From Candidatus Methanophagales archaeon (lineage in GTDB: Archaea; Halobacteriota; Syntropharchaeia; Alkanophagales; Methanospirareceae): a stretch of 64,000 nt of DNA. The translations under genes were made by a program, and so were the position numbers. The notes under the pieces are model-generated. The model made no database searches, had not been told where the DNA came from, and saw only the letters and a program-made list of their open reading frames with translations. The stretch lies in the NCBI GenBank assembly GCA_017883965.1, contig JAFNKG010000001.1, positions 14,893-78,892 of the forward strand, written 5' to 3'. Positions 1 through 64,000 of the stretch are shown piece by piece. Each line of letters begins with the position of its first letter. Within the stretch, counting starts at the first letter, position 1.

Positions 1-206
1 TGGCAAGTATAGGTTCAGAAGAGATGGAAAAGGTAATAGATAAGGTAATAAAAGAGTATAAAAAGGGTGCTGTTGAGGATTACAAAGTGGGTAAAAAGGA
101 AGCGTTGAATTTCCTCGTCGGGCAGGTGATGAAGCATACGCGCGGGAGAGCGGAGCCAAAAGAAGTTCGTAGGTTGCTGGTGGGAAAAATAGAGAGTGAA
201 TTTTAG
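1..206 (+). CDS. C-terminal fragment of a GatB/YqeY-domain protein (Asp/Glu-tRNA amidotransferase subunit B C-terminus); the 5' end lies outside the window
   Basis: Frame is open from the window edge. The translation ...[34 protein letters not shown] matches the GatB/YqeY C-terminal domain. Confidence 0.55.
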
Positions 207-210
207 TAGT

Positions 211-1215
211 TTATAAAACATTTACTCTCCTTAGCCCTTCATCATCCGCATACCGCTCTATCAACGGTCTTATCTCTTCGCTATACCACCCTTTCTTAAT
301 AAACTCTGGATAGATGGGCAACCTTTCCCTTAATTCAAAAGGTGCAACAATTCTTCTCAGTTCTTCCTCTCCTGGCCAGGGCGATTCGGGATTTATGTAA
401 TCCTGCGTTTTCTTTGATATTCCACCCAGGTCTGATGCGCCAAGTTCTATTAATGCCTTAGGCGAAGTCAAATTTGGTGGAACCTGTATCGCTATTTCTT
501 CTGGCAATATCTCTCTCGCCGCAAGCACAACTTCCTTCATCTCCTCGAAAACTGGCGGTTTTTTGTTCCACATCGGCGTTAACGGCTTAGGGAAGAAAGG
601 CTGGATAATAATTTCTTGTATGTGCCTGTATTTCTCGTGTAGCGATTTTATAGCAGCCAAAGAGCGGATGCGGTCTTCTTTCTCTTCTCCGATGCCCACT
701 AATATGCCAGTGGTAAAAGGAATTTTGAGTTTACCCGCCTCTTCTATCAGTTCCAATCGTTCCTTTGGGTCTTTCCCGGGTGATTTCTTATGCGCTTCGA
801 GCTCTGCGGTGGTTTCGAGCATCAAGCCCATTGATGCATTTACATCTCGTAACTCCTTTAACTCCTCCTTACTCAGCACACCCAGATTGCAGTGAGGAAG
901 TAATCCGTGCTTAATCGCCATTTTGCATAGCTCTTTCGTGTATTCAACGAGAGAGGAACATCCCAAACCAGTTTCGATAAGCCGGTTTTTGAAGAAAGGA
1001 GAAAGATTTGCGAGTTCTGGCTTCTCGCCAGTCGTGAAAAGAGCTTCTGTTGCAGTTCCCTTATTATTTACAAGATTTAAAAATTCTTTCACGCCTACTA
1101 CGTATGCATCCTCGTGGCTGCGAGCTCTAAACCCGCAGTAGTCGCAGGCATTCCTGCATACGTTCGTCACGGGGATGAAAATGTTTTTGGAGAAGGTGAT
1201 GTATTTATTTTTCAT
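211..1215 (-). CDS. cofG: 7,8-didemethyl-8-hydroxy-5-deazariboflavin (FO) synthase subunit CofG, radical SAM
   Basis: 334 aa. N-terminus ITFSKNIFIPVTNVCRNACDYCGF carries the CxxxCxxC radical-SAM motif in a CofG-typical context. Confidence 0.85.
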   Translation of the reverse strand: MKNKYITFSKNIFIPVTNVCRNACDYCGFRARSHEDAYVVGVKEFLNLVNNKGTATEALFTTGEKPELANLSPFFKNRLIETGLGCSSLVEYTKELCKMAIKHGLLPHCNLGVLSKEELKELRDVNASMGLMLETTAELEAHKKSPGKDPKERLELIEEAGKLKIPFTTGILVGIGEEKEDRIRSLAAIKSLHEKYRHIQEIIIQPFFPKPLTPMWNKKPPVFEEMKEVVLAAREILPEEIAIQVPPNLTSPKALIELGASDLGGISKKTQDYINPESPWPGEEELRRIVAPFELRERLPIYPEFIKKGWYSEEIRPLIERYADDEGLRRVNVL

Positions 1216-1348
1216 TTCCTTATTCTTGATATTAATTCAAGGAAAGATAATCCGCACTTTTGGGGTATGATATGTCCTTATAAAATGATAAGATAAAAAT
1301 CAACAAAGTATAAATAAAATCACAAATCAACCTAAAGTAGGCGAGAAG

Positions 1349-2206
1349 ATGAAAATAATAGGTGGAATGTCTGCACAGGTTTTGGCTGCGAGAATCGCGA
1401 AAGAGCTGGGCTGTAAAGCTTCATTATGTGAGTTCAAAAAGTTCCCCGATGGCGAATTATATACGAGAGTGGTGGACGATATAAAAGACGAAGAAGTAAC
1501 CATCGTGCAGAGCATTATAGCAGATTCCGATCTGGTATGCTTGCTGCAGTTGATAGATGCGGTGGAAGAAGCGAGTGAAACAAAAGTTGTCATCCCTTAT
1601 CTGGGGTATGCGAGACAGGATAAGAGGTTTAAACCCGGCGAGCCGATAAGTGCAAGGGCAATTGCAAGGAGCATAAGCTTTGCTGGCATCGTTGATAAGA
1701 TATACGTGGTTAACGTGCATAATAAAGCCGTAGTGGAGTATTTTGATGTAGATACAAAGGAGCTGGATGCTTCTTCTTTAATCGGTGATTGCATAGCGAA
1801 AAAGGAAATAACGCATCCGGTGATAATAGGACCTGACGAAGGTGCTAAGGAGTTAGCGAAAGCAGTTGCTGCTCCTCATGGCTTCGATTATGACGTGCTG
1901 GAGAAGAGGAGGATAAGCGGCGATGAAGTGCGTATAAACCCGAAAGAGGTAAGCGTGGAAGGAAAGAACATTGTCATCGTGGACGATATTATTTCCACTG
2001 GCGGCACAATAGCAGAAGCGGCTTCTATGCTAAAAGCACGGGGTGTGAACGAAATTTATGTCGCATGCATACATGGACTTTTTGTGCAAAATGCAGCCCT
2101 GCGGATACTCAATGCTGGCGTCGAAGAGATAATCGCAACAGATACGATAGAATCTGTTTTTAGTGCGATAAGTGCAGCGAAGATGGTTGCAGAAGAGCTG
2201 CGCTGA
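1349..2206 (+). CDS. prs: ribose-phosphate pyrophosphokinase
   Basis: 285 aa. Shows a Prs-type PRPP-binding region (IVIVDDIISTGGT) and typical overall layout. Confidence 0.85.
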   Translation: MKIIGGMSAQVLAARIAKELGCKASLCEFKKFPDGELYTRVVDDIKDEEVTIVQSIIADSDLVCLLQLIDAVEEASETKVVIPYLGYARQDKRFKPGEPISARAIARSISFAGIVDKIYVVNVHNKAVVEYFDVDTKELDASSLIGDCIAKKEITHPVIIGPDEGAKELAKAVAAPHGFDYDVLEKRRISGDEVRINPKEVSVEGKNIVIVDDIISTGGTIAEAASMLKARGVNEIYVACIHGLFVQNAALRILNAGVEEIIATDTIESVFSAISAAKMVAEELR

Positions 2207-2216
2207 AAAGGTGAAA

Positions 2217-3692
2217 TTATCCCTCGCCGAAGAATCGCCTCATCGCTGGATACATCTCCATCATCTGCTCTGATGCCACGTCCTCATAAAGCCGGTAAGC
2301 AATGCTAACTGCCAGAAGTAAACCAGTGCCTGATGCACCTCCAAGTGTGCCCAGCATATCAGAAAATACGCACAAAACACCCAAAATAGCACCCCCCATT
2401 AGCGCTATTTTCGGTATATATCCCTCCATCATACTCTCTATCGTTGCCGGGCTCCTGCGATGCCCCGGTATTTGTAGCCCTGAGCGATGTATCTGCGATG
2501 CTACATCCTTCGCTCCCATTCCGGTCGTATTTATCCAGAATAGAGCGAATACCGCCCCACCTATGACCATAAAAGAAAGGTCAACAGCCAATCTCGTGGC
2601 AACTTGCCAACCCGCATAAGGTATTGTCATAAGCCCCGGGAACCAATCCCAGGGACCATACATGGGGTCGAGATAATACACCAAGCCTGATGCCGCAGTT
2701 CCGTATTCATCATACGTTCCGAATATAGTAATTCCACGGGAATGAAGCATTCGTCCAAAGCCCTGTATGCTCGCCTGCATCGCTCTCACGAGAATCATCG
2801 GAAGCACACTTGCGTATAACAGCTTAATTGGGAACCTGCCACGAGCACCTCTTGCCATCGAATGCGCTAACGGTATCTCTAAACGAGTGCTTTCGAGGTA
2901 AACAACGAGGAAAAAAACTCCGATAGTTGTTATAAGTGCGATTATGTGATGCTGGAAAAGAAAAACCATTCCTCCTTCCAATATCTCGTATGCGGGTACT
3001 TGCAACGGCGAACCCGGCAATAGTAACTGAATCCATCTGGGTATTACACCCACTGCCAATCCGAACTCGTCTGGCATCCAACCTATAAGCCCGGTAATTA
3101 ATTGTTTAGAGACACCCGCGATGATGAACAACGAAACGCCTGACCCTATTCCCCATTTTGATACCACCTCATCCATGAAGTATATAAGCATCCCGCCGAT
3201 GAAGATTTGAATGAAGAGCAGGAACGAGATGACCTGCAAAGATACACCGAGTTTATCTGCTATTCCCTGGTCAGGCACATAAAAGCCCACAACGTATGTC
3301 AAACTGATAAAAACCGAAAAGACCAAAACGAGCAGTTTCTGTAGGTTCTGATAAAACGCCTGGTCGCGGGGGTCGCTCAAGTTCAATTTTATTATTCCCG
3401 CGCCAACCAGAAGCTGTAAGACAATGGAAGCATCAACAATTGGCATGATTCCGAGAGCAGTTAATGTATATGTTTCACCCGCAAAAATTGCACGCCATCT
3501 ACCGAAAATATCTATTGATTGCTCAACATCCATCCCAAAGAGATAAACATTGCCAAGTGCGAAAAAGAGAACGAGTATGGCAATAGTCCAGCCTAACTTC
3601 GCTTTAAAATGAACGTGCCACCCAGGGCGTTCAACCATGGGGAATTTACTTAAAATCGGTGTTAATGCATCTCTTAATCTTATCTCGTTCAT
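2217..3692 (-). CDS. secY: preprotein translocase subunit SecY
   Basis: 491 aa polytopic membrane protein. Contains the SecY signature GIMPIVDASIVLQLL and sits directly downstream of rpl15, as in archaeal ribosomal operons. Confidence 0.9.
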   Translation of the reverse strand: MNEIRLRDALTPILSKFPMVERPGWHVHFKAKLGWTIAILVLFFALGNVYLFGMDVEQSIDIFGRWRAIFAGETYTLTALGIMPIVDASIVLQLLVGAGIIKLNLSDPRDQAFYQNLQKLLVLVFSVFISLTYVVGFYVPDQGIADKLGVSLQVISFLLFIQIFIGGMLIYFMDEVVSKWGIGSGVSLFIIAGVSKQLITGLIGWMPDEFGLAVGVIPRWIQLLLPGSPLQVPAYEILEGGMVFLFQHHIIALITTIGVFFLVVYLESTRLEIPLAHSMARGARGRFPIKLLYASVLPMILVRAMQASIQGFGRMLHSRGITIFGTYDEYGTAASGLVYYLDPMYGPWDWFPGLMTIPYAGWQVATRLAVDLSFMVIGGAVFALFWINTTGMGAKDVASQIHRSGLQIPGHRRSPATIESMMEGYIPKIALMGGAILGVLCVFSDMLGTLGGASGTGLLLAVSIAYRLYEDVASEQMMEMYPAMRRFFGEG

Positions 3693-4118
3693 CTATGCAA
3701 TACTCACCACACCACCTGCACTTTCTATTTTCTCCCTCGCTGTTTTTGATACTTTGTTCGCTTTGAGCATCAGCGTCTTCGTTACTTTTCCCTTGCCCAA
3801 TATTTTTTGTATGCCGAGCTCGGTTGCATCGAGAAAAATGCCATCCGCTTTCTCTTCCGCTTTTCCTTCTTCTATCAGCTCTTTCAGCATCTCCTCCAGT
3901 TCACCTACATTCACCGCCGTATCGGCACTGCGATTTTGGAGAGGTAATTGTGATTTGTTTTTTCCCTTTCTTATACCCTTTTTCAAAGACCGGACGATGT
4001 GATGTGTGTATGCGCCTGCGTTACCGACACCACCTCTGCTTCCTTTTCCTCTTCTCTTCTTACTTGAGCCGCCACCGCAGGTTCTTGTCCCTCTTATCCT
4101 TTTTATCCTCTTTTTCAT
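3693..4118 (-). CDS. rpl15: 50S ribosomal protein L15 (uL15)
   Basis: 141 aa. Basic and Gly-rich N-terminus (RTCGGGSSKKRRGKGSRGG). Abuts secY. Confidence 0.85.
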   Translation of the reverse strand: MKKRIKRIRGTRTCGGGSSKKRRGKGSRGGVGNAGAYTHHIVRSLKKGIRKGKNKSQLPLQNRSADTAVNVGELEEMLKELIEEGKAEEKADGIFLDATELGIQKILGKGKVTKTLMLKANKVSKTAREKIESAGGVVSIA

Positions 4119-4220
4119 AAATGTATGCAGACCCCCATCTTATCTTACCAGCAGTTTATAAACTATGTTTATATATACTTTACTTTTTATACCACAACAA
4201 TAGAATAGTATAGTTTACTT

Positions 4221-4230
4221 CATATTTAAA
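4221..4230 (+). promoter_or_regulatory. candidate archaeal TATA box upstream of tbp
   Basis: The AT-rich sequence catatttaaa lies about 20-25 nt upstream of a GGAGG ribosome-binding site and the tbp ATG at 4248. Confidence 0.3.
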
Positions 4231-4247
4231 ATGGAGGATTGAAAGGG

Positions 4248-4799
4248 ATGACAGAAATAGACATAAAAATAGAAAATGTAGTAGCGAATGCTAGGATTGC
4301 GAATAACCTGGACCTGGAATACATCGAATCGAGGTTAGAGGAAGCGATGTTTACGAAAAAGAAGTTCCCTGGTCTGGTGTACAGGACAAGAGAGCCAAGG
4401 TCCGCTTTTCTTATCTTTCGTTCCGGTAAAGTGGTGTGCACAGGGTCGAAGACTGAAAAGGGTGTGCGAGAGGTGATAGACAAGCTTGCTGCCGACCTCA
4501 GAGGCATAGGTATAGAAGTGGAGGAGCATCCAGACTTTAAAGTGCAAAATATCGTTGCTTCTGCCAATCTTGGAAGAGAACTCAACCTCGGGGCTATCGT
4601 GGTGGGGTTAGAGCTCGAAGGCATGGAGTACGAGCCAGAGGTTTTTCCGGGGTTGGTGTATAGAATAGACGAACCAAGGAGTGCTATACTGATATTCAGC
4701 TCTGGACGGTTGGTCATAACCGGGGGAAAGACACTGGAGGATTGTGAAAAGTCCGTGCAGGTATTGCTGGACAAATTAAGGAACTTAGAGTTGATTTAG
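4248..4799 (+). CDS. tbp: TATA-box binding protein
   Basis: Two TBP repeats are visible (FPGLVYRTREPRSAFLIFRSGKVVCTGSK and FPGLVYRIDEPRSAILIFSSGRLVITGGK). An ATG at 4248 follows a GGAGG motif. The ORF track start at 4239 is TTG. Confidence 0.9.
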   Translation: MTEIDIKIENVVANARIANNLDLEYIESRLEEAMFTKKKFPGLVYRTREPRSAFLIFRSGKVVCTGSKTEKGVREVIDKLAADLRGIGIEVEEHPDFKVQNIVASANLGRELNLGAIVVGLELEGMEYEPEVFPGLVYRIDEPRSAILIFSSGRLVITGGKTLEDCEKSVQVLLDKLRNLELI

Positions 4800-4808
4800 A
4801 AGTTTAAA

Positions 4809-5225
4809 ATGGAGCCGAAAATAGTGGCGTTTTGCTGTAATTGGTGCTCTTACGCAGGCGCAGACCTTGCGGGTGTATCTCGCTATCAATATCCCGCGGC
4901 TGTGCGAATATTAAGGGTAATGTGTTCCGGAAGAGTAGAACCCGTTTTCATATTCGATGCGTTTAAAAATGGCGCTGACGGCGTCATCGTCACTGGTTGC
5001 CACCCGGGTGAATGCCATTACGTCTCTGGTAACCTGAATGCGGAGAAGAGGGTGGAAAATACGAGGAAAGCGTTGGAGTATTTAGGACTTGGAGCAGAAC
5101 GGCTTCGTCTGAAATGGATATCCGCATCAGAGGGGTTGAAGTTTGCAGAGGTGATGCGAGAGTTTACAGAGGAAATAAAGGCGTTGGGACCTTCCCCGAT
5201 AAAGTCTCGTATGAGTGTGAAATAA
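4809..5225 (+). CDS. mvhD: methyl-viologen-reducing hydrogenase delta subunit MvhD
   Basis: 138 aa. N-terminus IVAFCCNWCSYAGADLAGVSRYQYP is typical of MvhD. It lies directly upstream of hdrA. Confidence 0.85.
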   Translation: MEPKIVAFCCNWCSYAGADLAGVSRYQYPAAVRILRVMCSGRVEPVFIFDAFKNGADGVIVTGCHPGECHYVSGNLNAEKRVENTRKALEYLGLGAERLRLKWISASEGLKFAEVMREFTEEIKALGPSPIKSRMSVK

Positions 5226-5257
5226 TAAACCTTCTTTTTACAAAGCAAAAATATAAA

Positions 5258-7246
5258 ATGGAGAAAAAGGAGAAGGTGAACGAAGGTGAAGAAAGGATAG
5301 GGGTGTTTGTATGCCGATGCGGCGTGAACATAGGTGGAGTTGTAGATTGTGATGAGGTAGCGAGATATGCAGCGACGCTACCCGGAGTGGTTTGCGTATC
5401 CGTGAACAAGTTCACGTGTTCTGATTCGGGACAGGCGGACATACAGGAGCATATTCGTAAATATAATTTGAATCGAGTGGTAGTTGCGGCATGCACACCA
5501 AAGACACACGAGCCTACTTTTAGAGTATGTTGTGAGGAAGCAGGGGTGAATCAGTATCTTTTTGAGTTCGTTAACATCCGCGACCAGTGTAGCTGGATGC
5601 ATATATGGGACCATGAGGGCGCAACGAAGAAGGCGAAGGATTTAGTTCGGATGGGTGTTTATCGTGCTAAGCTGTTAGAGCCACTGGAGGAATCAGAAGT
5701 TGCAGTGGACCAGAATGCAGTGGTTATAGGCGCTGGAGTTGCGGGGATGCAAGCGGCAATGGACCTCGGGGACATGGGGTTCCATGTCTATTTAGTGGAG
5801 AAGGAGCCTTCGATTGGAGGAAGGATGGCTCGTTTTGACAAGGTATTTCCAACGAATGACTGCTCTATCTGCATCTTAGGACCGAAGATGGTGGAAGTAG
5901 CACGTAACGAGAACATCGAGATAATGTCGTATTCAGAGGTAGTGGAGGTGAAAGGGTTCGTGGGTAATTTTGAAGCCACGATAGAGCACAAGCCCAGATA
6001 TATAGATGTGGATAAATGCACGGGGTGTGCGCAGTGTGTGGAGAAATGTCCGGTAGAAGTGCCATACGACTTCAACGAAGGTTTTGGGACTCGAAGAGCG
6101 GCATACGTACCTTTTCCTCAGGCTGTTCCGCTCCGCGGGGTAATAGATCTGGAAAATTGTTTGAGAAGCGAAGGTAAGGAGTGCAAAGCCTGTATAAAAG
6201 CATGTGAGCGCGATGCGATTGATTTCTCGCAGGAGAAAAAATATAGTAAGGTGAAGGCGGGTGTGATAATAGTAGCGCCGGGGTTCGTAACGTATGACCC
6301 TGAGCCAGGAAACGATTATGGATATGGGATGGATGACAACGTAATAACGACGATGGAATTTGAGCGGCTTTTGAATGCCGCTGGTCCAACAGAAGGGCAT
6401 GTTATAAGACCATCAGATTGTAAGGAGCCCATGCGGCTGGGGTTCATCAATTGTGTTGGTTCTCGTGACGTTAAAACGAACGTTCATTGCTCTGGTGGTG
6501 TCTGCTGTATGTTTAACATGAAGAATGCGATTCTATTGAAGGAGAAGCGACCGGAGATTTCGTGCTATCTATTTTATATGGATATAAGAGCACCGTTCAG
6601 AGGTTATGAGGAGTTTTACAACCGAGCAAGGGAGCTTGGCATAAGATTCGTCCGGGGAAGACCTTCGGAGGTAATAGAGAAGGAGAACGGGAATTTGGTG
6701 ATAAGAGCAGAGGACACATTGAAAGGCGTAGTAAGGAATATAGAAGTGGATTTAGTGGTTCTTGGCACGGGTATTGTGCCGCATTCGGATATAGAAAAAT
6801 TATCGAAGATGTTGAAGATACCACGCGCTGCGGATGGGCTGCTTATGGAAGCACATCCTAAATTGGGGCCTGTGGATACGGTATTAGGGGGCGTATTCGT
6901 TGCCGGTGGTGCATCAGGTCCGAAGGACATACCGCTTTCTGTTGCGCAGGGCAGTGGTGCGGCAGCAAGAGCCGCGAGATTGCTCGTTACTGGAAAAGCG
7001 AAAATAGAAGGAATAACCGCAGCTTCGGATACGGAACGATGCATAGGATGTTCATTATGCGTGGATGTTTGCCCTTATGCTGCATTGACATTGGATGAGA
7101 AAGAGAACAGGGTGATGGTTGTTGAGGCGATCTGCAAAGGTTGTGGCACCTGTGCGGCATCATGTCCCGTGGGTGCGATGGAGCAGAGGCATTTTAAAAC
7201 CGAGCAGGTAGAAGCGCAAGTGAAGAACTTGTTTGCGCTTACGTAA
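5258..7246 (+). CDS. hdrA: heterodisulfide reductase subunit A (FAD and Fe-S flavoprotein)
   Basis: N-terminal Cys cluster (VFVCRCGVNIGG), FAD motif VIGAGVAGMQAA, inserted and C-terminal 2x[4Fe-4S] motifs. Start chosen at the ATG at 5258, after the mvhD stop. Confidence 0.9.
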   Translation: MEKKEKVNEGEERIGVFVCRCGVNIGGVVDCDEVARYAATLPGVVCVSVNKFTCSDSGQADIQEHIRKYNLNRVVVAACTPKTHEPTFRVCCEEAGVNQYLFEFVNIRDQCSWMHIWDHEGATKKAKDLVRMGVYRAKLLEPLEESEVAVDQNAVVIGAGVAGMQAAMDLGDMGFHVYLVEKEPSIGGRMARFDKVFPTNDCSICILGPKMVEVARNENIEIMSYSEVVEVKGFVGNFEATIEHKPRYIDVDKCTGCAQCVEKCPVEVPYDFNEGFGTRRAAYVPFPQAVPLRGVIDLENCLRSEGKECKACIKACERDAIDFSQEKKYSKVKAGVIIVAPGFVTYDPEPGNDYGYGMDDNVITTMEFERLLNAAGPTEGHVIRPSDCKEPMRLGFINCVGSRDVKTNVHCSGGVCCMFNMKNAILLKEKRPEISCYLFYMDIRAPFRGYEEFYNRARELGIRFVRGRPSEVIEKENGNLVIRAEDTLKGVVRNIEVDLVVLGTGIVPHSDIEKLSKMLKIPRAADGLLMEAHPKLGPVDTVLGGVFVAGGASGPKDIPLSVAQGSGAAARAARLLVTGKAKIEGITAASDTERCIGCSLCVDVCPYAALTLDEKENRVMVVEAICKGCGTCAASCPVGAMEQRHFKTEQVEAQVKNLFALT

Positions 7247-7273
7247 AGGAAGATCGAACTATTTATTGTTTAA

Positions 7274-7558
7274 ATGAAGATTGAAGGAATAATATGGCTC
7301 AGAGACGTTGTGGACAAGCTTGCTCTTAAACATCATGTTGAAACTCATGAGGTTGAGGAAGTGCTCAGTGGCAAACCTAAATTTCGCTTTGTTGAGAAAG
7401 GGGAACGAGAAGGTGAAGGTGTATACTTAGCTTTGGGACAAACTAGCGCAGGGCGATATTTGTCTGTACTTTTTATTTATAAAAGGACAAAAGAAGTATT
7501 AATATTAAGTGCCAGAGACATGGCAAGAAAAGAGAGGAGGCAATATGACAAAAAGTAA
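7274..7558 (+). CDS. BrnT-like (DUF497) toxin of a type II toxin-antitoxin pair
   Basis: 94 aa. Shows IIWLRDVVDKLALKHHV near the N-terminus and ILSARDMARKERRQY near the C-terminus, as in the BrnT family. Overlaps the downstream antitoxin-like gene. Confidence 0.6.
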   Translation: MKIEGIIWLRDVVDKLALKHHVETHEVEEVLSGKPKFRFVEKGEREGEGVYLALGQTSAGRYLSVLFIYKRTKEVLILSARDMARKERRQYDKK

Positions 7559-7808
7559 ATCTAAAAACCTGCCACGTTTTGGGTCTCTTGATGAACTTGT
7601 AAACTTCTTTGATACCCATGACCTAGGTGAATACTGGAGTGAGATGCCCGATGCCCACTTCGAAGTGGATATCAAGAGAAAGACACATCTCTTTGCTATT
7701 GACACTGAACTTGCTAATAAATTGACAGAAATTGCCAAAAACAGAGAAATCTCTTCTGAAGCACTTATCAATACTTGGTTGAAAGAGAAAATTCAGGAAC
7801 AGATGTAG
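7545..7808 (+). CDS. BrnA-like antitoxin
   Basis: Starts at an ATG after a GAGAGGAGG motif and overlaps the brnT-like 3' end by 14 nt. Small acidic protein matching the BrnA pattern (LPRFGSLDELVNFFDTHDLGEYW). Confidence 0.55.
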   Translation: MTKSKSKNLPRFGSLDELVNFFDTHDLGEYWSEMPDAHFEVDIKRKTHLFAIDTELANKLTEIAKNREISSEALINTWLKEKIQEQM

Positions 7809-7945
7809 AGGGTAGAGGCAAAGTGGCAGAATTTTTAGCAAGGTTGGCAAAGGTAAACCCTGATAAGGATACTGGATGGATAATTAAAAATTTTTAATTG
7901 ATGGAAGAAGTAAAAGATTAGAAGAGGAGTTGAGTATATGATGAG

Positions 7946-10357
7946 ATGCTATTAAAGACGCTAACACTGCGGAATTACCGAAAATATAAGAATGCGTATG
8001 TTGAATTCCCGGATGGTGTTATAGGCATTACAGGATTGAATGGAGTGGGAAAAACGACTTTGATAGAGGCAATAGGCTGGGTCTTGTTCGGACATCACGC
8101 CGCAAGGACAACAAAAGAACTTATAAAAAGGGAAGGTGCATCGTCGAATGAGTCTTGCAGTGTTGCTCTGGAATTCGAGCTGGAAGGCGATGGGTATAAA
8201 GTAGTAAGAGAAATGGCAGGTAAGAATTTAGTGCCAAAAGCAAGTCTCGTTATCAATGGAAAACACATAACCAACAATGCTGACGAGGTTACGGGAGTCA
8301 TAGAGGACAGAATAAGCATGGATTATCAGTCTTTTTTCACTTCGGTTTTCGCAAGGCAGAAGGAGTTGAATGCGCTGTCAACAATGAAAGCAGCGGAGAG
8401 GAAAAAGCTCGTGCTTCGAATGCTCGGCATAGAAAGGATAGAAAAGAGTATACAGACGATAAGGGAGGAAAAGAGGGGGAAAGAGAAGAAGATAGAGGGT
8501 ATAAAAGCGGCAACCGTGGATAAAGAAGGCAGAAAGAAGATAGAAGTGCTTAAAAGCAAGAATGAAGAACAGGAGAAGACGAAAGATGCGCTTTTACCGA
8601 TTATAAAAGAAATAGATGATTCTAAAGTGGTGAAAGAGAAAGAGGCAGCGGAAGCGAAAGAAGAATTGGAAGCCGCTACGAGGAAATATGAGATATACGT
8701 GGAGCTGAGTAATACTATGGGCGAGAGAAGAAGCGACCTGGAGAATACGAGGAAGAGGCGGGAAGAGAAAGAAAAAGAGCTTCAGGATTTGCTCGTAAAG
8801 AATAAGCGGCTTGAAGGAATTGCAGAGAAAGAAACAGAATATTTCCGGTTTAGAGAGCAGAAGGATGCGATGGATGCGCTGCGGGAAAATTATCAGCGAA
8901 AGCAGGAGTTATTGAAGCGGGAAGAGAAGACCAGGGTGGAGTTAAATAAACGTGAAGAGAAAATAAGGGGGTTGAATGCGAGACGGGTAGAATTTGAGGG
9001 CATAGAGGATAAGGTGGAAGAGGTGAAGAAGGGGATTGAAGGGATAAGGAAACAAAAGGAGAGCATACATTCTTCGCTCGGCGCTTTTAAATCACTCGTA
9101 TTACAGAATAAAAAGGATATAGAAGAGAGTAAAGAGAAGAAGAAGAAAATAGAGGATTTGGGTCCTGATGGTGAATGTCCGATGTGCGAGAGGAAATTGG
9201 AAACGCACTACGAAACGTTGATAAAGAAGCTGAGTGAGGAGATAAAAAATAGAAAGGAGAAACTTCGTTCGATTTTTAATGAATACAAAAGTAAAAAGGA
9301 GGAACTTGCTTCTAAGGAAAAGGAGGGGGATTTGCTTATAAAGGAGGATAAGGAGCTGGAGAAACGTGTAACGGAGAAGCACGCACTGGATATAAGAATT
9401 GTGGATGAAGCACGTGAATTAGAGCGATGGAACAAGGAATTGGAGGTTATAAAAACAGATTTGACGCCTGTTATGGATGTGGAGTTTGATGAAAACGCCT
9501 ATAAGGACGTTATTTCTGCACTAAAAGGTCTTGAAGTGGTGTATAAGGAGATAATCGGGTTAAGAGCAGAGATAGGAAGGACTGAAGAAGTGAAGAATAA
9601 CGTGCGGACGTTGAGCGAATTGGAAAGCAAGGTTGTGGAGGATATAACGGCGTTGCAAAGACAAATAGAAGATTTAGCGTTTGATAAAATGGCGTATGTG
9701 GAGATGAAGGCGAGATACGAACGTAAGAAGGAGGAATTGAACGAAGTGAAGCTGAGGCTTCTGGAGAAGAGAAACGAGTTCGAGAACATGTGCAAGGACA
9801 TAGAGCGAGTATTGGAGGAGATAGAGGAGCAGAAGAGGTTAATGGAGGAGAAAGAGAAAGAAGAGACGGAGATAATGTATCTCAGCTTGCTTGAAAAGAT
9901 AATGAACGACTTCAAGGTGTACATGGTGGGTATGATTCGCCCGCTGCTTTCTGATTACGCATCTGATATGCTGAGAAGGTTAACGGATGGTAAATACAGC
10001 AAGCTGGAGCTGGATGAGAACTACGATGTGTTTATTTATGATGAAGGAACGCCATATGAGATAAACAGGTTCTCAGGTGGAGAGGAGGACTTAGCGAATC
10101 TTTGTCTAAGATTAGCGATTTCCGCTGTCGTCTCTGAAAGAAGTGCTATTCAAACTAATTTCATTATTCTCGATGAGATTTTCGGTTCGCAGGACGCATT
10201 TCGGAAAAGGAATATTATTCTGGCGTTGAACGAGCTCTCAAAGAAGTTTCGGCAGATATTTCTGATTACGCATATAGAGGACGTGAAGGATTATATGGAA
10301 TACGTGTTGAGGGTGACGGAAGATGAGGAGGGCGTGAGCTGGGTGAAGATAGGGTAA
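7946..10357 (+). CDS. Rad50/SbcC-like SMC-family ATPase with a zinc hook
   Basis: 803 aa. Walker A (GLNGVGKTT), long K/E-rich coiled coil, central CPMC zinc-hook, C-terminal FSGGEE signature and ILDEIFGSQD D-loop. No Mre11/SbcD gene is adjacent. Confidence 0.75.
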   Translation: MLLKTLTLRNYRKYKNAYVEFPDGVIGITGLNGVGKTTLIEAIGWVLFGHHAARTTKELIKREGASSNESCSVALEFELEGDGYKVVREMAGKNLVPKASLVINGKHITNNADEVTGVIEDRISMDYQSFFTSVFARQKELNALSTMKAAERKKLVLRMLGIERIEKSIQTIREEKRGKEKKIEGIKAATVDKEGRKKIEVLKSKNEEQEKTKDALLPIIKEIDDSKVVKEKEAAEAKEELEAATRKYEIYVELSNTMGERRSDLENTRKRREEKEKELQDLLVKNKRLEGIAEKETEYFRFREQKDAMDALRENYQRKQELLKREEKTRVELNKREEKIRGLNARRVEFEGIEDKVEEVKKGIEGIRKQKESIHSSLGAFKSLVLQNKKDIEESKEKKKKIEDLGPDGECPMCERKLETHYETLIKKLSEEIKNRKEKLRSIFNEYKSKKEELASKEKEGDLLIKEDKELEKRVTEKHALDIRIVDEARELERWNKELEVIKTDLTPVMDVEFDENAYKDVISALKGLEVVYKEIIGLRAEIGRTEEVKNNVRTLSELESKVVEDITALQRQIEDLAFDKMAYVEMKARYERKKEELNEVKLRLLEKRNEFENMCKDIERVLEEIEEQKRLMEEKEKEETEIMYLSLLEKIMNDFKVYMVGMIRPLLSDYASDMLRRLTDGKYSKLELDENYDVFIYDEGTPYEINRFSGGEEDLANLCLRLAISAVVSERSAIQTNFIILDEIFGSQDAFRKRNIILALNELSKKFRQIFLITHIEDVKDYMEYVLRVTEDEEGVSWVKIG

Positions 10358-10403
10358 TTGCTCAATATCTTGTGGACGGAAATCCTAAGCACTAAATCCA
10401 AAT

Positions 10404-10416
10404 AAGCCCTTTCAGG
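10404..10416 (+). terminator. short GC hairpin downstream of the Rad50-like gene
   Basis: GCCCTttcaGGGC lies immediately 3' of the stop codon. Confidence 0.3.
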
Positions 10417-10648
10417 GCTTGCGTGGACATGGGCGGAGCCCACGACTAAATAAATCGTACTTGTTTACCACTGAGCCCGCAGAGAACACAGAGAGTCAGA
10501 AAAATCATTTATCTCATCTCAGCGCTCTCCCTGATCTCGGCGGTAAACAAACACATAAATCTATATGACTGAAATAAGACATTCAAAACAAACCTTTCTT
10601 TAAAAAATAGAAAGATATATAAACGAAGAAAAAAATGAATTTGGTGAT

Positions 10649-10960
10649 ATGCCAATAGATAGCGCAACCGCAGTAGAATTGGTAAACCTGGTTGCGGGTA
10701 TTTTCATATTAGCTGTGGCGATTTACGTAAAAAGGAAAGCCAATTTAGCCATATTCAATCGAGGATTGGACATAATAGCAGCTTCAGGAGCAATAAGAGT
10801 TGTTGGCTCTTTATTTCGGGCATACTACACTTACACTGATTCACTTGAGCTTATTCCCTGGGGTAGGGCGTTTTTGGTGGTTGGTAGGGTCGTGTTAGTG
10901 ATTGGACTATATGTATTTGCAATGGCGGTATTAAAAATATGTAGTGAGGAAAGAAGATGA
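10649..10960 (+). CDS. small membrane protein of unknown function
   Basis: 103 aa with about three hydrophobic helices. Its stop overlaps (ATGA) the start of the downstream Roadblock gene. Confidence 0.5.
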   Translation: MPIDSATAVELVNLVAGIFILAVAIYVKRKANLAIFNRGLDIIAASGAIRVVGSLFRAYYTYTDSLELIPWGRAFLVVGRVVLVIGLYVFAMAVLKICSEERR

Positions 10961-11316
10961 ACGGGTCAGAACTGGAGCTTGCGCTGAAGGATTTAGTAGC
11001 GACAGAAAGCGTAAATGCCTCCGCAGTGGTTACGAAGGATGGAATAATGGTAGGATTTTTGAACAAGTATGCTCAAGAAGAGGTGTCACCATTATCAGCA
11101 GTGGTAGCAATGATGGCGAGAACGGCGGAGAAATGCACGAGAATGCTTGAAAAGGGCGATATGGAAGAGATAATAACGAAGGCTGGCGGTGGCGTGATAT
11201 TAACGAAGAAGTACGAAGGGTTTATATTCCTCGTGGCTGCGGATAAAGGCTTTGATTTTGACTCTATTAAGCCAAAAATGGAGAGGGTAAAGGATGCTAT
11301 CAGGGGTATGGTATGA
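10957..11316 (+). CDS. Roadblock/LC7 (MglB-like) domain protein
   Basis: 119 aa. Profile-like match to Roadblock/LC7 (ASAVVTKDGIMVGF...GGGVILTKKYEGFIFLVAAD). Confidence 0.7.
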   Translation: MNGSELELALKDLVATESVNASAVVTKDGIMVGFLNKYAQEEVSPLSAVVAMMARTAEKCTRMLEKGDMEEIITKAGGGVILTKKYEGFIFLVAADKGFDFDSIKPKMERVKDAIRGMV

Positions 11317-11482
11317 ACGTAATTGAAAAATGCAAAGTGCAAATTGAAAAGTGCAAAATAGGAAAAGCGAGGTTAGGGTAAAGGGAATAGATACAAAATT
11401 TGTATTTTAGGTGCTACGCTTACCCCCGGTATCGCGATAATTCCGCTAATATGAAATTTTGCAATTTGCACTTTTCATTTTC

Positions 11483-12199
11483 TTACCTGTATATCCTCGG
11501 ATACTTATACCTTTGCACATCTCCCCACTCAGCAGTGGCATTTATCATCGCATTCCAGAATCGTAGCTTGTTCAAAATCTCCTGCATCATTACATGCCGC
11601 TCGCCGAAGTGCTTTATCAAACTCTCCCTCACCTTCTTATATTCACCTTCGCTTTCCCTTTCCCTTCCACCTTCCCATCCCGCTTCCTTCTTCAGTTTCA
11701 CGGTGGTGAATGCAGCATGTCGAGAAACATCTTCCACTGCCAATCCTCTGTTCTCGGCGAGGAAACAAGAGATAATTTTCGCTACGAATTCCACATGCGT
11801 TCTTTCACCGGATAAACAAATCGTTACTTCCGTAGGATTTCGGTCATCGTTGGCATCTACTTTAATATCCACTGCGAAGCCTATATCTGCAATCTCTACA
11901 AGGTCTGATACGGATTCGATGGCATGAATCTCCTCTATACATCCAGTCGCATCCTCATCCGGGAGACATTCATCCGTATGAGCAAGAAACCAGTTCAGCA
12001 TCGTATTCGGGATGCAAACGCCTTTAATTCTCTTTTCTAGTTTCTTCGTCTCTTCAAGACTGCCAAATTTCCTCAGCATGAAATCAACGAAATCAATGAT
12101 TTCTCGCATCGCAGCGCTGAGATTGCCTTCGTGTTTATCCACTATTCTCCCTATTTTCCTTATATCTTCCTCATACAACGAGATGTTCTTTCGTATCAT
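11483..12199 (-). CDS. hypothetical protein; the N-terminus resembles a ribbon-helix-helix DNA-binding fold
   Basis: 238 aa. The N-terminus ISLYEEDIRKIGRIVDKHEGNLSAAMREII is RHH-like. The rest is unrecognised. Confidence 0.45.
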   Translation of the reverse strand: MIRKNISLYEEDIRKIGRIVDKHEGNLSAAMREIIDFVDFMLRKFGSLEETKKLEKRIKGVCIPNTMLNWFLAHTDECLPDEDATGCIEEIHAIESVSDLVEIADIGFAVDIKVDANDDRNPTEVTICLSGERTHVEFVAKIISCFLAENRGLAVEDVSRHAAFTTVKLKKEAGWEGGRERESEGEYKKVRESLIKHFGERHVMMQEILNKLRFWNAMINATAEWGDVQRYKYPRIYR

Positions 12200-12383
12200 C
12201 CTATCTCACTTACCTATATATAGATGATAAGTTATCACATTATTTAAATTGATTTGCCATAGGGAAAAGTTTTTGTTAAATTTGTAGTATAATTTCTCAA
12301 ATCATTTTTTTTGGGTGCTATAACATACATTTCCACTGCGCAAGAGCAAAAATAGAAGAGAGAAAAGAGGTGAAGAAAAAGAA

Positions 12384-13838
12384 ATGAAAGCCGTAATTTT
12401 GGCTGGCGGGTTTGGAACCCGGCTTCGTCCATTAACGTTCACGAAGCCGAAGCCGATGGTCCCGCTGGTGAATAAACCAGTGATAGAGCACGTGGTTGAC
12501 TATCTGGTCTCGCACGGATTGAACGATATCGTAGTGACCACGACGTTCCTTCGGGAGACTATCATGGAGCACTTCAGGTATAGAGAAGATGCGCGCATGA
12601 CATATCCGACAGAGCCATACCCGCTTGGAACTGCGGGGTCGGTGAAAAATGCGGGGTTAGATGAAGAAGAAGATGAACCTTTCGTGGTGATACAGGGCGA
12701 TAACATCACAGATATGAACCTGCGTGGATTAATAGATTTTCACCACGAAGCGGGAGGGCAGGTAACAATCGCTTTAACGCATGTGGAAGACCCGTGGAAC
12801 TATGGTATTGCAATGCTCGAAGGTAATGGCTGCATTAGTAGATTCCATGAAAAACCTGATAAGGGGGAGTGCTTTAGCAATCTGGCAAACACCGGGATAT
12901 ATGTGGTGGAGCCGAAGGCGATGGAATTTGTGCCTGAAGGGATGCCTTTCGACTTTGCAAAGGACCTTTTTCACCTGCTTCAGGCGAAGGGGAAAGGCAA
13001 AGGCAAAGGGAAAGGCAAGATGTTCGGATACGAGACAGATGCGGACTGCTTCTGGACAGACGTGGGTCAGCCTGAGGGATATATGAAAGCGATGGAATGG
13101 ATGTTAAAAAAGGCGAAGAGAGATGTGTTTATAGGAGAAAATGTGGAGATTAACGGTTCAGGGATAACAGGACCTACGGTAATAGGTAATAGTGTGGTTG
13201 TGGAAGAGAATTGTTCAGTAGGACCTAATGTGGTTCTATTTGAAGACGTCTATATCGGGAAAAACACGAGCCTTGAGCAGTGTTTCATTGGTGAACGCAC
13301 TATAACAGGAGAAAATGCCTCCGTAAAGGGTGCAATCATTGGTGCCCAATGCGAACTTGGAAACGACGTTGAAGTTCTTAAAGGGAATATATGGCCCTTT
13401 GTTACTATACCACACAGCACAACCGTGGATGACACCATAAAAAGATTCGTCAGATTCGATGCCAATGGAAATGGAACCGGAATCAGAAATGAAGGGGAAG
13501 GAAACGAGAACGAGAATTTATTACGCACTGTTTCGGATGAAGAGGCATTTTACTTTAACATGCGTAAAGGAGGGAAAATCGTTCATACCGGCTTCGTAGC
13601 ACGCAGTTTGGATATGTTTGTGGATATGTTGAAAAAAGTAGACCCGAGGGCGATAGAGTATCACCTCAGAGAGAGCTACAACGATTTCGCTGCATGGATA
13701 CGAGATGTGTACAGGGACGAGAAACTTGCATACGAAGTCGTTGATATGCACTGGTGGGAGCCGAGGAGCAAGTTGATTGGCAAGATACAGGAGCGCATAA
13801 GCGAATTGAAATCGAGCGTGAGGGTTGATGCTTTATGA
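12384..13838 (+). CDS. sugar-1-phosphate nucleotidyltransferase (NDP-glucose pyrophosphorylase-like) with a left-handed beta-helix and a unique C-terminal domain
   Basis: N-terminus MKAVILAGGFGTRLRPLT. Hexapeptide-repeat region, an internal (GK)5 insertion, and a ~140 aa C-terminal extension of unknown function. Lies upstream of the glycogen-synthase paralogs. Confidence 0.8.
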   Translation: MKAVILAGGFGTRLRPLTFTKPKPMVPLVNKPVIEHVVDYLVSHGLNDIVVTTTFLRETIMEHFRYREDARMTYPTEPYPLGTAGSVKNAGLDEEEDEPFVVIQGDNITDMNLRGLIDFHHEAGGQVTIALTHVEDPWNYGIAMLEGNGCISRFHEKPDKGECFSNLANTGIYVVEPKAMEFVPEGMPFDFAKDLFHLLQAKGKGKGKGKGKMFGYETDADCFWTDVGQPEGYMKAMEWMLKKAKRDVFIGENVEINGSGITGPTVIGNSVVVEENCSVGPNVVLFEDVYIGKNTSLEQCFIGERTITGENASVKGAIIGAQCELGNDVEVLKGNIWPFVTIPHSTTVDDTIKRFVRFDANGNGTGIRNEGEGNENENLLRTVSDEEAFYFNMRKGGKIVHTGFVARSLDMFVDMLKKVDPRAIEYHLRESYNDFAAWIRDVYRDEKLAYEVVDMHWWEPRSKLIGKIQERISELKSSVRVDAL

Positions 13839-14170
13839 CAACGAATGGTGAAGAAGAGAAGAAAGAGAGGATTGTAACAAAAATAACTAAGAAGAAGGCA
13901 GAACTGTCCATGCTCTCAACTTCTTTATTCACACCTGCTGGCAAGAATCCATATTATCTGAATAGGGGTAGCAGAGCGACAGCTATAAGAAACATGGCGG
14001 AATTGAGAGACCACCTTGGTGTATTCACTATGGAGGAGATTCCCTGGCTGGCATCGTGGATAGAATATCTTGGCGATCAGGAGACTGCGGATAGGCTAAG
14101 AGAAACGCCAGAAAAGTTCAAGGAAATCATTGAGGAGCGATACTACGCGCTTAGAGAATTTTCCAATTGA
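13835..14170 (+). CDS. hypothetical protein
   Basis: 111 aa. Start overlaps the upstream stop (ATGA). No recognisable domain. Confidence 0.45.
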   Translation: MTTNGEEEKKERIVTKITKKKAELSMLSTSLFTPAGKNPYYLNRGSRATAIRNMAELRDHLGVFTMEEIPWLASWIEYLGDQETADRLRETPEKFKEIIEERYYALREFSN

Positions 14171-14176
14171 ACTAAA

Positions 14177-15340
14177 ATGAGAATCGCATTGTTCAGTTGG
14201 GAATCTCTGCATTCGATTGCCATTGGAGGTGTTGCGCCACATGTTACAGAGCTCGCTGCTGCTCTTCAGAGGATGGGTAATGAAGTGCACGTGTTCACGA
14301 GGATGGGAAATGGACAGCAGCATTATGAGGTGATAGACGGAGTGCATTACCACCACTGCCCTTTCGACTTGAATCCTGATTTCTTGGCTGAGATGAACAA
14401 CATGTGTCGCTCCTTCGCTTATCACTTCTTCCAGACTGAGAACGTATCGGGCAATTTTGACATCAGTCATGGGCACGACTGGATGACTGCAAATGCACTC
14501 GCAGAGATAAGGAATGCCCGGAATAAGAAAACCGTTTTCACGCTTCACTCAACCGAATATGGAAGGTGTGGGAATGTTTTTCACGAAGGGAAATCAAAAG
14601 ATATAAGAAACTTAGAATGGTATGGCGGATTCGTCGCCGATAAAATAATAACCACTTCGGAAAGGATAAAGAACGAAGTTAAGTGGATATATAACTTCGA
14701 GGACTGGAAAATAGCGGTGATACCGAATGGGGTTTCGTTGCATAAATTCGATGGATTCATTGATCCATGGGGGAATGTGAAGAAATGGCATGGAGTTGGC
14801 GTTTGGGACCCTGTATGTCTATTTGTGGGGAGGATGGCCTTCCAGAAAGGGGCAGATTTGTTATTAGAGGCAATTCCTTCTGCTTTAAATGCGTTTCCTG
14901 ATGCTAAATTCTTTTTCATCGGTGATGGCTACCTGAGAAGCGGGTTAGAACAAAGAGCGGGGCAACTTGGAGTTCAGCACGCAACGAGATTCCTCGGCTA
15001 CATTTTGGAAGGCGACCTCATAAATTTCTACAAGGCATGTGATGCGGTATGCATACCTTCGAGGAACGAGCCTTTTGGAATAGTTGCATTGGAAGCATGG
15101 GCTGCTGGTAAGCCAATTGTAGTAACGCATAACGGTTTCGATTACGTCTGGCATGAGGTCAATGGGCTGAAGGTGTATGACAATCCGAATTCAATCGCTT
15201 GGGGAATAAAGAGCATATTTGGCGATTTAGAAAAGGCAAAGTGGATGGGCTCGAACGGAAGAAAGACGGCAGAAGGATTTTCGTGGGATAATATTGCAAG
15301 AATGACGATGGGCGTGTATGAGGAGATATTGAGATGGTAA
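14177..15340 (+). CDS. glycogen (starch) synthase-like GT-B glycosyltransferase, copy 1
   Basis: 387 aa. N-terminus MRIALFSWESLHSIAIGGVAPHVTELAAAL and C-terminus SRNEPFGIVALEAWAAGKPIV (E-x7-E) match archaeal glycogen synthases. Confidence 0.8.
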   Translation: MRIALFSWESLHSIAIGGVAPHVTELAAALQRMGNEVHVFTRMGNGQQHYEVIDGVHYHHCPFDLNPDFLAEMNNMCRSFAYHFFQTENVSGNFDISHGHDWMTANALAEIRNARNKKTVFTLHSTEYGRCGNVFHEGKSKDIRNLEWYGGFVADKIITTSERIKNEVKWIYNFEDWKIAVIPNGVSLHKFDGFIDPWGNVKKWHGVGVWDPVCLFVGRMAFQKGADLLLEAIPSALNAFPDAKFFFIGDGYLRSGLEQRAGQLGVQHATRFLGYILEGDLINFYKACDAVCIPSRNEPFGIVALEAWAAGKPIVVTHNGFDYVWHEVNGLKVYDNPNSIAWGIKSIFGDLEKAKWMGSNGRKTAEGFSWDNIARMTMGVYEEILRW

Positions 15341-15360
15341 ATAGAGATATGAAACAAAAA

Positions 15361-16524
15361 ATGAGAATAGCAATGTTTAGTTGGGAATCGTTATATTCAA
15401 TTGCAGTTGGAGGTATTGCACCACATGTTACAGAGCTCGCTGCTGCTCTTCAAAGAGCTGGGGATGAAGTGCACGTGTTCACAAGGATGGGAAATGGGCA
15501 GCAGCAATATGAGGTGATAGAGGGAGTGCATTACCATCGTTGCTCTTTCGACTCAAATCCCAATTTTATCCATAGGATGGACAACATGTGCCGCTCCTTC
15601 GCTTATCACTTCTTCCAGACTGAGAACGTATCAGGCAATTTTGACATCATTCATGGGCACGACTGGATGACTGCGAATGCGCTCGCAGAGATAAGGAATG
15701 CCCGGAATAAGAAAACCGTTTTCACGCTTCACTCAACTGAATACGGGAGATGCGGGAATGTTTTTCAGGGTGGGCAGTCGAAAGACATAAGAAATCTCGA
15801 ATGGTATGGCGGATTCGTCGCCGATAAAATGATAACCACTTCAGAAAGGATAAAGAAGGAAGCTGAGTGGATATATAAGTTCGAGGACCAGAAAATAGCG
15901 GTGATACCAAATGGAATTTTGTTACAGAAGTTCGATGGGTTCATTGACTCATGGGGGAACGTGAAGAAATGGCATGGAGTTGGCGTTTGGGACCCTGTAT
16001 GTTTATTTGTGGGGAGGATGGTCTTCCAGAAAGGGGCGGATTTGTTATTAGAGGCGATTCCTTCTGTTTCAAATGCGTTTCCCAATGCTAAATTCTTTTT
16101 CATCGGTGACGGGCACATGAGAAGCGGGTTAGAACAAAGAGCGAGTCAACTTGGAGTTCAGCATGCCACGAGATTTCCTGGTTATGTTTTAGAAGGCGAC
16201 CTCATAAATTTCTACAAGGCATGTGATGTAGTATGCATACCTTCAAGGAATGAACCTTTTGGAATAGTTGCGCTGGAAGCGTGGGCTGCTTGTAAGCCAA
16301 TCGTAGTAACGCGTAACGGCTTCGATTTCGTGGAGCAGGATGTAAATGGGCTGAAGGTGGATGCCAATCCGACTTCAATTGCAGCGGGAATAAGGAGCAT
16401 ATTTTCGGATCCCGAAAGGGCGAAGTTGATGGGCTCGAACGGAAAAAAGACTGCAGAGGGTTTCTCATGGGATAATATCGCAAGAACGACAATGGGCGTG
16501 TATGAGGAAATCTTGGGATGGTGA
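15361..16524 (+). CDS. glycogen (starch) synthase-like GT-B glycosyltransferase, copy 2 (tandem paralog)
   Basis: About 88% identical to copy 1. Start placed by homology at MRIAMFSWE. Alternative upstream starts lie at 15334 and 15349. Confidence 0.8.
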   Translation: MRIAMFSWESLYSIAVGGIAPHVTELAAALQRAGDEVHVFTRMGNGQQQYEVIEGVHYHRCSFDSNPNFIHRMDNMCRSFAYHFFQTENVSGNFDIIHGHDWMTANALAEIRNARNKKTVFTLHSTEYGRCGNVFQGGQSKDIRNLEWYGGFVADKMITTSERIKKEAEWIYKFEDQKIAVIPNGILLQKFDGFIDSWGNVKKWHGVGVWDPVCLFVGRMVFQKGADLLLEAIPSVSNAFPNAKFFFIGDGHMRSGLEQRASQLGVQHATRFPGYVLEGDLINFYKACDVVCIPSRNEPFGIVALEAWAACKPIVVTRNGFDFVEQDVNGLKVDANPTSIAAGIRSIFSDPERAKLMGSNGKKTAEGFSWDNIARTTMGVYEEILGW

Positions 16525-16566
16525 GAATCGTTTTTCAGGAAGAAGAGCAGAATAAAAAAGCTAAAA

Positions 16567-17043
16567 ATGAGCGTAAAAAAAGCAGTATGCACGCCTTTAT
16601 GCAAAGCGATGGTGGATACGCGGACATTAATAGCGATATTAGTTTTAGCAGTTTTATGGCGAATAGTTATGAGTATTGATCAAAAGGTAGCCCTTTGGGA
16701 GAGTATATGCTCCGGGATTTTTCTTTTTGTTCTCGGCTGGGCTCTCTTTCTCTATATTTATTGCTGGTCTGCACGGTTAAAAGGCTGGTTGGAATTGAAC
16801 AAAATTTATCTCTGGATTTCTATATGCACTATTGCAGTGAACTTTTATGTGATTGTATATTATGCGGAGAGATGGTATAGATTAGCGGTAGAGCCGGAAT
16901 ATGTGCTGCTTCTTGATTATGCATTCAGAAGTGTGCGATTCATAGCTTTGATTTTGTTCTACTGTGCAGTGGTCTGGATGAGTAGATGGCTGAAGAAGGT
17001 GGGGGCTGATTATGAATTGCTATTTAAGAAAGCGGAGGTGTAA
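16567..17043 (+). CDS. membrane protein of unknown function
   Basis: 158 aa with about four Trp/Tyr-rich hydrophobic helices. Confidence 0.5.
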   Translation: MSVKKAVCTPLCKAMVDTRTLIAILVLAVLWRIVMSIDQKVALWESICSGIFLFVLGWALFLYIYCWSARLKGWLELNKIYLWISICTIAVNFYVIVYYAERWYRLAVEPEYVLLLDYAFRSVRFIALILFYCAVVWMSRWLKKVGADYELLFKKAEV

Positions 17044-17045
17044 AA

Positions 17046-17450
17046 ATGGAAGAAAGTATAGTAATAAATGAGGATTCAACGGCAGAAGAACTCGCACCAA
17101 TAGCAAAGGCGGTTCATGATTTGCTCGTAATACCAGTGACAATGCGAAGCAAGAATAAAAAGGGTGTTAGAGTGGAAAAAGGAGAAGTTATAGATTTTGA
17201 ATATACGGGTCCGGTATTAGAACGAGTGTTGGATGAGAATCGAGTAATACGGACAACACCTCTTACGGGGAGATATGCGCGAATACCAGTTGTTGTTGCT
17301 CCGATTCGGAACAGGAAAGGGGAAGTTATAGCAGCTTTAGGCGTTGTGGACGTGGTTGGAACGGTGGATTTAGGAGCTGTATTTGCCGACTTCCCTCGTG
17401 TTCTCGAACAAATTAAGTCGTATCCTAAATACAAGTTAAAACGAGAATGA
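17046..17450 (+). CDS. hypothetical protein
   Basis: 134 aa. Tightly linked to the flanking genes. Confidence 0.45.
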   Translation: MEESIVINEDSTAEELAPIAKAVHDLLVIPVTMRSKNKKGVRVEKGEVIDFEYTGPVLERVLDENRVIRTTPLTGRYARIPVVVAPIRNRKGEVIAALGVVDVVGTVDLGAVFADFPRVLEQIKSYPKYKLKRE

Positions 17451-17482
17451 GTATAATTAACATTTTCTTTCTCCCTTCTTCG

Positions 17483-17884
17483 ATGAACAAAAAACTGATA
17501 AAGGAATTCCTGAAGAAAGAGAACGTTTTTGCAGTCGTTGGCGTTTCGAGAAACCCTGCGAAATATGGGCATCAGGTATATAAAGACCTGAAAGAAGCAG
17601 GCTATACCGTTTACCCTGTGAACCCTAATATTGACGAAATATTTGGAGAGAGATGCTATCATTCGCTAAGCGAACTGCCCGAAAAACCTGATGTTGTAGA
17701 TACAGTAGCCCCGCCAGTCGTTACAGAAAAGATAGTTGAGGAATGTAAGGAATTGGGAATAGAAAGAGTATGGATGCAGCCGGGTTCAGAATCCGAGAAA
17801 GGTATAAATTTCTGCACGCGAAACAAGATAAAAGTAGTGCATGATGCGTGTGTGATGGTGAAGAGAAGGGAAACTTCATTCTAA
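17483..17884 (+). CDS. CoA-binding domain protein (YccU-like)
   Basis: FAVVGVSRNPAKYGHQVYKDLKEAGYTVYPVNP matches CoA-binding Rossmann domains. Start set at the internal ATG at 17483. Confidence 0.6.
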   Translation: MNKKLIKEFLKKENVFAVVGVSRNPAKYGHQVYKDLKEAGYTVYPVNPNIDEIFGERCYHSLSELPEKPDVVDTVAPPVVTEKIVEECKELGIERVWMQPGSESEKGINFCTRNKIKVVHDACVMVKRRETSF

Positions 17885-18454
17885 CATCCTTCTCGCTATC
17901 CTCAAATCATCAGGTGTATTTACATTTATGGCAAGCAGGGGGTCATCAAATAAAAAAGGTATCGAATTTTTTGAACTCGTGACCACGTTGATGCCACAAG
18001 AAACGAGTTTTTTACCTTCATGCTCGAACGTGTAGCCAGGGGTTACATTCGGCACTATATTCAGGGGAACAGCACCTGTAATACTAACGCGGTGCGATAA
18101 ATAAGCGTCTATTATCGCATTAATATGCTTGCTTCTTAAAAATGGGATATCGCATGCAACGGATACAAATTCTGGATAACGCAGTAGTAAATATCGTAAA
18201 TCTTCATGGTAACCCTCACCAGGCGTTTCTACTACCACATAACCCACAAGTTTGCAATATTCCGCTGTTTTCGGTGTGTTTTTTGAAATAGCCACGATAA
18301 AATCATCCACTTTTGATTCTCGAACACTTCTTACAACCAAATCAATTAGCCGTTTCTGGTTTCCACTTTCACCGATCTTTATAAGTGCCTTCTCTTCTCC
18401 TTTCCTTCCTGTCATTCTGTTGCTTTTCCCACCCGCGAGAATTATTGCTATCAT
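17876..18454 (-). CDS. NTP-transferase-domain protein (CobY/MobA-like nucleotidyltransferase)
   Basis: MIAIILAGGKSNRMTG...EKALIKIG matches nucleotidyltransferase motifs. The upstream in-frame extension of the ORF track overlaps a conserved intergenic element and was trimmed. Confidence 0.6.
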   Translation of the reverse strand: MIAIILAGGKSNRMTGRKGEEKALIKIGESGNQKRLIDLVVRSVRESKVDDFIVAISKNTPKTAEYCKLVGYVVVETPGEGYHEDLRYLLLRYPEFVSVACDIPFLRSKHINAIIDAYLSHRVSITGAVPLNIVPNVTPGYTFEHEGKKLVSCGINVVTSSKNSIPFLFDDPLLAINVNTPDDLRIARRMLE

Positions 18455-18599
18455 AAACTTTTTTGCTTCGCAAAAACCTTTACTAAAAAAATTTAAAAAA
18501 TTCTTTTGATAAAACTCTTCTTTCAAGAAAAGTTTTATGCGTTTACGGAAAAGAAAAATTTATATGGTTGTAATTCTATATTGAATTGAGGCACTGGAA

Positions 18600-19082
18600 A
18601 TGGCGGTAAAGTCTTCTGCGGATATAGCACGAATATTAAAAGAGAAATGGGATAGAAGCAAGGATAAGGAAGATTGGAGAGTGCTATCAGGACGGAATCC
18701 AAAAGGACGGTATGACATGTTCATCTCCAGCCCTGAGCGTCTGTGGCAGCTAAAAATCGAGCAGACGGGACGCAATGAGGCAATGGGATTTGGCCTGGAA
18801 GTAGGGAAAATAGAAGACGAGATAAAAGAGCTTATGGGGATAGGCGCTCCAGTCCCTTTTGGTTTGATTGCCCCTCAAAAAGCTGATTTAGCCATTATAA
18901 TGGCAGGTATTCAGCAATACTCTTCTGATTCGGCTTATACGCTCTGCAAAGAATATCTCTCAGAAAAGCAAGCGAAACTGGATGAGAAGTTGGACATGGA
19001 GATAGAGCGAATGAGAAGCGACCCCGTGTTAAGAAGAAGATATAAAGAGCAAAAAGAGCGGGAGAAAATCCCTTATTTGTGA
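18600..19082 (+). CDS. hypothetical protein
   Basis: 160 aa. Overlaps the downstream gene start. Confidence 0.45.
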   Translation: MAVKSSADIARILKEKWDRSKDKEDWRVLSGRNPKGRYDMFISSPERLWQLKIEQTGRNEAMGFGLEVGKIEDEIKELMGIGAPVPFGLIAPQKADLAIIMAGIQQYSSDSAYTLCKEYLSEKQAKLDEKLDMEIERMRSDPVLRRRYKEQKEREKIPYL

Positions 19083-19660
19083 TGGTTTTGCATGTAAATA
19101 AAAAGGGGATAAGAGTACTTGGTATTGCAGAAAGTTTCAAGAGAGCCTATGAAAAGTCAGTGCTTGCTGGCATCGTTATGCGTTCCGATTTCATTATAGA
19201 CGGTGTCGCTTTTGACTGTATAACCGTGGGGGGGATGGATGCCACCGAAGGAATATTGCACGTCTTCGATTCTCTTCAGCGAGATGATATAAACGTGATG
19301 ATGCTAAATGGATGCGTCATCAGCTGGTTCAACATTATAGATATAAATGAGGTTTACGAAAAACTGCGGATTCCTCTCATCTGCGTGACTTACGAGGAAT
19401 CCGAGGGTTTGGAAGAACATATAGCCAGGCATTTCGAAGCAAATGAGCGAGATTCACGGATAGAAGCATATAGGAGGCTTGAAAATCGTGTACCTGTGAA
19501 ATTACATGACAATTTCGAGATTTTAATACGATTTTTGGGTATGGAAAAAGCAGAAGCTGGTGCGGTGCTAAAAAAATTCACCTCTCACGGGAAAGTGCCA
19601 GAGCCATTAAGGGTTGCGAAGATAACAGCGAGGGCGGCACTCAAATATTCAGCGGGTTAG
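19079..19660 (+). CDS. DUF99-family (UPF0215-like) archaeal protein
   Basis: 193 aa. Start VLHVNKKGIRVLGIAESF and overall similarity to DUF99. Confidence 0.5.
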   Translation: MMVLHVNKKGIRVLGIAESFKRAYEKSVLAGIVMRSDFIIDGVAFDCITVGGMDATEGILHVFDSLQRDDINVMMLNGCVISWFNIIDINEVYEKLRIPLICVTYEESEGLEEHIARHFEANERDSRIEAYRRLENRVPVKLHDNFEILIRFLGMEKAEAGAVLKKFTSHGKVPEPLRVAKITARAALKYSAG

Positions 19661-19697
19661 CGTGTTGGTGGTTCAGCGGGTTAGCGTGTTGGTGGTT
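19650..19697 (+). repeat. tandem 24-bp direct repeat (cagcgggttagcgtgttggtggtt, two copies); left arm of an inverted repeat flanking the four-helix-bundle gene
   Basis: Exact tandem copies. The first copy overlaps the DUF99 gene stop codon. The inverse copy lies at 20083-20108. Confidence 0.8.
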
Positions 19698-20049
19698 TGG
19701 AATTTATTTTGGAGTAGAAGGAGGAGAGCATTTTTGAAAGTTCTTCTATCTTTGAAGATAAATTACTAAAGTTGTCTTCTTGAATAAAACCCAACTTATA
19801 CGAAATAATTATTTGTGTCTCCAACTCGGCACAAGAACCCCGAGCAATGGTTATAAATTGCTTAAAATCTTTTGCTGTTTTTCGCAAATGCCTTTCTGCA
19901 ATATTAGATGGAATAGAAACCGCTGCCCTTCTCATCTGCGTGCTTAAACCATATTTCTCTTCCTCTGGAAATGTGGCGGTAATTTTATAGACTATCTCTA
20001 CAAGTTCAATCCCTTTTTGCCACACTTTTAATTCCTTAAAACTCTTCAT
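19681..20049 (-). CDS. four-helix-bundle protein (23S rRNA intervening-sequence protein family, TIGR02436-like)
   Basis: 122 aa. KELKVWQKGIELVEIVYK...FPEEEKYGLSTQMRRAAVSIPSNIAE...ARGSCAELETQ matches this family closely. Confidence 0.8.
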   Translation of the reverse strand: MKSFKELKVWQKGIELVEIVYKITATFPEEEKYGLSTQMRRAAVSIPSNIAERHLRKTAKDFKQFITIARGSCAELETQIIISYKLGFIQEDNFSNLSSKIEELSKMLSSFYSKINSKPPTR

Positions 20050-20082
20050 CGTTAATCCTTCTTTTTCATTTATCTAAACCTC

Positions 20083-20108
20083 TGAACCGCTAACCCGCTA
20101 ACCCGCTA
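20083..20108 (+). repeat. right arm of the inverted repeat (gaaccgctaacccgctaacccgctat)
   Basis: Reverse complement agcgggttagcgggttagcgg matches the left-arm core. Overlaps the TFB stop codon. Confidence 0.75.
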
Positions 20109-21059
20109 TAAAAGCACGTCTATATCTAACTGCTCTGATAATTCTTTATATCTGTTCCGTATTGTAACCTCGGTCACACCCGTAACATCAGATACTTCCT
20201 TCTGTGTACGATGTTCACCGCTTAAAATTGCAGCGATGTAAATAGCAGCGGCTGCTATTCCTATCGGTCCTCGCCCGTTGGTCAGCTCCTTTTCCGTTGC
20301 TCGCTTTATTATCTCTATTGCTTTTGAGCTTATCTCACCACTCAAATCGAGCAGAGAGCAGAAACGAGGCACGAAGTCAACAGGAGAAGCAGGCGAAACT
20401 TTCAAGTCGAGCTCCCGTAGAAGAAAGCGATATGCGCGGCTTATTTCCTTCTGCCCAACTCTTGATATTTCCCTGACCTCTTCCAGCGTTCGCGGCACTC
20501 CATACTGCCTACAAGCAATATATAAAATCGCAGTGGTTATACCTTCTATGCTCCGCCCGCGAATCAACCGTTTCTTCATTGCCCTACGATATAACATAGA
20601 CGCCGCCTCGCGGATATTCATCGGCAGTCTAAGCGCACTTGCCATCCGGTCTATCTCGGAGAGCGCGAAAATAAAACTCCTTTCGGTTGTATTCGCAATG
20701 TGTGTCCGTTGTTGCCATTTCTTTAACTTATATTGTCCTTGACCCTGCAAACCCCATGTGACGAGCGTACTCAGTCCCTTGTCGTGTATTCGATACGTCA
20801 TCGGTGCTCCAACCCTCGCCCTTCTTGACGCTTGTTCGAAATCAAAAGCACGCCACTCAGGTCCAAGGTCAACAATGTTCTCTGCTATTACCAGCCCGCA
20901 ATCAGCACAAAAAAGCTCTGCTTTTCCATAATCTCTTACCAAACTCTTGGAGCCACACTCAGGACATTCTTTTACTTTCTCGCCTTCAGCAGTTTCGTCT
21001 TCATCACCTTCTTCCTTCTTATACTTCCCCTTTTCCTCATCACTCTCAGGGGTCACCAT
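20106..21059 (-). CDS. tfb: transcription initiation factor IIB (TFB)
   Basis: N-terminal zinc ribbon CPECGS...CADCG followed by two cyclin-fold repeats. Acidic N-terminal extension. Confidence 0.9.
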
Positions 21060-21095
21060 TTTCTATTTATTTGTCCTTTAATATATATAAATGAA

Positions 21096-21737
21096 CTATC
21101 TATACAAACTTCTTATAAAAAAAGTTTCGACCGTTTTCCACGACCGTCTCACGTAAGAAGGAATATCATCCAGTTCTTTTTCTTTTAGCAGCTCTTTCAG
21201 GAATTGAATGGTTTTCGGGTCCGCAGGATACCCGCTCCCTATCTCTGCCCCTATCTCCGCCTCAAGCTCCCTTATTGACCTATCCCGGTGCACCTTTGCA
21301 ACTATGGATGCAGCACTGACCACCGGGTAGCGTTCATCTGCTTTCCAGTTAGAAATTATTTCAATCACTCCTTTTCCTTCCCTTTCGTAGTTCAACCTAA
21401 GATTAGCAGCGAACCGTTCTGGATTTACATCTGCCGCATCAACAAAAGCCCTCTCCGGCTGAAAATGCATAATCACCGCAGAAAAAAGTTTGACCATGAT
21501 TTCATTTAAAGTATGCCTTTTTCTACCTTCATCTATCTCGCTTGCGGTCATCTCCACGATATGAACCTCAGTCGCTTCTTCTATGAGTTCCGCCAGGTAT
21601 TCCCGCTTCTTCGGGCTCAACTTCTTCGAATCTTTTACACCCATCGCTTTCAGCCCTTCAAAATTCAAAACCCCTGCAACAAACATTGACCCTATCACAG
21701 GACCTTTACCCGCTTCGTCAACCCCTATCTCCCTCAT
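21096..21737 (-). CDS. rnhB: ribonuclease HII
   Basis: MREIGVDEAGKGPVIGSMFVAGV matches the RNase HII N-terminus with the catalytic DEAG. Confidence 0.85.
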   Translation of the reverse strand: MREIGVDEAGKGPVIGSMFVAGVLNFEGLKAMGVKDSKKLSPKKREYLAELIEEATEVHIVEMTASEIDEGRKRHTLNEIMVKLFSAVIMHFQPERAFVDAADVNPERFAANLRLNYEREGKGVIEIISNWKADERYPVVSAASIVAKVHRDRSIRELEAEIGAEIGSGYPADPKTIQFLKELLKEKELDDIPSYVRRSWKTVETFFIRSLYR

Positions 21738-22684
21738 TTCGTGCTTAACTCCAATAAATCATTATATGCAGAGGTAGCGGCGATAGCGCCTTCCGCACAT
21801 GCCACTACTACCTGTCTCACTCCACCTGTTATGTCCCCTGCGGCATATACTCTTTCGAGGTTCGTCCTCTGGCTTTTATCTGCGATTATGTAGCCGTTTT
21901 TATCCATCTCAATACCCATTTGCGCTGCTAATTTATTTACAGGCTCTTCGCCAATTGATATAAACACACCTTCTACCGGAAATTCATCCTCAATCTCACT
22001 CTCTTTATCATAGCTAACAACACTTCTCACTGCTTTATCCCCTTTTATCTCTTTCACCACTGAATTCCACAAGATATGCACACCTGCCTCTTCCAGATTC
22101 TTTTGTAAATACCGCTCTGCCCTGAGCTTTTTCCTTCTATGAATCAGCGTTACCTCGCAGCCGATGTTTTTCAGATACAGAGCTTCTTTAACTGCTGAGT
22201 CCCCTCCCCCTACCACTATTACAGGTTTACCTTTGAAGAAGAAACCATCACAGGTAGCGCAATAGGATATGCCTCTTCCAAGAAATTCCGCCTCTCCCTT
22301 CGCTCCTAATCTCCTGTGTTTAGTTCCCGTGCTTAGTACCACCGCATTCGTAACATAGGAGTCTTTTTCCGTGAATACCACCAGCTCCATCTCTTTCTCA
22401 CTAAGCTCTATTTTTTTAACTTCTTCCAGCTCTTTTATCGCCACATATTCTGCCGCTTGCGCTTTCATCTTTTCCGCCAGTTCCATACCACCTATCCCCT
22501 TGAATCCCGGATAGTTCTCTATCACCGGTGCCTCATTTGATAATCCGCCGCCTATCCCCTTCTCAACCACCAATGTTTCCAATCCGCTTCTCACACTATA
22601 CATCCCGGCAGTCATCCCCGCAGGACCCGCTCCAACAACAATTAAATCGTAATCTTTTTCTTTTTTCATAATGTCGAATCCCAT
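21734..22684 (-). CDS. trxB: thioredoxin-disulfide reductase (FAD/NAD-binding)
   Basis: YDLIVVGAGPAGMTAG FAD motif, CATC redox-active disulfide, GGGDSA NADPH motif. Start trimmed to the internal ATG. The longer ORF-track version runs through tRNA-Val on the other strand. Confidence 0.85.
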   Translation of the reverse strand: MGFDIMKKEKDYDLIVVGAGPAGMTAGMYSVRSGLETLVVEKGIGGGLSNEAPVIENYPGFKGIGGMELAEKMKAQAAEYVAIKELEEVKKIELSEKEMELVVFTEKDSYVTNAVVLSTGTKHRRLGAKGEAEFLGRGISYCATCDGFFFKGKPVIVVGGGDSAVKEALYLKNIGCEVTLIHRRKKLRAERYLQKNLEEAGVHILWNSVVKEIKGDKAVRSVVSYDKESEIEDEFPVEGVFISIGEEPVNKLAAQMGIEMDKNGYIIADKSQRTNLERVYAAGDITGGVRQVVVACAEGAIAATSAYNDLLELSTK

Positions 22685-22747
22685 GAAAATAGAATTAATT
22701 TTATAAGCAGATGCATATCTTATAAATATAAGAATTACCCCATCTAT

Positions 22748-22820
22748 GGGCCCGTGGTCTAGTTGGAATGACGTCGCCTTGACGAGGCGGAGGTCATGCG
22801 TTCGAATCGCATCGGGCCCA
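22748..22820 (+). tRNA. tRNA-Val (anticodon GAC)
   Basis: Cloverleaf folds by hand. 7-bp acceptor stem GGGCCCG/CGGGCCC, anticodon loop UUGACGA, T-loop UUCGAAU. Confidence 0.85.
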
Positions 22821-22861
22821 CCTACACTTCTTGCTTTTTCTAAAAATCCTAATGACAAAAA

Positions 22862-22940
22862 CAAACTTTTTGCTTCGCAATTTAAAAGAAAGATTTGTTT
22901 TGAATTTTGAAACTATGATTTTGGATTTGTTTAGAGTTTA
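22862..22940 (+). repeat. T-rich conserved intergenic element (copy A) containing AAACTTTTTGCTTCGCAA...TTTGTTTTGAATTTTGAAA
   Basis: About 60 of 75 nt are shared with 47936-47995. The core aaactttttgcttcgcaa also occurs at 18455-18485. Confidence 0.6.
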
Positions 22941-22971
22941 GAAATTAAATTTTAGGATTTTCCGCACTTTA

Positions 22972-23277
22972 TTAAGTCCCTTCTTCTTGCGGGCTCAAAT
23001 GCTCAGCACGAATAAATAAATCCTTTTTCCGCTGCCTTTTTCCATCTGATACCTGCACGATATACGCTCTTCCTCGCTCCCCTTTCACCTCGCCAGTCAT
23101 GCCATGAAATCTGTGATGTGGCATACCTTTATGAATGCTTGGGTCTATACGGATGTGCACCCTTTCCCCGGGTTCAAAGCTTTGGATGGCTCTGCTTATC
23201 GGAGACAGTCCCCGCTCTCGCTTTTTCTTACTCAACTTCTTCCTCGTTCTTTTCCGTTCTCCATGTGAGCGTGGCAT
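22972..23277 (-). CDS. rpl21e: 50S ribosomal protein L21e
   Basis: 101 aa. MPRSHGERKRTRKKLSKKKRERG...HHRFHGMTGEV matches the eL21 pattern. Confidence 0.8.
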   Translation of the reverse strand: MPRSHGERKRTRKKLSKKKRERGLSPISRAIQSFEPGERVHIRIDPSIHKGMPHHRFHGMTGEVKGERGRAYIVQVSDGKRQRKKDLFIRAEHLSPQEEGT

Positions 23278-23442
23278 TTCTTCTCTCCCTCAACGTGAGC
23301 TTATTATTTATATTCGTGTGTTATATAAAAAGAACAAAATTAAAAGAATAGCTGGAAGAACTATTCAGTGATGAAATCCGTGATTTAGGGGGAAATATTT
23401 ATAAGGCGGCAATATAAATAGATAATATGGAGGGTGTTGGAA

Positions 23443-24678
23443 ATGCTTATAGAAATGCCAAGGCATACGGAAATATTCGGCTCGGTGAAAATTCACGAGC
23501 TGCAGCGTGTATTAAAACTTGATTCCGGCGGCTTTGAAAATCCACGGGCAAAAGACATCTCCTTCGAAGAAATCAAGGATGTTTTTAGACATCTTGCAAT
23601 CGTTATACCAGTGAAGGATGAAAAAATACATTTGCTGGACGGTGTTTTAAGAGCGATTCCCTTTGACTGCTCTGTTATTGTGGTGTCAAACAGCGGGAGG
23701 GATGCACCGGATACCTACAAAATGGAAAAGGATGTGATAACAAAACTCCACGAGTTCTCACAGCAAGAAATTCTCATCATACACCAGAAAGACCCCGAAT
23801 TGGGCTTTGCTTTTTATGAAGCGGGATACGACCATCTTCTTGATAAGGATGGATTGGTCAGGGATGGCAAGTCGGAGGGTATGATTATAGGCATGATGCT
23901 TGCGAAATCGCTGGGGAAAGACTTTATCGGGTTTGCTGATGCCGACAACTACATTCCGAGTTCTGTGCGTGAGTATGTGTTGGATTATGCAGCAGGATTC
24001 TGTATGTCTGAGTCGCCATACAGCATGGTGCGGCTTCACTGGAGATATAAGCCAAAGGTGGTGGAGGATAAACTTTATTTCAAAAAATGGGGCAGGGTAA
24101 GCGAGACCACAAACAAGTATCTCAATCTTCTGCTCTCAACATGCACGGGATTTGAGACCGGGGTTGTGATAACGGGAAATGCGGGCGAGCATGCGTTGAC
24201 GACAAAGCTCGCGGATATAATGAACTATTCGACCGGCTATTCAGTCGAACCATATCACTTCGTTTATTTGTTTGACGAATTCGGACTGAAGACAGAAGAT
24301 ATAGCGTATCCTGATGCTGTAAGTGCAGGAATTGAGATTTTTCAGATAGAGACGTTAAACCCACACATACACGAAGAAAAAGGGGAGGAGCATATTAATA
24401 ACATGCTGCTTGGCTCACTCCGAACGGTTTACCACAGTAAGCTCTGCAATGATTATGTAAGGCTAAAAGTTCTTGAGGAGCTGGGTGATATTCTGGAGTT
24501 GGAAAAGCCCAAAAAGAACATCATAATGCCCCCTATTGGAGGGATTGATACAAGTAAATTTACAAAAATGCTGGAAAGCAATTCAGAAACATTTGTAAGG
24601 TTTGAACAGGGGGCTATTGTGCGTGAAATAGAAAAGGAGCAGTATTTGAAAGGAGAAGCTTTTCAAATAAGCACATGA
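23443..24678 (+). CDS. mpgS: mannosyl-3-phosphoglycerate synthase (GT55)
   Basis: High similarity along the whole length to Pyrococcus MPGS (EIFGSVKIHELQRV..., IVIPVKDEKIHLLDGVLRAIP, HQKDPELG, FQIETLNPHIHEEKGEEH). Start placed at the ATG at 23443 by homology. Confidence 0.85.
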   Translation: MLIEMPRHTEIFGSVKIHELQRVLKLDSGGFENPRAKDISFEEIKDVFRHLAIVIPVKDEKIHLLDGVLRAIPFDCSVIVVSNSGRDAPDTYKMEKDVITKLHEFSQQEILIIHQKDPELGFAFYEAGYDHLLDKDGLVRDGKSEGMIIGMMLAKSLGKDFIGFADADNYIPSSVREYVLDYAAGFCMSESPYSMVRLHWRYKPKVVEDKLYFKKWGRVSETTNKYLNLLLSTCTGFETGVVITGNAGEHALTTKLADIMNYSTGYSVEPYHFVYLFDEFGLKTEDIAYPDAVSAGIEIFQIETLNPHIHEEKGEEHINNMLLGSLRTVYHSKLCNDYVRLKVLEELGDILELEKPKKNIIMPPIGGIDTSKFTKMLESNSETFVRFEQGAIVREIEKEQYLKGEAFQIST

Positions 24679-25481
24679 AAAAAGTTCTTTTCACAGACCT
24701 TGACGGAACCCTGCTCGACCTCTTTGACTATTCTTACGATGCAGCCCTTCCGGCTCTGGTAGCCTTGAAGAAGAGAAGTATCCCCATCGTGTTTTGCACG
24801 GCGAAAACATTAGCAGAGAACGAATACTACCGGAAGGAGATGGGAATAGAAGACCCTTTTATCGTAGAGAATGGTGGAGCGATTTTCATTCCTGAGAATT
24901 ACTTCTCTTTCGGTTTTGAGTGTGAGGAGAAGAGCAATTACTGCGTTGTTGAACTTGGTGCTTCGTATGGTGAGTTAAGGGGAGCCTTAAAGGAAATCAG
25001 GGAGGAAACAGGATTTAAAATAACCGGTTTTGGCGATATGACCGCAGAAGAGGTTGGAGAAGATGCGAACTTAAGTGTGGAGAAGGCGAAACTTGCGAAG
25101 ATGAAGGAATACAATGAGAGTTTCATCTTTGATGAACCAAAGGAGAAGGAGGCAATTTTGTTTGAGAAAATTAAAGAGAAGGGATTTAAGGTCACTCATG
25201 GGGGAAGGTATTACAACATTCACGGTAAGAACGCGGATAAAGGTAAAGCGGTGAAGATTCTCACAGAGTTCTTCAAGAAGGAATATGGAGAAGTGAAGAG
25301 CATAGGCATTGGAGATAGCATGAATGATATCCCGATGTTGAAAGCAGTGGAGCAGCCAGCGTTGGTAAAGAACAAAAAGGGTGCATGGCTTGATATTTCC
25401 CTGCCAAACCTTTATAAAGCGGAGGGGGAGGGACCGGAAGGCTGGGTTGAGGTCGTGGAAAAGATTATAATCAACAATTAA
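24675..25481 (+). CDS. mpgP: mannosyl-3-phosphoglycerate phosphatase (HAD superfamily)
   Basis: HAD motif I (FTDLDGTLL). Start overlaps the mpgS stop. Conserved mpgS-mpgP gene order. Confidence 0.75.
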   Translation: MKKVLFTDLDGTLLDLFDYSYDAALPALVALKKRSIPIVFCTAKTLAENEYYRKEMGIEDPFIVENGGAIFIPENYFSFGFECEEKSNYCVVELGASYGELRGALKEIREETGFKITGFGDMTAEEVGEDANLSVEKAKLAKMKEYNESFIFDEPKEKEAILFEKIKEKGFKVTHGGRYYNIHGKNADKGKAVKILTEFFKKEYGEVKSIGIGDSMNDIPMLKAVEQPALVKNKKGAWLDISLPNLYKAEGEGPEGWVEVVEKIIINN

Positions 25482-25500
25482 GTGATATTGAAGTAGAGAT

Positions 25501-28119
25501 ATGACAAGCGGAAAGACAGAGGAAAAAGATACGATTTACCTTGTCCCACACACGCATTACGATGCCATCTGGGTATTCACGAAGGAGGACTATTTTTACA
25601 TCAATCTGATGCTTATTTTGAAGGAGGTAGTTGAGCTTCTTGAAAAGACGGATTACAAGTTCCTGATAGAGCAAACCTTTCTGCTGGAAGAGCTGGAGAT
25701 GCGGTATCCGGAACTATTCTCAAAGGTTGCGAAGTACATAAAAGAAGGAAAGATAGAGATCGCCGGCGGGGAATACCTGATGGCAGATACGATGCTTCCG
25801 AATGGAGAAACACTGGTAAGAGAAATCATGGTTGGTAAGAGATACGTGAAGGAGAAGTTCGGTGTTGACGTTCCGGTAATGTGGCAGGCAGACAGCTTTG
25901 GTTTGAATGCCCAGCTACCGCAGATATACAAAAAATCAGGCTACAAATATGTTGCATTCAGAAGGGGTACAGCGAAGAGAAAGCCGTCGGAATTTATCTG
26001 GCAGGGCTTGGATGGAACGGGGATTTTAGCACACTGGATGCTTCTTGGATACAGAGCAGGATTGGACTTGACACAGCTGGCGGAAAGCCATGATAAACTC
26101 AAGGAAGTCGCAGCAACTTCGCATATCTTGATGCCTTCCGGGAGTGGAGTTACGATGCCACAACCGGAAACGGTGGAAGTGGTGAAGGCGTGGAATGAGA
26201 AGAGAGGCGAAGTAGCGGAGATGAAAATTGCAACGCCGGGTGAATTCTTTGAAGCACTGGAGAAGGAAGTAGAAGACCTGAACCTTGAGGTGGAGGTAAG
26301 GAAGGGCGAGATGTATTCGGGGAAGTATTCAGAGGTGTTTCCAAATTGCTGCTCGAGCAGGATGTGGATAAAACAGGGGCTTCATGATTACGAGAGCTGG
26401 TTGTTGTGTTGCGAGCGATGGGGTGCAATATCCTATCTCTTGAGCGGCTACTATCCCTCTGATGAGTTCAGGGACTGCTGGCGTAAAAATTTGTTCATCG
26501 CATTTCATGATGTGGTTCCGGGGACAGGGATGGACCGGGGTTACGATGAGGCGAGGCAATATTTTGGCTTTCTCAAGACCAAAATGATAACACTCTGTCC
26601 TCGCATACTCTCTATGATAATAGAGGCTGAATCGGAGGAGGACGAAGGCGGAGTTGAAAGTGGGGATATAATTGTATTTAACTCGTTGTCGTGGGAAGTG
26701 AGGAACTGGATAGAGATGGAGTTGAACTTTGACAAAGGAAAAGTAATTGCGATTAAGGGATTGAAAAGCGGAGAAGAGGAAATAGATGTAGAGGTGATAA
26801 AATTTGCGAGGTATGAAGATGACTCGTTGAGGTCTGCGAAGATAGGATTTGTTCCCACGGTTCCTGCGCTGGGATATAAGCTGTATAGAATCCTTGAGCG
26901 TGCGCCGAAGCGGTATCGTTATGAGCCGAATTATATCATGATAAGAGGGAACACCATAGAAAATAGCTTCTTTGGGGTTGAGGTGGACCCTGCCACGGGG
27001 TTGGTTGACGTGATTCAAGGCGATAGGGAGAGGATTTGCACGGCGAATGAGCTTGTGCTGGAAGAAGAAACCGGCGACCTTTACTACCACCGGCAAACAT
27101 TGGACATCCCGTTGAAAACAGAGAAGGGAGAAGGAGTGAAGTATGGCTCGTTCAGGGTAGAGAACTTTTGGATAAATAAGAGTCCTTTGAGACGTGTTAT
27201 CAATGTCGAGACTAATTATTTTTCACTGCGCTGGCCGTACAGATTGACGGAGAAGATGGAGCCCCTTATATGGCGGCATAAATTCTTAGAGTGCAGAAAG
27301 AAAATAATAGTTTATAAGGACATTCCGAGGATAGATTTCATCACGCACGTAGAGGATAAGCATCCGAAGTCACGGCTCAGGGTCAGGTTCTCCACGGACA
27401 TAGAATCTTCGGCTTATTCCTGCGGTAGTCAATTTGGCGTTGTTTCCCGCCCGACAGACCAATGGAGCTATAAACCAGAAGAGGAGTGGGTTGAGGAGCC
27501 CTGTGGTGTATTTCCCTCGATAGGATGGCTTGATTATTCTGACGGAAAGAAGGGCTTGACCGTGATTCACAGGGGGATACCGGAGAACGAGGTAAGAGAT
27601 GGCGACATCTATTTAACACTGCTCAGAAGCGTTTTAATGCTCTCCTCGGATGGTAAGACAGGTCCTGCAATACCGGTTCCGAATGCGCAGGAGTTGAAAA
27701 GATACGTATTCCGATATTCCATTTACCCGCACGAAGGAGACTGGCGTGAAGCATCATCCTACAAGCATGCTTATGAGTTCAACTCCGATCTGGATGCAGT
27801 GCAATTGTCTGATGGCGTGAAACTACCTTTGAAACGGTCTTTTTTGAAAATAGAGCCGGAAAGTGTTGTTTTATCCGCACTGAAAAGGGCAGAGGATGGG
27901 GATGGGGATGGGGATAGAGTGATTATGAGATTTTATGAAACGAAGGGAAAAGAGACGAATGCTGAAATAACGCTGTTCAGAGAGCCAAAGGCAGTCAAGG
28001 TGGTGAACCTGCTGGAGGAAGATGACGAAGGAGTGGAAAAAGAGTTGAAAAAAGCGGGTGAGAGAATTGAGTTGAAGATGAAACCTTTTGAGATAGTTAC
28101 TTTGAAGATGCAACTTTAA
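25501..28119 (+). CDS. GH38-family alpha-mannosidase, copy 1 (candidate mannosylglycerate hydrolase)
   Basis: 872 aa. N-terminal YLVPHTHYDAIW, a GH38 signature. Lies immediately downstream of mpgSP. Confidence 0.85.
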   Translation: MTSGKTEEKDTIYLVPHTHYDAIWVFTKEDYFYINLMLILKEVVELLEKTDYKFLIEQTFLLEELEMRYPELFSKVAKYIKEGKIEIAGGEYLMADTMLPNGETLVREIMVGKRYVKEKFGVDVPVMWQADSFGLNAQLPQIYKKSGYKYVAFRRGTAKRKPSEFIWQGLDGTGILAHWMLLGYRAGLDLTQLAESHDKLKEVAATSHILMPSGSGVTMPQPETVEVVKAWNEKRGEVAEMKIATPGEFFEALEKEVEDLNLEVEVRKGEMYSGKYSEVFPNCCSSRMWIKQGLHDYESWLLCCERWGAISYLLSGYYPSDEFRDCWRKNLFIAFHDVVPGTGMDRGYDEARQYFGFLKTKMITLCPRILSMIIEAESEEDEGGVESGDIIVFNSLSWEVRNWIEMELNFDKGKVIAIKGLKSGEEEIDVEVIKFARYEDDSLRSAKIGFVPTVPALGYKLYRILERAPKRYRYEPNYIMIRGNTIENSFFGVEVDPATGLVDVIQGDRERICTANELVLEEETGDLYYHRQTLDIPLKTEKGEGVKYGSFRVENFWINKSPLRRVINVETNYFSLRWPYRLTEKMEPLIWRHKFLECRKKIIVYKDIPRIDFITHVEDKHPKSRLRVRFSTDIESSAYSCGSQFGVVSRPTDQWSYKPEEEWVEEPCGVFPSIGWLDYSDGKKGLTVIHRGIPENEVRDGDIYLTLLRSVLMLSSDGKTGPAIPVPNAQELKRYVFRYSIYPHEGDWREASSYKHAYEFNSDLDAVQLSDGVKLPLKRSFLKIEPESVVLSALKRAEDGDGDGDRVIMRFYETKGKETNAEITLFREPKAVKVVNLLEEDDEGVEKELKKAGERIELKMKPFEIVTLKMQL

Positions 28120-28147
28120 TAATAATTACAGGAGATTTAAATAAATC

Positions 28148-28894
28148 ATGAAGGCTGCTGTTGCACAAGTCAAGCTTTATGATGACATAGATGCCAATTT
28201 AATAACCATTTCTAAATATATCTCATTGGCATCGAAAGAGGAAATAGACATTTTGTGTTTTCCTGAATGTAATATTACTGGCTATGTGCGTGATTTTAGT
28301 AAAGTTAACCCGGATAAATTAATGGAAGCGTTGGATATTATTCAAGAACAGGTGGCGAAAGATTGTGTGAACGTTATTGTGGGAGCTCCTTATTTTGAAC
28401 GCGAGAAACGTTTTAATAGTGCAATAGTCCTGTTAACGAATGGAAAGCGGCATATTTATCACAAGATTAATCTCACTTCTTCTGAAGAAGCATATTTCAA
28501 AAAAGGTAAAAAACCATTAATTTTTCAGTTAGACGATGTTAAGTTCGGAGTTTTGATTTGCAGAGACCAGAACGATCCGATGCTCACTCGTGAATATAAA
28601 ACATCAGAGGCAGATGCTATCTTTATCCTATCGGCGCATTTTTATGAACCCATTGAAGCGATACGAAAACTAAATAAAAATAGGGCTTTGCCGATTGCGA
28701 GAGCTGTTGAAAACAATTTATTTGTACTTAAAGCCAATGCAGTTGGCTCAAATAATAAGAAAATCAGTTTAGGTGGAAGTTTGATTATAGATCCAGGAGG
28801 TTTTGTCATCCACGAAGGTAATAATATAAATGAGATGATATTGAGTTATGAAATACCAAAAAGAAATGCACAAAGAGAGAACAATTTAAAATAA
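28148..28894 (+). CDS. carbon-nitrogen hydrolase (nitrilase superfamily)
   Basis: 248 aa. CN-hydrolase E-K-C layout (FPEC...LICRD). Markedly AT-rich codon usage. Confidence 0.8.
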   Translation: MKAAVAQVKLYDDIDANLITISKYISLASKEEIDILCFPECNITGYVRDFSKVNPDKLMEALDIIQEQVAKDCVNVIVGAPYFEREKRFNSAIVLLTNGKRHIYHKINLTSSEEAYFKKGKKPLIFQLDDVKFGVLICRDQNDPMLTREYKTSEADAIFILSAHFYEPIEAIRKLNKNRALPIARAVENNLFVLKANAVGSNNKKISLGGSLIIDPGGFVIHEGNNINEMILSYEIPKRNAQRENNLK

Positions 28895-29671
28895 ATGACA
28901 ATCTTTCATAGAGCTGTAAATTTAAGAGATAGTAAAATGAGTACAGGGAAACATTTAGACCATAATCAGGAGTTACACATCGGGCTGCTTGTTCTTGCTA
29001 CAGACCCGACCGCCGAAACAGAATTCCGGAAAATGTTAAATACCGATAGGGTAGCGTTTTTTGTAAATCGCGTATATTATAAAAATCCAGTGACTATTGA
29101 AAACCTTCGCGCGATGGGAGATGATTTGACCAGAGCAACTTCGCATATCCTTCCAGAAAGTCATTTGGATGTTGTTGCCTATGCCTGCACATCAGGCACG
29201 GCTGCTATAGGAGCAGACAAAACAATTGAATATATACAACGAGCAAGACCAGGGGTTGCATGTACAACACCGCTTATAGCCGCATGCAAGGGTTTTACTA
29301 AATTGGGTGTGCATCGGATTGCACTTATTACACCATACAAAACCGAGGTTGATGATCTAATTAAAGGTTATTTTGAAGAACAAAACATTTCCATTGTTAA
29401 AAACACCAGTTTTGATTTAGAATCTGACGTTGAGATAGCTCGTCTGTCGGCATCATCAATTTATGATGCTGCCTGTGAGATTAATAACTCAAGAGTAGAT
29501 GGAATTTTTATCTCATGTACAGCACTAAGAGCTGCGGAAACAATAAAACCAATTGAAGAAGAAATTGGCAAACCTGTTATAACCAGTAATCAGGCACTCC
29601 TCTGGGATGCTTTACGACTCGGCGGCTACAACGATGTAATTCCCGGTTATGGCAAACTCATGGAGATTTAA
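28895..29671 (+). CDS. Asp/Glu/hydantoin racemase-superfamily protein (arylmalonate decarboxylase or maleate isomerase-like)
   Basis: 258 aa with two Cys-containing half-sites (YACTSG and ISCTAL). AT-rich. Confidence 0.7.
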   Translation: MTIFHRAVNLRDSKMSTGKHLDHNQELHIGLLVLATDPTAETEFRKMLNTDRVAFFVNRVYYKNPVTIENLRAMGDDLTRATSHILPESHLDVVAYACTSGTAAIGADKTIEYIQRARPGVACTTPLIAACKGFTKLGVHRIALITPYKTEVDDLIKGYFEEQNISIVKNTSFDLESDVEIARLSASSIYDAACEINNSRVDGIFISCTALRAAETIKPIEEEIGKPVITSNQALLWDALRLGGYNDVIPGYGKLMEI

Positions 29672-29717
29672 TATCTATATATAAAGTAAAGCACCCAAAT
29701 CCTAATAAGAAATAAAA

Positions 29718-30611
29718 ATGGATTTCGTAAAGGAAGAATACAGGACTCTGGCGGAAGATGAAACGGTAAGGAATAATAAAGAACTGATGGAACTCACGGG
29801 ATATAACAGCAAGCAACTTGACAAATTACCTCCAGATGCAATTATGGGCATCAGTTGTGGTAATCCAACCGTTGAATGTGATTTGTTGCCGGGAATGCGG
29901 ACACTGGATTTAGGTTGCGGTCCAGGAACAGATGTTTTGTTGTGTGCAATGAAGGTTGCACCTGATGGGATGGCCGTGGGTGTGGATTATGTTCCGGAAA
30001 TGGTAGAACGAGCCGTGCAAAACGCAAAGAAATGTCCAGATGTTGATGAAGATAACACCGACTTTAGAGTAGGTGATTTGAATGCGGGAATTAACTTTCC
30101 GGACAATTACTTTGATTATGTCACTGCTAACTGTTGTCTTTGCCTGTTGGATCAACCAAAGGTATTTCGTGAGGTAAAACGTGTGTTGAAACCCGGAGGA
30201 TATTTTGTCTTTAGTGAGGTAACGGTTAAGAAAACATTACCGCAGAAGGCAGATGACCTCTTACAAGAAGCTTTTGGCAATCAGGTGATCCCAAAAGGAA
30301 ATGATGTAGCAAGTAAAGTTTTCCGGACATATATAGCACTTGCAAAAGGGGAGGCAATAGTCCCATCAGAAATTTTAGACCTATTGAAAGAAGCAGGATT
30401 TCAAAAGGTAAAGATCATTGTTCCCAGACATGTACCTGGAACGAAAAAATATCCTGAAGCTGCTAAATCAACGCCGCGTATGGTAAGTGAAAAATTAACT
30501 CCTGATGGAATTACCGACTTTAAAAAGCGTCTTGATGGTGTTTTAAGTGATCTCGATATTAATGATTTTGCGTCATTTGATACTTTTTCATCCCAAAAAC
30601 CGGATAGGTAA
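29718..30611 (+). CDS. ArsM/AS3MT-like SAM-dependent methyltransferase
   Basis: GISCGNP...C...LDLGCGPGTD, ANCCLCLL and LKPGGYFVFSEV mirror the AS3MT motifs YGCG, ILDLGSGSG, SNCVINL and LKPGGELYFSDV. Confidence 0.75.
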   Translation: MDFVKEEYRTLAEDETVRNNKELMELTGYNSKQLDKLPPDAIMGISCGNPTVECDLLPGMRTLDLGCGPGTDVLLCAMKVAPDGMAVGVDYVPEMVERAVQNAKKCPDVDEDNTDFRVGDLNAGINFPDNYFDYVTANCCLCLLDQPKVFREVKRVLKPGGYFVFSEVTVKKTLPQKADDLLQEAFGNQVIPKGNDVASKVFRTYIALAKGEAIVPSEILDLLKEAGFQKVKIIVPRHVPGTKKYPEAAKSTPRMVSEKLTPDGITDFKKRLDGVLSDLDINDFASFDTFSSQKPDR

Positions 30612-30624
30612 TGAAATAAAAGAA

Positions 30625-30700
30625 AACGATGTCAGATACAGGATGCCTGATTCATGATACAGGTTTGACTTGCATCTTGTATCGTGTATCTTGCATCCTC
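30625..30700 (+). repeat. cluster of direct and inverted copies of a GATACAgGATGC-like motif
   Basis: agatacaggatgc, tgatacaggtttg, gcatcttgtatcg and gtatcttgcatcc lie in a convergent intergenic region (imperfect hairpin). Confidence 0.5.
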
Positions 30701-30736
30701 ACAATTTCTCCTGAAAGGAGCTAAATAAATGCCCCG

Positions 30737-31180
30737 TTATATTTCATAATCCGTATCTTTAACCTTCCTCATTACTACCTCAACGGTATAATTCTGGATT
30801 GGGAACTCGAACAAAAGTTTGTTATTTATAAACCGGGTTAAACTTTCCTCGTTATCAAATAGACCGATGGCGTTAATCGAGAACTGTCCTGTGGTCTGAT
30901 ATATCTTGATAAACTCATCCAGCTCTGTCAATTTAGGTAATGTGTTCCTCATCGCTTTTGGTTCTATCTCCAGATTAAATATCGCGATCAGCTTCTTACC
31001 AAATTTCCAGGGATTTAGCAATATTGTATAGCTCTTAATATAGCCGTCCTTCTCCAGCTTCTCAAGCCGGTATCTCACACCATTTTCACTCAACCCGACC
31101 TCGTTTGCAATCTTGGATATGGGTGTCCTTACATCCCGCTGAAGTATCTCGAGTATCCTATTGTCTACTTTGCTCACCAT
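30737..31180 (-). CDS. Lrp/AsnC-family transcriptional regulator
   Basis: HTH (ILEILQRDVRTPISKIANEVGLSENGVRYRLEKL) plus a C-terminal RAM domain. Divergent from ectA. Start trimmed to an internal ATG. Confidence 0.8.
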   Translation of the reverse strand: MVSKVDNRILEILQRDVRTPISKIANEVGLSENGVRYRLEKLEKDGYIKSYTILLNPWKFGKKLIAIFNLEIEPKAMRNTLPKLTELDEFIKIYQTTGQFSINAIGLFDNEESLTRFINNKLLFEFPIQNYTVEVVMRKVKDTDYEI

Positions 31181-31203
31181 TATTTGTATATAATAGCATA
31201 ATG

Positions 31204-31290
31204 TATTTAAAGCTTCCGAATCTTCAGAAAAATCTGGTTTTATCTTATTTATCCTCAAATAACCTATTTAAGGGGAGATAAGAAATAGTG
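31204..31290 (+). promoter_or_regulatory. about 85 bp promoter/5'-UTR element upstream of ectA (copy 1 of a duplicated element)
   Basis: tttaaagcttccgaatcttcagaaaaatctggttttatcttatttatcctcaaataacctatttaagg is about 90% identical to 33694-33780. Confidence 0.7.
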
Positions 31291-31317
31291 ATCTATAGAA
31301 TAGGAGGGATATGACTC

Positions 31318-33574
<2,257 letters not shown>

Positions 33575-33693
33575 GCATACAAACAAATACCTGGCACTTT
33601 ATTTGAAATAGGAATCTGAATGATGAAGAATTATCTCGAGAATCTTCTTACCGACTTAACCCACCCATCGTTTAGTGACAAACACGCTATCTA

Positions 33694-33780
33694 GTTAAAG
33701 CTTCCGAATCTTCAGAATAATCTGTTATTATCTTATTTATCCTCAAATAACCTATTTAAGGCAGTATAAGAAATATTTAC
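33694..33780 (+). promoter_or_regulatory. copy 2 of the duplicated about 85 bp promoter/5'-UTR element, upstream of the asnB-like gene
   Basis: agttaaagcttccgaatcttcagaataatctgttattatcttatttatcctcaaataacctatttaagg. Ends a few nt before the ATG at 33783. Confidence 0.7.
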
Positions 33781-33782
33781 CC

Positions 33783-35372
33783 ATGTGTTCGATATGTGGC
33801 TATTTTTCTCAGGAAGGGGTGCCGACGAGTATCGTTACCGATATGCTCCAAAAGACAGAGCATAGAGGTCCAGATGCGCATGGATTATATGCAGATGGAA
33901 AAATTCTGAGAAGTGGGGAGATAAGAGATTTGGAAAGCAGTGAAAAGGCAGAAGTTTGTCTAGGGCATTCGAGATTGAGCATCGGAGAAGACGATAATGC
34001 GATACAGCCATTACGGTCTTGTGATGGCTCTTTATCGTTAGTGCACAATGGCGAGATATACAACTACCGAGAATTAAGGGGACTATTGAGTAAAGATCAT
34101 ACAATAGAAGATGAGGACAACGACAGCGAGATTCTCTTGCATCTAATAGAGGAAATCTACGATGGCAATCTGCTGAAAACAGTGCAGTCGGTTGTAAAAA
34201 TGCTAAACGGCATGTACACCTTCGCAGTTACAGATGGCGATGAAGTCGTAATTGCACGGGACCCGGTCGGTATAAAGCCAATATATTATGTAGAAGAAAA
34301 AGGGGATGTCTATTTATGTTCTGAGAAGAAGGGGCTTTATGATATTGAAGGTAAAATCAAAAGGATACCTCCCGGAAAGATGCTGAGGGCAAATAAAGAT
34401 GGAATCACTCTACATCAGGGCGTGAGAATCGAGAGACCGCAGATTGATATTACGGATTTCAATAAAGCTGTGACTTTGTACAAAAATGCTTTAACTGATG
34501 CGGTTGAGGGGATGTTAAGGGGATTAAGCGTGGATGAGGTGGGGATGATATTCTCCGGTGGCGTGGATTCAGTATTGATTGCGAAGCTCATATCTGACTT
34601 CGGATGGAATCTCAGATGCTATTGCGTTGGTAAAAAAGATTCTGAGGATGTAAAGAATGCGGAAAATGTAGCGAAAGATTTGGGATTGAATTTAAGCGTG
34701 ATTTATATTGATGAGCGAAAAGTGGAGATGATACTTCCGGAGGTCATCGAATCCATCGAGACAGAGGGTCTCCTTCAGGTAGAGGTCGCTGTTCCGATGT
34801 ATCTTGCAGCAAAGGCGGCATCTGAAGACGGAATAAGGGTGATGTTCACGGGTCAGGGTGCGGATGAGTTATTCGCGGGTTATTGGTGGTATAAGGATGT
34901 TGTAAGTGAGGACGGGTTCTTGAAACTTCACGACAAGTTATGGGAAGACATTAATTTAGCCTATGACGATACGCTTGAAAGGGAAGATAAGGTTACAATG
35001 GCTCATTCCGTTGAGTTAAGGGTTCCATACTTGGATAGAAATGTTGTAAGATGCGCAATGAGAATTTCACCGAAACTTAAAATAAAGGGTGGTGAGGATT
35101 CGATCAGAAAATGGGTTCACAGAAGGGTTGCAGCGATGCTTAGTGTGCCGCACTACACTGCATATCGGGAAAAGGATATGGCACAGTCAGGATCGGGTGT
35201 GCATGGCCTGATAAAAAAGGTTGCAGAGGAATACTTTGACGGGAAAAAAGCGGACAAAGTCGAGACCGTGGATAAAGGCTCGAACTATCGCTACCTGGAT
35301 GGGGATTATGGAACGCTTGAGATGTGGGCATATCTGCACGAGATAGCAAGGAGCAATCAATGCCTTGAGTGA
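33783..35372 (+). CDS. asparagine synthetase B-type glutamine amidotransferase (class II Ntn N-terminus MCSICG)
   Basis: N-terminal catalytic Cys2, SGGVDS PP-loop, 529 aa. May be AsnB or an AsnO-like amidotransferase. Confidence 0.85.
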   Translation: MCSICGYFSQEGVPTSIVTDMLQKTEHRGPDAHGLYADGKILRSGEIRDLESSEKAEVCLGHSRLSIGEDDNAIQPLRSCDGSLSLVHNGEIYNYRELRGLLSKDHTIEDEDNDSEILLHLIEEIYDGNLLKTVQSVVKMLNGMYTFAVTDGDEVVIARDPVGIKPIYYVEEKGDVYLCSEKKGLYDIEGKIKRIPPGKMLRANKDGITLHQGVRIERPQIDITDFNKAVTLYKNALTDAVEGMLRGLSVDEVGMIFSGGVDSVLIAKLISDFGWNLRCYCVGKKDSEDVKNAENVAKDLGLNLSVIYIDERKVEMILPEVIESIETEGLLQVEVAVPMYLAAKAASEDGIRVMFTGQGADELFAGYWWYKDVVSEDGFLKLHDKLWEDINLAYDDTLEREDKVTMAHSVELRVPYLDRNVVRCAMRISPKLKIKGGEDSIRKWVHRRVAAMLSVPHYTAYREKDMAQSGSGVHGLIKKVAEEYFDGKKADKVETVDKGSNYRYLDGDYGTLEMWAYLHEIARSNQCLE

Positions 35373-35705
35373 CGGGCACATATAAAATGGCAAACTGTAT
35401 AGAACGGGCGTATATAAAAATATCCGAGCCGTAAAAATGAGAATAAACATTTTGCAGATAAACCATGATTCAACGGAAATATGAACAGGGTTCACTTCTC
35501 TTTTAGCGCGGGTTTTTTACGAAGTGAAAAGATTTTTTAAAATATCCGTTAATAAAACTACAGATATTTGTTAGAAAAATTCGATTCAACTGAGCCTTTT
35601 ATCTACTACTTTGTCTTTGTATATCTGAATCAATGAGAGCTATCAAAATACAACATTTTTTGAGACAATGTCGGTTCACAACTAAATAACGTCGAGAGGT
35701 AGGAT

Positions 35706-38321
35706 ATGGCAAAAGGGGAAACTACAAGGGGCGAAAAAGATACGATTTACCTCGTTCCACACACGCATTACGATGCCATCTGGGTCTTCACGAAGGAGGA
35801 TTATTTTCATATCAATCTGCTGCTTATTCTGAAGGAGGTAGTTGAGCTACTTGAAAAGACGGATTACAAGTTCCTGATAGAGCAAACCTTTCTGCTGGAA
35901 GAGCTGGAGATGAGGTATCCGGAACTATTCTCAAAGGTTGCGAAGTACATAAATGAAGGCAAGATAGAGATTGCCAACGGGGAATATCTGATGGCAGATA
36001 CGATGCTTCCGAATGGAGAAACACTGATAAGAGAAATCCTGGTTGGCAAGAGATACGTGAAGGAGAAATTCGGGGTTGACGTTCCGGTAATGTGGCAGGC
36101 AGACAGCTTTGGTTTGAATGCCCAGCTACCGCAGATATACAAAAAATCAGGCTACAAATATGTTGCATTCAGGAGGGGGGTAGCGAAGAGAAAGCCGTCG
36201 GAATTTATCTGGCAGGGCTTGGATGGAACGGGGATTTTAGCTCACTGGATGCCTTTAGGATACAGAGCAGGATTGGACCTGACACAGCTGGCGGAAAGCC
36301 ATGAGAAACTCAAGGAAGTAGCGGCGACCTCGCATATCTTGATGCCTTCCGGAAGTGGAGTTACGATGCCTCAGTCGGAAACGCCGGAGGTTGTGAAGGA
36401 GTGGAATGAGAATAACGGAGAATGGGCGAAGATTAAGATTGCAACGCTGAGTGAATTCTTTGAAGCACTGGAGAATGAAGTAGAAAACCAGAAGCTTAAG
36501 ATGGACGTGCGGAAAGGTGAGATGTATTCAGGGAAGTATTCCGAAGTTTTTCCAAATTGCTGCTCGAGCAGGATGTGGATAAAACAGGGGCTTTATGATT
36601 ACGAGACTTGGTTGTTAAGTTGCGAGCGATGGAGTGCAATATCTGCCATCCTGAATAGCCACTATCCATCAGAGGAGTTGATGAACTGCTGGCGGAAAAT
36701 TTTGTTCATCGCATTTCATGATGTAATTCCGGGAACAGGGATGGACAGGGGTTACGATGAGGTGAAGCAGTACATGAGCTTTCTCAAGACCGAGATGTCC
36801 ACCCACTGCCTTCGCGCACACACTCAAATAATAGAGGAGGAATCAAAGGAAGGCGAAGGCGAAGTTGAAAGCGGGGATATAATGGTATTTAACTCGCTGT
36901 CTTGGGAAGTGAAGAACTGGGTAGAGATGGAGTTGAATTTTGAGAAAGGGAAAATAGTAACGATTAAAGGCTTAAAGAGTGGAGAAGAGGAGATAGATGT
37001 GGAGGTGATAAAGTTTGCGAGGTATAAGGATGATTCGTTGAGGTCTGCGAAGATAGGATTTGTTCCCAAGGTTCCTGCGCTTGGATATAAGGTGTATAAA
37101 ATCCTTGAGCGTGAGCCGAAACGGTATAGTTATGACAAGAATTGTATCCTGATAAGAGGGAACACGATAGAAAATAGCTTCTTTGCGGTTGAGGTGGACC
37201 CAGCCACGGGGTTGGTTGACGTGGTTCAAGGCGATAGGAAGAGGATTTACACGGCGAATGAGCTTGTGCTGGAGGAAGAAACCGGCGACCTTTACTACCA
37301 CCGACAAACATTGGGCATCCCGGTGAAGACGGAAAAGGGAGAAGGGGTGAAGTATGGCTCGTTCAGGGTAGAGAACTTCGGGATAGCTAAAAGTTCTTTA
37401 AGGCGAGTTGTCAACGTCGAGACCAATTATTTCTCCCTGCGCTGGCCGTATAGATTGACGGAGAAGATGGAGCCAGTTATATGGCGGCATAAATTCTTAG
37501 AGTGCACAAAGAAAATAATAATTTATAAAGACATTCCGAGGATAGATTTCATCACGCACGTGGAGGATAAGCATCCGAGGGCACGGCTCAGAGTAAGGTT
37601 CTCCACGGACATAAAATCTTCGGAGTATGCCTGCGGTAGTCAATTTGGCGTTGTTTCCAGACCGACGGACCAAGCGAACTACAAGCCAGAAGAGGAATGG
37701 GTTGAGGAGCCCTGCGGTGCATTTCCTTCGCTGAGGTGGCTCGATTATTCTGACGGAAAGAAAGGCTTGACCGTGATTCACAGGGGGATACCGGAGAACG
37801 AGGTAAAAGATGGTGACATCTATTTAACACTGCTCAGAAGCGTTTTAATGCTGTCCTCGGATGGTAAGGCAGGTCCTGCGATACCTGTTCCGAATGCGCA
37901 GGAGTTGAGAAGATACGAATTCCAATATTCCATTTACCCGCACGAAGGAGACTGGCGTGAAGCATCATCCTACAAGCATGCTTATGAGTTCAACTTCGAT
38001 CTGGATGCAGTGCAGTTGCCGAAAGGCGTGAAACTACCTTTGAAACGGTCTTTTTTGAAAATAGAGCCGAAAAATGTCGTTTTATCCGCACTGAAAAAGA
38101 CAGAGGATGGGGATGGGGGAGTGATTCTGAGATTTTATGAGACGAAGGGGGAAGAGACGGATGCTGAGATATCACTGTTCAAAAAGCCAAAGGCAGTCAA
38201 GGCGGTGAATCTGCTGGAGGAAGAGGACGAAGGAGTGGAAAAAGAGTTGAAAAAAGCGGGAGATAAAATAGAGTTGAAGATGAAACCCTTTGAGATAGTT
38301 ACTTTGAAGGTGAACATTTAA
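35706..38321 (+). CDS. GH38-family alpha-mannosidase, copy 2
   Basis: 871 aa, about 88% identical to copy 1 over the full length. Confidence 0.85.
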   Translation: MAKGETTRGEKDTIYLVPHTHYDAIWVFTKEDYFHINLLLILKEVVELLEKTDYKFLIEQTFLLEELEMRYPELFSKVAKYINEGKIEIANGEYLMADTMLPNGETLIREILVGKRYVKEKFGVDVPVMWQADSFGLNAQLPQIYKKSGYKYVAFRRGVAKRKPSEFIWQGLDGTGILAHWMPLGYRAGLDLTQLAESHEKLKEVAATSHILMPSGSGVTMPQSETPEVVKEWNENNGEWAKIKIATLSEFFEALENEVENQKLKMDVRKGEMYSGKYSEVFPNCCSSRMWIKQGLYDYETWLLSCERWSAISAILNSHYPSEELMNCWRKILFIAFHDVIPGTGMDRGYDEVKQYMSFLKTEMSTHCLRAHTQIIEEESKEGEGEVESGDIMVFNSLSWEVKNWVEMELNFEKGKIVTIKGLKSGEEEIDVEVIKFARYKDDSLRSAKIGFVPKVPALGYKVYKILEREPKRYSYDKNCILIRGNTIENSFFAVEVDPATGLVDVVQGDRKRIYTANELVLEEETGDLYYHRQTLGIPVKTEKGEGVKYGSFRVENFGIAKSSLRRVVNVETNYFSLRWPYRLTEKMEPVIWRHKFLECTKKIIIYKDIPRIDFITHVEDKHPRARLRVRFSTDIKSSEYACGSQFGVVSRPTDQANYKPEEEWVEEPCGAFPSLRWLDYSDGKKGLTVIHRGIPENEVKDGDIYLTLLRSVLMLSSDGKAGPAIPVPNAQELRRYEFQYSIYPHEGDWREASSYKHAYEFNFDLDAVQLPKGVKLPLKRSFLKIEPKNVVLSALKKTEDGDGGVILRFYETKGEETDAEISLFKKPKAVKAVNLLEEEDEGVEKELKKAGDKIELKMKPFEIVTLKVNI

Positions 38322-38328
38322 TTCAATT

Positions 38329-38871
38329 TCAACGCAGCTTCAACTTTTCAACCAGCTCATCCAAATAACTTCCCCATTCCTCTTCGCTCATATTCGGAAA
38401 CGACATATCGGCATTTGGATGGAAGAACCTGCAAAGCGTGATTGTCCTCAGCCAGGGTGCGAAATGCTTAAGCGTGGACAGCCCTTGCGAGCTTATATAA
38501 TAAAGCACACCAAGGAACACGACGAGGTCATGCTGCCCTTCTCCTTTTACCCCTTTCCATTCCGCATCTCTCAACCTGTCTATTATGTTTATAATCGGCA
38601 TGCTGGCATCTGGCGGGAACTCCTTTTCCAGGAATTCTTTTAGTGTGTGTGCAACCGCAACTGTTGGCATTTTCGATTCCTTCGCTATTTCTATCGCATA
38701 ATCCATCAAACTCTTCCCATTAAGCTCTGTTTCTAAAACGAGCGAGCCGACGATGAAAAGAGGTCGTTTTGCCTCCTTTATTGCCCTTACTGCAACCGCA
38801 GGTGTTAAAATCTCTCCACGACGTGGACCTGGTATGTTTGCTATATCCCAGGGATCATTTTTTTCTACCAT
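38329..38871 (-). CDS. cdhB: CO dehydrogenase/acetyl-CoA synthase complex epsilon-subunit-like protein
   Basis: 180 aa. PGPRRGE...AIKEAKRPLFIVGS and C-terminal HPNADMSFPN recall the CdhB N- and C-termini. Last gene of the cdhA-containing operon. Call made from memory of the family and is not certain. Confidence 0.6.
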   Translation of the reverse strand: MVEKNDPWDIANIPGPRRGEILTPAVAVRAIKEAKRPLFIVGSLVLETELNGKSLMDYAIEIAKESKMPTVAVAHTLKEFLEKEFPPDASMPIINIIDRLRDAEWKGVKGEGQHDLVVFLGVLYYISSQGLSTLKHFAPWLRTITLCRFFHPNADMSFPNMSEEEWGSYLDELVEKLKLR

Positions 38872-38995
38872 TTTAAACCTTTTCTTAGAAAGAAAAGCTT
38901 TACCAAAAGAACTTTAAAAGATGTTATTTTATAAATATTTCGATATATTCTTGCACTAACTAAAAGATTATTGGTTACTTTCACCTCCTACTACC

Positions 38996-41449
38996 TTACC
39001 ACACACGTCCGCTGATGAAAAACGGTTTTTTACCCTCCATCTTGCTTATCTGCACTGCTCCTCGGTCCATAAGCGGAGCCACATATTTTAAAACATCCTG
39101 CACAGGTATCGAAAGTGTTTCCGAAATCCCTTCAATTGTATATTCCTCGCTCTCCAACATAGAAGTTACCTTTTCTTCCATGAATTCGCTTCTTATTATT
39201 TCCTCAAAAAAAGCATCTATCTCTTTCTCTTCCAATTTAACATATCTCGTAATTTCCGCTATCTTACCGACAATCCATCTTAGTTTAGGGTTATTCACAC
39301 CCTCTTTTACCGTGATGAGTGAGTCATAATGCTTTTCAAGCTCAAAAGGTCCCAATTCTTTTATCTCATTCACCGAACTCTCTATCAATTCCTTGAACTT
39401 CTGCCCTTCTGCTGCGGAAATCCAGCCGAGTCTTAACCTCTCCGGGTCTATTCCTGCGAATTCAAGCAGTTTCTTCACGAACTTCACGCGCATCTCTGCA
39501 TGATAGTTGCCCACAACATAATGACAATCGCCGATATGGCACCCTGTAACGAGAACACCTTCTGCGTGGTGGAAGAAAGGCTCGACCATCATCCACGGGT
39601 CTATTCGTCCGGAACACATCACCCTGATTAGCTTTGCATTCGGCGGATACTGGAATCGCGATACACCAGCCATATCTGCACCTGCGTAAGAGCACCAGTT
39701 GCAACTGAAAGCCAATATCCTCGGTCTTATCTCTATTCTCTCCTCTTCCGGCACAAACGCACTTTTTATCTGTGCTAAAATCTGCTCATCGCGGAAGTGC
39801 CGCATTGTTATCGCCTGATACGGACACGCACCTGCGCATGTTCCGCATCCTTTGCACAATGCCCTGTTCCCCTCTGCACCAAACTCCCCCGGTCCATACA
39901 TATTTATTTTAATACTGCCATATTCGCATATCTCCGCACATAATCCACATCCCTTGCATATACTCTGGCTTATGTCCGAAACAATACCCTCTGTTTCTAC
40001 TTCGCTTTTTGTCAATATTGTGGAAGCCCTTGATGCAGTTCCATACGCCTCCGCTACACTTTCAGGCACGAATTTCGGTGAATGCGCCGTCCCGCATAGA
40101 AAAACACCGTCGGTAGAGAAATCAATGGGTCGCAGCTTGACATGCGCTTCAAAGAAAAATCCATCCAGGCCCAACGGAACCCTTAATAGTTTAGAAAGTT
40201 CCAATGCATCCGGGTGCTGCACCATCGGTGTGGAGAGAACAACCAAATCGGCTTTGTATTCTCGCTCCTCTCTCACGAACTCAGAGAAGAACTTCACTTT
40301 CAGTCCTCCATCCTCTTTCACTACTTCCGGAAGTTTATCAGGACTATACTTATCGAATCGTATGCCGGTTTGCATTGCTTTCCTGTAAAGATTCTCGTAT
40401 TCGTCGCCAAATACACGAATCCCATTGTGGAGTATATGAATATTCGCATCAGGATTTTTTTCCTTGAGTAAAATTGCATTTTTTATCGCCACTGCACAAC
40501 AGATTCTCGAACAGTATGCCACTCTTTGCCCTCTGGAACCCACACATTGAATCATAACCACTTCTTTCTCTTTCAACTCGCTATCTTTCTGCTTCTCTTC
40601 CAGTTCCATCTGCGTGATTACTTCCTCATATTCGCCGTATCCATAGAGTCCGTCTGACTTTAGAACCTCCGCACCCGTGGCAACTATTATCGTGCCCACC
40701 TTGAAATTATGAGCTTTCTCCTCTCCATTCTCCTTTTGCACGACAGTTACCTCAAAGTTTCCGACATATCCGTCCACTTTCCTAACGAGGGAAGAAGTGA
40801 AGAGTTTTATTCGTTGATGCTCTTTTACTTTCTTAATTGTAGGTTCTAAAGATGCGAGAGCATCTACATTCCCGGGGTAAAGCTTGTTTATCTTTCGTAA
40901 CAGCCCTCCGACTTCCGCTTCTTTTTCCACGAGATACACATCGAAGCCTCGATTTGCAATACTTAGCGCTGTGGTCATGCCCGATACACCCGCACCAATA
41001 ACCATTGTAGTGTTCTCAACGCCGATATTTATGTATTCTAATGGCTCTAACCTCGCAGCTCTGACAACACCCATTCTAACCAAATCCTTTGCCTTCTCCG
41101 TTGCTTCTTCAGGCTCTCGCATGTGCACCCAGCTACACTGGTCTCGAATGTTCACAAAATCGAAAAGATAAGGGTTTAATCCTGCATCCTGGCACGCACT
41201 TCGGAATAACGGCTCGTGTGTTCTCGGTGTGCATGCCGCCACTATCACCCTGTTAAGCCCGTGTTCCTTTATCGCATTTTTTATCGCCGTCACGCCCTCA
41301 TCTGAACACGTGTATATATTGCGTTCCACATATACAACTCCGGGAAGCTTTTCTGCGTATTCTATTACTGATGGCACATCCACAGTGCCACCAATATTCG
41401 TGCCGCAGTGGCAAACAAAAACCCCTGTTCTTACCTCCTCATTTGCCAT
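38996..41449 (-). CDS. HdrA2-type heterodisulfide-reductase subunit A fused to an MvhD domain plus a C-terminal extension of about 130 aa
   Basis: HdrA motifs (VFVCHCGTNIGG, VIGAGVSGMTTA, two CxxCxxC ferredoxin clusters) followed by an MvhD motif (ILAFSCNWCSYAGADMAG). The C-terminal tail has no recognisable domain. Confidence 0.85.
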   Translation of the reverse strand: MANEEVRTGVFVCHCGTNIGGTVDVPSVIEYAEKLPGVVYVERNIYTCSDEGVTAIKNAIKEHGLNRVIVAACTPRTHEPLFRSACQDAGLNPYLFDFVNIRDQCSWVHMREPEEATEKAKDLVRMGVVRAARLEPLEYINIGVENTTMVIGAGVSGMTTALSIANRGFDVYLVEKEAEVGGLLRKINKLYPGNVDALASLEPTIKKVKEHQRIKLFTSSLVRKVDGYVGNFEVTVVQKENGEEKAHNFKVGTIIVATGAEVLKSDGLYGYGEYEEVITQMELEEKQKDSELKEKEVVMIQCVGSRGQRVAYCSRICCAVAIKNAILLKEKNPDANIHILHNGIRVFGDEYENLYRKAMQTGIRFDKYSPDKLPEVVKEDGGLKVKFFSEFVREEREYKADLVVLSTPMVQHPDALELSKLLRVPLGLDGFFFEAHVKLRPIDFSTDGVFLCGTAHSPKFVPESVAEAYGTASRASTILTKSEVETEGIVSDISQSICKGCGLCAEICEYGSIKINMYGPGEFGAEGNRALCKGCGTCAGACPYQAITMRHFRDEQILAQIKSAFVPEEERIEIRPRILAFSCNWCSYAGADMAGVSRFQYPPNAKLIRVMCSGRIDPWMMVEPFFHHAEGVLVTGCHIGDCHYVVGNYHAEMRVKFVKKLLEFAGIDPERLRLGWISAAEGQKFKELIESSVNEIKELGPFELEKHYDSLITVKEGVNNPKLRWIVGKIAEITRYVKLEEKEIDAFFEEIIRSEFMEEKVTSMLESEEYTIEGISETLSIPVQDVLKYVAPLMDRGAVQISKMEGKKPFFISGRVW

Positions 41450-41604
41450 TTTTTACTCCCTCCATTCGATGCCTTCTCTCTATAAACATTTCTTCAAAAG
41501 AGAAACTAATTACGATCTTTTCTCTCACCACCTCAATCCTCTTCATCTCCTCCAATGAATATCCCCCCTCATTCCTTTTGAACCTCTGCTTTCACTCCTT
41601 TTAT

Positions 41605-41925
41605 TCACACCTGTATTTTTGAGACTGTAATGCAGTAGAGTTTGTCTAGTTCAGTAAAATGATCTAACAAAGCCTCGTATAGTTGTGCCTGTTTAGAATT
41701 CATGAACACATATCCACACGTCGGACAATACATTTTTTCAAACCCATGTACCGTGATTCTACCATTTAAAAAATCGACATCAAATTGCTTTATTTCCAAT
41801 TTAGACCCACATTTTGGACATTCCGTTATTTCAACTATTTCCCAATCTTCTTCCTTCCACCCTTCTTCCCAACTTTCTTCCGCCATAATATCCTCTGGTT
41901 TTATTTCTTCTGTAACCATAACCAT
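41605..41925 (-). CDS. YgiT/MqsA-type zinc-ribbon protein; candidate antitoxin partner of the upstream BrnT-like gene
   Basis: 106 aa. CPKCGS...ITVHGF...YCPTCG zinc ribbon. Starts 4 nt after the brnT-like stop. A paralogous ribbon occurs in the 59587 protein. Confidence 0.55.
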   Translation of the reverse strand: MVMVTEEIKPEDIMAEESWEEGWKEEDWEIVEITECPKCGSKLEIKQFDVDFLNGRITVHGFEKMYCPTCGYVFMNSKQAQLYEALLDHFTELDKLYCITVSKIQV

Positions 41926-41929
41926 ATTA

Positions 41930-42208
41930 CTATTTTTTCGCTTTCCTCTTATATAACTTTTTCATCTTCTCTGGTGCTTCATATGCACTCAGCATTATAA
42001 ATATATTTTCTCTTACCTTCCGCAAAACTATGAATAGGACACGCCCTTCCGCTTCTGCTAAAACTATGGTGCGCTTTTCACCATTTCGAGTTACTGCTTT
42101 TGTATATGTTTTCCCAATTAAAGCATTTTCAACTTCATACCTCCTAACACCGTGCCTTCTAATATGCTCGATTGCCTTTTCATCCCAGACTATACGGACC
42201 TTTGACAT
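41930..42208 (-). CDS. BrnT-like (DUF497) toxin
   Basis: 92 aa. IVWDEKAIEHIRRHGV and IMLSAYEAPEKMKKLY match the BrnT N- and C-terminal motifs. Paralog of the 7274 gene. Confidence 0.6.
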   Translation of the reverse strand: MSKVRIVWDEKAIEHIRRHGVRRYEVENALIGKTYTKAVTRNGEKRTIVLAEAEGRVLFIVLRKVRENIFIMLSAYEAPEKMKKLYKRKAKK

Positions 42209-42289
42209 ATTGATACGCTCATTTATTCCCCTATCCCTCCCTTAATTTCAGATTTATCTATGATAAGCAAGTGTAAATGATGCATCTAA

Positions 42290-43606
42290 CTAAGACAATG
42301 AAGAAATAACCTCACCCGCTCTACCAGCCGCGCCACTCGCCTCTGCAACCGAATCCGTAATATCTTTTGGACTCTGTGCAAACCCACAAACAAATACTCC
42401 TTCTCTTGTGGTATCTACCGGCGCATATAACGGGTCTTTCACCTTAAAGAATCCATATTCGTCCAATTCTACTCCCAATATCTTTGCCTGTTCTTCGACT
42501 CCCTTACTCGGCACCAGCGCCGTAGCCAATATAACTAAATCAACCTCCATCCTTTTAAGTTCCCCTGTCAGGGTATCTTCATACCATATCACCGGGCTCT
42601 TATCCCCATTCTCCGTTATTTTCCCGGGTCTCGCCCTTATATAATTTATCCCATATTCTTCCATACCCCGCTCTATATACTCCTGAAAGCCTCTTCCAAA
42701 AGCTCTGAGGTCAGTATAAAATACGAAAGATTCCATATCCTCCTCATGTTCCCTCGCCAGCATCCCGCTCTTCGTTGAATACATGCAGCACACGGAGGAG
42801 CAATAAGGATATCTCTTCAGGTCCCTCGAGCCCACGCAAAGGATAAAAGCTAACTTCTTCGCTGGTTTTTCATCGCTTAACCGAACGAGATGCCCGCCAG
42901 TTGGTCCTCCTGCATTTATCATCCTCTCATACTGTAATCCCGTTATCACATTTTCTATTCGCCCATATCCATACTCCTCTATCTCATAAGGTTCATAAGC
43001 ATCGAGTCCTGTTGCAACTATTATAGCACCCACATGAAGCTCAACCTCTTCCTCTTTCTGCTCGAAATCAATCGCATCCCTCTCACACGCTTCTTTACAC
43101 GCTGGTGCTTCCCCGCATTTGCCCTTCGTTATGAATATACATCTTTCCTCATCAATTACCGCAACCCTCGGAACTGCCTGTGCAAAAGGCAGGTATGCCG
43201 CTCCTCTTTTCCCAAGCCCCATATCGAATTCGTCCGGGAATCTATCTTTAAGTAAACAAATATCTTCACAAGCGCTGCACCCCGTGCATTTTTCTTCGTC
43301 CACGTATCTCGGTTTCTTACGAACTTTTACAGTAAAGTCCCCTTTCTCTCCCGATACCTCGCTCACCACGGAATACGAAAGCACGGTGATGTTCTCATGC
43401 CCGAAACATTCGAGCATCTTCGGCGCAAGTATGCATATCGAGCAGTCATTTGTCGGGAAGGTTTTATCCAACTGAGCCATTCGACCACCGATAGAAGAAT
43501 TCTTCTCTACTAAATACACCCTGAAGTCCTGCTCCGCTAAGTCAAGCGCCGCTTGAATCCCTGCTACTCCTCCTCCTATCACCAGCACACTTTTATTGCC
43601 TTCCAT
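42290..43606 (-). CDS. truncated HdrA-like FAD flavoprotein lacking the N-terminal Cys domain and the C-terminal ferredoxin
   Basis: 438 aa. VLVIGGGVAGIQAA, the conserved CSICILAPKM and an inserted CTGCSACEDIC ferredoxin. HdrA core only. Confidence 0.8.
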   Translation of the reverse strand: MEGNKSVLVIGGGVAGIQAALDLAEQDFRVYLVEKNSSIGGRMAQLDKTFPTNDCSICILAPKMLECFGHENITVLSYSVVSEVSGEKGDFTVKVRKKPRYVDEEKCTGCSACEDICLLKDRFPDEFDMGLGKRGAAYLPFAQAVPRVAVIDEERCIFITKGKCGEAPACKEACERDAIDFEQKEEEVELHVGAIIVATGLDAYEPYEIEEYGYGRIENVITGLQYERMINAGGPTGGHLVRLSDEKPAKKLAFILCVGSRDLKRYPYCSSVCCMYSTKSGMLAREHEEDMESFVFYTDLRAFGRGFQEYIERGMEEYGINYIRARPGKITENGDKSPVIWYEDTLTGELKRMEVDLVILATALVPSKGVEEQAKILGVELDEYGFFKVKDPLYAPVDTTREGVFVCGFAQSPKDITDSVAEASGAAGRAGEVISSLS

Positions 43607-43670
43607 TTCCGCTCACCCTAATTTTTTTTCGATTCCGGAATATAAAAATATTAATGAAACTTTTTTACAA

Positions 43671-44075
43671 TCAATCATTGCCATTTTCAAAACTGGTCAC
43701 TTTATTTTTCCTAAAGCAGATTTCAAAGTGTTTGAAGACATCTTCTCTTCCTAAAAGATAAGGAACATCCTCGATTAATGCAATTGCAACCTTGGCTTTA
43801 AACATTTTATCTACAATCTTCATTCTAACTTCTTTTATGATTACCGGAATTTTGCCATCTCCAATTCCTCTTATCTCTTTAATATCCTCCTCTTCCACCC
43901 TTGTCTTTAATGCCCTAATGAAAGATATTGGAAGAAGCGTAACATCCGCACCTGAATCAGTATAAGCCAGTATCCGTGTCCAACCGAGTTCTTCGGTCTC
44001 TATTTCAAATTCGACAATAGGCCTGTAAATCTCTCCAAATATCCTCGACCTCTCTTTTTGATAGGGAAAATCCAT
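43671..44075 (-). CDS. retropepsin-like aspartic protease (DSGA active site), copy 1
   Basis: 134 aa. AYTDSGADVTLLP has the clan-AA D[ST]GA motif. Paralog of 49228-49641. Confidence 0.7.
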   Translation of the reverse strand: MDFPYQKERSRIFGEIYRPIVEFEIETEELGWTRILAYTDSGADVTLLPISFIRALKTRVEEEDIKEIRGIGDGKIPVIIKEVRMKIVDKMFKAKVAIALIEDVPYLLGREDVFKHFEICFRKNKVTSFENGND

Positions 44076-44315
44076 CTAATCACCTGTAAGAATCAATGTC
44101 TCTTCCCTTTGCACAAACGCCAAGACTGGGTTATCTTTTGGAAAATCTTTTTTCGCCTTTTCTAAGACATCTATTGCATTATCTCCGCTGGCAACAATCT
44201 TCTTTCCTATCAGTGCGATGTGTTTCCCTCTAAACGCTTCTAATTCCTTTGGAAAAGAAGCAAACCATTTTAGTTCTTCATACATTCTTTCACTACCTCT
44301 TTTCTTTTTGTGCAT
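44076..44315 (-). CDS. small conserved partner protein of the aspartic protease, copy 1
   Basis: 79 aa. Homologous to 49650-49883 (YEELKWF...KIVASG...ETLILT versus YEWFL...KVVARA...ETLVLI). Abuts the protease gene. Confidence 0.45.
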   Translation of the reverse strand: MHKKKRGSERMYEELKWFASFPKELEAFRGKHIALIGKKIVASGDNAIDVLEKAKKDFPKDNPVLAFVQREETLILTGD

Positions 44316-44339
44316 ACTTTTATTATAATTTTTAGTTTT

Positions 44340-45437
44340 TTAAACTTCCCCTAATTTCTCTAACTCCTCTACACCTCTCTTCTTTTTCAAACTCGCTAAC
44401 TTCGCTATCTCATTGCGATCAACAGAAGTTGTTTCTAAGCCTTTCCCTTTCAATAAACCAAACAACTCCTCACCCTTCTTTGACCTTGTAATCACAGTCG
44501 AATACCCATCAGGACTGCCGACACTGCCCACAGAGATGTCAGCCAATCTGGCAGTAAAATCAGTGCAGAAAAAGCAGCTCTCTCGCACCGCTCTTTCCAG
44601 TTCTCCCACCTCACATGCCTTTGACTTGCCTTCTATATACACAACGAACTTCCCCTTCTTCACATCTATTTTATCCGCAAGCCCAAGGTCAACCTCCAGT
44701 ATTTCACTTACAATCGGTTTGAGCAATTCATAATAAAAATTCTCGAAACAGAAAAGCCCTATATTATACAACTCCACATCAGAATAAACTCTTTGAATTC
44801 TTCTAATTCCATAAATACTGCACGGGAGAGCAACAATTGCTATTCTCTCCTTCCCTCCTCCTATTATTGCTTCCACCAGTCTTTCTACGGTAGGTGCGAA
44901 TTGATATTTAGAGCCACTCGCTTTGATAATATCCTCCACATTCTCTGTCATAATCGCTTTAGCCCTGAAACCATCCTCTCTATGCACGACAATCGCACTG
45001 TCAAAAAGCCCTTTTTCCATACCCGCGGTTAACAACGAAGTAACTATCCCTCCGTCTTGCCCTTCCACGACAGTTTTTCCTGCCGTTATTTCCTTCACGA
45101 TGCCAATATCCTCTTCCCTCTCTCCGTCCAAGAACAACTGCTCGAGCTCACTCACGTATGTCTCTTCTTCAATCCCGGATTTTAATGCCCCTGCTTTGAG
45201 CCCCCAGATAAACTTCGGATAAGCCACCTCCGATGGACATCTGTCACTGCATATCTGGCAACTCATGCAAGACCATATTTTTTCATCAAGGTCAATAAAC
45301 CCCTCCAGCGCTCTTTTAGCAATCAACCGTGGAGAATAATCGGATTCAAACCACGATATCGGGCAGCTGGCATTGCATTTGCCGCATTCCAGGCAGTTAT
45401 ACACCTTCGTTTCCTGGATGAGTTCTTCTATTTCCAT
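44340..45437 (-). CDS. FrhB/FpoF-family F420-interacting iron-sulfur flavoprotein with an N-terminal 2x[4Fe-4S] ferredoxin
   Basis: CLECGKCNASCP and CMSCQICSDRCP motifs followed by FrhB N- and C-domains. Confidence 0.8.
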   Translation of the reverse strand: MEIEELIQETKVYNCLECGKCNASCPISWFESDYSPRLIAKRALEGFIDLDEKIWSCMSCQICSDRCPSEVAYPKFIWGLKAGALKSGIEEETYVSELEQLFLDGEREEDIGIVKEITAGKTVVEGQDGGIVTSLLTAGMEKGLFDSAIVVHREDGFRAKAIMTENVEDIIKASGSKYQFAPTVERLVEAIIGGGKERIAIVALPCSIYGIRRIQRVYSDVELYNIGLFCFENFYYELLKPIVSEILEVDLGLADKIDVKKGKFVVYIEGKSKACEVGELERAVRESCFFCTDFTARLADISVGSVGSPDGYSTVITRSKKGEELFGLLKGKGLETTSVDRNEIAKLASLKKKRGVEELEKLGEV

Positions 45438-45443
45438 TTTATT

Positions 45444-47798
45444 TCACTTCCATCCGTTTCTAAACCGCTCTAAGTTTGTGGGGTCAAATATCTTTCCCGG
45501 TGGCATTTTCATCGGCTTCCAGCCTATTTTTTCCAATTCAATTTTCAGCTCCTTTCTTTTCGCAGGCGGTAATTCTGACTCGTCTCGCACAAACAAATGC
45601 CAATCGTCTGGCATTGTCCCGAACATCCGCTCGTGCAAATCTATATAATTGCTTAATTTTATTAATCTTCCTCTTGGATTGTCACTCGGTCTTATGCAGA
45701 GCTTTGCAGTCATTACCATCGCTTCTTCCTTTGTTTCTGCTGCATATATCAGATGTTCGGGTGCGGGTCCAAAATAGAATGGTTCTCCCCCTACTTTGAC
45801 GTTGTAGGCATACCAGTCCTCCTCTTTATCTTTTCTGCCAAGATAAAGTCTTCTGTATGCTTTAGAGCCATGAGGTCCTAAGATCACAGGGATTCCCCAT
45901 CTGTTGCAGCCAGTAGCGATAGAAGCCGCCTTCTGCGACATCGCACCCCATGCAACTCCACAAGCACCAACTCTGCTTAATATGTAGTCAGAGATTTCCT
46001 CGAAGTTACCTCTTAGCTTCCTTCTTGCGAATATCCCTGCTATTTTTATCGCAGCGCCAATGACATGTGCATTTGAGACGCAAGAGCCGATGTTCACCAT
46101 GCAACCTCTATCAAAAGCACCTGTATATTTTTCATACAACGTCTTCCCTTCTTCATCCTTATATCTGGCTATCTCCATTGCAGAGCACCCGGTTGCCACC
46201 ACGATATATCCGCGCTTTGCGAATTCATCCGCCATCTCCGCAACTTCGCTTCCCCCTTTTGGGTAGTTTGGACAGCCAACGTACGCTATCACACCAGGGA
46301 TGTCACCAAAAACGATAGGTGCGCCGACATTCCTTATCTCAGTATCCAAAACCGGACCTCGCCCCGCTCTTACTTTATACTTCTCTTCCTTTATTTTGTA
46401 TTCCGCCGCCACTTTTATCATGTTCAGTGGCGATAGTTCTGCTCTGCATACTGATTCACACTTTGCACAGCCCACACACGCCTCATATAACCCTGCAAGC
46501 TTATCAAAGCTGCCTTTCGCTCCTGCTACCATCGCATCCGGGATATGCAAATCATTTGGACATGCCCTTCTGCATTCGTCACACTGCACACAAGATTCCG
46601 CAAGTTTTTTCAGCTCTCCTCTGTCAGGCAAAGCTTTTAAACGCTCTCTTTTTGGCGACACCCGCAAAGCAACCTCAACAGCAACTTCTCCTACCTTCTC
46701 CGCATCGAGTATCAATGCACCTGGCGCTCCATTCACCAAATCATTTATTATCTCCTCCGCAGGGGCATCGGTCCTATCAGGAAGCCCATAGCATATTTTG
46801 TCATTGCTTGCTATTACCCGCGTCTTCACCTTCATAGCTTCTTCCAATACATCTGTCCGCACACATTGTTCATCCACTACGATAACATCTGCTATCCTCG
46901 ACCTTATGGCGTATAACTGCTGAGCTATGTGACCGACGATTTTAGCCCTTGGCTCGTATCTCGTTATATCTGTCGCTGTGCAACACATCCCGCAGACTTC
47001 CACTTCGCCCTCCATCCCCCTCGCTGTAAGATAATCCACCATTTCTGCACCCGGCACAACATTATGTCCTATACACAAAATCACGGGCTTAGACCTCTCA
47101 ACAACGCCAAGACCTAATTCAACCAAAGGGGCATCAGGGTCACCTTTGGGGAAATTATAACCCACTATCTGTGCTATATCAGCTATTTCCTTTGCTAAGT
47201 TGTCAATCATGCCAATATGCAAATTTTTAGACTCGAAATCAATAAAAGCTCCTTCTTGACCCGTGTTCACAGCGGATAGGCAATTTGTAATCTCCTTCTC
47301 TACATAGTCCAATGCATCATCCAAATCACCCAATCGCCTCGGTCTTATTCCTGTGACTGTTCTTGTTATCGGAGCTTCAATATCAATATACGAACCTAAA
47401 TCTATCGGGAAATTGCTGCCATACTTTTCTATCAAATGGTCAACCAAATGACGAGCATGTCCAGTATGAGCAGCAGTCCCCATACAACACGCTATCAGAA
47501 CGATTCTTGCCTGCTGTGCATCTATTTTTATTCCACATGCACCCTTCTTGCCGCATGTTAGGTCGCATTTCCCATACGTACAGAGACAGCACATGTCGCA
47601 GAACGGTGCGTAAAAAGGCTTATATCGGTTCAAAAGTCTGAAGTCCCAGCCTCGAAGCGTTGATATGCTCGGCATCGAATGAGGTCCCATCGGTTCCCAT
47701 TCTTCCTCTCCCCACTCCTCTATTATCTCGCCTATGCTTATCCGCACGTTTTGCAAGTCGGAGAAGGTGAAAATCCCGCCCTTTTTTATTGCTTCCAT
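45444..47798 (-). CDS. cdhA: CO dehydrogenase/acetyl-CoA synthase complex alpha subunit (Ni-Fe-S CODH catalytic subunit)
   Basis: 784 aa. Colinear with CdhA ([32 protein letters not shown], inserted ferredoxin [47 protein letters not shown]). Confidence 0.9.
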
Positions 47799-47935
47799 TT
47801 TTACACTTTTTATCCCTGTGTTCTCTTTATTTTCAAGACAGTTGTATTTAAATTTTGCTGTTTTTTAATTACAGTTGCGAGATTTTCACTAAGTAACCCG
47901 GCAAAAGTTTTATCAAAAAATGGTTGTTTCTTTGA

Positions 47936-47995
47936 TCAAACTTTCTTTTTAAAGAACGGTTTGTTTTGTATTTTGAAATTAGGATCTGGATTTTT
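47936..47995 (+). repeat. T-rich conserved intergenic element (copy B), in the cdhA upstream region
   Basis: caaactttctttttaaagaacggtttgttttgtattttgaaattaggatctggatttttt parallels copy A at 22862-22940. Confidence 0.55.
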
Positions 47996-48025
47996 TAAGA
48001 CAGAATTTTTGAGGAGCTACTTATT

Positions 48026-48397
48026 CTATTCATACTTGGATGGGCATTTAACCAGTAGTTGTGTCGCATTCAGATGATAGGGCGAAGTAAGCGTTCCTAT
48101 GGCAACTATTTTTTGCCCCTCTTTGAAGTTCTGAGGCATAGTTCCTGCGAATGCCACATCTATTGTAGCCTTGCCGTCAGTGAGTTTAAAGAGTAAAGAA
48201 CCATCCTCTCCCCAACCTGTGGACCCGCTGACAACAGTGGCTAAAATCTGAACCTCTTTGTTAATATATTCGTCATTACCAGCGACCTGCGAGACTGTTA
48301 AATAAGGATTGATATAAGATGTAAAGGCATCGTAGGCGAGAATTGTACTTATAACTATTAGAGCGACAACGATAATATGAACGGGTTTAAATTTCAT
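48026..48397 (-). CDS. ccmE: cytochrome c-type biogenesis heme chaperone CcmE (archaeal CxxxY type)
   Basis: 123 aa. N-terminal membrane anchor, OB-fold region, and C-terminal LVKCPSKYE, the archaeal C-x3-Y heme-binding motif. Confidence 0.8.
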   Translation of the reverse strand: MKFKPVHIIVVALIVISTILAYDAFTSYINPYLTVSQVAGNDEYINKEVQILATVVSGSTGWGEDGSLLFKLTDGKATIDVAFAGTMPQNFKEGQKIVAIGTLTSPYHLNATQLLVKCPSKYE

Positions 48398-48421
48398 TTT
48401 TCTTCTTCCCTTTTTTCTCTT

Positions 48422-48547
48422 TCACTCCTCCCCTACTTCTAAATCTGCTATCTTCTCTTTAAGCGAGGATAAACGTCTATTAAGCCAGATAAAAACTACC
48501 AAAAGGGACGTCCAGTAAATGATAGAAACGAGAAAGACTTCAAACAT
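48422..48547 (-). CDS. ccmD: CcmD-like small membrane protein (not in the ORF track)
   Basis: 41-aa ORF MFEVFLVSIIYWTSLLVVFIWLNRRLSSLKEKIADLEVGEE read by hand between ccmC and ccmE. One TM helix plus a charged tail. Confidence 0.4.
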   Translation of the reverse strand: MFEVFLVSIIYWTSLLVVFIWLNRRLSSLKEKIADLEVGEE

Positions 48548-48553
48548 ATTCTT

Positions 48554-49231
48554 TTAAACACCTCCTTTTTCGTAGATTAATGCGTTCACACGGCTTTCTA
48601 AAGACCAGACAGTGGATGCGGTTATCAGGAGATAAAAGAAGAATAGGGAAGCTGCTAAGAGATTAAAAAATAAAGTTGCAAGCATTGGCGAGGTTATAGA
48701 AATTCCAGACGCTTTCACTATCTGAGGATGAAGCGTTGACAATAGATTTATGGACAGATAACTCAGCGGTATGGTAGAAAAAGCGAGGATATTATACACC
48801 GCTCCTATTACCGCTCTTTTCTCAACTTCTCCGATGGAGTATTTTACGGAAATATAGCCCGCGTATGCAATCCAGAGTATGAGCGTAGTTGTTTCTCTCG
48901 GGTCCCAGTTCCAATAGCTCCCCCATGTGGCGTTTGCCCAAATCGAACCAGAAATCAATGCTATTGCACCATAAACCAACCCTAAGATAGCCGATACCTC
49001 TGCCGTTCTATCGTATGTATGCTTTCTTTTAGCTAAAAAGAGGATGCTTGCGAACAGAGAAAGTGAAAAAGCAAGATAGCAAACCCATGCTGCGGGCACA
49101 TGCGTATATAAAATCCGGTAAAGGTCTCCCATAGTTGCTTCTGAAGGAGCGGCAACATAAGCCGCATAAGAAGCGATTACGCTCACTGCTACGGCGATGC
49201 AAAGAAGAATATCTCGCTTCATTTCCTTCAT
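48554..49231 (-). CDS. ccmC: heme exporter protein CcmC
   Basis: 225 aa. WWD-motif region WGSYWNWDPRE and a conserved His-containing loop. Confidence 0.85.
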   Translation of the reverse strand: MKEMKRDILLCIAVAVSVIASYAAYVAAPSEATMGDLYRILYTHVPAAWVCYLAFSLSLFASILFLAKRKHTYDRTAEVSAILGLVYGAIALISGSIWANATWGSYWNWDPRETTTLILWIAYAGYISVKYSIGEVEKRAVIGAVYNILAFSTIPLSYLSINLLSTLHPQIVKASGISITSPMLATLFFNLLAASLFFFYLLITASTVWSLESRVNALIYEKGGV

Positions 49232-49641
49232 TTTTTACCCACCCATTCAAACAAAATAATCCCTTCACTCTGTTTGAATTCAACATTAAACCTGTCAAAA
49301 ACGTCCAATATCTCAAGCAATGGTGGAACATCCTCTATCAGTGCCCACGCGACCCTTGCATCGAATTCACATTCTCCAATGGTCATCTTCACCCACTTGA
49401 CGATAACCGGAACTTTTCCTTTGCTTATTCCAACAAGTTCAAATACTCGTGATTCGTCCATTTTAAAACCCGGCGCTTCACCGAAAATCCTCGGCAGCAA
49501 TGCTATATCCGCACCAGAATCTATGTACATCGGAACAATCGTTTTTCCTTCTTCCGTCACTAACGTAACCTCGGCAACTGGTCTATATATCACATCCGTT
49601 ATTGCCGAAAGTTCTTTTCGATATTTGAAAATAATCGTCAT
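49228..49641 (-). CDS. retropepsin-like aspartic protease (DSGA), copy 2
   Basis: 137 aa. MYIDSGADIALLP. Stop abuts the ccmC start. Confidence 0.7.
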   Translation of the reverse strand: MTIIFKYRKELSAITDVIYRPVAEVTLVTEEGKTIVPMYIDSGADIALLPRIFGEAPGFKMDESRVFELVGISKGKVPVIVKWVKMTIGECEFDARVAWALIEDVPPLLEILDVFDRFNVEFKQSEGIILFEWVGKK

Positions 49642-49649
49642 TCTACTCC

Positions 49650-49883
49650 CTATATTAATACTAATGTCTCAGAAGATGGGACTTTTGCCACAAATGGGAT
49701 TTTTCCTTTATATTTCTTCCTGATCTCGTCTAAAGCAGCTTTTAAATTCTCCTTTGCACGTGCAACAACTTTCTGCTCGATTATAATTACGTATTCATTC
49801 TCCTCGTATTCTCTCAGGTCAGCATTCAAAAACCATTCGTAATCTTTGCTCGCCATCTCTTCACCTCCTCTCCCCTTTGCCAA
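49650..49883 (-). CDS. small conserved partner protein of the aspartic protease, copy 2
   Basis: 77 aa. Paralog of 44076-44315. Confidence 0.45.
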   Translation of the reverse strand: MAKGRGGEEMASKDYEWFLNADLREYEENEYVIIIEQKVVARAKENLKAALDEIRKKYKGKIPFVAKVPSSETLVLI

Positions 49884-49975
49884 ATTTATCTATTATCATC
49901 TTCTATTAAAAAGGATTTATGCCTTACCTTATAATAAAGGTATTGAACTCGTGTATAAGACACTGATGGTGACAA

Positions 49976-50635
49976 ATGTATAATAACGCAATAGCAGTGG
50001 AAATCATAGAAGTCTCGAAGAGATATGGTTACTTACAGGCTTTGAAATCCGTGTCATTGGAAATAGAAGAAGGCGAATTTCTGGCTTTTTCAGGTCACAA
50101 CGGGGCGGGAAAGACAACGTTGCTGAAAATAATCGCCACGCATATCTCACCATCTTCGGGAACGGTGAAAATATTTGGCGATGATGCATTCAAAAACAGT
50201 GCAGAAATAAGAAGAAGGATTGGTTTGGTAACGCATGAAAGTTTTCTTTATGACGAGCTGAGCGTGAAAGAGAATTTGCTATTCTATGCGAAACTATTCT
50301 CGGTAAAAGAAGAGGAGGACTTCCTCGACACGATTGAATTTTTGGGTCTGAAACGCTGGTATAACGTTCCGGTGAAGCAACTGTCGCATGGATTAAGAAA
50401 GAGGGCGGACATCGTGAGAGCGTTAATTCATAACCCGGATTTAATCTTGCTTGATGAACCTTTTGCAGGACTGGACACGAACACCTGTGACATTCTCGTA
50501 AACTACTTCAAAAGCCGGAAAGGAAAAGGGAAGACGCTATTAATATCGTCTCATTCCTTAGAGTGGTCGAAGAAAATTTGCGATAAGCGAATCTCGCTCG
50601 ATAAGGGTAAAATAGTAGGAGAAATATCATTTTAG
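49976..50635 (+). CDS. ccmA: heme exporter ATP-binding protein CcmA (ABC ATPase)
   Basis: Walker A (GHNGAGKTT), Walker B (ILLDEPFAGLD). Followed by ccmB. Confidence 0.75.
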   Translation: MYNNAIAVEIIEVSKRYGYLQALKSVSLEIEEGEFLAFSGHNGAGKTTLLKIIATHISPSSGTVKIFGDDAFKNSAEIRRRIGLVTHESFLYDELSVKENLLFYAKLFSVKEEEDFLDTIEFLGLKRWYNVPVKQLSHGLRKRADIVRALIHNPDLILLDEPFAGLDTNTCDILVNYFKSRKGKGKTLLISSHSLEWSKKICDKRISLDKGKIVGEISF

Positions 50636-50645
50636 AGAGGCAACA

Positions 50646-51338
50646 ATGAAAAATATTTGGGATTTTCAAAGAGCTGCTCTTGGGATAGCGGAGAAAGACC
50701 TGAGGGCAGAGTTACGGCGGTCTTACGAAGTTCTATCAATTCTTACCTTCTCGGTGGGTTCCATACTGATTTGCAGTTTCGCGTGGAGTGGCGGTTCGGT
50801 AGGTTCGAAACCCGAAGTGGCATCCGCAGCACTCTGGATTATCCTGTTCTTCGCGAGTATCCTCGCATTTACCACTTCGTTTACGCGCGAAGCAGACCGG
50901 GGAACACTCGGCGGTTTGAAAACTCTACCCTGCTCACCACTGGCAATCCTTTACGGCAAAATCATTTATGGAACGGCGCTGCTTTTTTTCGTGGAATGCG
51001 TCTTAATTCCTTTTTCTATCATTTTTTTAAACCTCGAATTGAGTGGAAGATTTCCCGCTCTCTTGCTCGTATGCTTCTTAGGTGCGATGGGTCTCTCGTT
51101 TGCGGGTTCCTTTGTTTCAGGGCTCGTGATGTTCTCGGAAGGTAAAACATTACTCCTTTCTTTTCTCCTTATTCCTGTTTGTATGCCGGTGCTTATACCG
51201 TCAGTTGTGGCAACGGAGGAAATCATCGGAGGTTCCGGTATAACCGAAGTAGTGCCGGAATTGCGACTGCTAATCTCTTTTCTACTTCTGATAACCGCGG
51301 TAATGATTCTCACTTTCGAGTTTGTTCTTGAAGAATAA
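50646..51338 (+). CDS. ccmB: heme exporter membrane protein CcmB
   Basis: 230 aa with six hydrophobic helices, downstream of ccmA. The N-terminus shows only weak CcmB-like similarity. Confidence 0.65.
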   Translation: MKNIWDFQRAALGIAEKDLRAELRRSYEVLSILTFSVGSILICSFAWSGGSVGSKPEVASAALWIILFFASILAFTTSFTREADRGTLGGLKTLPCSPLAILYGKIIYGTALLFFVECVLIPFSIIFLNLELSGRFPALLLVCFLGAMGLSFAGSFVSGLVMFSEGKTLLLSFLLIPVCMPVLIPSVVATEEIIGGSGITEVVPELRLLISFLLLITAVMILTFEFVLEE

Positions 51339-51430
51339 TGATAAAAATCCCAACCGTTATAGCCAATAGCAAGGTAGCCAATAGCCAAATAGGGAACATA
51401 CCTATCTTGAATTTGTCATATTTAAAATTT

Positions 51431-51550
51431 ACCGCAGAGAACGCTGAGTTCACAGAGAAAATAAGGGGTTAGTTGTCTGGTATTAGTAACCCTAAAACCT
51501 AAACCTCTAAACCTACACCCTCTGCGTTCTCCGTGAACTCTGCGGTTAAT
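51431..51550 (+). repeat. nested inverted-repeat element (CCGCAGAGAAC/GTTCTCTGCGG family) with an inner GGGTTA...TAACCC hairpin; probable bidirectional terminator or structured RNA
   Basis: accgcagagaacgctgagttcacagag pairs imperfectly with ctctgcgttctccgtgaactctgcgg. The related motif cccgcagagaacacagagag occurs at 10473-10499. Confidence 0.5.
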
Positions 51551-51578
51551 CTGACAATGTCAAGCTATTCCTCATTGG

Positions 51579-53636
51579 CTATTCACTATTTGCCTGTTCC
51601 TTATTTTGATTCTTCCACTGCAAGAAATTGCAATACGGGCAGCCGAAATCCCACGTTTTACCCCTGCCTTTGCCCTTACCCTTTTTTATTATCTTTAACT
51701 TAAACAGGGAAGGATGTATATCGCATTTATCTTTGGTCACAATCAGTCTCCCGCTTGTTGGTAACGGCAAAGAGAAATTACAGGTGGGAAAACCGCTGCA
51801 GCCCACGAATCTTTTCCTGCGTTTAGAAGTCGCCCAAAAAAGATCCGCACCACATTCCGGGCATGTTCCCACGATTTTATCGCTCTTTAAAGCTTCTTTA
51901 AGTGATTTCCCTATTTCCTCACGATTCTCCATCATCTCCTTGAACACCGCACTCAACATCTTTCTCGAATCATCCGCAACTTCATTCTTTTTTCGTTTTC
52001 CTTCACTTATCCCGTCCATCTCCTGTTCTAACGTTTTTGTCATCTCCGGCTTCGTTATCACCGCAGCATATTTCTCTAAGGAATCAATAAGTGCGAATGC
52101 CTTTTCTGTGGGTTTAGCGGGGTTGTCCTGCACGTATGCGCGGTCATACAGCTTCCCTATTATCTCGTGTCGCGTGCTCTTCGTGCCAAGCCCCAGATCT
52201 TCCATCTTTTTTATCAGCCCTGCTTGTGAAATCCTATTCGGTGGCTTTGTTTCCTTATCTGAAATCTCTAAATCCTCGACTATTACTTTATCTCCCTCTT
52301 TTAATTTCGGTAATATCAATTCTTCCTTCTTCTGGTACGGATACACAGCAAGAAATCCCTGCTCCTTCAATTCTTTTCCCTTCGCCTCCAATGGCTCGCT
52401 CCCTACCTCTATCTTTACATCTGTATCTTCCCATTTTGCGGCATCAGAAAGCGTAGCTAAAAATCGCCGGACCACGAGTTCGTATATCTTCCACATATCC
52501 TTGTCAAGCTTCTCTTTGGACGTTTTCGCTACCGGATGTATAGGGGGGTGGTCAGTAGTCTTCTTTTTACCTGCCGTTGGCTTTAATTTCTTCTTCTTTA
52601 ATATTTGCTCAGCATGTTCACCAAATTCTTCGTGTTCGTAAAACATCTTTACTAACGCCTTTAAATCCAGCGTGTCCGGATACGTGGTATTATCAGTGCG
52701 ATGATATGATATGAGTCCCTCGAGATACAGGCTCTGTGCGATGTTCATCGCTCTCCTCGGCGTGTATCCGATAGAAGAAGCAGCTCTTATGAATCCTGTT
52801 GTATCGAAAGGAGCAGGTGGCTTATCAACCCGCAACTTCCTCTTCACATCACGAACAATTCCGCTCTTTGCTGATTCTATTCTCGATTTTATCGCTTCAA
52901 CTTCGTCTCTTTCCCAAAACTTATGCTTTTCATGCGTTACATCGAAAACCTCGCCTTTTTCCGTCTTTAATTTCGCATGCAGCTCCCAGAACTTACGAGG
53001 GACGAATTTCGCTATTTCTTTTTCCTTCTCTACCAACAACGCAAGTGTCGGAGATTGCACACGTCCAACGGAAAAGAAGTCGTCACCCACACGATTCGCA
53101 GATAATGAAATGAACCTTGTCAAAGATGCACCCCATATCAGGTCTATTATCTGTCTCGCTTCGGCTGATGCCGCCAGATTATAATCAACTTCACTTCTCG
53201 CCGCAAAACTTTCTTTTATGTCCTTCTCGGTTATCGCACTGTATCGCATCCTGTCAATTTTCACATCAGGATTTATTTTTTTGATAAGGCGGAGTGATTC
53301 AACACCTATTAACTCACCTTCGCGGTCGTAATCCGTTGCGATGGTCACCCTGTCAGCATCTCTTGCTATTTGTGCCACTGCTTTAACTATACCTTTTTTT
53401 AATGCAACTGCTACTATTTTGGCATCTATCAACTTGAAAGGGTTTATCTTACTCCAATTATTATATGCGGTTGGGAAGTCAAGACGAAAAACATGCCCGC
53501 TCAGTCCTACAACTACTTTTCCATCGAACTCATGCGCATCTATGTTTCCTACCTTTTTCTTCTTTGCTTTGCCATTCGATAAAATTGAGGCGATTTTTCT
53601 TGCCGTTGTCCCTTTCTCCGTGATTATGTAGTGCAT
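51579..53636 (-). CDS. topA: DNA topoisomerase I (type IA)
   Basis: Toprim (DYDREGELIG), catalytic Tyr region LISYHRTDNTTY, C-terminal zinc ribbons (CPECG, CSGFPTC, CPYC). Confidence 0.85.
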   Translation of the reverse strand: MHYIITEKGTTARKIASILSNGKAKKKKVGNIDAHEFDGKVVVGLSGHVFRLDFPTAYNNWSKINPFKLIDAKIVAVALKKGIVKAVAQIARDADRVTIATDYDREGELIGVESLRLIKKINPDVKIDRMRYSAITEKDIKESFAARSEVDYNLAASAEARQIIDLIWGASLTRFISLSANRVGDDFFSVGRVQSPTLALLVEKEKEIAKFVPRKFWELHAKLKTEKGEVFDVTHEKHKFWERDEVEAIKSRIESAKSGIVRDVKRKLRVDKPPAPFDTTGFIRAASSIGYTPRRAMNIAQSLYLEGLISYHRTDNTTYPDTLDLKALVKMFYEHEEFGEHAEQILKKKKLKPTAGKKKTTDHPPIHPVAKTSKEKLDKDMWKIYELVVRRFLATLSDAAKWEDTDVKIEVGSEPLEAKGKELKEQGFLAVYPYQKKEELILPKLKEGDKVIVEDLEISDKETKPPNRISQAGLIKKMEDLGLGTKSTRHEIIGKLYDRAYVQDNPAKPTEKAFALIDSLEKYAAVITKPEMTKTLEQEMDGISEGKRKKNEVADDSRKMLSAVFKEMMENREEIGKSLKEALKSDKIVGTCPECGADLFWATSKRRKRFVGCSGFPTCNFSLPLPTSGRLIVTKDKCDIHPSLFKLKIIKKGKGKGRGKTWDFGCPYCNFLQWKNQNKEQANSE

Positions 53637-53685
53637 GGTGTTGTTTCCCGCGGATTTATTTTTCGTATTTTTATAGCATGATAGG

Positions 53686-54756
53686 ATGGACTATTTAAAT
53701 ATAAATATAATTGAGATGAAAAATACGGGCTGTATAAAAGAGAAAGAGGCTTTTTTGTATGAGCAAAAAGGGAAGAAAGTGAGATGTGGAACCTGTGAAC
53801 GGTTCTGCGAAATTGATGTGGGCGAGTCGGGATTCTGTAAAACACGGATGAATATTGATGGAAAACTCTATACCTTAGAATATGGCGATATTTCCTCTAT
53901 AAGTGCGAATCCAATAGAGAAGAAACCCTTTTTCCATTTCTTCCCAGGCAGCAGAGCATTAACGGCTGGTAGTTACGGCTGCAATTTCTCCTGCCCCTGG
54001 TGTCAGAATTGGGACATTAGCAAATCCGTTCCAACTCCGGCGGGGAGTAATTATGTATCGGCAGAGAGATTCGTGCGAATGGTGAAAGAGAGAAGATGCC
54101 AGGGGACTTCTATATCCTTTAACGAGCCAGCATTACTTCTCGAATACTCGCTTGACGTTTTTGAACTCGCTAAAAGAGAGGGCTATTATAATACATACGT
54201 GACGAATGGCTACATGAGTGCAGATGCGCTGAGGTTGCTGGTGGAGCATGGATTAGATGCGATGAATGTGGATATAAAAGGTTGTGAGGAAGCAGTGCGG
54301 AAATATTGTGGTGCAGACATTGAAAAAGTATGGCGGAATATAAAGGAAGCGAAGAGAAAGGGAGTTCATGTTGAACTCACAACGCTCATTATACCGCGTG
54401 TGAACGATGCTGAGAAATGTTTGAGGAGCATAGCATCGAGAATCAGGAATGAAGTCGGGAGAAATACACCCTGGCACGTAACGCAGTATTATCCGGCTTA
54501 CAAATCGCTTGAAGTCGGTCTTTACAAAGGAAGGACACCTGTTGAAACACTGGAGCGTGCGTGGAGCATAGGGAAGGAAGAAGGTTTGAATTATGTCTAT
54601 CTCGGCAACGTTCCCGGGCATCATTATGAAAATACTTATTGCCCGGATTGCGGTGAACTGTTAATCAAGCGATATGGTTTTGACGTGGTTAGTTATCGGA
54701 TTACAGCAGAGAATAAATGTCCGAAGTGTGGGGAGACTATCGTAGTGAAAAAATAA
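53686..54756 (+). CDS. AmmeMemoRadiSam-system radical SAM enzyme-like protein (PflA/COG1180 family)
   Basis: CNFSCPWCQN radical-SAM motif. N- and C-terminal zinc-ribbon-like Cys pairs. Confidence 0.7.
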   Translation: MDYLNINIIEMKNTGCIKEKEAFLYEQKGKKVRCGTCERFCEIDVGESGFCKTRMNIDGKLYTLEYGDISSISANPIEKKPFFHFFPGSRALTAGSYGCNFSCPWCQNWDISKSVPTPAGSNYVSAERFVRMVKERRCQGTSISFNEPALLLEYSLDVFELAKREGYYNTYVTNGYMSADALRLLVEHGLDAMNVDIKGCEEAVRKYCGADIEKVWRNIKEAKRKGVHVELTTLIIPRVNDAEKCLRSIASRIRNEVGRNTPWHVTQYYPAYKSLEVGLYKGRTPVETLERAWSIGKEEGLNYVYLGNVPGHHYENTYCPDCGELLIKRYGFDVVSYRITAENKCPKCGETIVVKK

Positions 54757-54775
54757 AGATTTACCGTAAACACTT

Positions 54776-55933
54776 TTATAATTCTTCCCCTTCTAACAAC
54801 CGCCCTAAAAATACCGCAAGGTCAACTATCTCAAAATTATATTCACATCCGCATTCTTCTTCTCCTTCCGCCTCTTTCTCTTTCTCCGTCTCCGTTTCGC
54901 GCTTCAAACAATTTAAATGTGACAAGCATTTCGGACAGGTGGTTATCAACGCATCCACTTCCTTATCTTTTACTTCATCCAGCCGGAAAGCTCTGAGTGC
55001 TTTACTCATATCATTGCAGTTCATCATCGCGCTAACACCACAGCAAAGAGAATTGTCTTTGGAGTGATTCAGTTCTACATATCTTGCCCCGGACTTCGTT
55101 ATCGCATCCCGTGGCGCTTCGTATAACTGAAAACGTTTCATTGCGCAGGGGTCATGGTATGTTACCGTTCTGGCACGATTATTCGCTTTTTCTAAATCTG
55201 GGAAATCCATTTTCTCGCTCAACGATAGTAATTGAGAAACATGTATAACCTCTACACCCATAGCTTCCAGTTCGTAATATCTCTTGAAAGTGAGGAAACA
55301 CTCAGCACAACTTACAACGAGCTTCTTTATCCCCATCTCCTTTATTTTTTTTGTATTGTAAGAAGCGAGCTGCTCGAAAACCTTATAATTGCCCTGATAA
55401 AGCACGTCATGTCCACAGCATTTCAAGCTTGCAATTCCTGGCTTTATCCCTATTTCATTCAGCAGCTTTACTGCGTAATCACCTATCTCATGAAAGTTCA
55501 CACCTACGTCCATAAACAGGTCGAAATAATCCAAACAGCCGGGGAAATAGCCATACTCGCTATTTTCAGCTATTTCACCTTTGAAATCCGTTGGCACACC
55601 TTTATCAAAGAAAGTCATGAAAGTGGCTATCTCGGAAAATACCCTGTGCGCTAAACTATCCTCGTTTACTCCTCCTTCGCTCCTCAAACCTAGTATAAGC
55701 GCTGGAAAATCCACTCCCTGTGGACATACAGCATAGCAATTGTCACAAATCAAACAGTTCCATTGCTCATTCTCATCTGTATCCGTATCCGTATCAAAGT
55801 CATATAAGAAGCTACGAGGATTGAATTTTGATACCCTGCGCATTGGACACGTCCCCGTGCATTGCCCGCATTGATAACAAAGCCTTGAAATACTCGAATA
55901 TCTTTGTGTAATGCTTTCGCTCTTTTTCGCCAT
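54776..55933 (-). CDS. HdrD-like iron-sulfur oxidoreductase (ferredoxin domain plus two CCG domains)
   Basis: CYQCGQCTGTCP and CLICDNCYAVCP clusters, then CCG-type Cys motifs. A DTDTDTD low-complexity insertion. Confidence 0.75.
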   Translation of the reverse strand: MAKKSESITQRYSSISRLCYQCGQCTGTCPMRRVSKFNPRSFLYDFDTDTDTDENEQWNCLICDNCYAVCPQGVDFPALILGLRSEGGVNEDSLAHRVFSEIATFMTFFDKGVPTDFKGEIAENSEYGYFPGCLDYFDLFMDVGVNFHEIGDYAVKLLNEIGIKPGIASLKCCGHDVLYQGNYKVFEQLASYNTKKIKEMGIKKLVVSCAECFLTFKRYYELEAMGVEVIHVSQLLSLSEKMDFPDLEKANNRARTVTYHDPCAMKRFQLYEAPRDAITKSGARYVELNHSKDNSLCCGVSAMMNCNDMSKALRAFRLDEVKDKEVDALITTCPKCLSHLNCLKRETETEKEKEAEGEEECGCEYNFEIVDLAVFLGRLLEGEEL

Positions 55934-55994
55934 AGTATAAATGAAAAACTATATATACTACTATTATGAAAAGACTTACTTATTTGTCCCTGCA

Positions 55995-57278
55995 TCAAAA
56001 AATTTTGCTTATCTTCGCCTTCGCACCCATTTCTTCATCTATCCGCAACAACTGATTGTATTTACCAGCCCTTTCGCTTCTTGCGGGTGCACCGGTTTTT
56101 ATTATCTCTGCGTTTATCGCAACCGAGAAATCGGCGATGAGCGTATCCTCAGTCTCGCCAGACCTATGGCTGACTACTTTCTTATATCCGTTTTCAGAAG
56201 CCAATTTAACGGCATCCAGAGTTTCCGAAATACTGCCTATTTGATTCAACTTAAGCAGAATGGCATTTGCCGCTTTTTTCGTTATACCCTCTTGAAGTCG
56301 CTTAACGTTTGTCACGAACAGGTCATCGCCAACTATTATTTTCCGTGGCATCCTCATCGTGAGTTCCGCAAATAACTCGAATGAATCCTCTTCAAATGGG
56401 TCTTCTATCAATTCTATCGGATATTTCTCCACGAGAGCTTGATAGAAGTCAATCAGTTCAGAGCCGTCTTTATCCATGCCGTCTATCACGTATTTTCGCT
56501 TCGCCGCGTCGAAGAAAGAAGAAGCCGCCGCATCCATGCCCAACCGTATTTCGTCCTCAGAATAACCAGATTCGCTTATCGCTTCCGTTATCGCATCAAG
56601 TGGCTGAACAGTCTCACGCATAGGCGGTGCATAGCCACCCTCATCTCCCACATTCGTAGCTATTTTACCGTATTTCGCCGCCAACACTTTTTTAAGTGCG
56701 TGATAAGTCTCAACACCAGCCCTTAAATTATCGCTGAACCTGTCAAAACCTATGGGTAGGATAATAAACTCCTGTATGCTCAGCTCGTTACCTGCATGCT
56801 GTCCGCCGTTTATCACGTTCATCATCGGTACCGGAAGCTCATACTGTAGCTCCATCCCGGCGACGTCCTCACAGACATATTCAAAGAGCGGCTTTTTTAA
56901 CGAATCCGCCGCCGCTTTACAAACCGCCATCGAGGTTCCGAGAATAGAATTCGCACCCAAGCTCGACTTGTTTTCCGTTCCATCCAGTTCTATCAGCCGC
57001 TCATCTATGTCCCGCTGTTCGAGAGCGTCCATTCCAATTAGTTCGTTTTTTATCACTGTATTCACGGCTTCAACCGCTTTGAGAACTCCTTTGCCGCCAT
57101 ATCTTTTCTTGTCGCCGTTTCGTTTCTCCCACGCCTCTTTACTTCCGGTAGATGCCCCCGAAGGCACACTCGCTCTGCCAAATCCGTCCGCTGTATGCAC
57201 TTCTACTTCTATGGTCGGATTTCCACGAGAATCCAGAATCTCTCTTCCTTTTATTTCCTTTATCTCTATTACTCTCAT
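55995..57278 (-). CDS. eno: enolase
   Basis: REILDSRGNPTIEVEV N-terminus and the SHRSGETED active-site motif. Confidence 0.9.
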   Translation of the reverse strand: MRVIEIKEIKGREILDSRGNPTIEVEVHTADGFGRASVPSGASTGSKEAWEKRNGDKKRYGGKGVLKAVEAVNTVIKNELIGMDALEQRDIDERLIELDGTENKSSLGANSILGTSMAVCKAAADSLKKPLFEYVCEDVAGMELQYELPVPMMNVINGGQHAGNELSIQEFIILPIGFDRFSDNLRAGVETYHALKKVLAAKYGKIATNVGDEGGYAPPMRETVQPLDAITEAISESGYSEDEIRLGMDAAASSFFDAAKRKYVIDGMDKDGSELIDFYQALVEKYPIELIEDPFEEDSFELFAELTMRMPRKIIVGDDLFVTNVKRLQEGITKKAANAILLKLNQIGSISETLDAVKLASENGYKKVVSHRSGETEDTLIADFSVAINAEIIKTGAPARSERAGKYNQLLRIDEEMGAKAKISKIF

Positions 57279-57391
57279 AATTAATCTATTTCTCCAATAG
57301 CAATTTCAAACTTTTTATCTTTATTTTTATTATAGTTCTTTATCGTGTATTTTTCTATAAGCTAAAATGGGGTAAAGAAGGAAAATTACAG

Positions 57392-59041
57392 ATGAAGGCA
57401 AAAGCAAACGAGGAAAAAACAGAAACAACGAATAGGGTGCTTGTAACAGACCATATTTCAGAAGAGGGGATAAAAAAGCTGAAGGAGTTTGCAGAAGTTG
57501 ACATTGAATTAGAATTGAGCAGGGAAGATTTAAAGGAGCGTATTGCGGGCTATGATGCGTTAATCGTGAGAAGTGGCACGAAAGTGACGCAGGAAATAAT
57601 AGAAGCAGGGAGCATCGGCAGATTAAAGGTAATAGGCAGAGCAGGTGTCGGCGTGGATAACATAGACGTGGAAACAGCGACGGAAAAAGGAATTATGGTG
57701 GTGAATGCGCCGGAAGCAAATACTATATCTGCCGCGGAACATACCATCGCAATGCTGTTCAGCCTTTCGCGAAAAATACCGGCTGCGAATCTGTCGCTGA
57801 AATCAAGGAAGTGGGAGAGAAAAAAGCACATGGGTGTGGAAGTAAATGGCAAGGTATTAGGCATAATAGGTCTGGGAAGAGTGGGGAGTGAAGTAGCGAA
57901 GAGGGGAAAAGGGCTTGGAATGAGAGTCGTTGCTTACGACCCCTTTATATCATTGGAGAGCGCGAGAGAGCTTGGAATTGCTCTTTTAAGTTTTACTGAG
58001 GTTCTTTCTGCTGCTGATTATATATCACTGCATACACCACTGACAAAGGACACGCATCACCTGATAGGTAAGAAAGAGTTCGAGTTGATGAAAGACGGTG
58101 TTCGTGTGATAAATTGTGCGAGGGGTGGGATATTAGATGAGGATGCGCTGAAGGATGCGATAAAGAGCGGTAAAGTAGCAGAAGCGGCTCTGGATGTATT
58201 CGAGCACGAGCCACCCGATGAAAGTGAATTACTGGAACTGGAAGAAGTAATTGTTACGCCTCATCTGGGTGCATCCACGGAGGAAGCGCAGAAGGCTGCC
58301 GCTATGGTTATTTCAGAGGAGGTAATAGAGGCGTTGAAGAACAAGCCAGTAAGGAATGCCGTGAACATGATATACGTCGAAGAGGAGTTGATGGACGCTA
58401 TAAAGCCTTATTTAGTATTAGCAGAGAAACTCGGGCGACTCTGTGCACAGCTCATACCAAAATCGAGTAGGCTTGAGCAATTTGACGTTTCTTATGAAGG
58501 AGAAATAGGAATGGCAACACACATAGGGAAAAACACGAGATTGATAACCGTAGCAATGCTGAAGAGTTATCTCTCATGGTTCACCAATGGTGTGAATTAT
58601 GTGAATGCCGATGTAATAGCGAAGAATTTCGGGATAAAAGTTACGGAAAGCAAGACAGAGGACGTTGAAAATTTCTCCTCTTTGATTAGCATTACAGCGA
58701 GCACGCGGATAGAAGATGAAGCGAAAAAAAGGACCGTTGCAGGCACACTCTTTGGAAAAAACGACCCAAGAATAGTGAAAATAGATGGGTTCCGGGTGGA
58801 TGCATCTCCTTCTGGCTACATGCTTATATGCTCCTTCTTCGATAAGCCAAGGGTGATAGGTCCTGTTTGCATGATTTTAGGCGACCGCGGCATAAACATA
58901 GCCGGAATGCAGGTGGGAAGGGAGGAAGTAGGAGGCGAAGCTGTTATGGTGCTTAATGTGGACAGCCCCGTCGACGAGGACACCATAGAAGATATAAAAG
59001 AGGTTAAGAACATCTTTGACATTAAGCTTGTGAAGTTGTAA
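57392..59041 (+). CDS. serA: D-3-phosphoglycerate dehydrogenase with a C-terminal ACT domain
   Basis: GLGRVGSEVA NAD motif, catalytic domain, ASB/ACT C-terminus. 549 aa. Confidence 0.9.
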   Translation: MKAKANEEKTETTNRVLVTDHISEEGIKKLKEFAEVDIELELSREDLKERIAGYDALIVRSGTKVTQEIIEAGSIGRLKVIGRAGVGVDNIDVETATEKGIMVVNAPEANTISAAEHTIAMLFSLSRKIPAANLSLKSRKWERKKHMGVEVNGKVLGIIGLGRVGSEVAKRGKGLGMRVVAYDPFISLESARELGIALLSFTEVLSAADYISLHTPLTKDTHHLIGKKEFELMKDGVRVINCARGGILDEDALKDAIKSGKVAEAALDVFEHEPPDESELLELEEVIVTPHLGASTEEAQKAAAMVISEEVIEALKNKPVRNAVNMIYVEEELMDAIKPYLVLAEKLGRLCAQLIPKSSRLEQFDVSYEGEIGMATHIGKNTRLITVAMLKSYLSWFTNGVNYVNADVIAKNFGIKVTESKTEDVENFSSLISITASTRIEDEAKKRTVAGTLFGKNDPRIVKIDGFRVDASPSGYMLICSFFDKPRVIGPVCMILGDRGINIAGMQVGREEVGGEAVMVLNVDSPVDEDTIEDIKEVKNIFDIKLVKL

Positions 59042-59065
59042 GAGGTAAGACGGTAAAAAGAAACG

Positions 59066-59419
59066 ATGAGAAAGAGAAAAAAAGTAAAATTTGAGCGATA
59101 TGGGTGGTGGAAAAAGAAGAAATTGAGTAAGAGCTGGAGAAGACCTCGTGGCAGGGATAATAAGATGAGGCGGCATATAGCGGCGAAAGGTGCAAGGGTG
59201 AAAGCAGGATACAGGAGAAAGAAAGAAGAAAGGGGGCTACATCCTTCAGGGTGGAGAGAAGTGCTTGTTTTCAATACGAATGGCCTTGCTAAGGTAGAAG
59301 TTGCAAGAGAGGAAATAGCAGTGCGAATAGCATCAAGTGTTGGAAGGAGAAAGAGGGAAGCGATAGAGGCGGAAGCAGCCACGCTTGGTATAAAGGTGCT
59401 TAATCCTATGCGAGCATAA
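59066..59419 (+). CDS. rpl32e: 50S ribosomal protein L32e
   Basis: 117 aa basic protein. WRRPRGRDNKMRR...GYRRKKEERGLHPSG...VLVFN matches eL32. Confidence 0.7.
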   Translation: MRKRKKVKFERYGWWKKKKLSKSWRRPRGRDNKMRRHIAAKGARVKAGYRRKKEERGLHPSGWREVLVFNTNGLAKVEVAREEIAVRIASSVGRRKREAIEAEAATLGIKVLNPMRA

Positions 59420-59505
59420 CAAATATCTCTTAAAAATCCCAATGTCAAAAAAGCCCTTATATGCCATAAATTTGGCAGACGTAAGAGAATGCCCCAGAAA
59501 TCGGG

Positions 59506-59580
59506 ATGAAGATATACAAATTAGATTGGGATGAAGAAAACATCTCTCACATTGCTGAGCATAACGTAACCAAAATCTAA
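59506..59580 (+). pseudogene. truncated remnant of a BrnT-like toxin gene
   Basis: The 24-codon ORF MKIYKLDWDEENISHIAEHNVTKI* reproduces the BrnT N-terminal motif (compare IVWDEKAIEHIRRHGV) and then stops. It ends 6 nt upstream of the ZnF-AbrB gene. Confidence 0.5.
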
Positions 59581-59586
59581 ATAATT

Positions 59587-60042
59587 ATGAGAGCAGAGAA
59601 ATTCAAAACGGAAAAAGAAGAAGCGGAATACTGGAACCAGATAGATACAACAACCTTAGATTTAGAGGAAGTTGAATTGGAATACGAACCAGGAATACCG
59701 GATAATATATGTGTGATTTGTGGAGAGGAAATGGAAGAAAGAAAGATGAATGTTGAAGCTTTTGGTGGTAAGATTACTATTCATGGCGTAAAGAAATATC
59801 ATTGCAAAAAATGTAACAGGTTTACAATTGGCTCTGAAAAGGCCGAAAGGCTATCTCAAATGCTAACAAGATTACGGCAAAGAGAAGATAGTATATTAGA
59901 ATCCATGTGCGTTATTGATTTTGACAATGAAGGGTACTTTGTTAGAATTCCTATCGAATTGGCAAATAGGATTGGAATTGAGAAAAAAGACCGGGCAAGA
60001 ATTTGTGTTGAAGGTAAAAAGATAATTTTAGAGTTTGAATAA
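59587..60042 (+). CDS. YgiT/MqsA-type zinc-ribbon protein fused to a C-terminal AbrB/MazE-like swapped-hairpin domain
   Basis: CVICGE...ITIHGV...HCKKCN ribbon, paralogous to 41605-41925. The C-terminus VRIPIELANRIGIEKKDRARICVEGKKIILEFE is AbrB/SpoVT-like. Confidence 0.6.
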   Translation: MRAEKFKTEKEEAEYWNQIDTTTLDLEEVELEYEPGIPDNICVICGEEMEERKMNVEAFGGKITIHGVKKYHCKKCNRFTIGSEKAERLSQMLTRLRQREDSILESMCVIDFDNEGYFVRIPIELANRIGIEKKDRARICVEGKKIILEFE

Positions 60043-60046
60043 TAAA

Positions 60047-60721
60047 CTACGCTATCTCCGTGCCTCGATGTTTCCCGTGAACTGCATCTAAAATATTACG
60101 AGGGTTACTTCCGTCAATGACGATGGTCTTTATTCCGCTTCTTTCTATTATTTTCGCTGCAACAGGGTCTATAACAATTCTCGAGCCTGCTTTTAGTTCC
60201 TCTTTCATTGTTAGGGCTACGAGTTCCTTTGGCGTGAGCTTGTCGTATTTTCTCGCATCTGAATACATGCGAGGGTCTGCATCATAGACGCCATCTACCG
60301 ATGTCACATCTATAAGCAGGTCTGCATTTACGTATTCAGCGAGAATCGCAGCCACTGCATCGGTTGTATAACCCGGGCTTACGCCACCCATCACTGCTAT
60401 TTTCGCACTTTCGCCTTTCATCGCAGCCTTAGCCACTGCAACTTCTTTATAATCTGAGAAAGGTTCAGGATACGCATCTTTTAAAGCAGAAATAAGCAAT
60501 CTGGCGTTTATTCTTGCCACCGCTATGCCTATATAATCGCAAAAAGCTTCGTTCGCACCAAGATCACGTGCTATTTTTATACGTTCACGTGCTATTTCGC
60601 CACCACCGGTAACCATGTATAGATTGCATGATTTCGCAAGCTCCTCTAATACCGATGCAATCTTTTTTATGCTCTCAGCATCCGAGAAAAAAATACCGCC
60701 CAACGAAACGACAACTTTCAT
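60047..60721 (-). CDS. pyrH: uridylate (UMP) kinase, archaeal type
   Basis: Amino-acid-kinase fold (VVSLGG...MVTGGG) with an archaeal PyrH-like layout. Confidence 0.85.
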   Translation of the reverse strand: MKVVVSLGGIFFSDAESIKKIASVLEELAKSCNLYMVTGGGEIARERIKIARDLGANEAFCDYIGIAVARINARLLISALKDAYPEPFSDYKEVAVAKAAMKGESAKIAVMGGVSPGYTTDAVAAILAEYVNADLLIDVTSVDGVYDADPRMYSDARKYDKLTPKELVALTMKEELKAGSRIVIDPVAAKIIERSGIKTIVIDGSNPRNILDAVHGKHRGTEIA

Positions 60722-60776
60722 GTTATCATTTCCTCACTCTTTTTCATTAATAAACCTTTCTTTAAAAAAGGAAAAA

Positions 60777-60962
60777 ATGTGCGAATCGAGTGTGCTAATA
60801 GAAAAAGAAGGAAGAAGAGAATTGCTGATGGAGGATGTGGTTCATGTGGAAGTTGATGGTGAAGATATAAAACTCACGGGAATCTTGGGCGAGACACGAG
60901 ACACAAAAGGTAGGCTAAAGGAAATAAATCTGATGAAGCATACGATAGTGATAGAAGAATGA
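60777..60962 (+). CDS. CooT-like small putative nickel-binding protein
   Basis: 61 aa starting with Met-Cys (MCESSVLIEKEGRRELLMEDVVHVEV...). Size and Cys2 position are as in CooT. The longer ORF-track start was rejected. Confidence 0.4.
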   Translation: MCESSVLIEKEGRRELLMEDVVHVEVDGEDIKLTGILGETRDTKGRLKEINLMKHTIVIEE

Positions 60963-61630
60963 TGCACCTCGTTATAGAAGATGGAGTGCGGGAAAAATTC
61001 GAGATATGCGTTGGCATTGCGGAGATAAGAGGCGTGAGACAACAGGGAAGCGATGAAATAAGCAAAGAAATAGTAGAAGTAGCGACGGAAATAAAAAGCA
61101 GATATAGAATTGACGCAGTGAAGGAGATAAGAACAATCAGAATGCAAAGGGACTTCTTCTGGAGAATGGGTATTGACCCGACAAAAGTCCGACCGGCGTC
61201 AGAGGCATTGCTGAGAAGGATTTTGCTGAATAAGGGGCTGCCGAGGGTATCGCCAATTGTGGATGCCTATAATCTTGCATCAGTGAAGACACTGCTTACC
61301 TTCAGCGCTTTTGACCTCGAGCGAATAGCCCCGCCTTTGTCTGTGAGGTTTTCGAGAGAGGGTGAGGCGGTGACTTTGATAGGGAACAGGCGAAAGGAAT
61401 TAACGGGCAAAGAGATAGTCCTCGGTGATTCTGAGAAAATTTTATGCGTGTATGTGCATGGTGATGTGGAAGAAACGAAGGTAACGGATGCTACGAAGAA
61501 CGTGCTTTTAGTTGCTTATGGTATCCCGGGAATGTCGAAGGACGAACTCAAAGAAGGCGTAATCGCAGCATCGAATTACATAAAGAGGTTTGCGGGTGGA
61601 GAGGTTGTGATGGCGGAGGTGTATGAATAA
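60959..61630 (+). CDS. B3/4-domain protein (COG3382-like)
   Basis: 223 aa with similarity to the PheT B3/4 domain. Start overlaps the upstream stop. Confidence 0.55.
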   Translation: MMHLVIEDGVREKFEICVGIAEIRGVRQQGSDEISKEIVEVATEIKSRYRIDAVKEIRTIRMQRDFFWRMGIDPTKVRPASEALLRRILLNKGLPRVSPIVDAYNLASVKTLLTFSAFDLERIAPPLSVRFSREGEAVTLIGNRRKELTGKEIVLGDSEKILCVYVHGDVEETKVTDATKNVLLVAYGIPGMSKDELKEGVIAASNYIKRFAGGEVVMAEVYE

Positions 61631-61672
61631 GAGGTATTTTTCCAAAGAAAGTTTGTTGGATTACGAAATACA

Positions 61673-61747
61673 TGGGCCCGAAGGGATTCGAACCCTTGAC
61701 CGCCCGGTTATGAGCCGGGCGCTCTAACCATGCTAAGCTACGGGCCC
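61673..61747 (-). tRNA. tRNA-Met, elongator type (anticodon CAT; could alternatively be tRNA-Ile2)
   Basis: Reverse complement folds as a cloverleaf. Acceptor stem GGGCCCG, anticodon loop CUCAUAA, T-loop UUCGAAU. The G1:C72 pair argues against an initiator tRNA. Confidence 0.85.
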
Positions 61748-61815
61748 CTTTCTTTTAATTATCATTTGTCCTTTTCCATATAAATTACTTGTTTATTAAT
61801 ATGCCTAGCACATCA

Positions 61816-63669
61816 TTAAAACGTCCATCCGCTTAACCATCTTAAACTCTCCTTATATTCATACGCTACCGGGTAACCCGATATTGCGGGATAGAAGAGT
61901 AAGAAAAGAACTGCTGTCAAAATAAGGAAAGCGATGACAATACACTTAAAGAAAAGACTTCTTCTCTTCGATGACCATTCCTTCTCAAAAGAGAGATTCA
62001 ACCAATAAGTAAGTGCAAATATCATAAACGGCACGTTAGCGACAAAATGATAGATGAACAAGATTCTCGTGATAAGTGCGTAAGAGAGCCATTGTAGTAG
62101 AAAAGGAACGAGAATGAAGAGGTAAACGTAACTATGCCAGTGCTCATGATGCTCCGTTTTCCTTACCTTATCCGCTACAAACTTTGCCGCAATTAAAATC
62201 AAAGCCAGAATGCTTCCCCACCATATCGCTGGATTACCCATCAAAACAATTGTCGAAACTGTTCCGTCTAAACTGTTAAAATACAACCAGAGCGGTTTAA
62301 GCATGAGGTGCCATGACCACCAGGACGAAGAGAAAGGATGCGTCGCTTCAATCCCTGCATGATATACAAACATGCCCAGTTGCAGATCAAAAACGGTTAA
62401 TGGTATGGGCGGAACAATACTCACATTGCCTCCGGACATGTATTCAGATGTGTATCGCAGGTATAGCGGAAACCTGTGAATAGCCAGAAGCCCATGTCCA
62501 CCACCCGAAAACATGTATGGAATATAAGTCGCGATATAAATAGCCGCGGAAACGAATAGCGCCGCTAAAATTATTTTAAAATCGCTAAAAATCGGCTTAC
62601 TATTTCTTAAATTGCTGACTAATAAAAGAATCAAAATTGCTACTAAACCAAAAACAGCGGTCCATTTCACGGTAAAGCAAAGACCGAAGAAAATAATGCT
62701 GATAAAAAGAGAAGTGGACGTTCCTTTTTTTTCTCCGCTCCCCCCTCCTCCCTCTTCTCTTCTGTAGAAGTAATCGAAGGCAAAGTAGAACATCAATAAA
62801 GAAAAAAGAAGGATGTATATTTCTCCTGTCGCCAACCTCGCCAATGAGAAATGCATAAACTCGAAGGTTAAGAGGAAAGCAGCGAAGAAGCCCGCTACTG
62901 AACTCCCAAACATGCGCTTACCAAAAAAAAACATTATCGGTATCATCGCTGTTGCGGCTAAAACGCCTAAGATCCGCCAGCCAAATGGATTCATTCCGAA
63001 GCACAAGATGCCAAGGGCTATTATAAGCTTTCCAAGTGGTGGATGCGTGGTTTCATACGGCTCTTCGAGATTCAAATGCTCTTCCGCGGTTCGCACAAAA
63101 TACATCTCGTCAAAGTAAGCGCCATATTTTTGTGTAATCGGCAGTTTTATCATCTCTTGCTCATCAACTAATCTCGTAGCATTTTCTACGCTTACTTCTA
63201 CGGGCTCTATCTTTTTATTCTCTGCGGAAATCACCAAAATCTCGCCTATTTTACCTTCTGATTCCTCGGCATCGAACACGAACTTGAGAAATCTGGTGCT
63301 TGTATTACCTAAATCTCTTTTATCCCATGAGCAAAAATGCACGTTCTTTGCGGGGTCGTTGTCATAAGATAGAAGTTTATTCCATTCTTCTGGCTGTTGC
63401 TTCGGCTCTCCCACGCCACTGCCATAAAGATCAAACTTCGTTCGTTTCGCATCCGCTAAGAAGATATAAACCTCTTTTACCTGCTGAACGCTACCAAAAT
63501 CAAAAACAACTTGAATCTCTTCTTCTCCCGAAATCCCCGTTCCCGCTTGTGATGGCTGCCATGAGGAAGAAGGCATCGCGACAGAACCCATATTAAGGGA
63601 TGCAAAAAACAGAAAAAGGACTGCAAGTGCGGTTATTGATGCGAGTTCCCAGCGCTTTATTCCTTTCAT
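61816..63669 (-). CDS. GT39/PMT-like dolichyl-phosphate-mannose protein mannosyltransferase-family membrane glycosyltransferase
   Basis: 617 aa polytopic protein. YFDEMYFVRTAEEHL...THPPLGKL matches the PMT/GT39 loop-1 motif. Confidence 0.7.
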   Translation of the reverse strand: MKGIKRWELASITALAVLFLFFASLNMGSVAMPSSSWQPSQAGTGISGEEEIQVVFDFGSVQQVKEVYIFLADAKRTKFDLYGSGVGEPKQQPEEWNKLLSYDNDPAKNVHFCSWDKRDLGNTSTRFLKFVFDAEESEGKIGEILVISAENKKIEPVEVSVENATRLVDEQEMIKLPITQKYGAYFDEMYFVRTAEEHLNLEEPYETTHPPLGKLIIALGILCFGMNPFGWRILGVLAATAMIPIMFFFGKRMFGSSVAGFFAAFLLTFEFMHFSLARLATGEIYILLFSLLMFYFAFDYFYRREEGGGGSGEKKGTSTSLFISIIFFGLCFTVKWTAVFGLVAILILLLVSNLRNSKPIFSDFKIILAALFVSAAIYIATYIPYMFSGGGHGLLAIHRFPLYLRYTSEYMSGGNVSIVPPIPLTVFDLQLGMFVYHAGIEATHPFSSSWWSWHLMLKPLWLYFNSLDGTVSTIVLMGNPAIWWGSILALILIAAKFVADKVRKTEHHEHWHSYVYLFILVPFLLQWLSYALITRILFIYHFVANVPFMIFALTYWLNLSFEKEWSSKRRSLFFKCIVIAFLILTAVLFLLFYPAISGYPVAYEYKESLRWLSGWTF

Positions 63670-63761
63670 CTATGCAGAACAAAAAGATACTTTTATATAT
63701 AATATGAAACTATTTACGAATCAAATATGCATCTGCACGAGCTATAAAACAATGAAAATAG

Positions 63762-64000
63762 CTTTTTACTATCGAAACGTAACTGGTGGTATAAAAACAC
63801 ATGTTGAAGCGCTTTCGCATGAATTCGAGAGATTAGGGCATGAAGTAAGGAGAATAGACCAGTTTGCGCTTGGCTCTTACATGCTTGGCAATTCCTCAGG
63901 CGGTATTTCTTATGGTTTTGACTTCTCGCTAAGAAAGATAAAAAAGGAGGTGGAAGACTGTGATATTCTCCATATACATCATGCAGCTACGTTTTCAGAA
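63762..64000 (+). CDS. GT4-family glycosyltransferase, N-terminal fragment (continues beyond the window)
   Basis: MKIAFYYRNVTGGIKTHVEALSHEFERLGHEV matches the GT-B GT4 N-terminus. Open to the window end. Confidence 0.55.

Follow-up and report, generated by a model that had tools for sequence, protein, structure and literature searches.

In the 64,000-nucleotide stretch of DNA analysed here (the window), positions 41605-42208 carry what we take, at a probability of roughly 55%, to be a chromosomal type II-like toxin-antitoxin (TA) module of an ANME-1 (Methanophagales-type) archaeon, with a modular antitoxin. The underlying observation was confirmed: two minus-strand ORFs lie here, a toxin-like one followed by a Cys-rich one. 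New here is the combination of domains: a DUF497/BrnT toxin whose antitoxin has an MqsA-type zinc ribbon and, in some cases, an AbrB domain as well. We found no description of DUF497/BrnT combined with a zinc ribbon in the searchable literature, and nothing there on the YgiT-type zinc finger or on YgiT in archaea.

We propose that the upstream gene encodes a basic, putatively toxic RNase of the BrnT/DUF497 branch of the RelE/BECR superfamily, and that the downstream gene encodes an acidic antitoxin, whose neutralizing role is suggested by the pairing and by charge complementarity (toxin +13, N-terminus -11). The 34-residue Glu/Asp/Trp-rich N-terminus of the antitoxin, the sole part common to all partners in this toxin clade, may contact and mask the toxin. 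The Cys4 ribbon, which is homologous to the toxin-binding N-domain of MqsA, would add a second toxin contact by sheet extension, would probably bind zinc as a structural element and may also stabilize the antitoxin fold. The third part is a predicted helix with a variable tail; in relatives an AbrB/MazE DNA-binding domain follows the helix. Because the AbrB domain was lost in the window copy, the module is probably without autoregulation and reliant on transcription of the hdr cluster. In this reading it is a mobile, decaying selfish element that landed among the hdr genes.

The putative toxin gene and its zinc-ribbon partner

Table 1. Coordinates of the module, of related modules in the window and of the flanking genes
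Feature	Position	Strand	Description
BrnT/DUF497-like toxin gene	41930..42208	-	92 aa, MSKVRIVWDEKAIEHIRRHGV...LSAYEAPEKMKKLY..., pI 10.4, net charge +13
Candidate antitoxin gene	41605..41925	-	106 aa, pI 4.4; ORF always directly downstream of a toxin homologue
Acidic Trp-rich N-terminal segment	41824..41925	-	Residues 1-34; net charge -11, three Trp
YgiT/MqsA-type zinc ribbon	41686..41823	-	Residues 35-80; C36/C39/C67/C70, includes conserved YVFMNSKQAQLYE; family profile hits the MqsA N-domain
C-terminal helix and variable tail	41605..41685	-	Residues 81-106 plus stop; without DNA-binding domain
Spacer, hdrA-like gene to toxin gene	42209..42289	-	81 nt, outside the conserved module
hdrA-like FAD/FeS gene, flanking	42290..43606	-	438 aa; Pyr_redox_2 and FAD domains; context, not module
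HdrA-MvhD fusion gene, flanking	38996..41449	-	817 aa; Pyr_redox_2, Fer4 and FlpD domains; context, not module
Canonical BrnT toxin gene	7274..7558	+	94 aa; PF04365 39.2 bits, over cut-off
Canonical BrnA-type (CopG/RHH) antitoxin gene	7545..7808	+	CopG_antitoxin PF12441 40.2 bits
Third BrnT-like toxin gene	59506..59580	+	24-codon stump (MKIYKLDWDEENISHIAEHNVTKI, then stop); tblastn with L011 BrnT 59% over 22 aa, E 3e-5
Orphan antitoxin paralogue	59587..60042	+	151 aa; BrnA-type N-terminal motif, MqsA-like zinc ribbon, helix, AbrB-like C-terminal domain

The first-pass annotation had called the upstream gene DUF497/BrnT-like, and Pfam, hhalign and PDB searches bore this out, identifying a divergent BrnT/DUF497 homologue. 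The 92-aa toxin matched PF04365 (BrnT_toxin, Pfam) at E 1.3e-6 and 29.0 bits, under the curated gathering cut-off of 34.5 bits, and most of its close homologues carry a precomputed PF04365 match. Profile A2 aligned over its full length with the window BrnT at 7274-7558 (hhalign, 93% probability, E 3.5e-7, 84 columns). A PDB sequence search placed BrnT 3U97 first (E 0.02), with the 'toxin' 7VD7 also among the top matches. Residues D6, E7, K9, K16/H17, R41, R72 and E78 are reported to be needed for BrnT activity or toxicity (PMC5086665, PMC13284704). In the PDB-search alignment, D6, E7, K9, K16/H17 and R41 correspond to D9, E10, K11, R18/H19 and R46 of the 92-aa toxin, of which H19 is invariant across the toxin clade; E78 corresponds to E80, contingent on an indel of 1-2 residues. 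The R72 equivalent is Y76, a Tyr throughout the ANME clade, and substitution of the equivalent Arg in RelS lowered toxicity only mildly (PMC13284704). The AF2 model of the toxin (pLDDT 78) has a beta-alpha-alpha-beta4-alpha order. A RelE/BECR-like fold is a four-stranded antiparallel sheet on two short helices. Foldseek with this model did not retrieve BrnT, the best match being a colicin-type RNase domain (E 0.05).

The 106-aa Cys-rich ORF was found where it had been annotated, 4 nt after the toxin gene (spacer TAAT). Its reported CxxC-x16-HG-x5-CxxC motif was right in its cysteines (C36-x2-C39, C67-x2-C70) and wrong in its spacing, which is CxxC-x20-HG-x5-CxxC. As a single sequence, the protein gave a marginal match to DUF7479 (PF24292, Pfam; 27.9 bits against a cut-off of 27), a family without described function for which we found no paper mentioning it, and scored below the MqsA cut-off with MqsA_antitoxin (PF15731, 17.3 bits) and TIGR03830 (19.3 bits). 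TIGR03831 (YgiT_finger, curated cut-off 20.2 bits) was not among the best 25 of its 26 NCBIfam matches with E up to 1, which places its E at best above 0.15. The ribbon had nevertheless been proposed to be of MqsA/YgiT type, and the profile search suggested for checking this matched the MqsA N-domain at E 3e-5. Family profile A3 hit 3GA8, 3GN5, 3HI2 and 2KZ8 in the PDB at E 3-6e-5, as a single stretch spanning both CxxC motifs and the helix; significance needed the distant relatives in A3, since the narrow profile A1 reached MqsA at E 0.24 only. Relatives that do pass TIGR03831 (P0047, P0051, P0061, P0063 and P0044; 22.9-34.4 bits) are tied to the window zinc-ribbon protein by HMMER at E 1e-5 to 1e-10.

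The AF2 model of the zinc-ribbon protein is of low confidence (pLDDT 67), with a helix predicted at 78-103, and Foldseek of this model against the PDB gave generic zinc ribbons and C2H2 arrays at E >0.29, and no MqsA. No HTH, RHH or AbrB domain was found in the protein with Pfam and NCBIfam, and it ends about 26 residues past the ribbon. With neither an RHH/BrnA domain nor a PF12441 match, the product of 41605-41925 is indeed a non-BrnA partner, as had been claimed. Its tail is cut by a TGA that is premature relative to close homologues, and the DNA beyond still reads IKGVKAEV as in relatives. Because the window carries a 6-nt ATGGTT duplication, the start used by relatives corresponds to the second ATG (41919).

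Recurrence, selection and the other modules of the window

The same pair, its spacing unchanged or almost so, was found in many metagenomic contigs with different neighbourhoods, including the non-Hdr contexts L001/L002, L008, L023, L025 and L026. More distant zinc-ribbon proteins also lie behind DUF497 genes (L011, L018, L016, L022 and L012). Co-occurrence elsewhere had been set as a test of the pairing, and 10 of the 12 zinc-ribbon lineages examined have a DUF497 gene, or what is left of one, immediately upstream; L021, behind a PIN gene, is an exception. Since both ORFs recur together across unrelated contexts, the pairing is not due to chance. Similarity between contexts begins at the toxin ATG and stops at the stop codon of the zinc-ribbon gene, and the flanks do not align. 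Purifying selection acts on both ORFs: against copies up to 25% divergent in other contexts, dN/dS is 0.1-0.56, with 0.24-0.56 for the toxin ORF and 0.10-0.37 for the zinc-ribbon ORF. The locus shows a general trait of type II TA modules, a pair of short genes on one strand that stay together in unrelated contexts.

Alignment of the flanks between contexts revealed no conserved promoter or operator accompanying the pair. A scan for sigma-70-type promoters stayed at background level, with a consensus not apt for an archaeon. An inverted repeat (TTATC-ATA-GATAA) noted by eye ahead of the toxin gene is not conserved elsewhere. No relatives of the toxin clade or of either zinc-ribbon protein were found on IMG/VR viral contigs or PLSDB plasmids, and PADLOC made no defence-system assignment for the toxin, the zinc-ribbon protein or a 661-aa partner described below.

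The window holds two further modules. The pair at 7274-7808 had been annotated as canonical BrnT/BrnA, and its proteins agree with that, the BrnT scoring above its Pfam cut-off and the partner matching PF12441 as a BrnA-type antitoxin; the antitoxin probably starts at the ATG at 7545, which overlaps the end of the toxin gene. A third module at 59506-60042, overlooked earlier, consists of a toxin stump and an antitoxin with a BrnA motif, a zinc ribbon and an AbrB domain. Identity of this 151-aa paralogue to the window zinc-ribbon protein is 28% across the ribbon (E 4e-11). With P0050, encoded behind a complete BrnT gene in L011, it shares 42% identity along its entire length, and with P0039, the C-terminus of which passes PF04014, 30%. 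Its match to MqsA_antitoxin is weak, and its BrnA N-motif was seen by eye.

Modular candidate antitoxins and alternative readings

Among the partners of this toxin clade an acidic Trp-rich N-terminus is shared and the C-terminal module varies. Toxins 41-47% identical to that of the window have ribbon-less partners of 661 aa, 189 aa, 72-82 aa (AbrB-type) and 48-50 aa, which have only the N-terminal motif in common with the window zinc-ribbon protein. The N-terminus of the 661-aa partner in L009 matches that of the 106-aa protein by BLASTP (E 2e-5). When an HMM of the pre-ribbon N-terminus was searched against 1070 six-frame segments, the toxin-downstream ORFs of L030, L029, L028 and L009 were the top four non-self matches. 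Population variants from which the ribbon is deleted still keep the N-terminus. Other relatives are more complex: P0039 and P0051 combine the zinc ribbon with an AbrB domain that passes PF04014 (SpoVT_AbrB), and P0050 has a BrnA N-terminal motif added (E 1e-4). Judged from these sequences, relatives can do without the zinc ribbon, having AbrB, the 661-aa protein or nothing in its place. The first-pass annotation had spoken of a swapped, non-homologous antitoxin. This stands insofar as a ribbon replaces BrnA/RHH, but the shared N-terminus and variable C-terminal module show that it is not a clean whole-protein swap. Homology of the N-terminus to the BrnA N-motif was considered and set aside: the N-terminal HMM missed the BrnA proteins of the window and L038, and we do not claim it because the link rests only on the bridging P0050 and window 59587-60042.

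The best surviving alternative keeps the TA module and gives neutralization to the zinc ribbon alone, as with MqsA-N and MqsR, leaving the N-terminus as a disordered degron or solubility tail. It draws on the finding that MqsA binds MqsR solely through its zinc domain, by a described interface (PMC2791442), and on YVFMNSKQAQLYE, which lines up with the strand and helix by which MqsA binds MqsR and is more conserved than any other part of the family; dN is lowest in the ribbon and highest in the C-terminal tail segment. However, toxins 41-47% identical to that of the window have partners with the N-terminal motif and no ribbon, and it is the N-terminus that ribbon-deleted variants retain; we regard neutralization by the ribbon alone as rather unlikely. 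It was the implicit model of the first-pass annotation.

Alternatively, the locus might be a decaying, non-functional remnant, in which an inactivated toxin and an antitoxin minus its DNA-binding domain are passively carried in the hdr cluster. The Tyr in place of BrnT R72 would agree with this, as would the premature stop and start duplication of the zinc-ribbon gene and the third window module, already down to a toxin stump. Relatives show deletions, fusions and frameshifts (P0014, P0018, P0019, P0022, L024, L036 and L005), and with so many population variants deleted or fused the family may be in decay. Yet both window ORFs are intact with the dN/dS values given above, and the alignments keep the catalytic K/R-H, D-E and R positions, the Arg substitution having been mild in RelS (PMC13284704). 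We find a dead remnant distinctly improbable.

A bolder reading, which we hold with equally little confidence, is that the N-terminal peptide is a portable BrnT-neutralizing 'plug' on interchangeable C-terminal modules, the ribbon being a zinc/redox stability switch that couples growth arrest to redox state. A stability switch of MqsA with ClpXP has been shown (PMC8808172). If the plug exists, it would occur ungrafted or attached to AbrB, to a zinc ribbon with or without AbrB, to a 189-aa protein or to the 661-aa protein of Syntrophoarchaeum. If the switch exists, oxidative or metal stress would unfold the ANME-1 antitoxin and free the RNase without transcriptional autoregulation, and in a strict anaerobe that oxidizes methane, growth arrest would be tied to redox state.

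Both modules named by the first-pass annotation do flank hdrA genes: the canonical pair adjoins 5114-7246, and the module studied here adjoins 42290-43606 and 38996-41449. ANME-1 TA operons and hdrA have been reported in structural-variation hotspots (PMC13385816). In the syntenic locus L005 the toxin is absent, the ribbon is deleted in frame and the hdr genes are kept; given this loss, the Hdr location is incidental. As a further alternative, the zinc-ribbon protein could serve the Hdr/Mvh electron-bifurcating complex as a small redox or FeS/zinc accessory, its DUF497 adjacency being secondary; this has next to no likelihood. In its favour, the protein is encoded co-directionally between two hdrA-like genes, gives weak matches to a methanogen Cys-rich peptide family and to the 'DVU_1557 family redox protein', and has a related pair within a methanogenesis-marker cluster in L018. 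Against it, those weak matches are far under their cut-offs (26 versus 60 bits), the zinc-ribbon gene accompanies the toxin gene rather than hdr, beside ClpB/MFS genes, a MetRS-like ORF, rpl32e and others, and relatives bear antitoxin-type AbrB domains. We ruled the idea out by this context independence and the deletion in L005. The module at 41605-42208 is not part of the Hdr machinery.

Returning to the TA module with a modular antitoxin, the related loci form a natural domain-swap series on one toxin clade, which makes the neutralizing segment experimentally tractable. To our knowledge there is no toxin-antitoxin complex structure for a BrnT-fold RNase. The loci also document TA turnover, by insertion, truncation and in-frame domain loss, beside core energy-metabolism genes of uncultured ANME-1. 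The general view of TA systems is unchanged, since mixing and matching of toxins and antitoxins is well established.

Comparison with known toxin-antitoxin systems

The closest system on the toxin side is BrnT/BrnA of Brucella abortus (PF04365 and PF12441; PMC5086665, PMC11980606), which has the same toxin family, the toxin first, a tiny gap and a small acidic antitoxin; key BrnT residues appear to be kept here, and a canonical copy is in the same window. In contrast to BrnT/BrnA, our toxin scores under the Pfam cut-off with Tyr at the R72 position, and our antitoxin has a Cys4 ribbon, without RHH, a detectable BrnA N-motif or a recognizable DNA-binding domain. In a recent survey of modules from the RelE/ParE superfamily, BrnT fusions had RHH (31) or HTH (2) partners only, and no zinc ribbons (PMC11980606).

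On the antitoxin side the likeness is to MqsR/MqsA of E. coli (PF15723 and PF15731; PMC2791442), with the toxin first and a helix after a homologous CxxC…CxxC zinc domain; the equivalent of the MqsR-binding strand and helix is the best conserved region here. Unlike in MqsR/MqsA, the partner is DUF497 rather than MqsR, there is no C-terminal XRE-HTH (relatives use AbrB), and an acidic N-terminal extension of about 34 residues, absent in MqsA, is present. The AbrB/MazE fold (SpoVT_AbrB, PF04014) ends P0039, P0051 and window 59587-60042, whereas 41605-41925 is without it.

DUF4258 toxins pair with MqsA-like antitoxins, including 17 DUF4258-MqsA fusions (PMC11980606). This is likewise an MqsA-type zinc-finger antitoxin for a non-MqsR BECR-fold toxin, with a different toxin family. 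In the ANME variant P0022, a zinc-ribbon remnant is joined to a DUF4258-like domain. RelS-RelI of Mycobacterium tuberculosis (PMC13284704) also has a BrnT-like toxin first, which a non-BrnA antitoxin neutralizes; this bacterial system is experimentally characterized, and RelI differs in being an HTH-containing dimer without structural homologues and without a zinc ribbon. As RelS is neutralized by the non-BrnA RelI, BrnT-fold toxins tolerate unrelated antitoxins.

The gene pair and its recurrence

Both proteins proposed by the first-pass annotation, a BrnT/DUF497-like toxin and a zinc-ribbon (ZnF) partner, are present on the minus strand with the sequences quoted there, separated by the four nucleotides TAAT. 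The cysteines of the ZnF protein (C36, C39, C67 and C70) follow the pattern CxxC-x20-HG-x5-CxxC, not the x16 spacing originally given. The nearest database relatives are in the ANME fosmid GZfos3D4 and Methanophagales MAGs, which makes it almost certain that the window is chromosomal DNA of ANME-1. At the start of the ZnF gene there is a 6-nt tandem duplication (41914-41925, minus strand; ATGGTTATGGTT), giving MVMV instead of the MV of relatives. At its end lies a premature TGA (41605-41610, minus strand), past which the DNA still codes for their IKGVKAEV tail.

BrnT-type modules of the window and hdr genes beside the ZnF pair
Feature	Position	Strand	Basis or remark
BrnT-like ORF, 92 aa	41930..42208	-	ORF call
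ZnF ORF, 106 aa	41605..41925	-	ORF call
HdrA-like gene, 438 aa	42290..43606		flank of pair, co-directional with it
HdrA-MvhD fusion, 817 aa	38996..41449		other flank, co-directional with pair
Canonical BrnT	7274-7808 (pair)	+	PF04365, 39.2 bits
BrnA-type CopG_antitoxin	7274-7808 (pair)	+	PF12441, 40.2 bits
BrnT-like gene stump, 24 codons	59506..59580	+	tblastn with collected toxins and ZnF
Putative antitoxin paralogue, 151 aa, intact ORF	59587..60042	+	tblastn; 6 nt past stump

We found the toxin and ZnF genes together, with equal or near-equal spacing, in contigs whose neighbouring genes are unrelated: hypotheticals and arginase (L001/L002), ClpB and an MFS transporter (L025/L026), and others (L008, L023). 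The flanks do not align between contexts, and similarity runs from the toxin ATG to the ZnF stop. Distant ZnF proteins also lie directly behind DUF497-like genes in L011 (BrnT 31.9 bits, with ZnF relative P0050), L018 (a Methanosarcinales MAG), L016, L022 and L012, where the C-terminal 90 aa of a 137-aa upstream gene call share 46% identity with the window toxin. In L015 and L017 an uncalled toxin remnant lies upstream of ZnF. In all, a DUF497 gene or remnant was immediately upstream in 10 of the 12 ZnF lineages inspected, the exceptions being L005, where all of the toxin gene but ~25 nt at its 3' end is missing, and L021, where ZnF follows a PIN/AF2212 pair. The proposed pairing is thus real. 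Both ORFs are under purifying selection (dN/dS 0.24-0.56 for the toxin and 0.10-0.37 for ZnF), with the ribbon most constrained and the C-terminal tail least. We put at about 80% the probability that the pair is, or recently was, a toxin-antitoxin (TA) module in which ZnF acts as the antitoxin.

The L018 pair (268-908; GCA_046760825.1), BrnT-like and ZnF-AbrB, is inserted within a methanogenesis-marker/mcr-associated cluster (BcrAD_BadFG, DUF2112, DUF2113, MCR_C), another case of such modules landing in core energy-metabolism clusters. In its sister assemblies L019 and L020 the toxin is shortened to 53 aa.

Domain identity of the two proteins

The window toxin matches Pfam BrnT_toxin with E 1.3e-6 and 29.0 bits, under the gathering cut-off of 34.5. 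A profile of 14 toxin homologues aligned over the full length with the canonical BrnT of the window (hhalign 93%, E 3.5e-7), and the top sequence match among solved structures was BrnT 3U97 (E 0.02). D6, E7, K9, K16/H17 and R41 have been reported to matter in BrnT (PMC5086665, PMC13284704); in the 3U97 alignment their counterparts are D9, E10, K11, R18/H19 and R46, and H19 is invariant across the toxin clade. The position equivalent to BrnT R72 is Tyr in the ANME clade; the corresponding substitution in RelS lowered toxicity only slightly (PMC13284704). The AF2 model (pLDDT 78) has the expected order, beta-alpha-alpha-beta4-alpha. Structure searches with predicted models were uninformative on both proteins; for the toxin, Foldseek did not return BrnT and gave only a marginal match to a colicin-type RNase domain. 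We file the protein as a divergent BrnT-family homologue and putative toxin.

Taken alone, the ZnF protein scores just over the cut-off of the uncharacterised DUF7479 and only weakly against MqsA models (PF15731, 17.3 bits; TIGR03830, 19.3 bits). The ANME-type family is very small: when its profile was run exhaustively with HMMER against 1.84 billion representatives, only 23 proteins came out at E <= 1e-3. Distant members, which the profile matching MqsA includes, were decisive for domain identity. In P0039 and P0051 the ribbon and helix are followed by an AbrB/MazE domain (PF04014, over cut-off), and P0050 also has the BrnA N-terminal motif at its start (PF12441 positions 2-37, E 1e-4). Five relatives (P0047, P0051, P0061, P0063 and P0044) pass the NCBIfam YgiT_finger cut-off. 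The profile with these relatives matched MqsA of E. coli in its N-terminal zinc domain (3GA8, 3GN5, 3HI2, 2KZ8; E 3-6e-5) in a single stretch covering both CxxC motifs and the helix after them. MqsA contacts MqsR by a strand and a helix (S43-M45, S50, F53, M54; PMC2791442), with which the most conserved non-cysteine stretch of the ZnF family, YVFMNSKQAQLYE, aligns. Together these results justify the label 'YgiT/MqsA-type' for the domain; as a statement of MqsA family membership it fails, because the protein lacks an HTH and is not paired with MqsR.

Partner series, further modules and decay

A metagenome scan with the toxin alignment gave 16 loci, whose toxins are 29-89% identical to the window toxin and whose partners are of five types: (1) the ANME type, with zinc ribbon and helix; (2) two ribbon-less proteins, one of 661 aa from Syntrophoarchaeum-type contigs and one of 189 aa; (3) 72-82 aa proteins with an AbrB-like domain directly after the N-terminal motif; (4) mini-proteins of 48-50 aa; and (5) canonical BrnA (L038; PF12441, 51.7 bits). 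An acidic, Trp-containing N-terminus is common to types 1-3. The 661-aa protein matches residues 6-36 of the window ZnF at its N-terminus (E 2e-5), and P0041, which bears a ribbon, has MK.V.I...DLE.LPEDEWV in common with the L028 partner, which does not (E 2e-12). With an HMM of the pre-ribbon N-terminus, the toxin-adjacent ORFs of L030, L029, L028 and L009 were the best four non-self among 1070 six-frame segments, with a clear gap to the noise. The net charge is -11 for the ZnF N-terminus versus +13 for the toxin.

Since the motif is common to ribbon-bearing and ribbon-less partners and the charges are opposite, the N-terminal segment would be an element by which partners throughout the clade contact the toxin, and the zinc ribbon, which would bind zinc, an added module on the putative antitoxin. 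A second toxin contact through the ribbon is plausible by analogy with MqsA, and we somewhat favour a modular arrangement in which N-terminus and ribbon both touch the toxin. Neutralisation by the zinc ribbon alone, which the conserved interface stretch would suit and against which the motif of ribbon-less partners speaks, seems less likely. These two models between them make up the probability of about 80% given above for a TA module.

The 661-aa protein follows a toxin homologue of 47% identity in L009 (3273-5258; also L027, L029 and L030), and the 189-aa protein follows one in L010 (731-1300). Beyond the acidic motif neither has a Pfam or PADLOC assignment, save a marginal CagE_TrbE_VirB match; one possibility is that they are large effectors or sensors fused to an antitoxin.

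The canonical BrnT/BrnA pair was recognised correctly by the first-pass annotation, as was the location of both modules beside hdrA genes, this pair following immediately after a 710-aa HdrA-like gene. A third module was missed; its neighbours are rpl32e on one side and an amino-acid kinase gene on the other. Its 151-aa protein consists of a BrnA-type N-terminal motif (KFKTEKEEAEYWNQIDTT), an MqsA-like zinc ribbon, a helix and, at the C-terminus, an AbrB-like part. Its ribbon is 28% identical to that of the 41605 protein (E 4e-11), and it is 42% identical to P0050 over the whole protein and 30% to P0039, AbrB part included. One genome thus holds three stages: BrnT with BrnA(RHH); a BrnT stump with BrnA motif, ZnF and AbrB; and a BrnT-like protein with acidic N-terminus and ZnF, lacking a DNA-binding domain. 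The last of these probably does not autoregulate. Directly downstream of the canonical pair is the gene (7946-10357, plus strand) of an 803-aa SMC/Rad50-like AAA ATPase that has a long coiled coil and may belong to a defence or repair locus.

Genes for an FrhB-like protein, CODH alpha and CODH epsilon are also close to the ZnF pair; position alone relates the module to Hdr. L005 has a near-identical syntenic stretch (DUF5678, 134-aa protein, HdrA-like gene, then HdrA), in which, at 3851-4322, the toxin gene is gone save its last ~25 nt and an exact in-frame 147-nt deletion has removed the ribbon, leaving an 82-aa ORF with acidic N-terminus and C-terminal helix; the hdr genes are still there. 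Toxin-ZnF fusions, ribbon deletions and chimeras occur in P0014, P0019, P0022 and P0023, and the L024 toxin is frameshifted. L036 (1-1933) is a further independent toxin loss with ZnF left orphan, the last 28 toxin codons abutting a 500-aa MetRS-like ORF with the ZnF gene behind them. Such fusions, deletions and stumps fit with the reported ANME-1 structural-variant hotspots, which include TA operons and hdrA (PMC13385816). The chimera P0022 (ENA metagenome) joins a ribbon-deleted ZnF remnant to a DUF4258-like toxin domain (22.9 bits).

In the hdr cluster that holds the window's ZnF pair, a DUF5678 gene (79 aa) is followed directly by a 134-aa retropepsin-like gene (RVP, weak) at 43671-44315 (minus strand), with weak PADLOC matches to the candidate defence families PDC-M52B and PDC-M08B. 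Its recurrence in L005 (1989-2603) and L015 (1347-2010) suggests another small mobile or TA-like module.

Comparison with known systems

COG2929/DUF497 was described as paired with RHH proteins (Makarova et al. 2009), and in a RelE/ParE-superfamily survey the partners in BrnT fusions were RHH (31) or HTH (2), with MqsA-type partners for DUF4258, not BrnT (Gerdes 2025, PMC11980606). The literature searched, of limited coverage, yielded no description of DUF497 with a YgiT-type zinc ribbon, and 'YgiT-type zinc finger protein' is already the automatic NCBI name of some distant ZnF relatives. The system differs from MqsA in its DUF497-like partner, and resembles RelS-RelI of M. tuberculosis (PMC13284704) in combining a BrnT-like toxin with an unrelated antitoxin. 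Because it is well established that TA partners mix and match, the novelty of the pair is modest; its main value is as a natural domain-swap series around one toxin clade.

Follow-up and report, generated by a model that had tools for sequence, protein, structure and literature searches.

The cassette and its surroundings

Two copies of a two-gene cassette are found in the window, that is, in the whole stretch of 64,000 nucleotides from a Candidatus Methanophagales (ANME-1) archaeon that was analyzed here. In each of them, a gene for a small protein (gene A) is followed by a gene for a retropepsin-like protease (gene B). The features discussed below are the following:

43671-44285, minus strand: copy 1 cassette, DUF5678 gene A then retropepsin-like protease gene B
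44076..44285, minus strand: copy 1 gene A, DUF5678 small protein, most likely 69 aa plus TAG stop (Pfam, homologue starts, SD-like GAGGT)
43671..44075, minus strand: copy 1 gene B, retropepsin-like (clan AA) aspartic protease, 134 aa (Pfam RVP, profiles, AF2, Foldseek)
43947-43958, minus strand: catalytic D40-S41-G42-A43 codons of protease 1 (GAT TCA GGT GCG)
44286..44339, minus strand: copy 1 upstream region, from the stop of the frhB-like gene to gene A (TATA-like box and SD, read from the sequence)
44328-44321, minus strand: TATA-like box TTATAATA, ca 36-43 nt upstream of the ATG at 44285
44299-44295, minus strand: SD-like GAGGT, 9 nt upstream of the ATG at 44285
49228-49856, minus strand: copy 2 cassette, DUF5678 gene A then retropepsin-like protease gene B
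49650..49856, minus strand: copy 2 gene A, DUF5678 small protein, probably 68 aa plus stop (Pfam, HMM E 1.7e-23)
49228..49641, minus strand: copy 2 gene B, retropepsin-like protease, 137 aa (47% identity to protease 1, HMM E 1e-51)
49510-49521, minus strand: DSGA of protease 2 (sequence read)
38996-41449: HdrA-MvhD
42290-43606: HdrA-like
44340-45437: FrhB-like
45444-47798: CdhA-like CODH

Both open reading frames of copy 1 named in the original prediction are present on the minus strand, at 44076..44315 (a maximal ORF of 79 aa) and 43671..44075 (134 aa). The sequence also bears out the 0-nt spacer, the TAG of the small gene abutting the ATG of the protease gene in frame, and the YTDSGAD motif is found in protease 1. 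The small gene stands as an ORF, but its length of 79 aa is a probable over-extension. The second methionine is the start in all homologues of this protein, and the ATG at 44315 has neither GAGGT nor the TTATAATA box upstream, sitting itself within the A/T-rich box region. Because the homologue starts, GAGGT and TTATAATA all favor the ATG at 44285, the small gene is most likely 69 aa long (44076-44285). The region 44286..44339 is likely the cassette's own promoter, as predicted from its sequence elements.

The metabolic surroundings of copy 1 are as originally described, with CdhA-like CODH, FrhB-like, HdrA-like and HdrA-MvhD genes. A paralogous pair had been placed about 5 kb away in the same orientation, and copy 2 is indeed found ca 5.5 kb from copy 1 on the same strand. 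This second pair lies outside the CODH/Hdr cluster, at the head of the ccmC-ccmE genes (CcmC and CcmE by Pfam), where the TGA stop of protease 2 overlaps the ATG of ccmC (ATGA, 49231-49228). The maximal small ORF of copy 2 given by the ORF finder is 49650..49883, with a TTG start at 49883; this start is unlikely, and the ATG at 49856, with GGAGGTGA 6 nt upstream, is probably used instead. The two proteases share 47% identity (E 3e-31) and the two small proteins 28% (E 3e-6). Both copies are co-directional with the operon genes around them, and the cassettes have a GC content of 37-40%, compared to 44-45% in the flanking genes. The window also contains a BrnT-like gene.

The protease

Profile searches, which had been proposed for both proteins, identify protease 1 as a member of Pfam RVP (22.5 bits, the gathering score being 20.7) and both small proteins as DUF5678, while protease 2 matches Pfam Asp_protease_2 weakly. 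Profile matches of protease 1 in the PDB are the RVP domain of Ddi1 (E 1e-4) and the FIV and HTLV proteases. The AF2 monomer model of protease 1 has a pLDDT of 75.8, and all its top Foldseek matches in the PDB are retropepsins, Ddi1 RVP or Rickettsia APRc, with a probability of ca 1 and a moderate TM score of 0.4-0.55. Neither window protease was matched by the NCBIfam aspartic-protease models, such as the clan AA families TIGR03698 (AF_0612 family) and TIGR02281, even at E <= 1. Searches with PHROGs and NCBIfam profiles gave no meaningful matches for the cassette proteins.

The protease retains all the catalytic signatures at the sequence level. The conservation of DSGA in homologues, on which the original prediction depended, is complete: the motif is 100% conserved among 90 unique pairs, and D40-S-G-A is also invariant in a set of 24 homologues. 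In the same 90 pairs, the conservation of D44, R18-P19, the flap residue G70 and L108-G109-R110 is 96% or higher; within the flap R-G-I-G-x-G, G70 reaches 99%, and L107-L108-G109-R110 ranges from 89 to 100%. When the family is aligned to the HIV-1 protease, R8-P9, D25-T-G-A (DTGAD) and the IGGIGG flap of the latter all have counterparts.

The single-lobe fold, R-P, D-S/T-G-A-D, the Gly-rich flap and hh-G-R-D/E, which the window family has in common with retropepsins, Ddi1 and APRc, imply a homodimeric active site. Residues 101-134 of protease 1 have low pLDDT in the monomer model, which may reflect the absent dimer partner. There are also differences to these relatives. The window protease is free-standing, predicted to be cytoplasmic and 134 aa long, and, unlike the retropepsins, it has an extra conserved N-terminal segment of ca 10 aa (F3, E8, S10). 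Unlike the retroviral proteases, it lies outside any polyprotein and always has a separate small partner. It consists of the RVP-like domain only, with none of the UBL, HDD and UBA domains of Ddi1, and has no membrane anchor of the kind found in APRc or SpoIIGA.

The DUF5678 protein

Against Pfam DUF5678 (PF18929; gathering cut-off 23.2 bits), the small proteins score 53.7 bits (E 1.8e-14, copy 1) and 35.9 bits (E 6.4e-9, copy 2). The AF2 model of the copy 1 protein (pLDDT 82.8) has an alpha-alpha-beta-beta-alpha-beta topology followed by an extended conserved C-terminal tail, and superposes on Pandoravirus DUF5678 proteins with TM scores of 0.70-0.72. The tail, (V/I)-P-x-E-E-x-L-(I/V)-L, is strictly conserved and is followed by 0-8 variable residues; in many DUF5678 proteins the conserved L66 is the exact C-terminal end. 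The diverse small-protein alignment (A3) has no conserved stretch. None of the DNA-binding antitoxin folds (RHH, HTH, AbrB, Phd) is recognizable in DUF5678, and a full-text literature search returned no paper on the family. Some homologues of the cassette proteins are annotated as "succinyl-CoA synthetase subunit alpha" or "lysine/ornithine N-monooxygenase"; these names are spurious and go back to the weak resemblance of the segment G-K-x-V-A-x-x-G to Rossmann-type segments (E ca 1 or more).

Pairing and mobility

A scan seeded with the protease only, using one genome per species, yielded 80 loci from ca 56 archaeal and ca 24 bacterial MAGs. The cassette is scattered over ANME, methanogen, Bathyarchaeia, DPANN and CPR genomes, where it is usually labeled "hypothetical". 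Of 88 protease genes (82 archaeal and bacterial loci), 85 directly follow a DUF5678 gene of the same orientation, so that the suggested neighborhood survey finds the co-occurrence in both domains. The two genes also co-diverge: in a mirror-tree comparison the pairwise distances of A and B correlate with r = 0.78, and none of 999 Mantel permutations gave as high a value. The co-occurrence and the co-divergence support the earlier view of the protease and its small partner as a fixed functional unit. With 85/88 joint occurrences and an invariant DSGA, the pair thus holds together in other genomes and keeps its active-site motif, the two points on which that view had been staked.

The A-B junctions mostly overlap, by 4 nt in 16 cases and by 10 nt in 27 cases, and at 56/80 junctions the two frames are offset by 2 mod 3. 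The in-frame TAG|ATG junction is seen in window copy 1 and in L003, a close Methanophagales MAG. One natural A::B fusion exists (P0293). We also considered interprotein mutual information as a guide to an A-B interface. The top pairs couple positions 36/37/41 of the small protein with 50/51/54/55 of the protease, and position 57 with 98. These pairs track clades and, with a Neff of ca 66, are not a reliable guide to the interface.

We now turn to the genomic neighborhood, which bears on the suggestion that the cassette is a maturation factor for the neighboring metalloenzymes. L003 has the same CdhA-FrhB-cassette-HdrA order as the window, but it is the only one of 115 related loci to share both flanks, L083 sharing the downstream HdrA alone. 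The neighbors are unrelated, with 251 clusters among 280 flanking ORFs; the 149 nearest neighbors match 187 Pfam families, of which PIN and archaeal ATPases are the commonest. In blastn comparisons with relatives of 80-88% identity elsewhere, the homology is confined to W1 3009-3634, the cassette itself being W1 3031-3645. The DNA homology with relatives in other contexts starts 0-22 nt upstream of the start codon, or 48 nt in the case of L083.

Several copies per genome are found, namely two here, two in L009, and L050 and L069 in one Methanocellales MAG, and tandem copies occur in L009, L041, L059 and L123. Among the neighbors are Phage_integrase, MNT/HEPN, HicBA, DUF4258/DUF2283 and PIN genes. 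In two unrelated loci integrase genes lie directly downstream of the cassette, and in one lineage a GC-rich interspersed repeat flanks it. Searches for relatives of the cassette among 2.9 million contigs of IMG/VR, 50,697 INPHARED phage records and 72,556 PLSDB plasmids found none. Viral, phage or plasmid carriage was rejected on this ground, and no vehicle of mobility was seen in these collections. The cassette is a self-contained, horizontally mobile element of ca 0.6 kb, and its two genes are inherited together and move as one obligate unit.

Asymmetric decay

The loss of the two genes is not symmetric. In a metagenome scan seeded with the small gene, using the closer small-protein alignment (A2), seven loci that extend far enough downstream carry an intact gene A and no protease match at all. 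The protease is truncated in L085 and L089/90, and no intact protease accompanies DUF5678 in 3/8 diverse look-ups; overall, about a quarter to a third of the DUF5678 genes have lost their protease. These orphan A genes are under purifying selection (dN/dS ca 0.10 at dS 0.45-1.0). Conversely, damage to A comes together with damage to B in all four independent cases (L006/L108, L113-115, L050 and L011, the last of which has no start codon), and no intact protease without its partner was found among the loci examined. The small gene thus outlives the protease and the reverse is not seen, in what are small samples. It is important to point out that this pattern, in which B never occurs without A and A sometimes occurs without B, is equally expected of a dedicated enzyme-substrate pair.

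Proposed function and alternatives

Of the functions offered originally, a TA-like module or a protease with its inhibitor fits the comparative evidence best, and a protease with its substrate is a possible reading. We propose, at about even chances, that the cassette is a TA-like or defense module, with the protease as effector and DUF5678 as neutralizer. Gene B would then encode a cytoplasmic and catalytically competent retropepsin-like aspartic protease, active as a homodimer by analogy with its relatives, that acts as an effector and, if left unrestrained, does harm or imposes a cost. Gene A, on the same message and translationally coupled to gene B, would be the first to be translated, and DUF5678 would serve as the dedicated neutralizing partner of the protease, most likely by direct binding. 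Its C-terminal tail, (V/I)-P-x-E-E-x-L-(I/V)-L, is the obvious candidate for the inhibitory element; it may either occupy the substrate cleft as a beta-strand or cap the dimer interface. The pay-off may be addiction, abortive infection or defense.

Should this hold, a natural inhibitor of retropepsins would become accessible to study, prokaryotic conflict systems would gain a new effector chemistry, and a function would be found for the PADLOC candidates PDC-M52 and PDC-M08 and for an orphan Pfam family (DUF5678). The effectors known from TA and abortive-infection systems act as nucleases, kinases, NAD-ases or pore formers, or else are proteases of the serine, cysteine or metallo type; to our knowledge, a retroviral-type aspartic protease has never been shown to be one. 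It is a more tentative proposal, and one we would on balance not yet rely on, that there is a widespread archaeal and bacterial class of TA or abortive-infection systems with an aspartic protease toxin, of which DUF5678 and the retropepsin-like protease are the founding example. If so, it would be the first aspartic protease among such toxins, DUF5678 would be a natural proteinaceous retropepsin inhibitor that works through its conserved C-terminal strand, and the present family would, with its PDC-M52/PDC-M08 sisters, make up a reservoir of free-living single-lobe proteases in prokaryotes, akin to the proteases of Ddi1 and of retroelements.

A different assignment of the roles is that DUF5678 is the functional regulator or effector and the retropepsin-like enzyme its private processing protease, which for example trims the variable residues behind the tail or switches DUF5678 on or off on a signal. 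That DUF5678 can stand alone under purifying selection and the protease never does so, that the two proteins co-diverge, and that the P0293 fusion is polyprotein-like would all suit such a pair, and the hydrophobic tail with its 0-8 variable residues resembles a retropepsin-type cleavage site. Many DUF5678 proteins, however, end at L66 and thus have nothing to trim. Furthermore, the multiple copies, the association with islands, the cassette-limited mobility and the frequent decay are unexpected for a regulator with a private protease, and no intact B lingers once A is broken (4/4 independent cases). We therefore consider this assignment unlikely. Another option, to which we give a rather low probability, is two-component proteostasis or regulated proteolysis, with DUF5678 as an activator, adaptor or assembly factor for folding, dimerization or substrate choice, in analogy with ClpS and the accessory domains of Ddi1.

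A relic of a mobile element or virus, i.e. a remnant of the gag-pro kind, or a protease of capsid maturation along with its scaffold or partner, that has no cellular function of its own, is very improbable. The retroviral type of the protease, the integrases and the repeat next to some cassettes, and the occurrence of DUF5678 proteins in Pandoraviruses could be taken in its favor, as could the shared reading frame of the two copy 1 ORFs, which a single TAG separates. On the other hand, the viral, phage and plasmid collections hold no relatives, genes for reverse transcriptase, capsid or other parts of an element do not recur near the cassettes, and both the strong purifying selection and the invariant active site speak against a relic. 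Gag-pro-style stop read-through or frameshift fusion was rejected as a general feature, since most junctions, apart from those here and in L003, put A and B in different frames.

Finally, a role in maturing or processing CODH, FrhB-like, Hdr or cytochrome c maturation proteins, which would account for the co-directional, tightly packed position of both copies among metabolic genes and for the order kept in L003, is hardly credible, because the neighbors are essentially never conserved, one close MAG being alone in sharing the full CODH/Hdr context, close relatives lie in unrelated contexts, copy 2 sits with different neighbors in a cytochrome-c maturation cluster, and the family is found in CPR bacteria and DPANN archaea that lack CODH, Hdr and Ccm enzymes. 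There is a risk in annotation that the cassette is mistaken for a part of the metabolic operon into which it is inserted.

Comparison with known systems

The closest described systems are PDC-M52 and PDC-M08, two-gene A>>B cassettes that were found through "guilt by embedding" in BREX, DISARM and type I RM loci and are listed as "candidate" phage-defense systems, with 381 and 55 RefSeq instances, respectively (Payne et al., bioRxiv 10.1101/2024.01.29.577857). Their B proteins (ca 118-139 aa) are homologous to the window protease family over nearly the full length. PDC-M52B is matched by 83/98 diverse members of the family (best E 9e-14) and PDC-M08B by 34-36 of them, the window proteases themselves giving weak matches (E 9e-4 and 4e-3). 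About 55 DUF5678 partners, in contrast, gave no match to the PADLOC "A" models, and the partner family is therefore different or too divergent. Membership of PDC-M52 or PDC-M08 was thus rejected, B being distantly homologous and A never matching. The PDC sets come, moreover, from RefSeq bacteria, whereas the window family is mostly from archaeal, CPR or uncultured lineages.

The cassette resembles type II TA systems (VapBC, HicAB, BrnTA, MNT/HEPN) in being a small, translationally coupled pair with a product of ca 70 aa first and a putative effector of ca 135 aa second. Further points of likeness are the patchy spread across domains, the multiple divergent copies per genome and the cassette-limited homology, as well as the vicinity of other TA genes and integrases and the orphan "antitoxin" genes whose "toxin" is lost. 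It differs from them in that the DNA-binding domain of TA antitoxins is not recognizable in DUF5678, and the co-directional placement inside operons, where pair 2 even overlaps the start of ccmC, is less typical of TA loci. We know of no TA toxin that is an aspartic protease, and a full-text literature search found no retropepsin-type TA or defense effector.

A protease encoded together with its own neutralizer does have a precedent in staphopain and staphostatin, where a small cytoplasmic inhibitor encoded in the same operon as the protease protects the producer. Staphopain is a secreted cysteine protease, its gene order is unlike that of the cassette, and there is no kinship in sequence or fold; the protective logic, however, would be the same as the one predicted here for DUF5678 and its retropepsin-like partner.

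Gene pairs in the window

Family HMMs run against all six frames detect exactly two copies of the cassette in the window, each consisting of a small gene followed by a protease gene. The relevant features are:

43671-44075, minus strand: pair 1 protease ORF, 134 aa
44076-44315, minus strand: pair 1 small ORF, maximal, 79 aa
49228-49641, minus strand: pair 2 protease ORF
49650-49883, minus strand: pair 2 small ORF, maximal
45444-47798: CdhA-like CODH
44340-45437: FrhB-like protein
42290-43606: HdrA-like protein
41930-42208, minus strand: BrnT-like toxin, 92 aa (Pfam BrnT_toxin, E 1.3e-6, below gathering score)
41605-41925, minus strand: Zn-ribbon/DUF7479 protein, 106 aa, after the BrnT-like gene
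38996-41449: HdrA-MvhD
48554-49231: ccmC, headed by pair 2
48026-48397: ccmE, headed by pair 2

The ORFs of pair 1 abut with a 0-nt spacer (...GGT GAT TAG ATG GAT...), as stated in the original prediction, but the 79-aa length given there for the small protein is probably too long. The second Met is the start in every homologue, and its ATG in pair 1, at 44285, is preceded by GAGGT at a distance of 9 nt and by a TTATAATA box at ca 36-43 nt, while the ATG at 44315 lacks a Shine-Dalgarno sequence and lies within the A/T-rich box region. The small gene is therefore most likely 69 aa long. In pair 2 it starts at 49856, preceded by GGAGGTGA. In copy 1 (44073-44078) and in the Methanophagales locus L003, both ORFs are in one frame with a single TAG between them, and read-through of the TAG in copy 1 would give a 204-aa fusion; this shared frame is probably a coincidence, because most other loci are out of frame.

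The predicted paralogy of the two pairs, both on the minus strand, was borne out, with identities of 47% for the proteases (E 3e-31) and 28% for the small proteins (E 3e-6). The profile searches called for at that stage assign both small proteins to DUF5678 (Pfam, E 1.8e-14 and 6.4e-9) and protease 1 to RVP, the retroviral aspartyl protease family, slightly over the gathering score; protease 2 matches Asp_protease_2 weakly. NCBIfam and PHROGs gave no useful match for the pair proteins, and the top database match is a 'Methanophagales archaeon' protein with 94% identity, which places the window in an ANME-1-type archaeon.

Pair 1 sits between the FrhB-like and HdrA-like genes, and Pfam confirms the CODH/Hdr character of the surroundings. 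A second TA-like pair, the BrnT-like and Zn-ribbon/DUF7479 genes (41605-42208, minus strand), breaks the Hdr cluster between the HdrA-like and HdrA-MvhD genes. At pair 2, the protease stop overlaps the ccmC ATG (ATGA, 49228-49231), and ccmA/ccmB are divergent from pair 2-ccmC-ccmE. This copy thus has the divergent ccmA/B-ccmC promoter region on one side and ccmC-ccmE on the other; it may have come to drive these cytochrome c maturation genes or to share a transcript with them. Since both window copies are inserted co-directionally into operons, and the stop of copy 2 overlaps the start of ccmC, host gene expression may now depend in part on the cassette or be disturbed by it.

Conservation of the pair

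The DUF5678 protein and the protease are conserved together as a unit. Protease patterns alone were used to seed a scan of one genome per species, which yielded 80 loci, ca 56 of them archaeal (Methanophagales, Methanosarcinales/ANME-2/Methanoperedens, Methanocellales, Bathyarchaeia, Thermoplasmata, Altiarchaeales, Woese-, Pace- and Aenigmatarchaeota) and ca 24 bacterial (Patescibacteria, Delta- and Gammaproteobacteria, Chloroflexota, Planctomycetia, WOR-1/3, Cloacimonadota). Of 88 protease matches, 85 are directly preceded by a DUF5678 gene on the same strand, in line with the fixed partnership originally proposed. The three exceptions are the second piece of a gene broken by a frameshift (L006), a protease lacking a start codon behind a hicBA pair (L011), and a divergent DTGA protease with its own divergent 61-aa partner (L072). 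The last pair (L072 5240-5819, protease of 135 aa) is much more divergent and lies 1 kb downstream of a canonical one, so that the architecture also occurs outside the reach of the DUF5678 HMM. Neither of its proteins matches PADLOC.

Gene lengths stay constant at 64-79 aa and 131-143 aa, and the commonest junctions are overlaps of 10 nt (ATGxxxxTAG, 27 cases) and 4 nt (ATGA, 16 cases), which implies translational coupling. The two proteins co-diverge with r = 0.78, a value reached by 0 of 999 permutations, and a natural fusion of a DUF5678-like domain with the protease exists (P0293, 207 aa). The all-against-library HMM search gave 2,059 cluster representatives at E <= 1e-3, of which 453 remained at E <= 1e-10.

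Protease and small protein

Profiles and models identify the protease as a genuine retropepsin-like enzyme, as had been proposed. Y38, D40-S-G-A-D44, P49, G70, D103 and P105 are invariant in 24 close homologues. Across distant lineages, represented by 90 unique pairs, conservation is 100% for DSGA and 96% or more for R18-P19, G70, L108-G109-R110, F114, F117 and F121. The family profile matches the Ddi1 RVP domain in the PDB (E 1e-4), and also FIV, HTLV and EIAV proteases. In hhalign comparisons with HIV-1 protease, Y-R-P-I-V pairs with Q-R-P-L-V, DSGAD with DTGAD, and R-G-I-G-D-G with the flap I-G-G-I-G-G. The top PDB matches found by Foldseek for the AlphaFold model (pLDDT 75.8) are only retroviral proteases, Ddi1 and Rickettsia APRc (probability ca 1, TM 0.4-0.55). 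An N-terminal extension of ca 10 aa (F3, E8, S10) is conserved and family-specific; inspection revealed no signal peptide or membrane segment.

The DUF5678 model (pLDDT 82.8) consists of two short helices, a β-hairpin, a helix, a strand and an extended C-terminal tail of lower confidence. Conserved positions in the 90 pairs are G20, A24, V31, G34, A44, P49, P53, P59, L64 and L66, and the tail has the pattern (V/I)-P-x-E/D-E/D-x-L-(I/V)-L, after which come 0-8 variable residues. The labels 'succinyl-CoA synthetase subunit alpha' and 'lysine/ornithine N-monooxygenase' on some homologues (P0073, P0100, P0075-P0079, P0144) appear spurious, a short Rossmann-like G-K-x-V-A...G stretch being their likely source. 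DUF5678 proteins are also encoded by Pandoraviruses, and their predicted fold is the same (TM ca 0.7; BFVD A0A2U7UG46, A0A2U7UD66, S4VV29).

Autonomy and mobility

Comparison of loci indicates an autonomous, mobile cassette. At 82 loci, the two ORFs closest to it on either side, 280 proteins in all, fall into 251 similarity clusters, and 149 nearest neighbours match 187 Pfam families, PIN and archaeal ATPases being the most frequent with five each. The order CdhA-FrhB-cassette-HdrA recurs only in L003, a Methanophagales contig 87% identical. We therefore reject the suggestion that the pair is a maturation factor for neighbouring metalloenzymes, and pair 2 in any case heads ccmC-ccmE.

At L083 (1-2800), only the downstream HdrA is shared with the window; cassette and HdrA are ca 89% identical to it, with the upstream CdhA/FrhB replaced by unrelated genes, and the left edge of the cassette thus coincides with a rearrangement breakpoint. 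Relatives with 80-88% cassette DNA identity in other contexts align by blastn only over coordinates 3009-3634 of the queried window region, where the cassette spans 3031-3645. Its GC content is 37-40%, against 44-45% in flanking genes. Several genomes have more than one copy (two in the window, four in the Methanocellales MAG Yes46-07), and tandem copies are present at L009, L041, L059 and L123. Recurrent neighbours are MNT/HEPN, HicBA, DUF433, DUF4258/DUF2283, PIN and, directly downstream, tyrosine recombinases; in the window a BrnT-like gene is near. The Phage_integrase recombinase follows directly in two unrelated loci (L001 6573-7769; L116/L117 3756-4950), which suggests that the cassette is located at the edge of integrated elements. 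Searches of IMG/VR, a phage collection and plasmids detected no relatives.

In a Methanosarcinales/'Methanobacteriota' sub-lineage, a GC-rich interspersed repeat of ca 135 nt is present on either side of the cassette, oriented alike (L004 1632-1770 and 2556-2692; at least six copies in L107; also L005, L010, L011, L093-L096, L099, L103). It is absent from the window, and could be a MITE/REP-like element mobilising the cassette in that sub-lineage.

Asymmetric decay and possible mechanism

Among loci seeded by the small protein, many retain an intact small gene while the protease is missing, is left with 16-25 codons, or carries an internal deletion or a frameshift (L085, L089/L090, L091, L092, L097, L102, L110). 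In individual look-ups of diverse DUF5678 proteins, three of eight lacked an intact protease, and the other five had a 133-135-aa gene after them. The orphans L091, L092 and L102 show dN/dS of ca 0.10 at dS 0.45-1.0, so that purifying selection continues to act on them. Every damaged small gene (L006/L108, L113-115, L050, L011) is accompanied by a damaged protease. This asymmetry, seen in a small number of independent events, would be expected of a protease that is a liability when its partner is missing.

A selfish or defensive two-gene cassette would account for the comparative evidence. The protease, predicted to be catalytically active, would be the effector, and DUF5678, made first from the same message, a dedicated protein restraining it. 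The mode we prefer is direct inhibition by way of the conserved extended tail, which could occupy the substrate cleft or cap the dimer-forming terminal β-sheet. Covariation between the two proteins mostly reflects clade markers.

As the main rival we consider a private protease-substrate pair, with which the decay asymmetry is also compatible, as a dedicated enzyme would be useless without its substrate. It is less likely that DUF5678 is an activator or adaptor of the protease, or that the pair is a relic of a mobile element.

Relation to known systems

Full-text literature searches returned nothing on DUF5678, nor on a retropepsin-type toxin or defence effector; an unrelated retropepsin-domain protein of ca 100 aa is reported beside Sulfolobales type III CRISPR loci (PMC3973734). 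For TA loci, the co-directional insertion into operons seen for both window copies would be unusual. The closest likeness is to PDC-M08 and PDC-M52, two-gene cassettes with 381 and 55 instances, respectively, among the untested 'phage defence candidates' embedded in BREX, DISARM or type I RM loci (Payne et al., bioRxiv 10.1101/2024.01.29.577857). The window protease matches PDC-M52B and PDC-M08B weakly, but of 98 diverse family members 83 match PDC-M52B (best E 9e-14) and 34-36 match PDC-M08B, in both cases over almost the full length. The B proteins are thus homologous, whereas none of ca 55 DUF5678 partners matches a PADLOC 'A' model, the partner in the present family being different or very divergent. 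Judged by these profiles, the DUF5678-protease module is therefore a sister of PDC-M52/PDC-M08 and not a member.

Follow-up and report, generated by a model that had tools for sequence, protein, structure and literature searches.

Genes at the ccmC-proximal locus

The window analyzed here is the whole 64,000-nucleotide stretch of DNA from a Candidatus Methanophagales (ANME-1) contig. Two copies of a small gene pair, encoding a DUF5678 protein and a retropepsin-like aspartic protease, sit within its ccm-cdhA-frhB-hdrA cluster. Copy 2 lies directly before ccmC, and the relevant features are the following.

50646..51338, plus strand: ccmB, divergent (the Pfam matches for ccmA/ccmB are PF00005 and PF03379)
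49976..50635, plus strand: ccmA, divergent (same pair of Pfam matches)
49927..49947, minus strand: conserved TATA-containing element TTCAATACCTTTATTATAAGG, putative native ccmC promoter, now 5' of the cassette
49234..49889, minus strand: inserted cassette, copy 2, 656 nt, extent relative to the closest sequenced relative, L020 (blastn)
49650..49856, minus strand: DUF5678 partner, copy 2, 68 aa from ATG; a longer ORF reaches a TTG at 49883 (77 aa)
49228..49641, minus strand: predicted retropepsin-fold aspartic protease, copy 2, 137 aa, motif YIDSGAD, catalytic D41-S-G-A-D
48554..49222, minus strand: ccmC (PF01578, E = 3e-33), orthologue-supported start MKRDIL
48422..48547, minus strand: ccmD-like 41-aa ORF between ccmC and ccmE
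48026..48397, minus strand: ccmE (PF03100, E = 4e-21)
44076..44285, minus strand: DUF5678 partner, copy 1, 69 aa from ATG (PF18929, E = 1.8e-14); a longer ORF extends to 44315
43671..44075, minus strand: retropepsin-like protease, copy 1, 134 aa, TDSGAD and LLGRED intact (PF00077 RVP, 22.5 bits)

Both minus-strand ORFs that the original prediction placed directly before ccmC are present, and the span given for them, 49228-49883, is nearly equal to the segment that is specific to this genome relative to L020. The 137-aa protease ORF is intact with its IDSGAD motif, as had been described. For the partner, the predicted 77-aa ORF does exist from the TTG, but homologs start at a methionine equivalent to the ATG at 49856, which is preceded by GGAGGTGA, and gene callers on the same contig use this 68-aa form. 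A spacer of 8 nt separates partner and protease. The protease stop had been described as abutting the ccmC start, and its TGA (49230..49228) indeed overlaps the first ATG (49231) of the longest ccmC ORF, as ATGA, but the start favored by comparison with orthologs in L024, L025, and L026 is the ATG at 49222 (MKRDIL), 5 nt beyond the stop. By tblastn, every ANME-1 relative has the ccmD-like ORF, conserved in its place between ccmC and ccmE; it had no match in a Pfam search.

The claim of a second, paralogous copy with unchanged gene order and orientation was borne out by the alignment proposed as its check, with 47% identity between the two proteases (E = 3e-31) and 28% between the two partners (E = 3e-6). 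The family profiles are also matched far past chance (E = 3e-54 for the protease and 7.5e-26 for the partner). A degenerate DNA pattern matched copy 2 only, and copy 1 came from the ORF list; the ortholog of its partner in the related lineage L004-L011 is 69 aa long as well.

Fold and motifs of the two proteins

The AF2 model of the copy 2 protease (pLDDT 90.4) has the single-lobe beta fold of retropepsins, with Foldseek probabilities of 1.00 to the APRc, HIV-2, EIAV, and Ddi1 proteases at TM scores of 0.52-0.73. In the PDB it comes closest to APRc of Rickettsia (5c9f, TM 0.73), the HIV-2/EIAV proteases, and Ddi1. The catalytic Asp-Thr/Ser-Gly-Ala loop is present as IDSGAD in copy 2 and TDSGAD in copy 1, and DSGAD is invariant in 181/181 aligned family members. 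By model and motif, the copy 2 protease is a retropepsin-fold member of clan AA, putatively of the homodimer type, and a predicted peptidase. Against existing domain families, the copy 1 protease exceeds the PF00077 RVP cut-off (22.5 versus 20.7 bits), the copy 2 protease scores below that of PF13650 (17.6 versus 24.3), and an NCBIfam search returned no family for protease or partner.

Retropepsins share a second motif of two hydrophobic residues and a glycine, followed by an arginine. Copy 1 has it as LLGR, and across the family the glycine is found in 178 of the 181 members and the arginine in 177; the glycine aligns with the LFG (psi-psi-Gly) of Ddi1. Copy 2 instead reads L-L-E-I and is the only full-length member of the 181 to lack both G110 and R111. 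The psi-psi-Gly-Arg motif stabilizes retropepsin dimers, and HIV protease depends on the corresponding Arg87-Asp29 pair for dimer stability. With DSGAD kept and this dimer-stabilizing Gly-Arg lost, the copy 2 protease may be attenuated.

Both partners pass the gathering threshold of PF18929 (DUF5678; 23.2 bits), copy 2 with 35.9 bits (E = 6.4e-9) and copy 1 with 53.7. The AF2 model of the copy 2 partner (pLDDT 85) has an alpha-beta-beta-alpha-beta fold and ends in a conserved, hydrophobic, floppy tail, AKVPxEETLIL, that is modeled with low confidence. A DUF5678 profile gave only spurious short matches to solved structures, such as a glutathione peroxidase beta-strand, and Foldseek of the model against the PDB gave nothing below E = 1. 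Pfam, sequence profile, and Foldseek searches detected no DNA-binding family or fold. Database labels of DUF5678 proteins as "succinyl-CoA synthetase subunit alpha" or "SepF-like" find no support in family searches.

Selection and the state of copy 2

Copy 1 is under purifying selection, with omega values of 0.09 for the partner and 0.13 for the protease that are comparable to those of flanking housekeeping genes (0.10-0.20). The only close ortholog of copy 2, in L100, is cut off by the end of its 883-nt contig after 28 protease codons, so that dN/dS for copy 2 covers just these N-terminal codons of the protease (omega 0.11, a tiny sample) along with its partner (0.30, likewise a tiny sample). 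Global degeneration of copy 2 was considered and rejected: its protease keeps 29 of 32 conserved columns, and the 3 deviations are within the family range, as 38 of 165 members deviate as much.

These data bear on the reading of copy 2 as a decaying or neutralized cassette, in which the Gly-to-Glu and Arg-to-Ile changes would have crippled the protease catalytically or structurally and the ORFs would persist mainly as the 5' part of the ccmCDE transcript. Its singular loss of both residues, at a position that aligns with the psi-psi-Gly of Ddi1 and whose arginine is needed for dimer stability in HIV protease, fits such decay, as does a partner omega above that of copy 1. The intact ORF, the retained DSGAD and conserved columns, and the low omega of the 28 protease codons speak against it, and the small omega samples weaken the comparison; on balance we regard decay as unlikely, though a serious contender. 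Neither copy is an ordinary pseudogene. The prediction that the module is maintained and not decaying thus stands for copy 1, and is less secure for copy 2 because its protease lacks the near-invariant Gly-Arg.

Presence and absence among close relatives

L020, the closest sequenced relative, shares 90-96% protein identity and the same topA-ccmBA/ccmCDE-cdhA-frhB-hdrA synteny and has neither copy. Around copy 2, blastn finds homology between the window and L020 at 48900-49233 and 49890-50300 only. In L020 the ccmC-proximal site holds an 825-nt segment with a UPF0175-PIN pair, a catalogued toxin-antitoxin (TA) type (PMC2701414), in the same position and orientation as copy 2. A decayed remnant of the UPF0175-PIN pair is found in L026. 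The ccmA/ccmC spacer is empty in five other ANME-1 genomes, at just 48-143 nt. Copy 1 likewise lies in a segment without counterpart in L020 (43598..44336). Both copies are thus clean presence/absence indels between close relatives, of 656 nt (copy 2) and 739 nt (copy 1).

The original prediction attached meaning to the position of both copies beside Ccm and CODH/Hdr operons. Linkage to ccm and cdh is indeed shared with relatives, in L100 for copy 2 and in L004-L011 for copy 1, but only among these very close populations. One could suppose that the module serves redox-cofactor enzymes (cytochrome c maturation, CODH/Hdr) as an accessory factor in maturation or quality control and stays beside their operons for that reason, since both copies lie inside the cluster, their positions are kept in these lineages, and two further family members adjoin HdrA-like genes (L107 and L099). 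The closest relative has the same cluster with neither copy, however, and five ANME-1 genomes have the empty spacer. None of 80 metagenome loci of the module has ccmB, ccmC, ccmE, or cdhA beside it, and reciprocally the module is found in 0 of 79 ccm loci of other genomes, so that no conserved co-occurrence of Ccm and the module is seen across genomes. In organisms without ccm, homologs adjoin genes for RtcB, GARS, RuBisCO, MCR, and iPGM. We consider this accessory-factor explanation already largely refuted and give it almost no credence. The location of copy 2 beside the cytochrome c maturation genes reflects chance insertion and no functional link. In ANME-1 the ccm-cdh-hdr cluster has a mosaic make-up, its intergenic spacers gaining and losing small cassettes, and the cassette genes should not be annotated as Ccm or CODH accessory factors.

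Transcription with ccmC is a separate matter. The TATA-containing element lies ~33 nt before the ccmC ATG in the uninserted L025 and precedes the cassettes of the window, L100, and L020. Its spacing fits archaeal promoter geometry, which suggests that it is the native ccmC promoter; the promoter scan used a sigma-70 model, which is not meaningful for an archaeon. Because copy 2 lies between this conserved element and ccmC, and there is neither room for termination nor a terminator-like site between the genes, the predicted co-transcription is plausible. The two genes of copy 2 would probably head the ccmCDE message without having a role in cytochrome c maturation.

Pairing, neighbors, and distribution of the family

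Of the assessable proteases in the metagenome loci, 79 of 80 are immediately preceded by a DUF5678 ORF, which in most cases overlaps the protease gene by 4 or 10 nt. The same pairing occurs in Altiarchaeales, where a tandem double copy is found, and in Gottesmanbacteria, Aenigmarchaeota, and an MCR-bearing archaeon. In at least 7 cluster representatives, a DUF5678-like N-terminus and the protease are fused in one polypeptide of 207-216 aa, in the order of the separate genes. The family is spread patchily across archaea and bacteria at ~50% identity. It is a widespread, unstudied pair, with roughly 800 strong members and with sequence clusters that number several hundred and lie dispersed over archaea and CPR bacteria.

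The 124 immediate neighbors of the module fall into 171 Pfam families with no recurring partner, PIN domains appearing 3 times. The closest homologs of copy 2 adjoin HicB-HicA. Another close homolog lies in an island with PIN, DUF433/DUF5615, and MazE-like genes, and in this island a second retropepsin-like protein follows an AbrB/MazE-type gene. PADLOC gave weak matches of the protease to components of candidate systems (PDC-M52B and PDC-M08B, E = 9e-4 and 0.02), which we take as no more than a lead, and no match for DUF5678. A 2009 comparative-genomic survey of type II TA systems includes COG2886-PIN but no aspartic-protease pair (PMC2701414), and we found no account in the open-access literature of DUF5678, PF18929, or a retropepsin/aspartyl protease with an antitoxin.

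The protease fold and motifs are those of retroviral proteases, and pandoravirus proteins annotated as DUF5678 resemble the partner model (TM 0.67, E = 0.1), which would suit a leftover Gag-Pro-like fragment of a virus or retroelement. This origin is very improbable. The protease has 0 relatives in 2.9 million viral contigs, neither protein matches a PHROG, none of the loci examined has an integrase, transposase, RT, or capsid gene near the module, and both copy 1 genes evolve under purifying selection in a cellular setting.

A more substantial alternative is that DUF5678 is a dedicated substrate or pro-domain of the protease, as in Gag-Pro polyproteins or ImmA-ImmR. Cleavage of DUF5678 would then be the output, for example by freeing a peptide or inactivating a regulator, and the pair would be a small regulatory switch that is horizontally mobile by chance. 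The natural fusions in gene order, translational coupling as the rule, purifying selection on both copy 1 genes, and a hydrophobic tail modeled with low confidence, as expected of a segment that orders only on binding, all agree with a processing pair. Such a role does not by itself explain presence and absence between close relatives, the positional exchange with a PIN TA pair, or residence in TA islands, and DUF5678 has no recognizable downstream target or DNA-binding function. We therefore think a processing pair rather unlikely.

A proposed toxin-antitoxin-like cassette

The explanation that we favor, with a modest degree of confidence, is that copy 2 is one of two autonomous, mobile, TA-like cassettes of DUF5678 and retropepsin-fold protease. 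A small DUF5678 protein, translationally coupled to a homodimer-type aspartic protease, would form a unit acting like a type II TA or mobile stress-response module. It would move between genomes and sites, be gained and lost between close relatives, and settle in intergenic spacers within or ahead of host operons. The protease would be the effector, which if unchecked would cleave cellular or invader proteins and so be toxic, and DUF5678 would bind and restrain it, plausibly with its AKVPxEETLIL tail lodged at or close to the substrate cleft or the dimer interface. The protease would be freed when DUF5678 is lost or turned over. As in type II TA systems, the protease would arrest growth and DUF5678 would neutralize it by direct binding, which the natural fusions of the two proteins support only indirectly.

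In favor of the TA-like cassette we count the strict pairing, the fusions, the lack of conserved neighbors, the multiple copies, and the patchy spread; the presence/absence indels, the UPF0175-PIN pair at the identical ccmC-proximal site in L020, and the HicAB/PIN/MazE neighbors; and the purifying selection (both genes of copy 1, the partner of copy 2), the invariant DSGAD, and the promoter element upstream. Two features of type II TA systems are evident, namely adjacent, co-oriented, coupled small genes (the 8-nt spacer here, 79/80 paired) and a mobile, patchy, multi-copy distribution with variable neighbors, often among TA genes. A third, a DNA-binding autoregulating antitoxin, was not detected, and copy 2 is apparently expressed from the ccmC promoter of the host. 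Type II autoregulation is unsupported because DUF5678 has no recognizable DNA-binding domain or structural relative in the PDB, which we count against the TA-like cassette. Also counted against it are the weak PADLOC matches, the lack of such a pair in PMC2701414 or the open-access literature, and charges of partner and protease that are not complementary in the classic acidic-antitoxin/basic-toxin way. The fusions and the tight coupling would be just as expected of a protease and its substrate or pro-domain.

We put forward more tentatively, as a possibility short of even likelihood, that the pair is a previously unrecognized TA or defense family with an aspartic-protease effector, in which DUF5678 represents a new protease-restraining antitoxin fold. 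If so, its habit of inserting behind a host promoter, ahead of the leading gene of an important operon, would provide expression and make imprecise deletion costly. A protease-based TA or defense module would introduce a new effector chemistry, that of a retroviral-type aspartic protease, together with a partner fold that is also new, in lineages with little experimental coverage (ANME-1, DPANN archaea, and CPR bacteria). It would also give free-standing retropepsins a cellular prokaryotic setting, which bears on the origin of retroviral proteases.

Comparison with known systems

APRc of Rickettsia conorii (PDB 5C9F) is the best structural match, with the single-lobe retropepsin fold and a D-S/T-G-A active-site loop, but it has just 14% sequence identity to the copy 2 protease and no DUF5678 pairing. 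Unlike the cassette protease, APRc belongs to a membrane-embedded protein, of which it forms the soluble domain. The RVP domains of Ddi1 (E = 1e-4 to 4e-4) and retroviral proteases (HIV-2, FIV, and EIAV) are matched by profile, with DSGA and psi-psi-Gly aligned. The cassette protease differs from Ddi1 in having no ubiquitin-like or UBA domains, and from both groups in being free-standing, 133-140 aa long, equipped with an extra N-terminal beta-hairpin, and set in a prokaryotic context.

The ImmA/IrrE-ImmR systems serve only as a lead, in that a small partner lies beside a dedicated protease on mobile DNA and is the target of that protease. ImmA belongs to the zinc metalloproteases and ImmR to the HTH repressors; neither their gene order nor their folds are related to those of the cassette, and no similarity was detected.

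Type II TA systems such as UPF0175 (COG2886)-PIN, HicAB, and VapBC differ from the cassette in that its larger protein is an aspartic protease and not a nuclease, kinase, or other usual toxin, and in that DUF5678 has no RHH, HTH, AbrB, or Phd DNA-binding fold. They resemble it in being pairs of small genes that share one orientation and overlap at stop and start codon, in occurring in several copies per genome and patchily across domains, and in having variable neighborhoods, intergenic-spacer insertions, and presence or absence between close relatives. In the case of UPF0175-PIN the likeness extends to location, as that pair takes the exact place of copy 2 in the sister genome.

A second module copy directly precedes ccmC

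An intact pair of genes for a small protein and an IDSGAD protease lies directly before ccmC on the minus strand, as the original prediction stated. The genes of this pair (copy 2), its paralogue (copy 1) and a further two-gene cassette in the window are as follows:

49856..49650, minus strand: copy 2 partner gene, 68 aa (77 aa if the start is the TTG at 49883)
49641..49228, minus strand: copy 2 protease gene, 137 aa, motif YIDSGAD
44285..43671: copy 1 DUF5678-protease pair, flanked by FrhB-like and HdrA-like genes
41605..42208, minus strand: BrnT-like toxin gene (92 aa; PF04365, below cut-off), then a zinc-ribbon protein gene

The copy 2 partner is a clear member of PF18929 (DUF5678) in a Pfam search, and 8 nt separate it from the protease gene. 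Read in its own direction, the minus strand has the DUF5678 gene, the protease, ccmC, a 41-aa ccmD-like ORF and ccmE, with ccmA and ccmB divergent on the plus strand. The protease stop (TGA, 49230..49228) shares bases with the first ATG of the longest ccmC ORF. In insertion-free orthologues ccmC begins with MKRDIL, corresponding to the ATG at 49222, 5 nt past the protease stop. That the pair is a second copy of the same module also holds, since the proteases of the two copies share 47% identity (E = 3e-31) and their partners 28%; the 64-kb window contains exactly two modules. The contig comes from an ANME-1/Methanophagales metagenome assembly.

Probable transcription across the insertion sites

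A conserved element, TTCAATAC(C)TTTAT(T)ATAAGG, is found ~33 nt before the ccmC ATG in the insertion-free locus L025, a placement that matches the layout of an archaeal TATA promoter and short leader. This element also persists ahead of the cassettes of the window (49927..49947), L100 and the closest relative, L020, so the cassettes would sit between the predicted native ccmC promoter and ccmC. Since no terminator-like site was found within the DUF5678-protease-ccmC stretch and its spacers are only 8 nt and 5 nt, the simplest reading would be a single DUF5678-protease-ccmCDE transcript. The predicted co-transcription with ccmC is supported by these features, but not as a sign of functional integration; it would probably reflect promoter capture by the inserted element.

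At copy 1, the 64-nt spacer from protease to hdrA (43607..43670, minus strand) contains a TATA-like TTTTTATATT ~40 nt before the hdrA ATG, which was not seen in L005, a locus with a copy 1 orthologue. Because the frhB-hdrA gap is only 4 nt in L020, insertion of copy 1 may have changed hdrA transcription.

Only close populations share the linkage to ccm and cdh

Scanning for relatives of ccmC yielded 79 loci. L020, with protein identities to the window of 90% for ccmC, 94% for cdhA, 96% for hdrA and 91% for topA, has the same gene order (topA-ccmB-ccmA / ccmC-D-E-cdhA-frhB-hdrA) with neither module. Its frhB/hdrA junction measures 8 nt versus 739 nt in the window, and between ccmA and ccmC, 656 nt found only in the window (49234..49889) give way to 825 nt that encode another pair, oriented as in the window and likewise ending just before ccmC:

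L020 5190..5983: RHH/UPF0175 (100 aa) and PIN/DUF3368 (164 aa) pair, at the exact ccmA/ccmC site of the window's cassette

UPF0175 (COG2886)-PIN is a catalogued toxin-antitoxin (TA) pair (PMC2701414), and a frameshifted remnant of this cassette remains in L026 (about 420..745). The ccmA-ccmC gap is only 48-143 nt in five further ANME-1 genomes, one of which (GCA_023131215.1) has copy 1 and lacks copy 2. L020 also carries a gene for a 222-aa multi-pass membrane protein without a Pfam match between ccmA and ccmB (3743..4411, minus in the locus), which lie 10 nt apart in the window.

Conservation of the linkage was found in part. The contig L100 is collinear with the window at 82% DNA identity, with ccmA followed by DUF5678 (82-84% identity) and then a protease N-terminus, and copy 1 is common to the window and L004-L011, but L020 and the five ANME-1 genomes have no module next to ccmC. 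The linkage is therefore not unique to one assembly, yet it does not reach beyond a shallow clade and is missing from L020, which is a closer relative.

Across the family, none of 80 metagenome loci had ccmB, ccmC, ccmE or cdhA near the module. Among its 124 immediate neighbours, 171 Pfam families are represented, and no family appears more than four times. Genes beside the module in other contexts are those for RtcB together with a restriction-type methylase, for GARS, for RuBisCO, and for MCR-alpha together with iPGM. Two other members adjoin HdrA-like genes at different junctions (L107, L099), which is weak evidence for a link in Hdr-rich ANME-type genomes; the family-wide census revealed no Hdr enrichment among immediate neighbours. 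A role in redox maturation is effectively refuted by the module-free L020 and by the absence of ccm/cdhA and of recurrent neighbours in family loci, and with it the meaning originally attached to adjacency with the Ccm and CODH/Hdr operons. The module is very probably an autonomous mobile cassette, incidental to ccm. Origin as a viral relic has no support, with no protease relatives found in viral contigs and no PHROG hits.

Both copies are intact, and copy 2 is possibly attenuated

Comparison with the L005 orthologue, at dS of 0.3-0.47, gave dN/dS (ω) values of 0.09 for DUF5678 and 0.13 for the protease of copy 1, alongside 0.12 for cdhA, 0.20 for frhB and 0.10 for hdrA; these substitution patterns point clearly to purifying selection on copy 1. 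Against L100, in small samples, ω was 0.30 for the copy 2 partner (68 codons), 0.11 for the first 28 codons of its protease and 0.105 for ccmA.

The copy 2 protease reads LLEILD where the family has LLGRxD, and is the sole full-length member among 181 to lack both Gly110 and Arg111. The Gly110 position aligns with the psi-psi-Gly of Ddi1, and established work on HIV protease shows that a stable dimer depends on the equivalent Gly86-Arg87 and on the Arg87-Asp29 contact. Since this Gly-Arg is lost, yet the ORF, the DSGAD motif and 29 of 32 conserved columns are kept (three deviations being unremarkable for the family), we reject a pseudogene and regard copy 2 as intact, possibly attenuated. The claim that the module is maintained rather than decaying stands for copy 1, and for copy 2 with this reservation.

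A widespread protease paired with DUF5678

Homologues sharing about 40-59% identity were found in ANME-1, Altiarchaeales, Aenigmarchaeota, Brockarchaeota and CPR bacteria (Gottesman- and Woesebacteria), and an exhaustive profile search matched 836 cluster representatives at E ≤ 1e-10. In each context inspected, the gene immediately upstream of the protease codes for DUF5678. Among 80 assessable proteases in metagenome loci, 79 are paired with one, usually with a 4- or 10-nt overlap, and the one exception does have a DUF5678 ORF that overlaps. In the Altiarchaeales locus L012 (3908..5414), two modules stand in tandem between genes for an intein-containing RtcB and a restriction-type N6 methyltransferase. 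In L099 (2660..3044), HdrA-like and FlpD genes are followed by a DUF5678 gene with 79% identity to the copy 2 partner. The 130 nt left after it show no protease start, so this could be an orphan partner, or a contig that stops short of the protease gene.

In at least seven cluster representatives (P0322, P0355, P0357, P0365, P0368, P0373 and P0378), a DUF5678-like N-terminus (a detectable match in four of the seven) is naturally fused to the protease behind it in one chain of 207-216 aa. Such fusions fit equally well the main rival to a TA-like pair, a processing pair with DUF5678 as substrate or pro-domain of the protease.

The AlphaFold2 model of the copy 2 protease (pLDDT 90.4, 36-sequence alignment) is grouped by Foldseek with retropepsins, all at probability 1.00 (APRc 5c9f, HIV-2, EIAV and Ddi1 RVP), and its sequence profile also matches Ddi1 and FIV/EIAV proteases. 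DSGAD is invariant across 181 aligned members. The DUF5678 model (pLDDT 85) has the order helix, beta-hairpin, helix, strand, with a conserved, poorly ordered C-terminal tail (AKVPxEETLIL). No relatives among solved structures, by sequence or fold, and no recognisable DNA-binding domain were found, and no family search supported the database names "succinyl-CoA synthetase subunit alpha" and "SepF-like" (DUF552). Pandoravirus proteins annotated as DUF5678 resemble the model in BFVD (TM 0.65-0.67, E about 0.1-0.4).

Toxin-antitoxin company and proposed function

The closest homologues of the copy 2 protease directly follow a HicB-HicA pair, and another homologue sits in a TA island, that of L181, with PIN and DUF433/DUF5615 genes. 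The same island (2760..3696 and 1011..2602) has a MazE/AbrB-type gene, after which comes a second, divergent retropepsin-like ORF (150 aa; VDTGAD...ILGR), and an AAA_14/DUF4143 ATPase with a separate DUF5678 gene upstream. This hints that protease and DUF5678 can each combine with other partners.

In the window, the BrnT-like/zinc-ribbon pair, whose 106-aa zinc-ribbon protein (DUF7479) has weak MqsA-like matches, fills the spacer between hdrA (438 aa) and a large hdrA-like gene (817 aa). It is absent from this spacer in L005 (about 30 nt) and has no match in that of L020 (about 430 nt). With this pair, copy 1 and copy 2 all occupying spacers, small two-gene cassettes have settled in the ccm-cdh-hdr cluster of this genome three times.

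The observed pairing, natural fusions, protease fold and catalytic motif, mobility and purifying selection, together with a site equivalent to that of a TA pair and TA-rich company, lead us to lean modestly towards an autonomous TA-like mobile cassette with the following mechanism as the best overall explanation. The protease would be the effector, and DUF5678 would restrain it, possibly through its C-terminal tail; this specific mechanism is itself a tentative proposal, about which we are somewhat doubtful. The second copy next to ccmC is real, the significance proposed for its position is not, and the DUF5678-protease family deserves experimental attention.

In the literature searched we found no mention of DUF5678 or PF18929 in such a context, or of an antitoxin-like gene that accompanies a retropepsin-type protease; what comes nearest is a mention of small proteins with a retropepsin domain, encoded close to type III CRISPR loci in Sulfolobales (PMC3973734). 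We would class the module as a TA-like mobile two-gene cassette whose effector is unusual. The protease model matches Rickettsia APRc (5c9f) in structure at TM 0.73.
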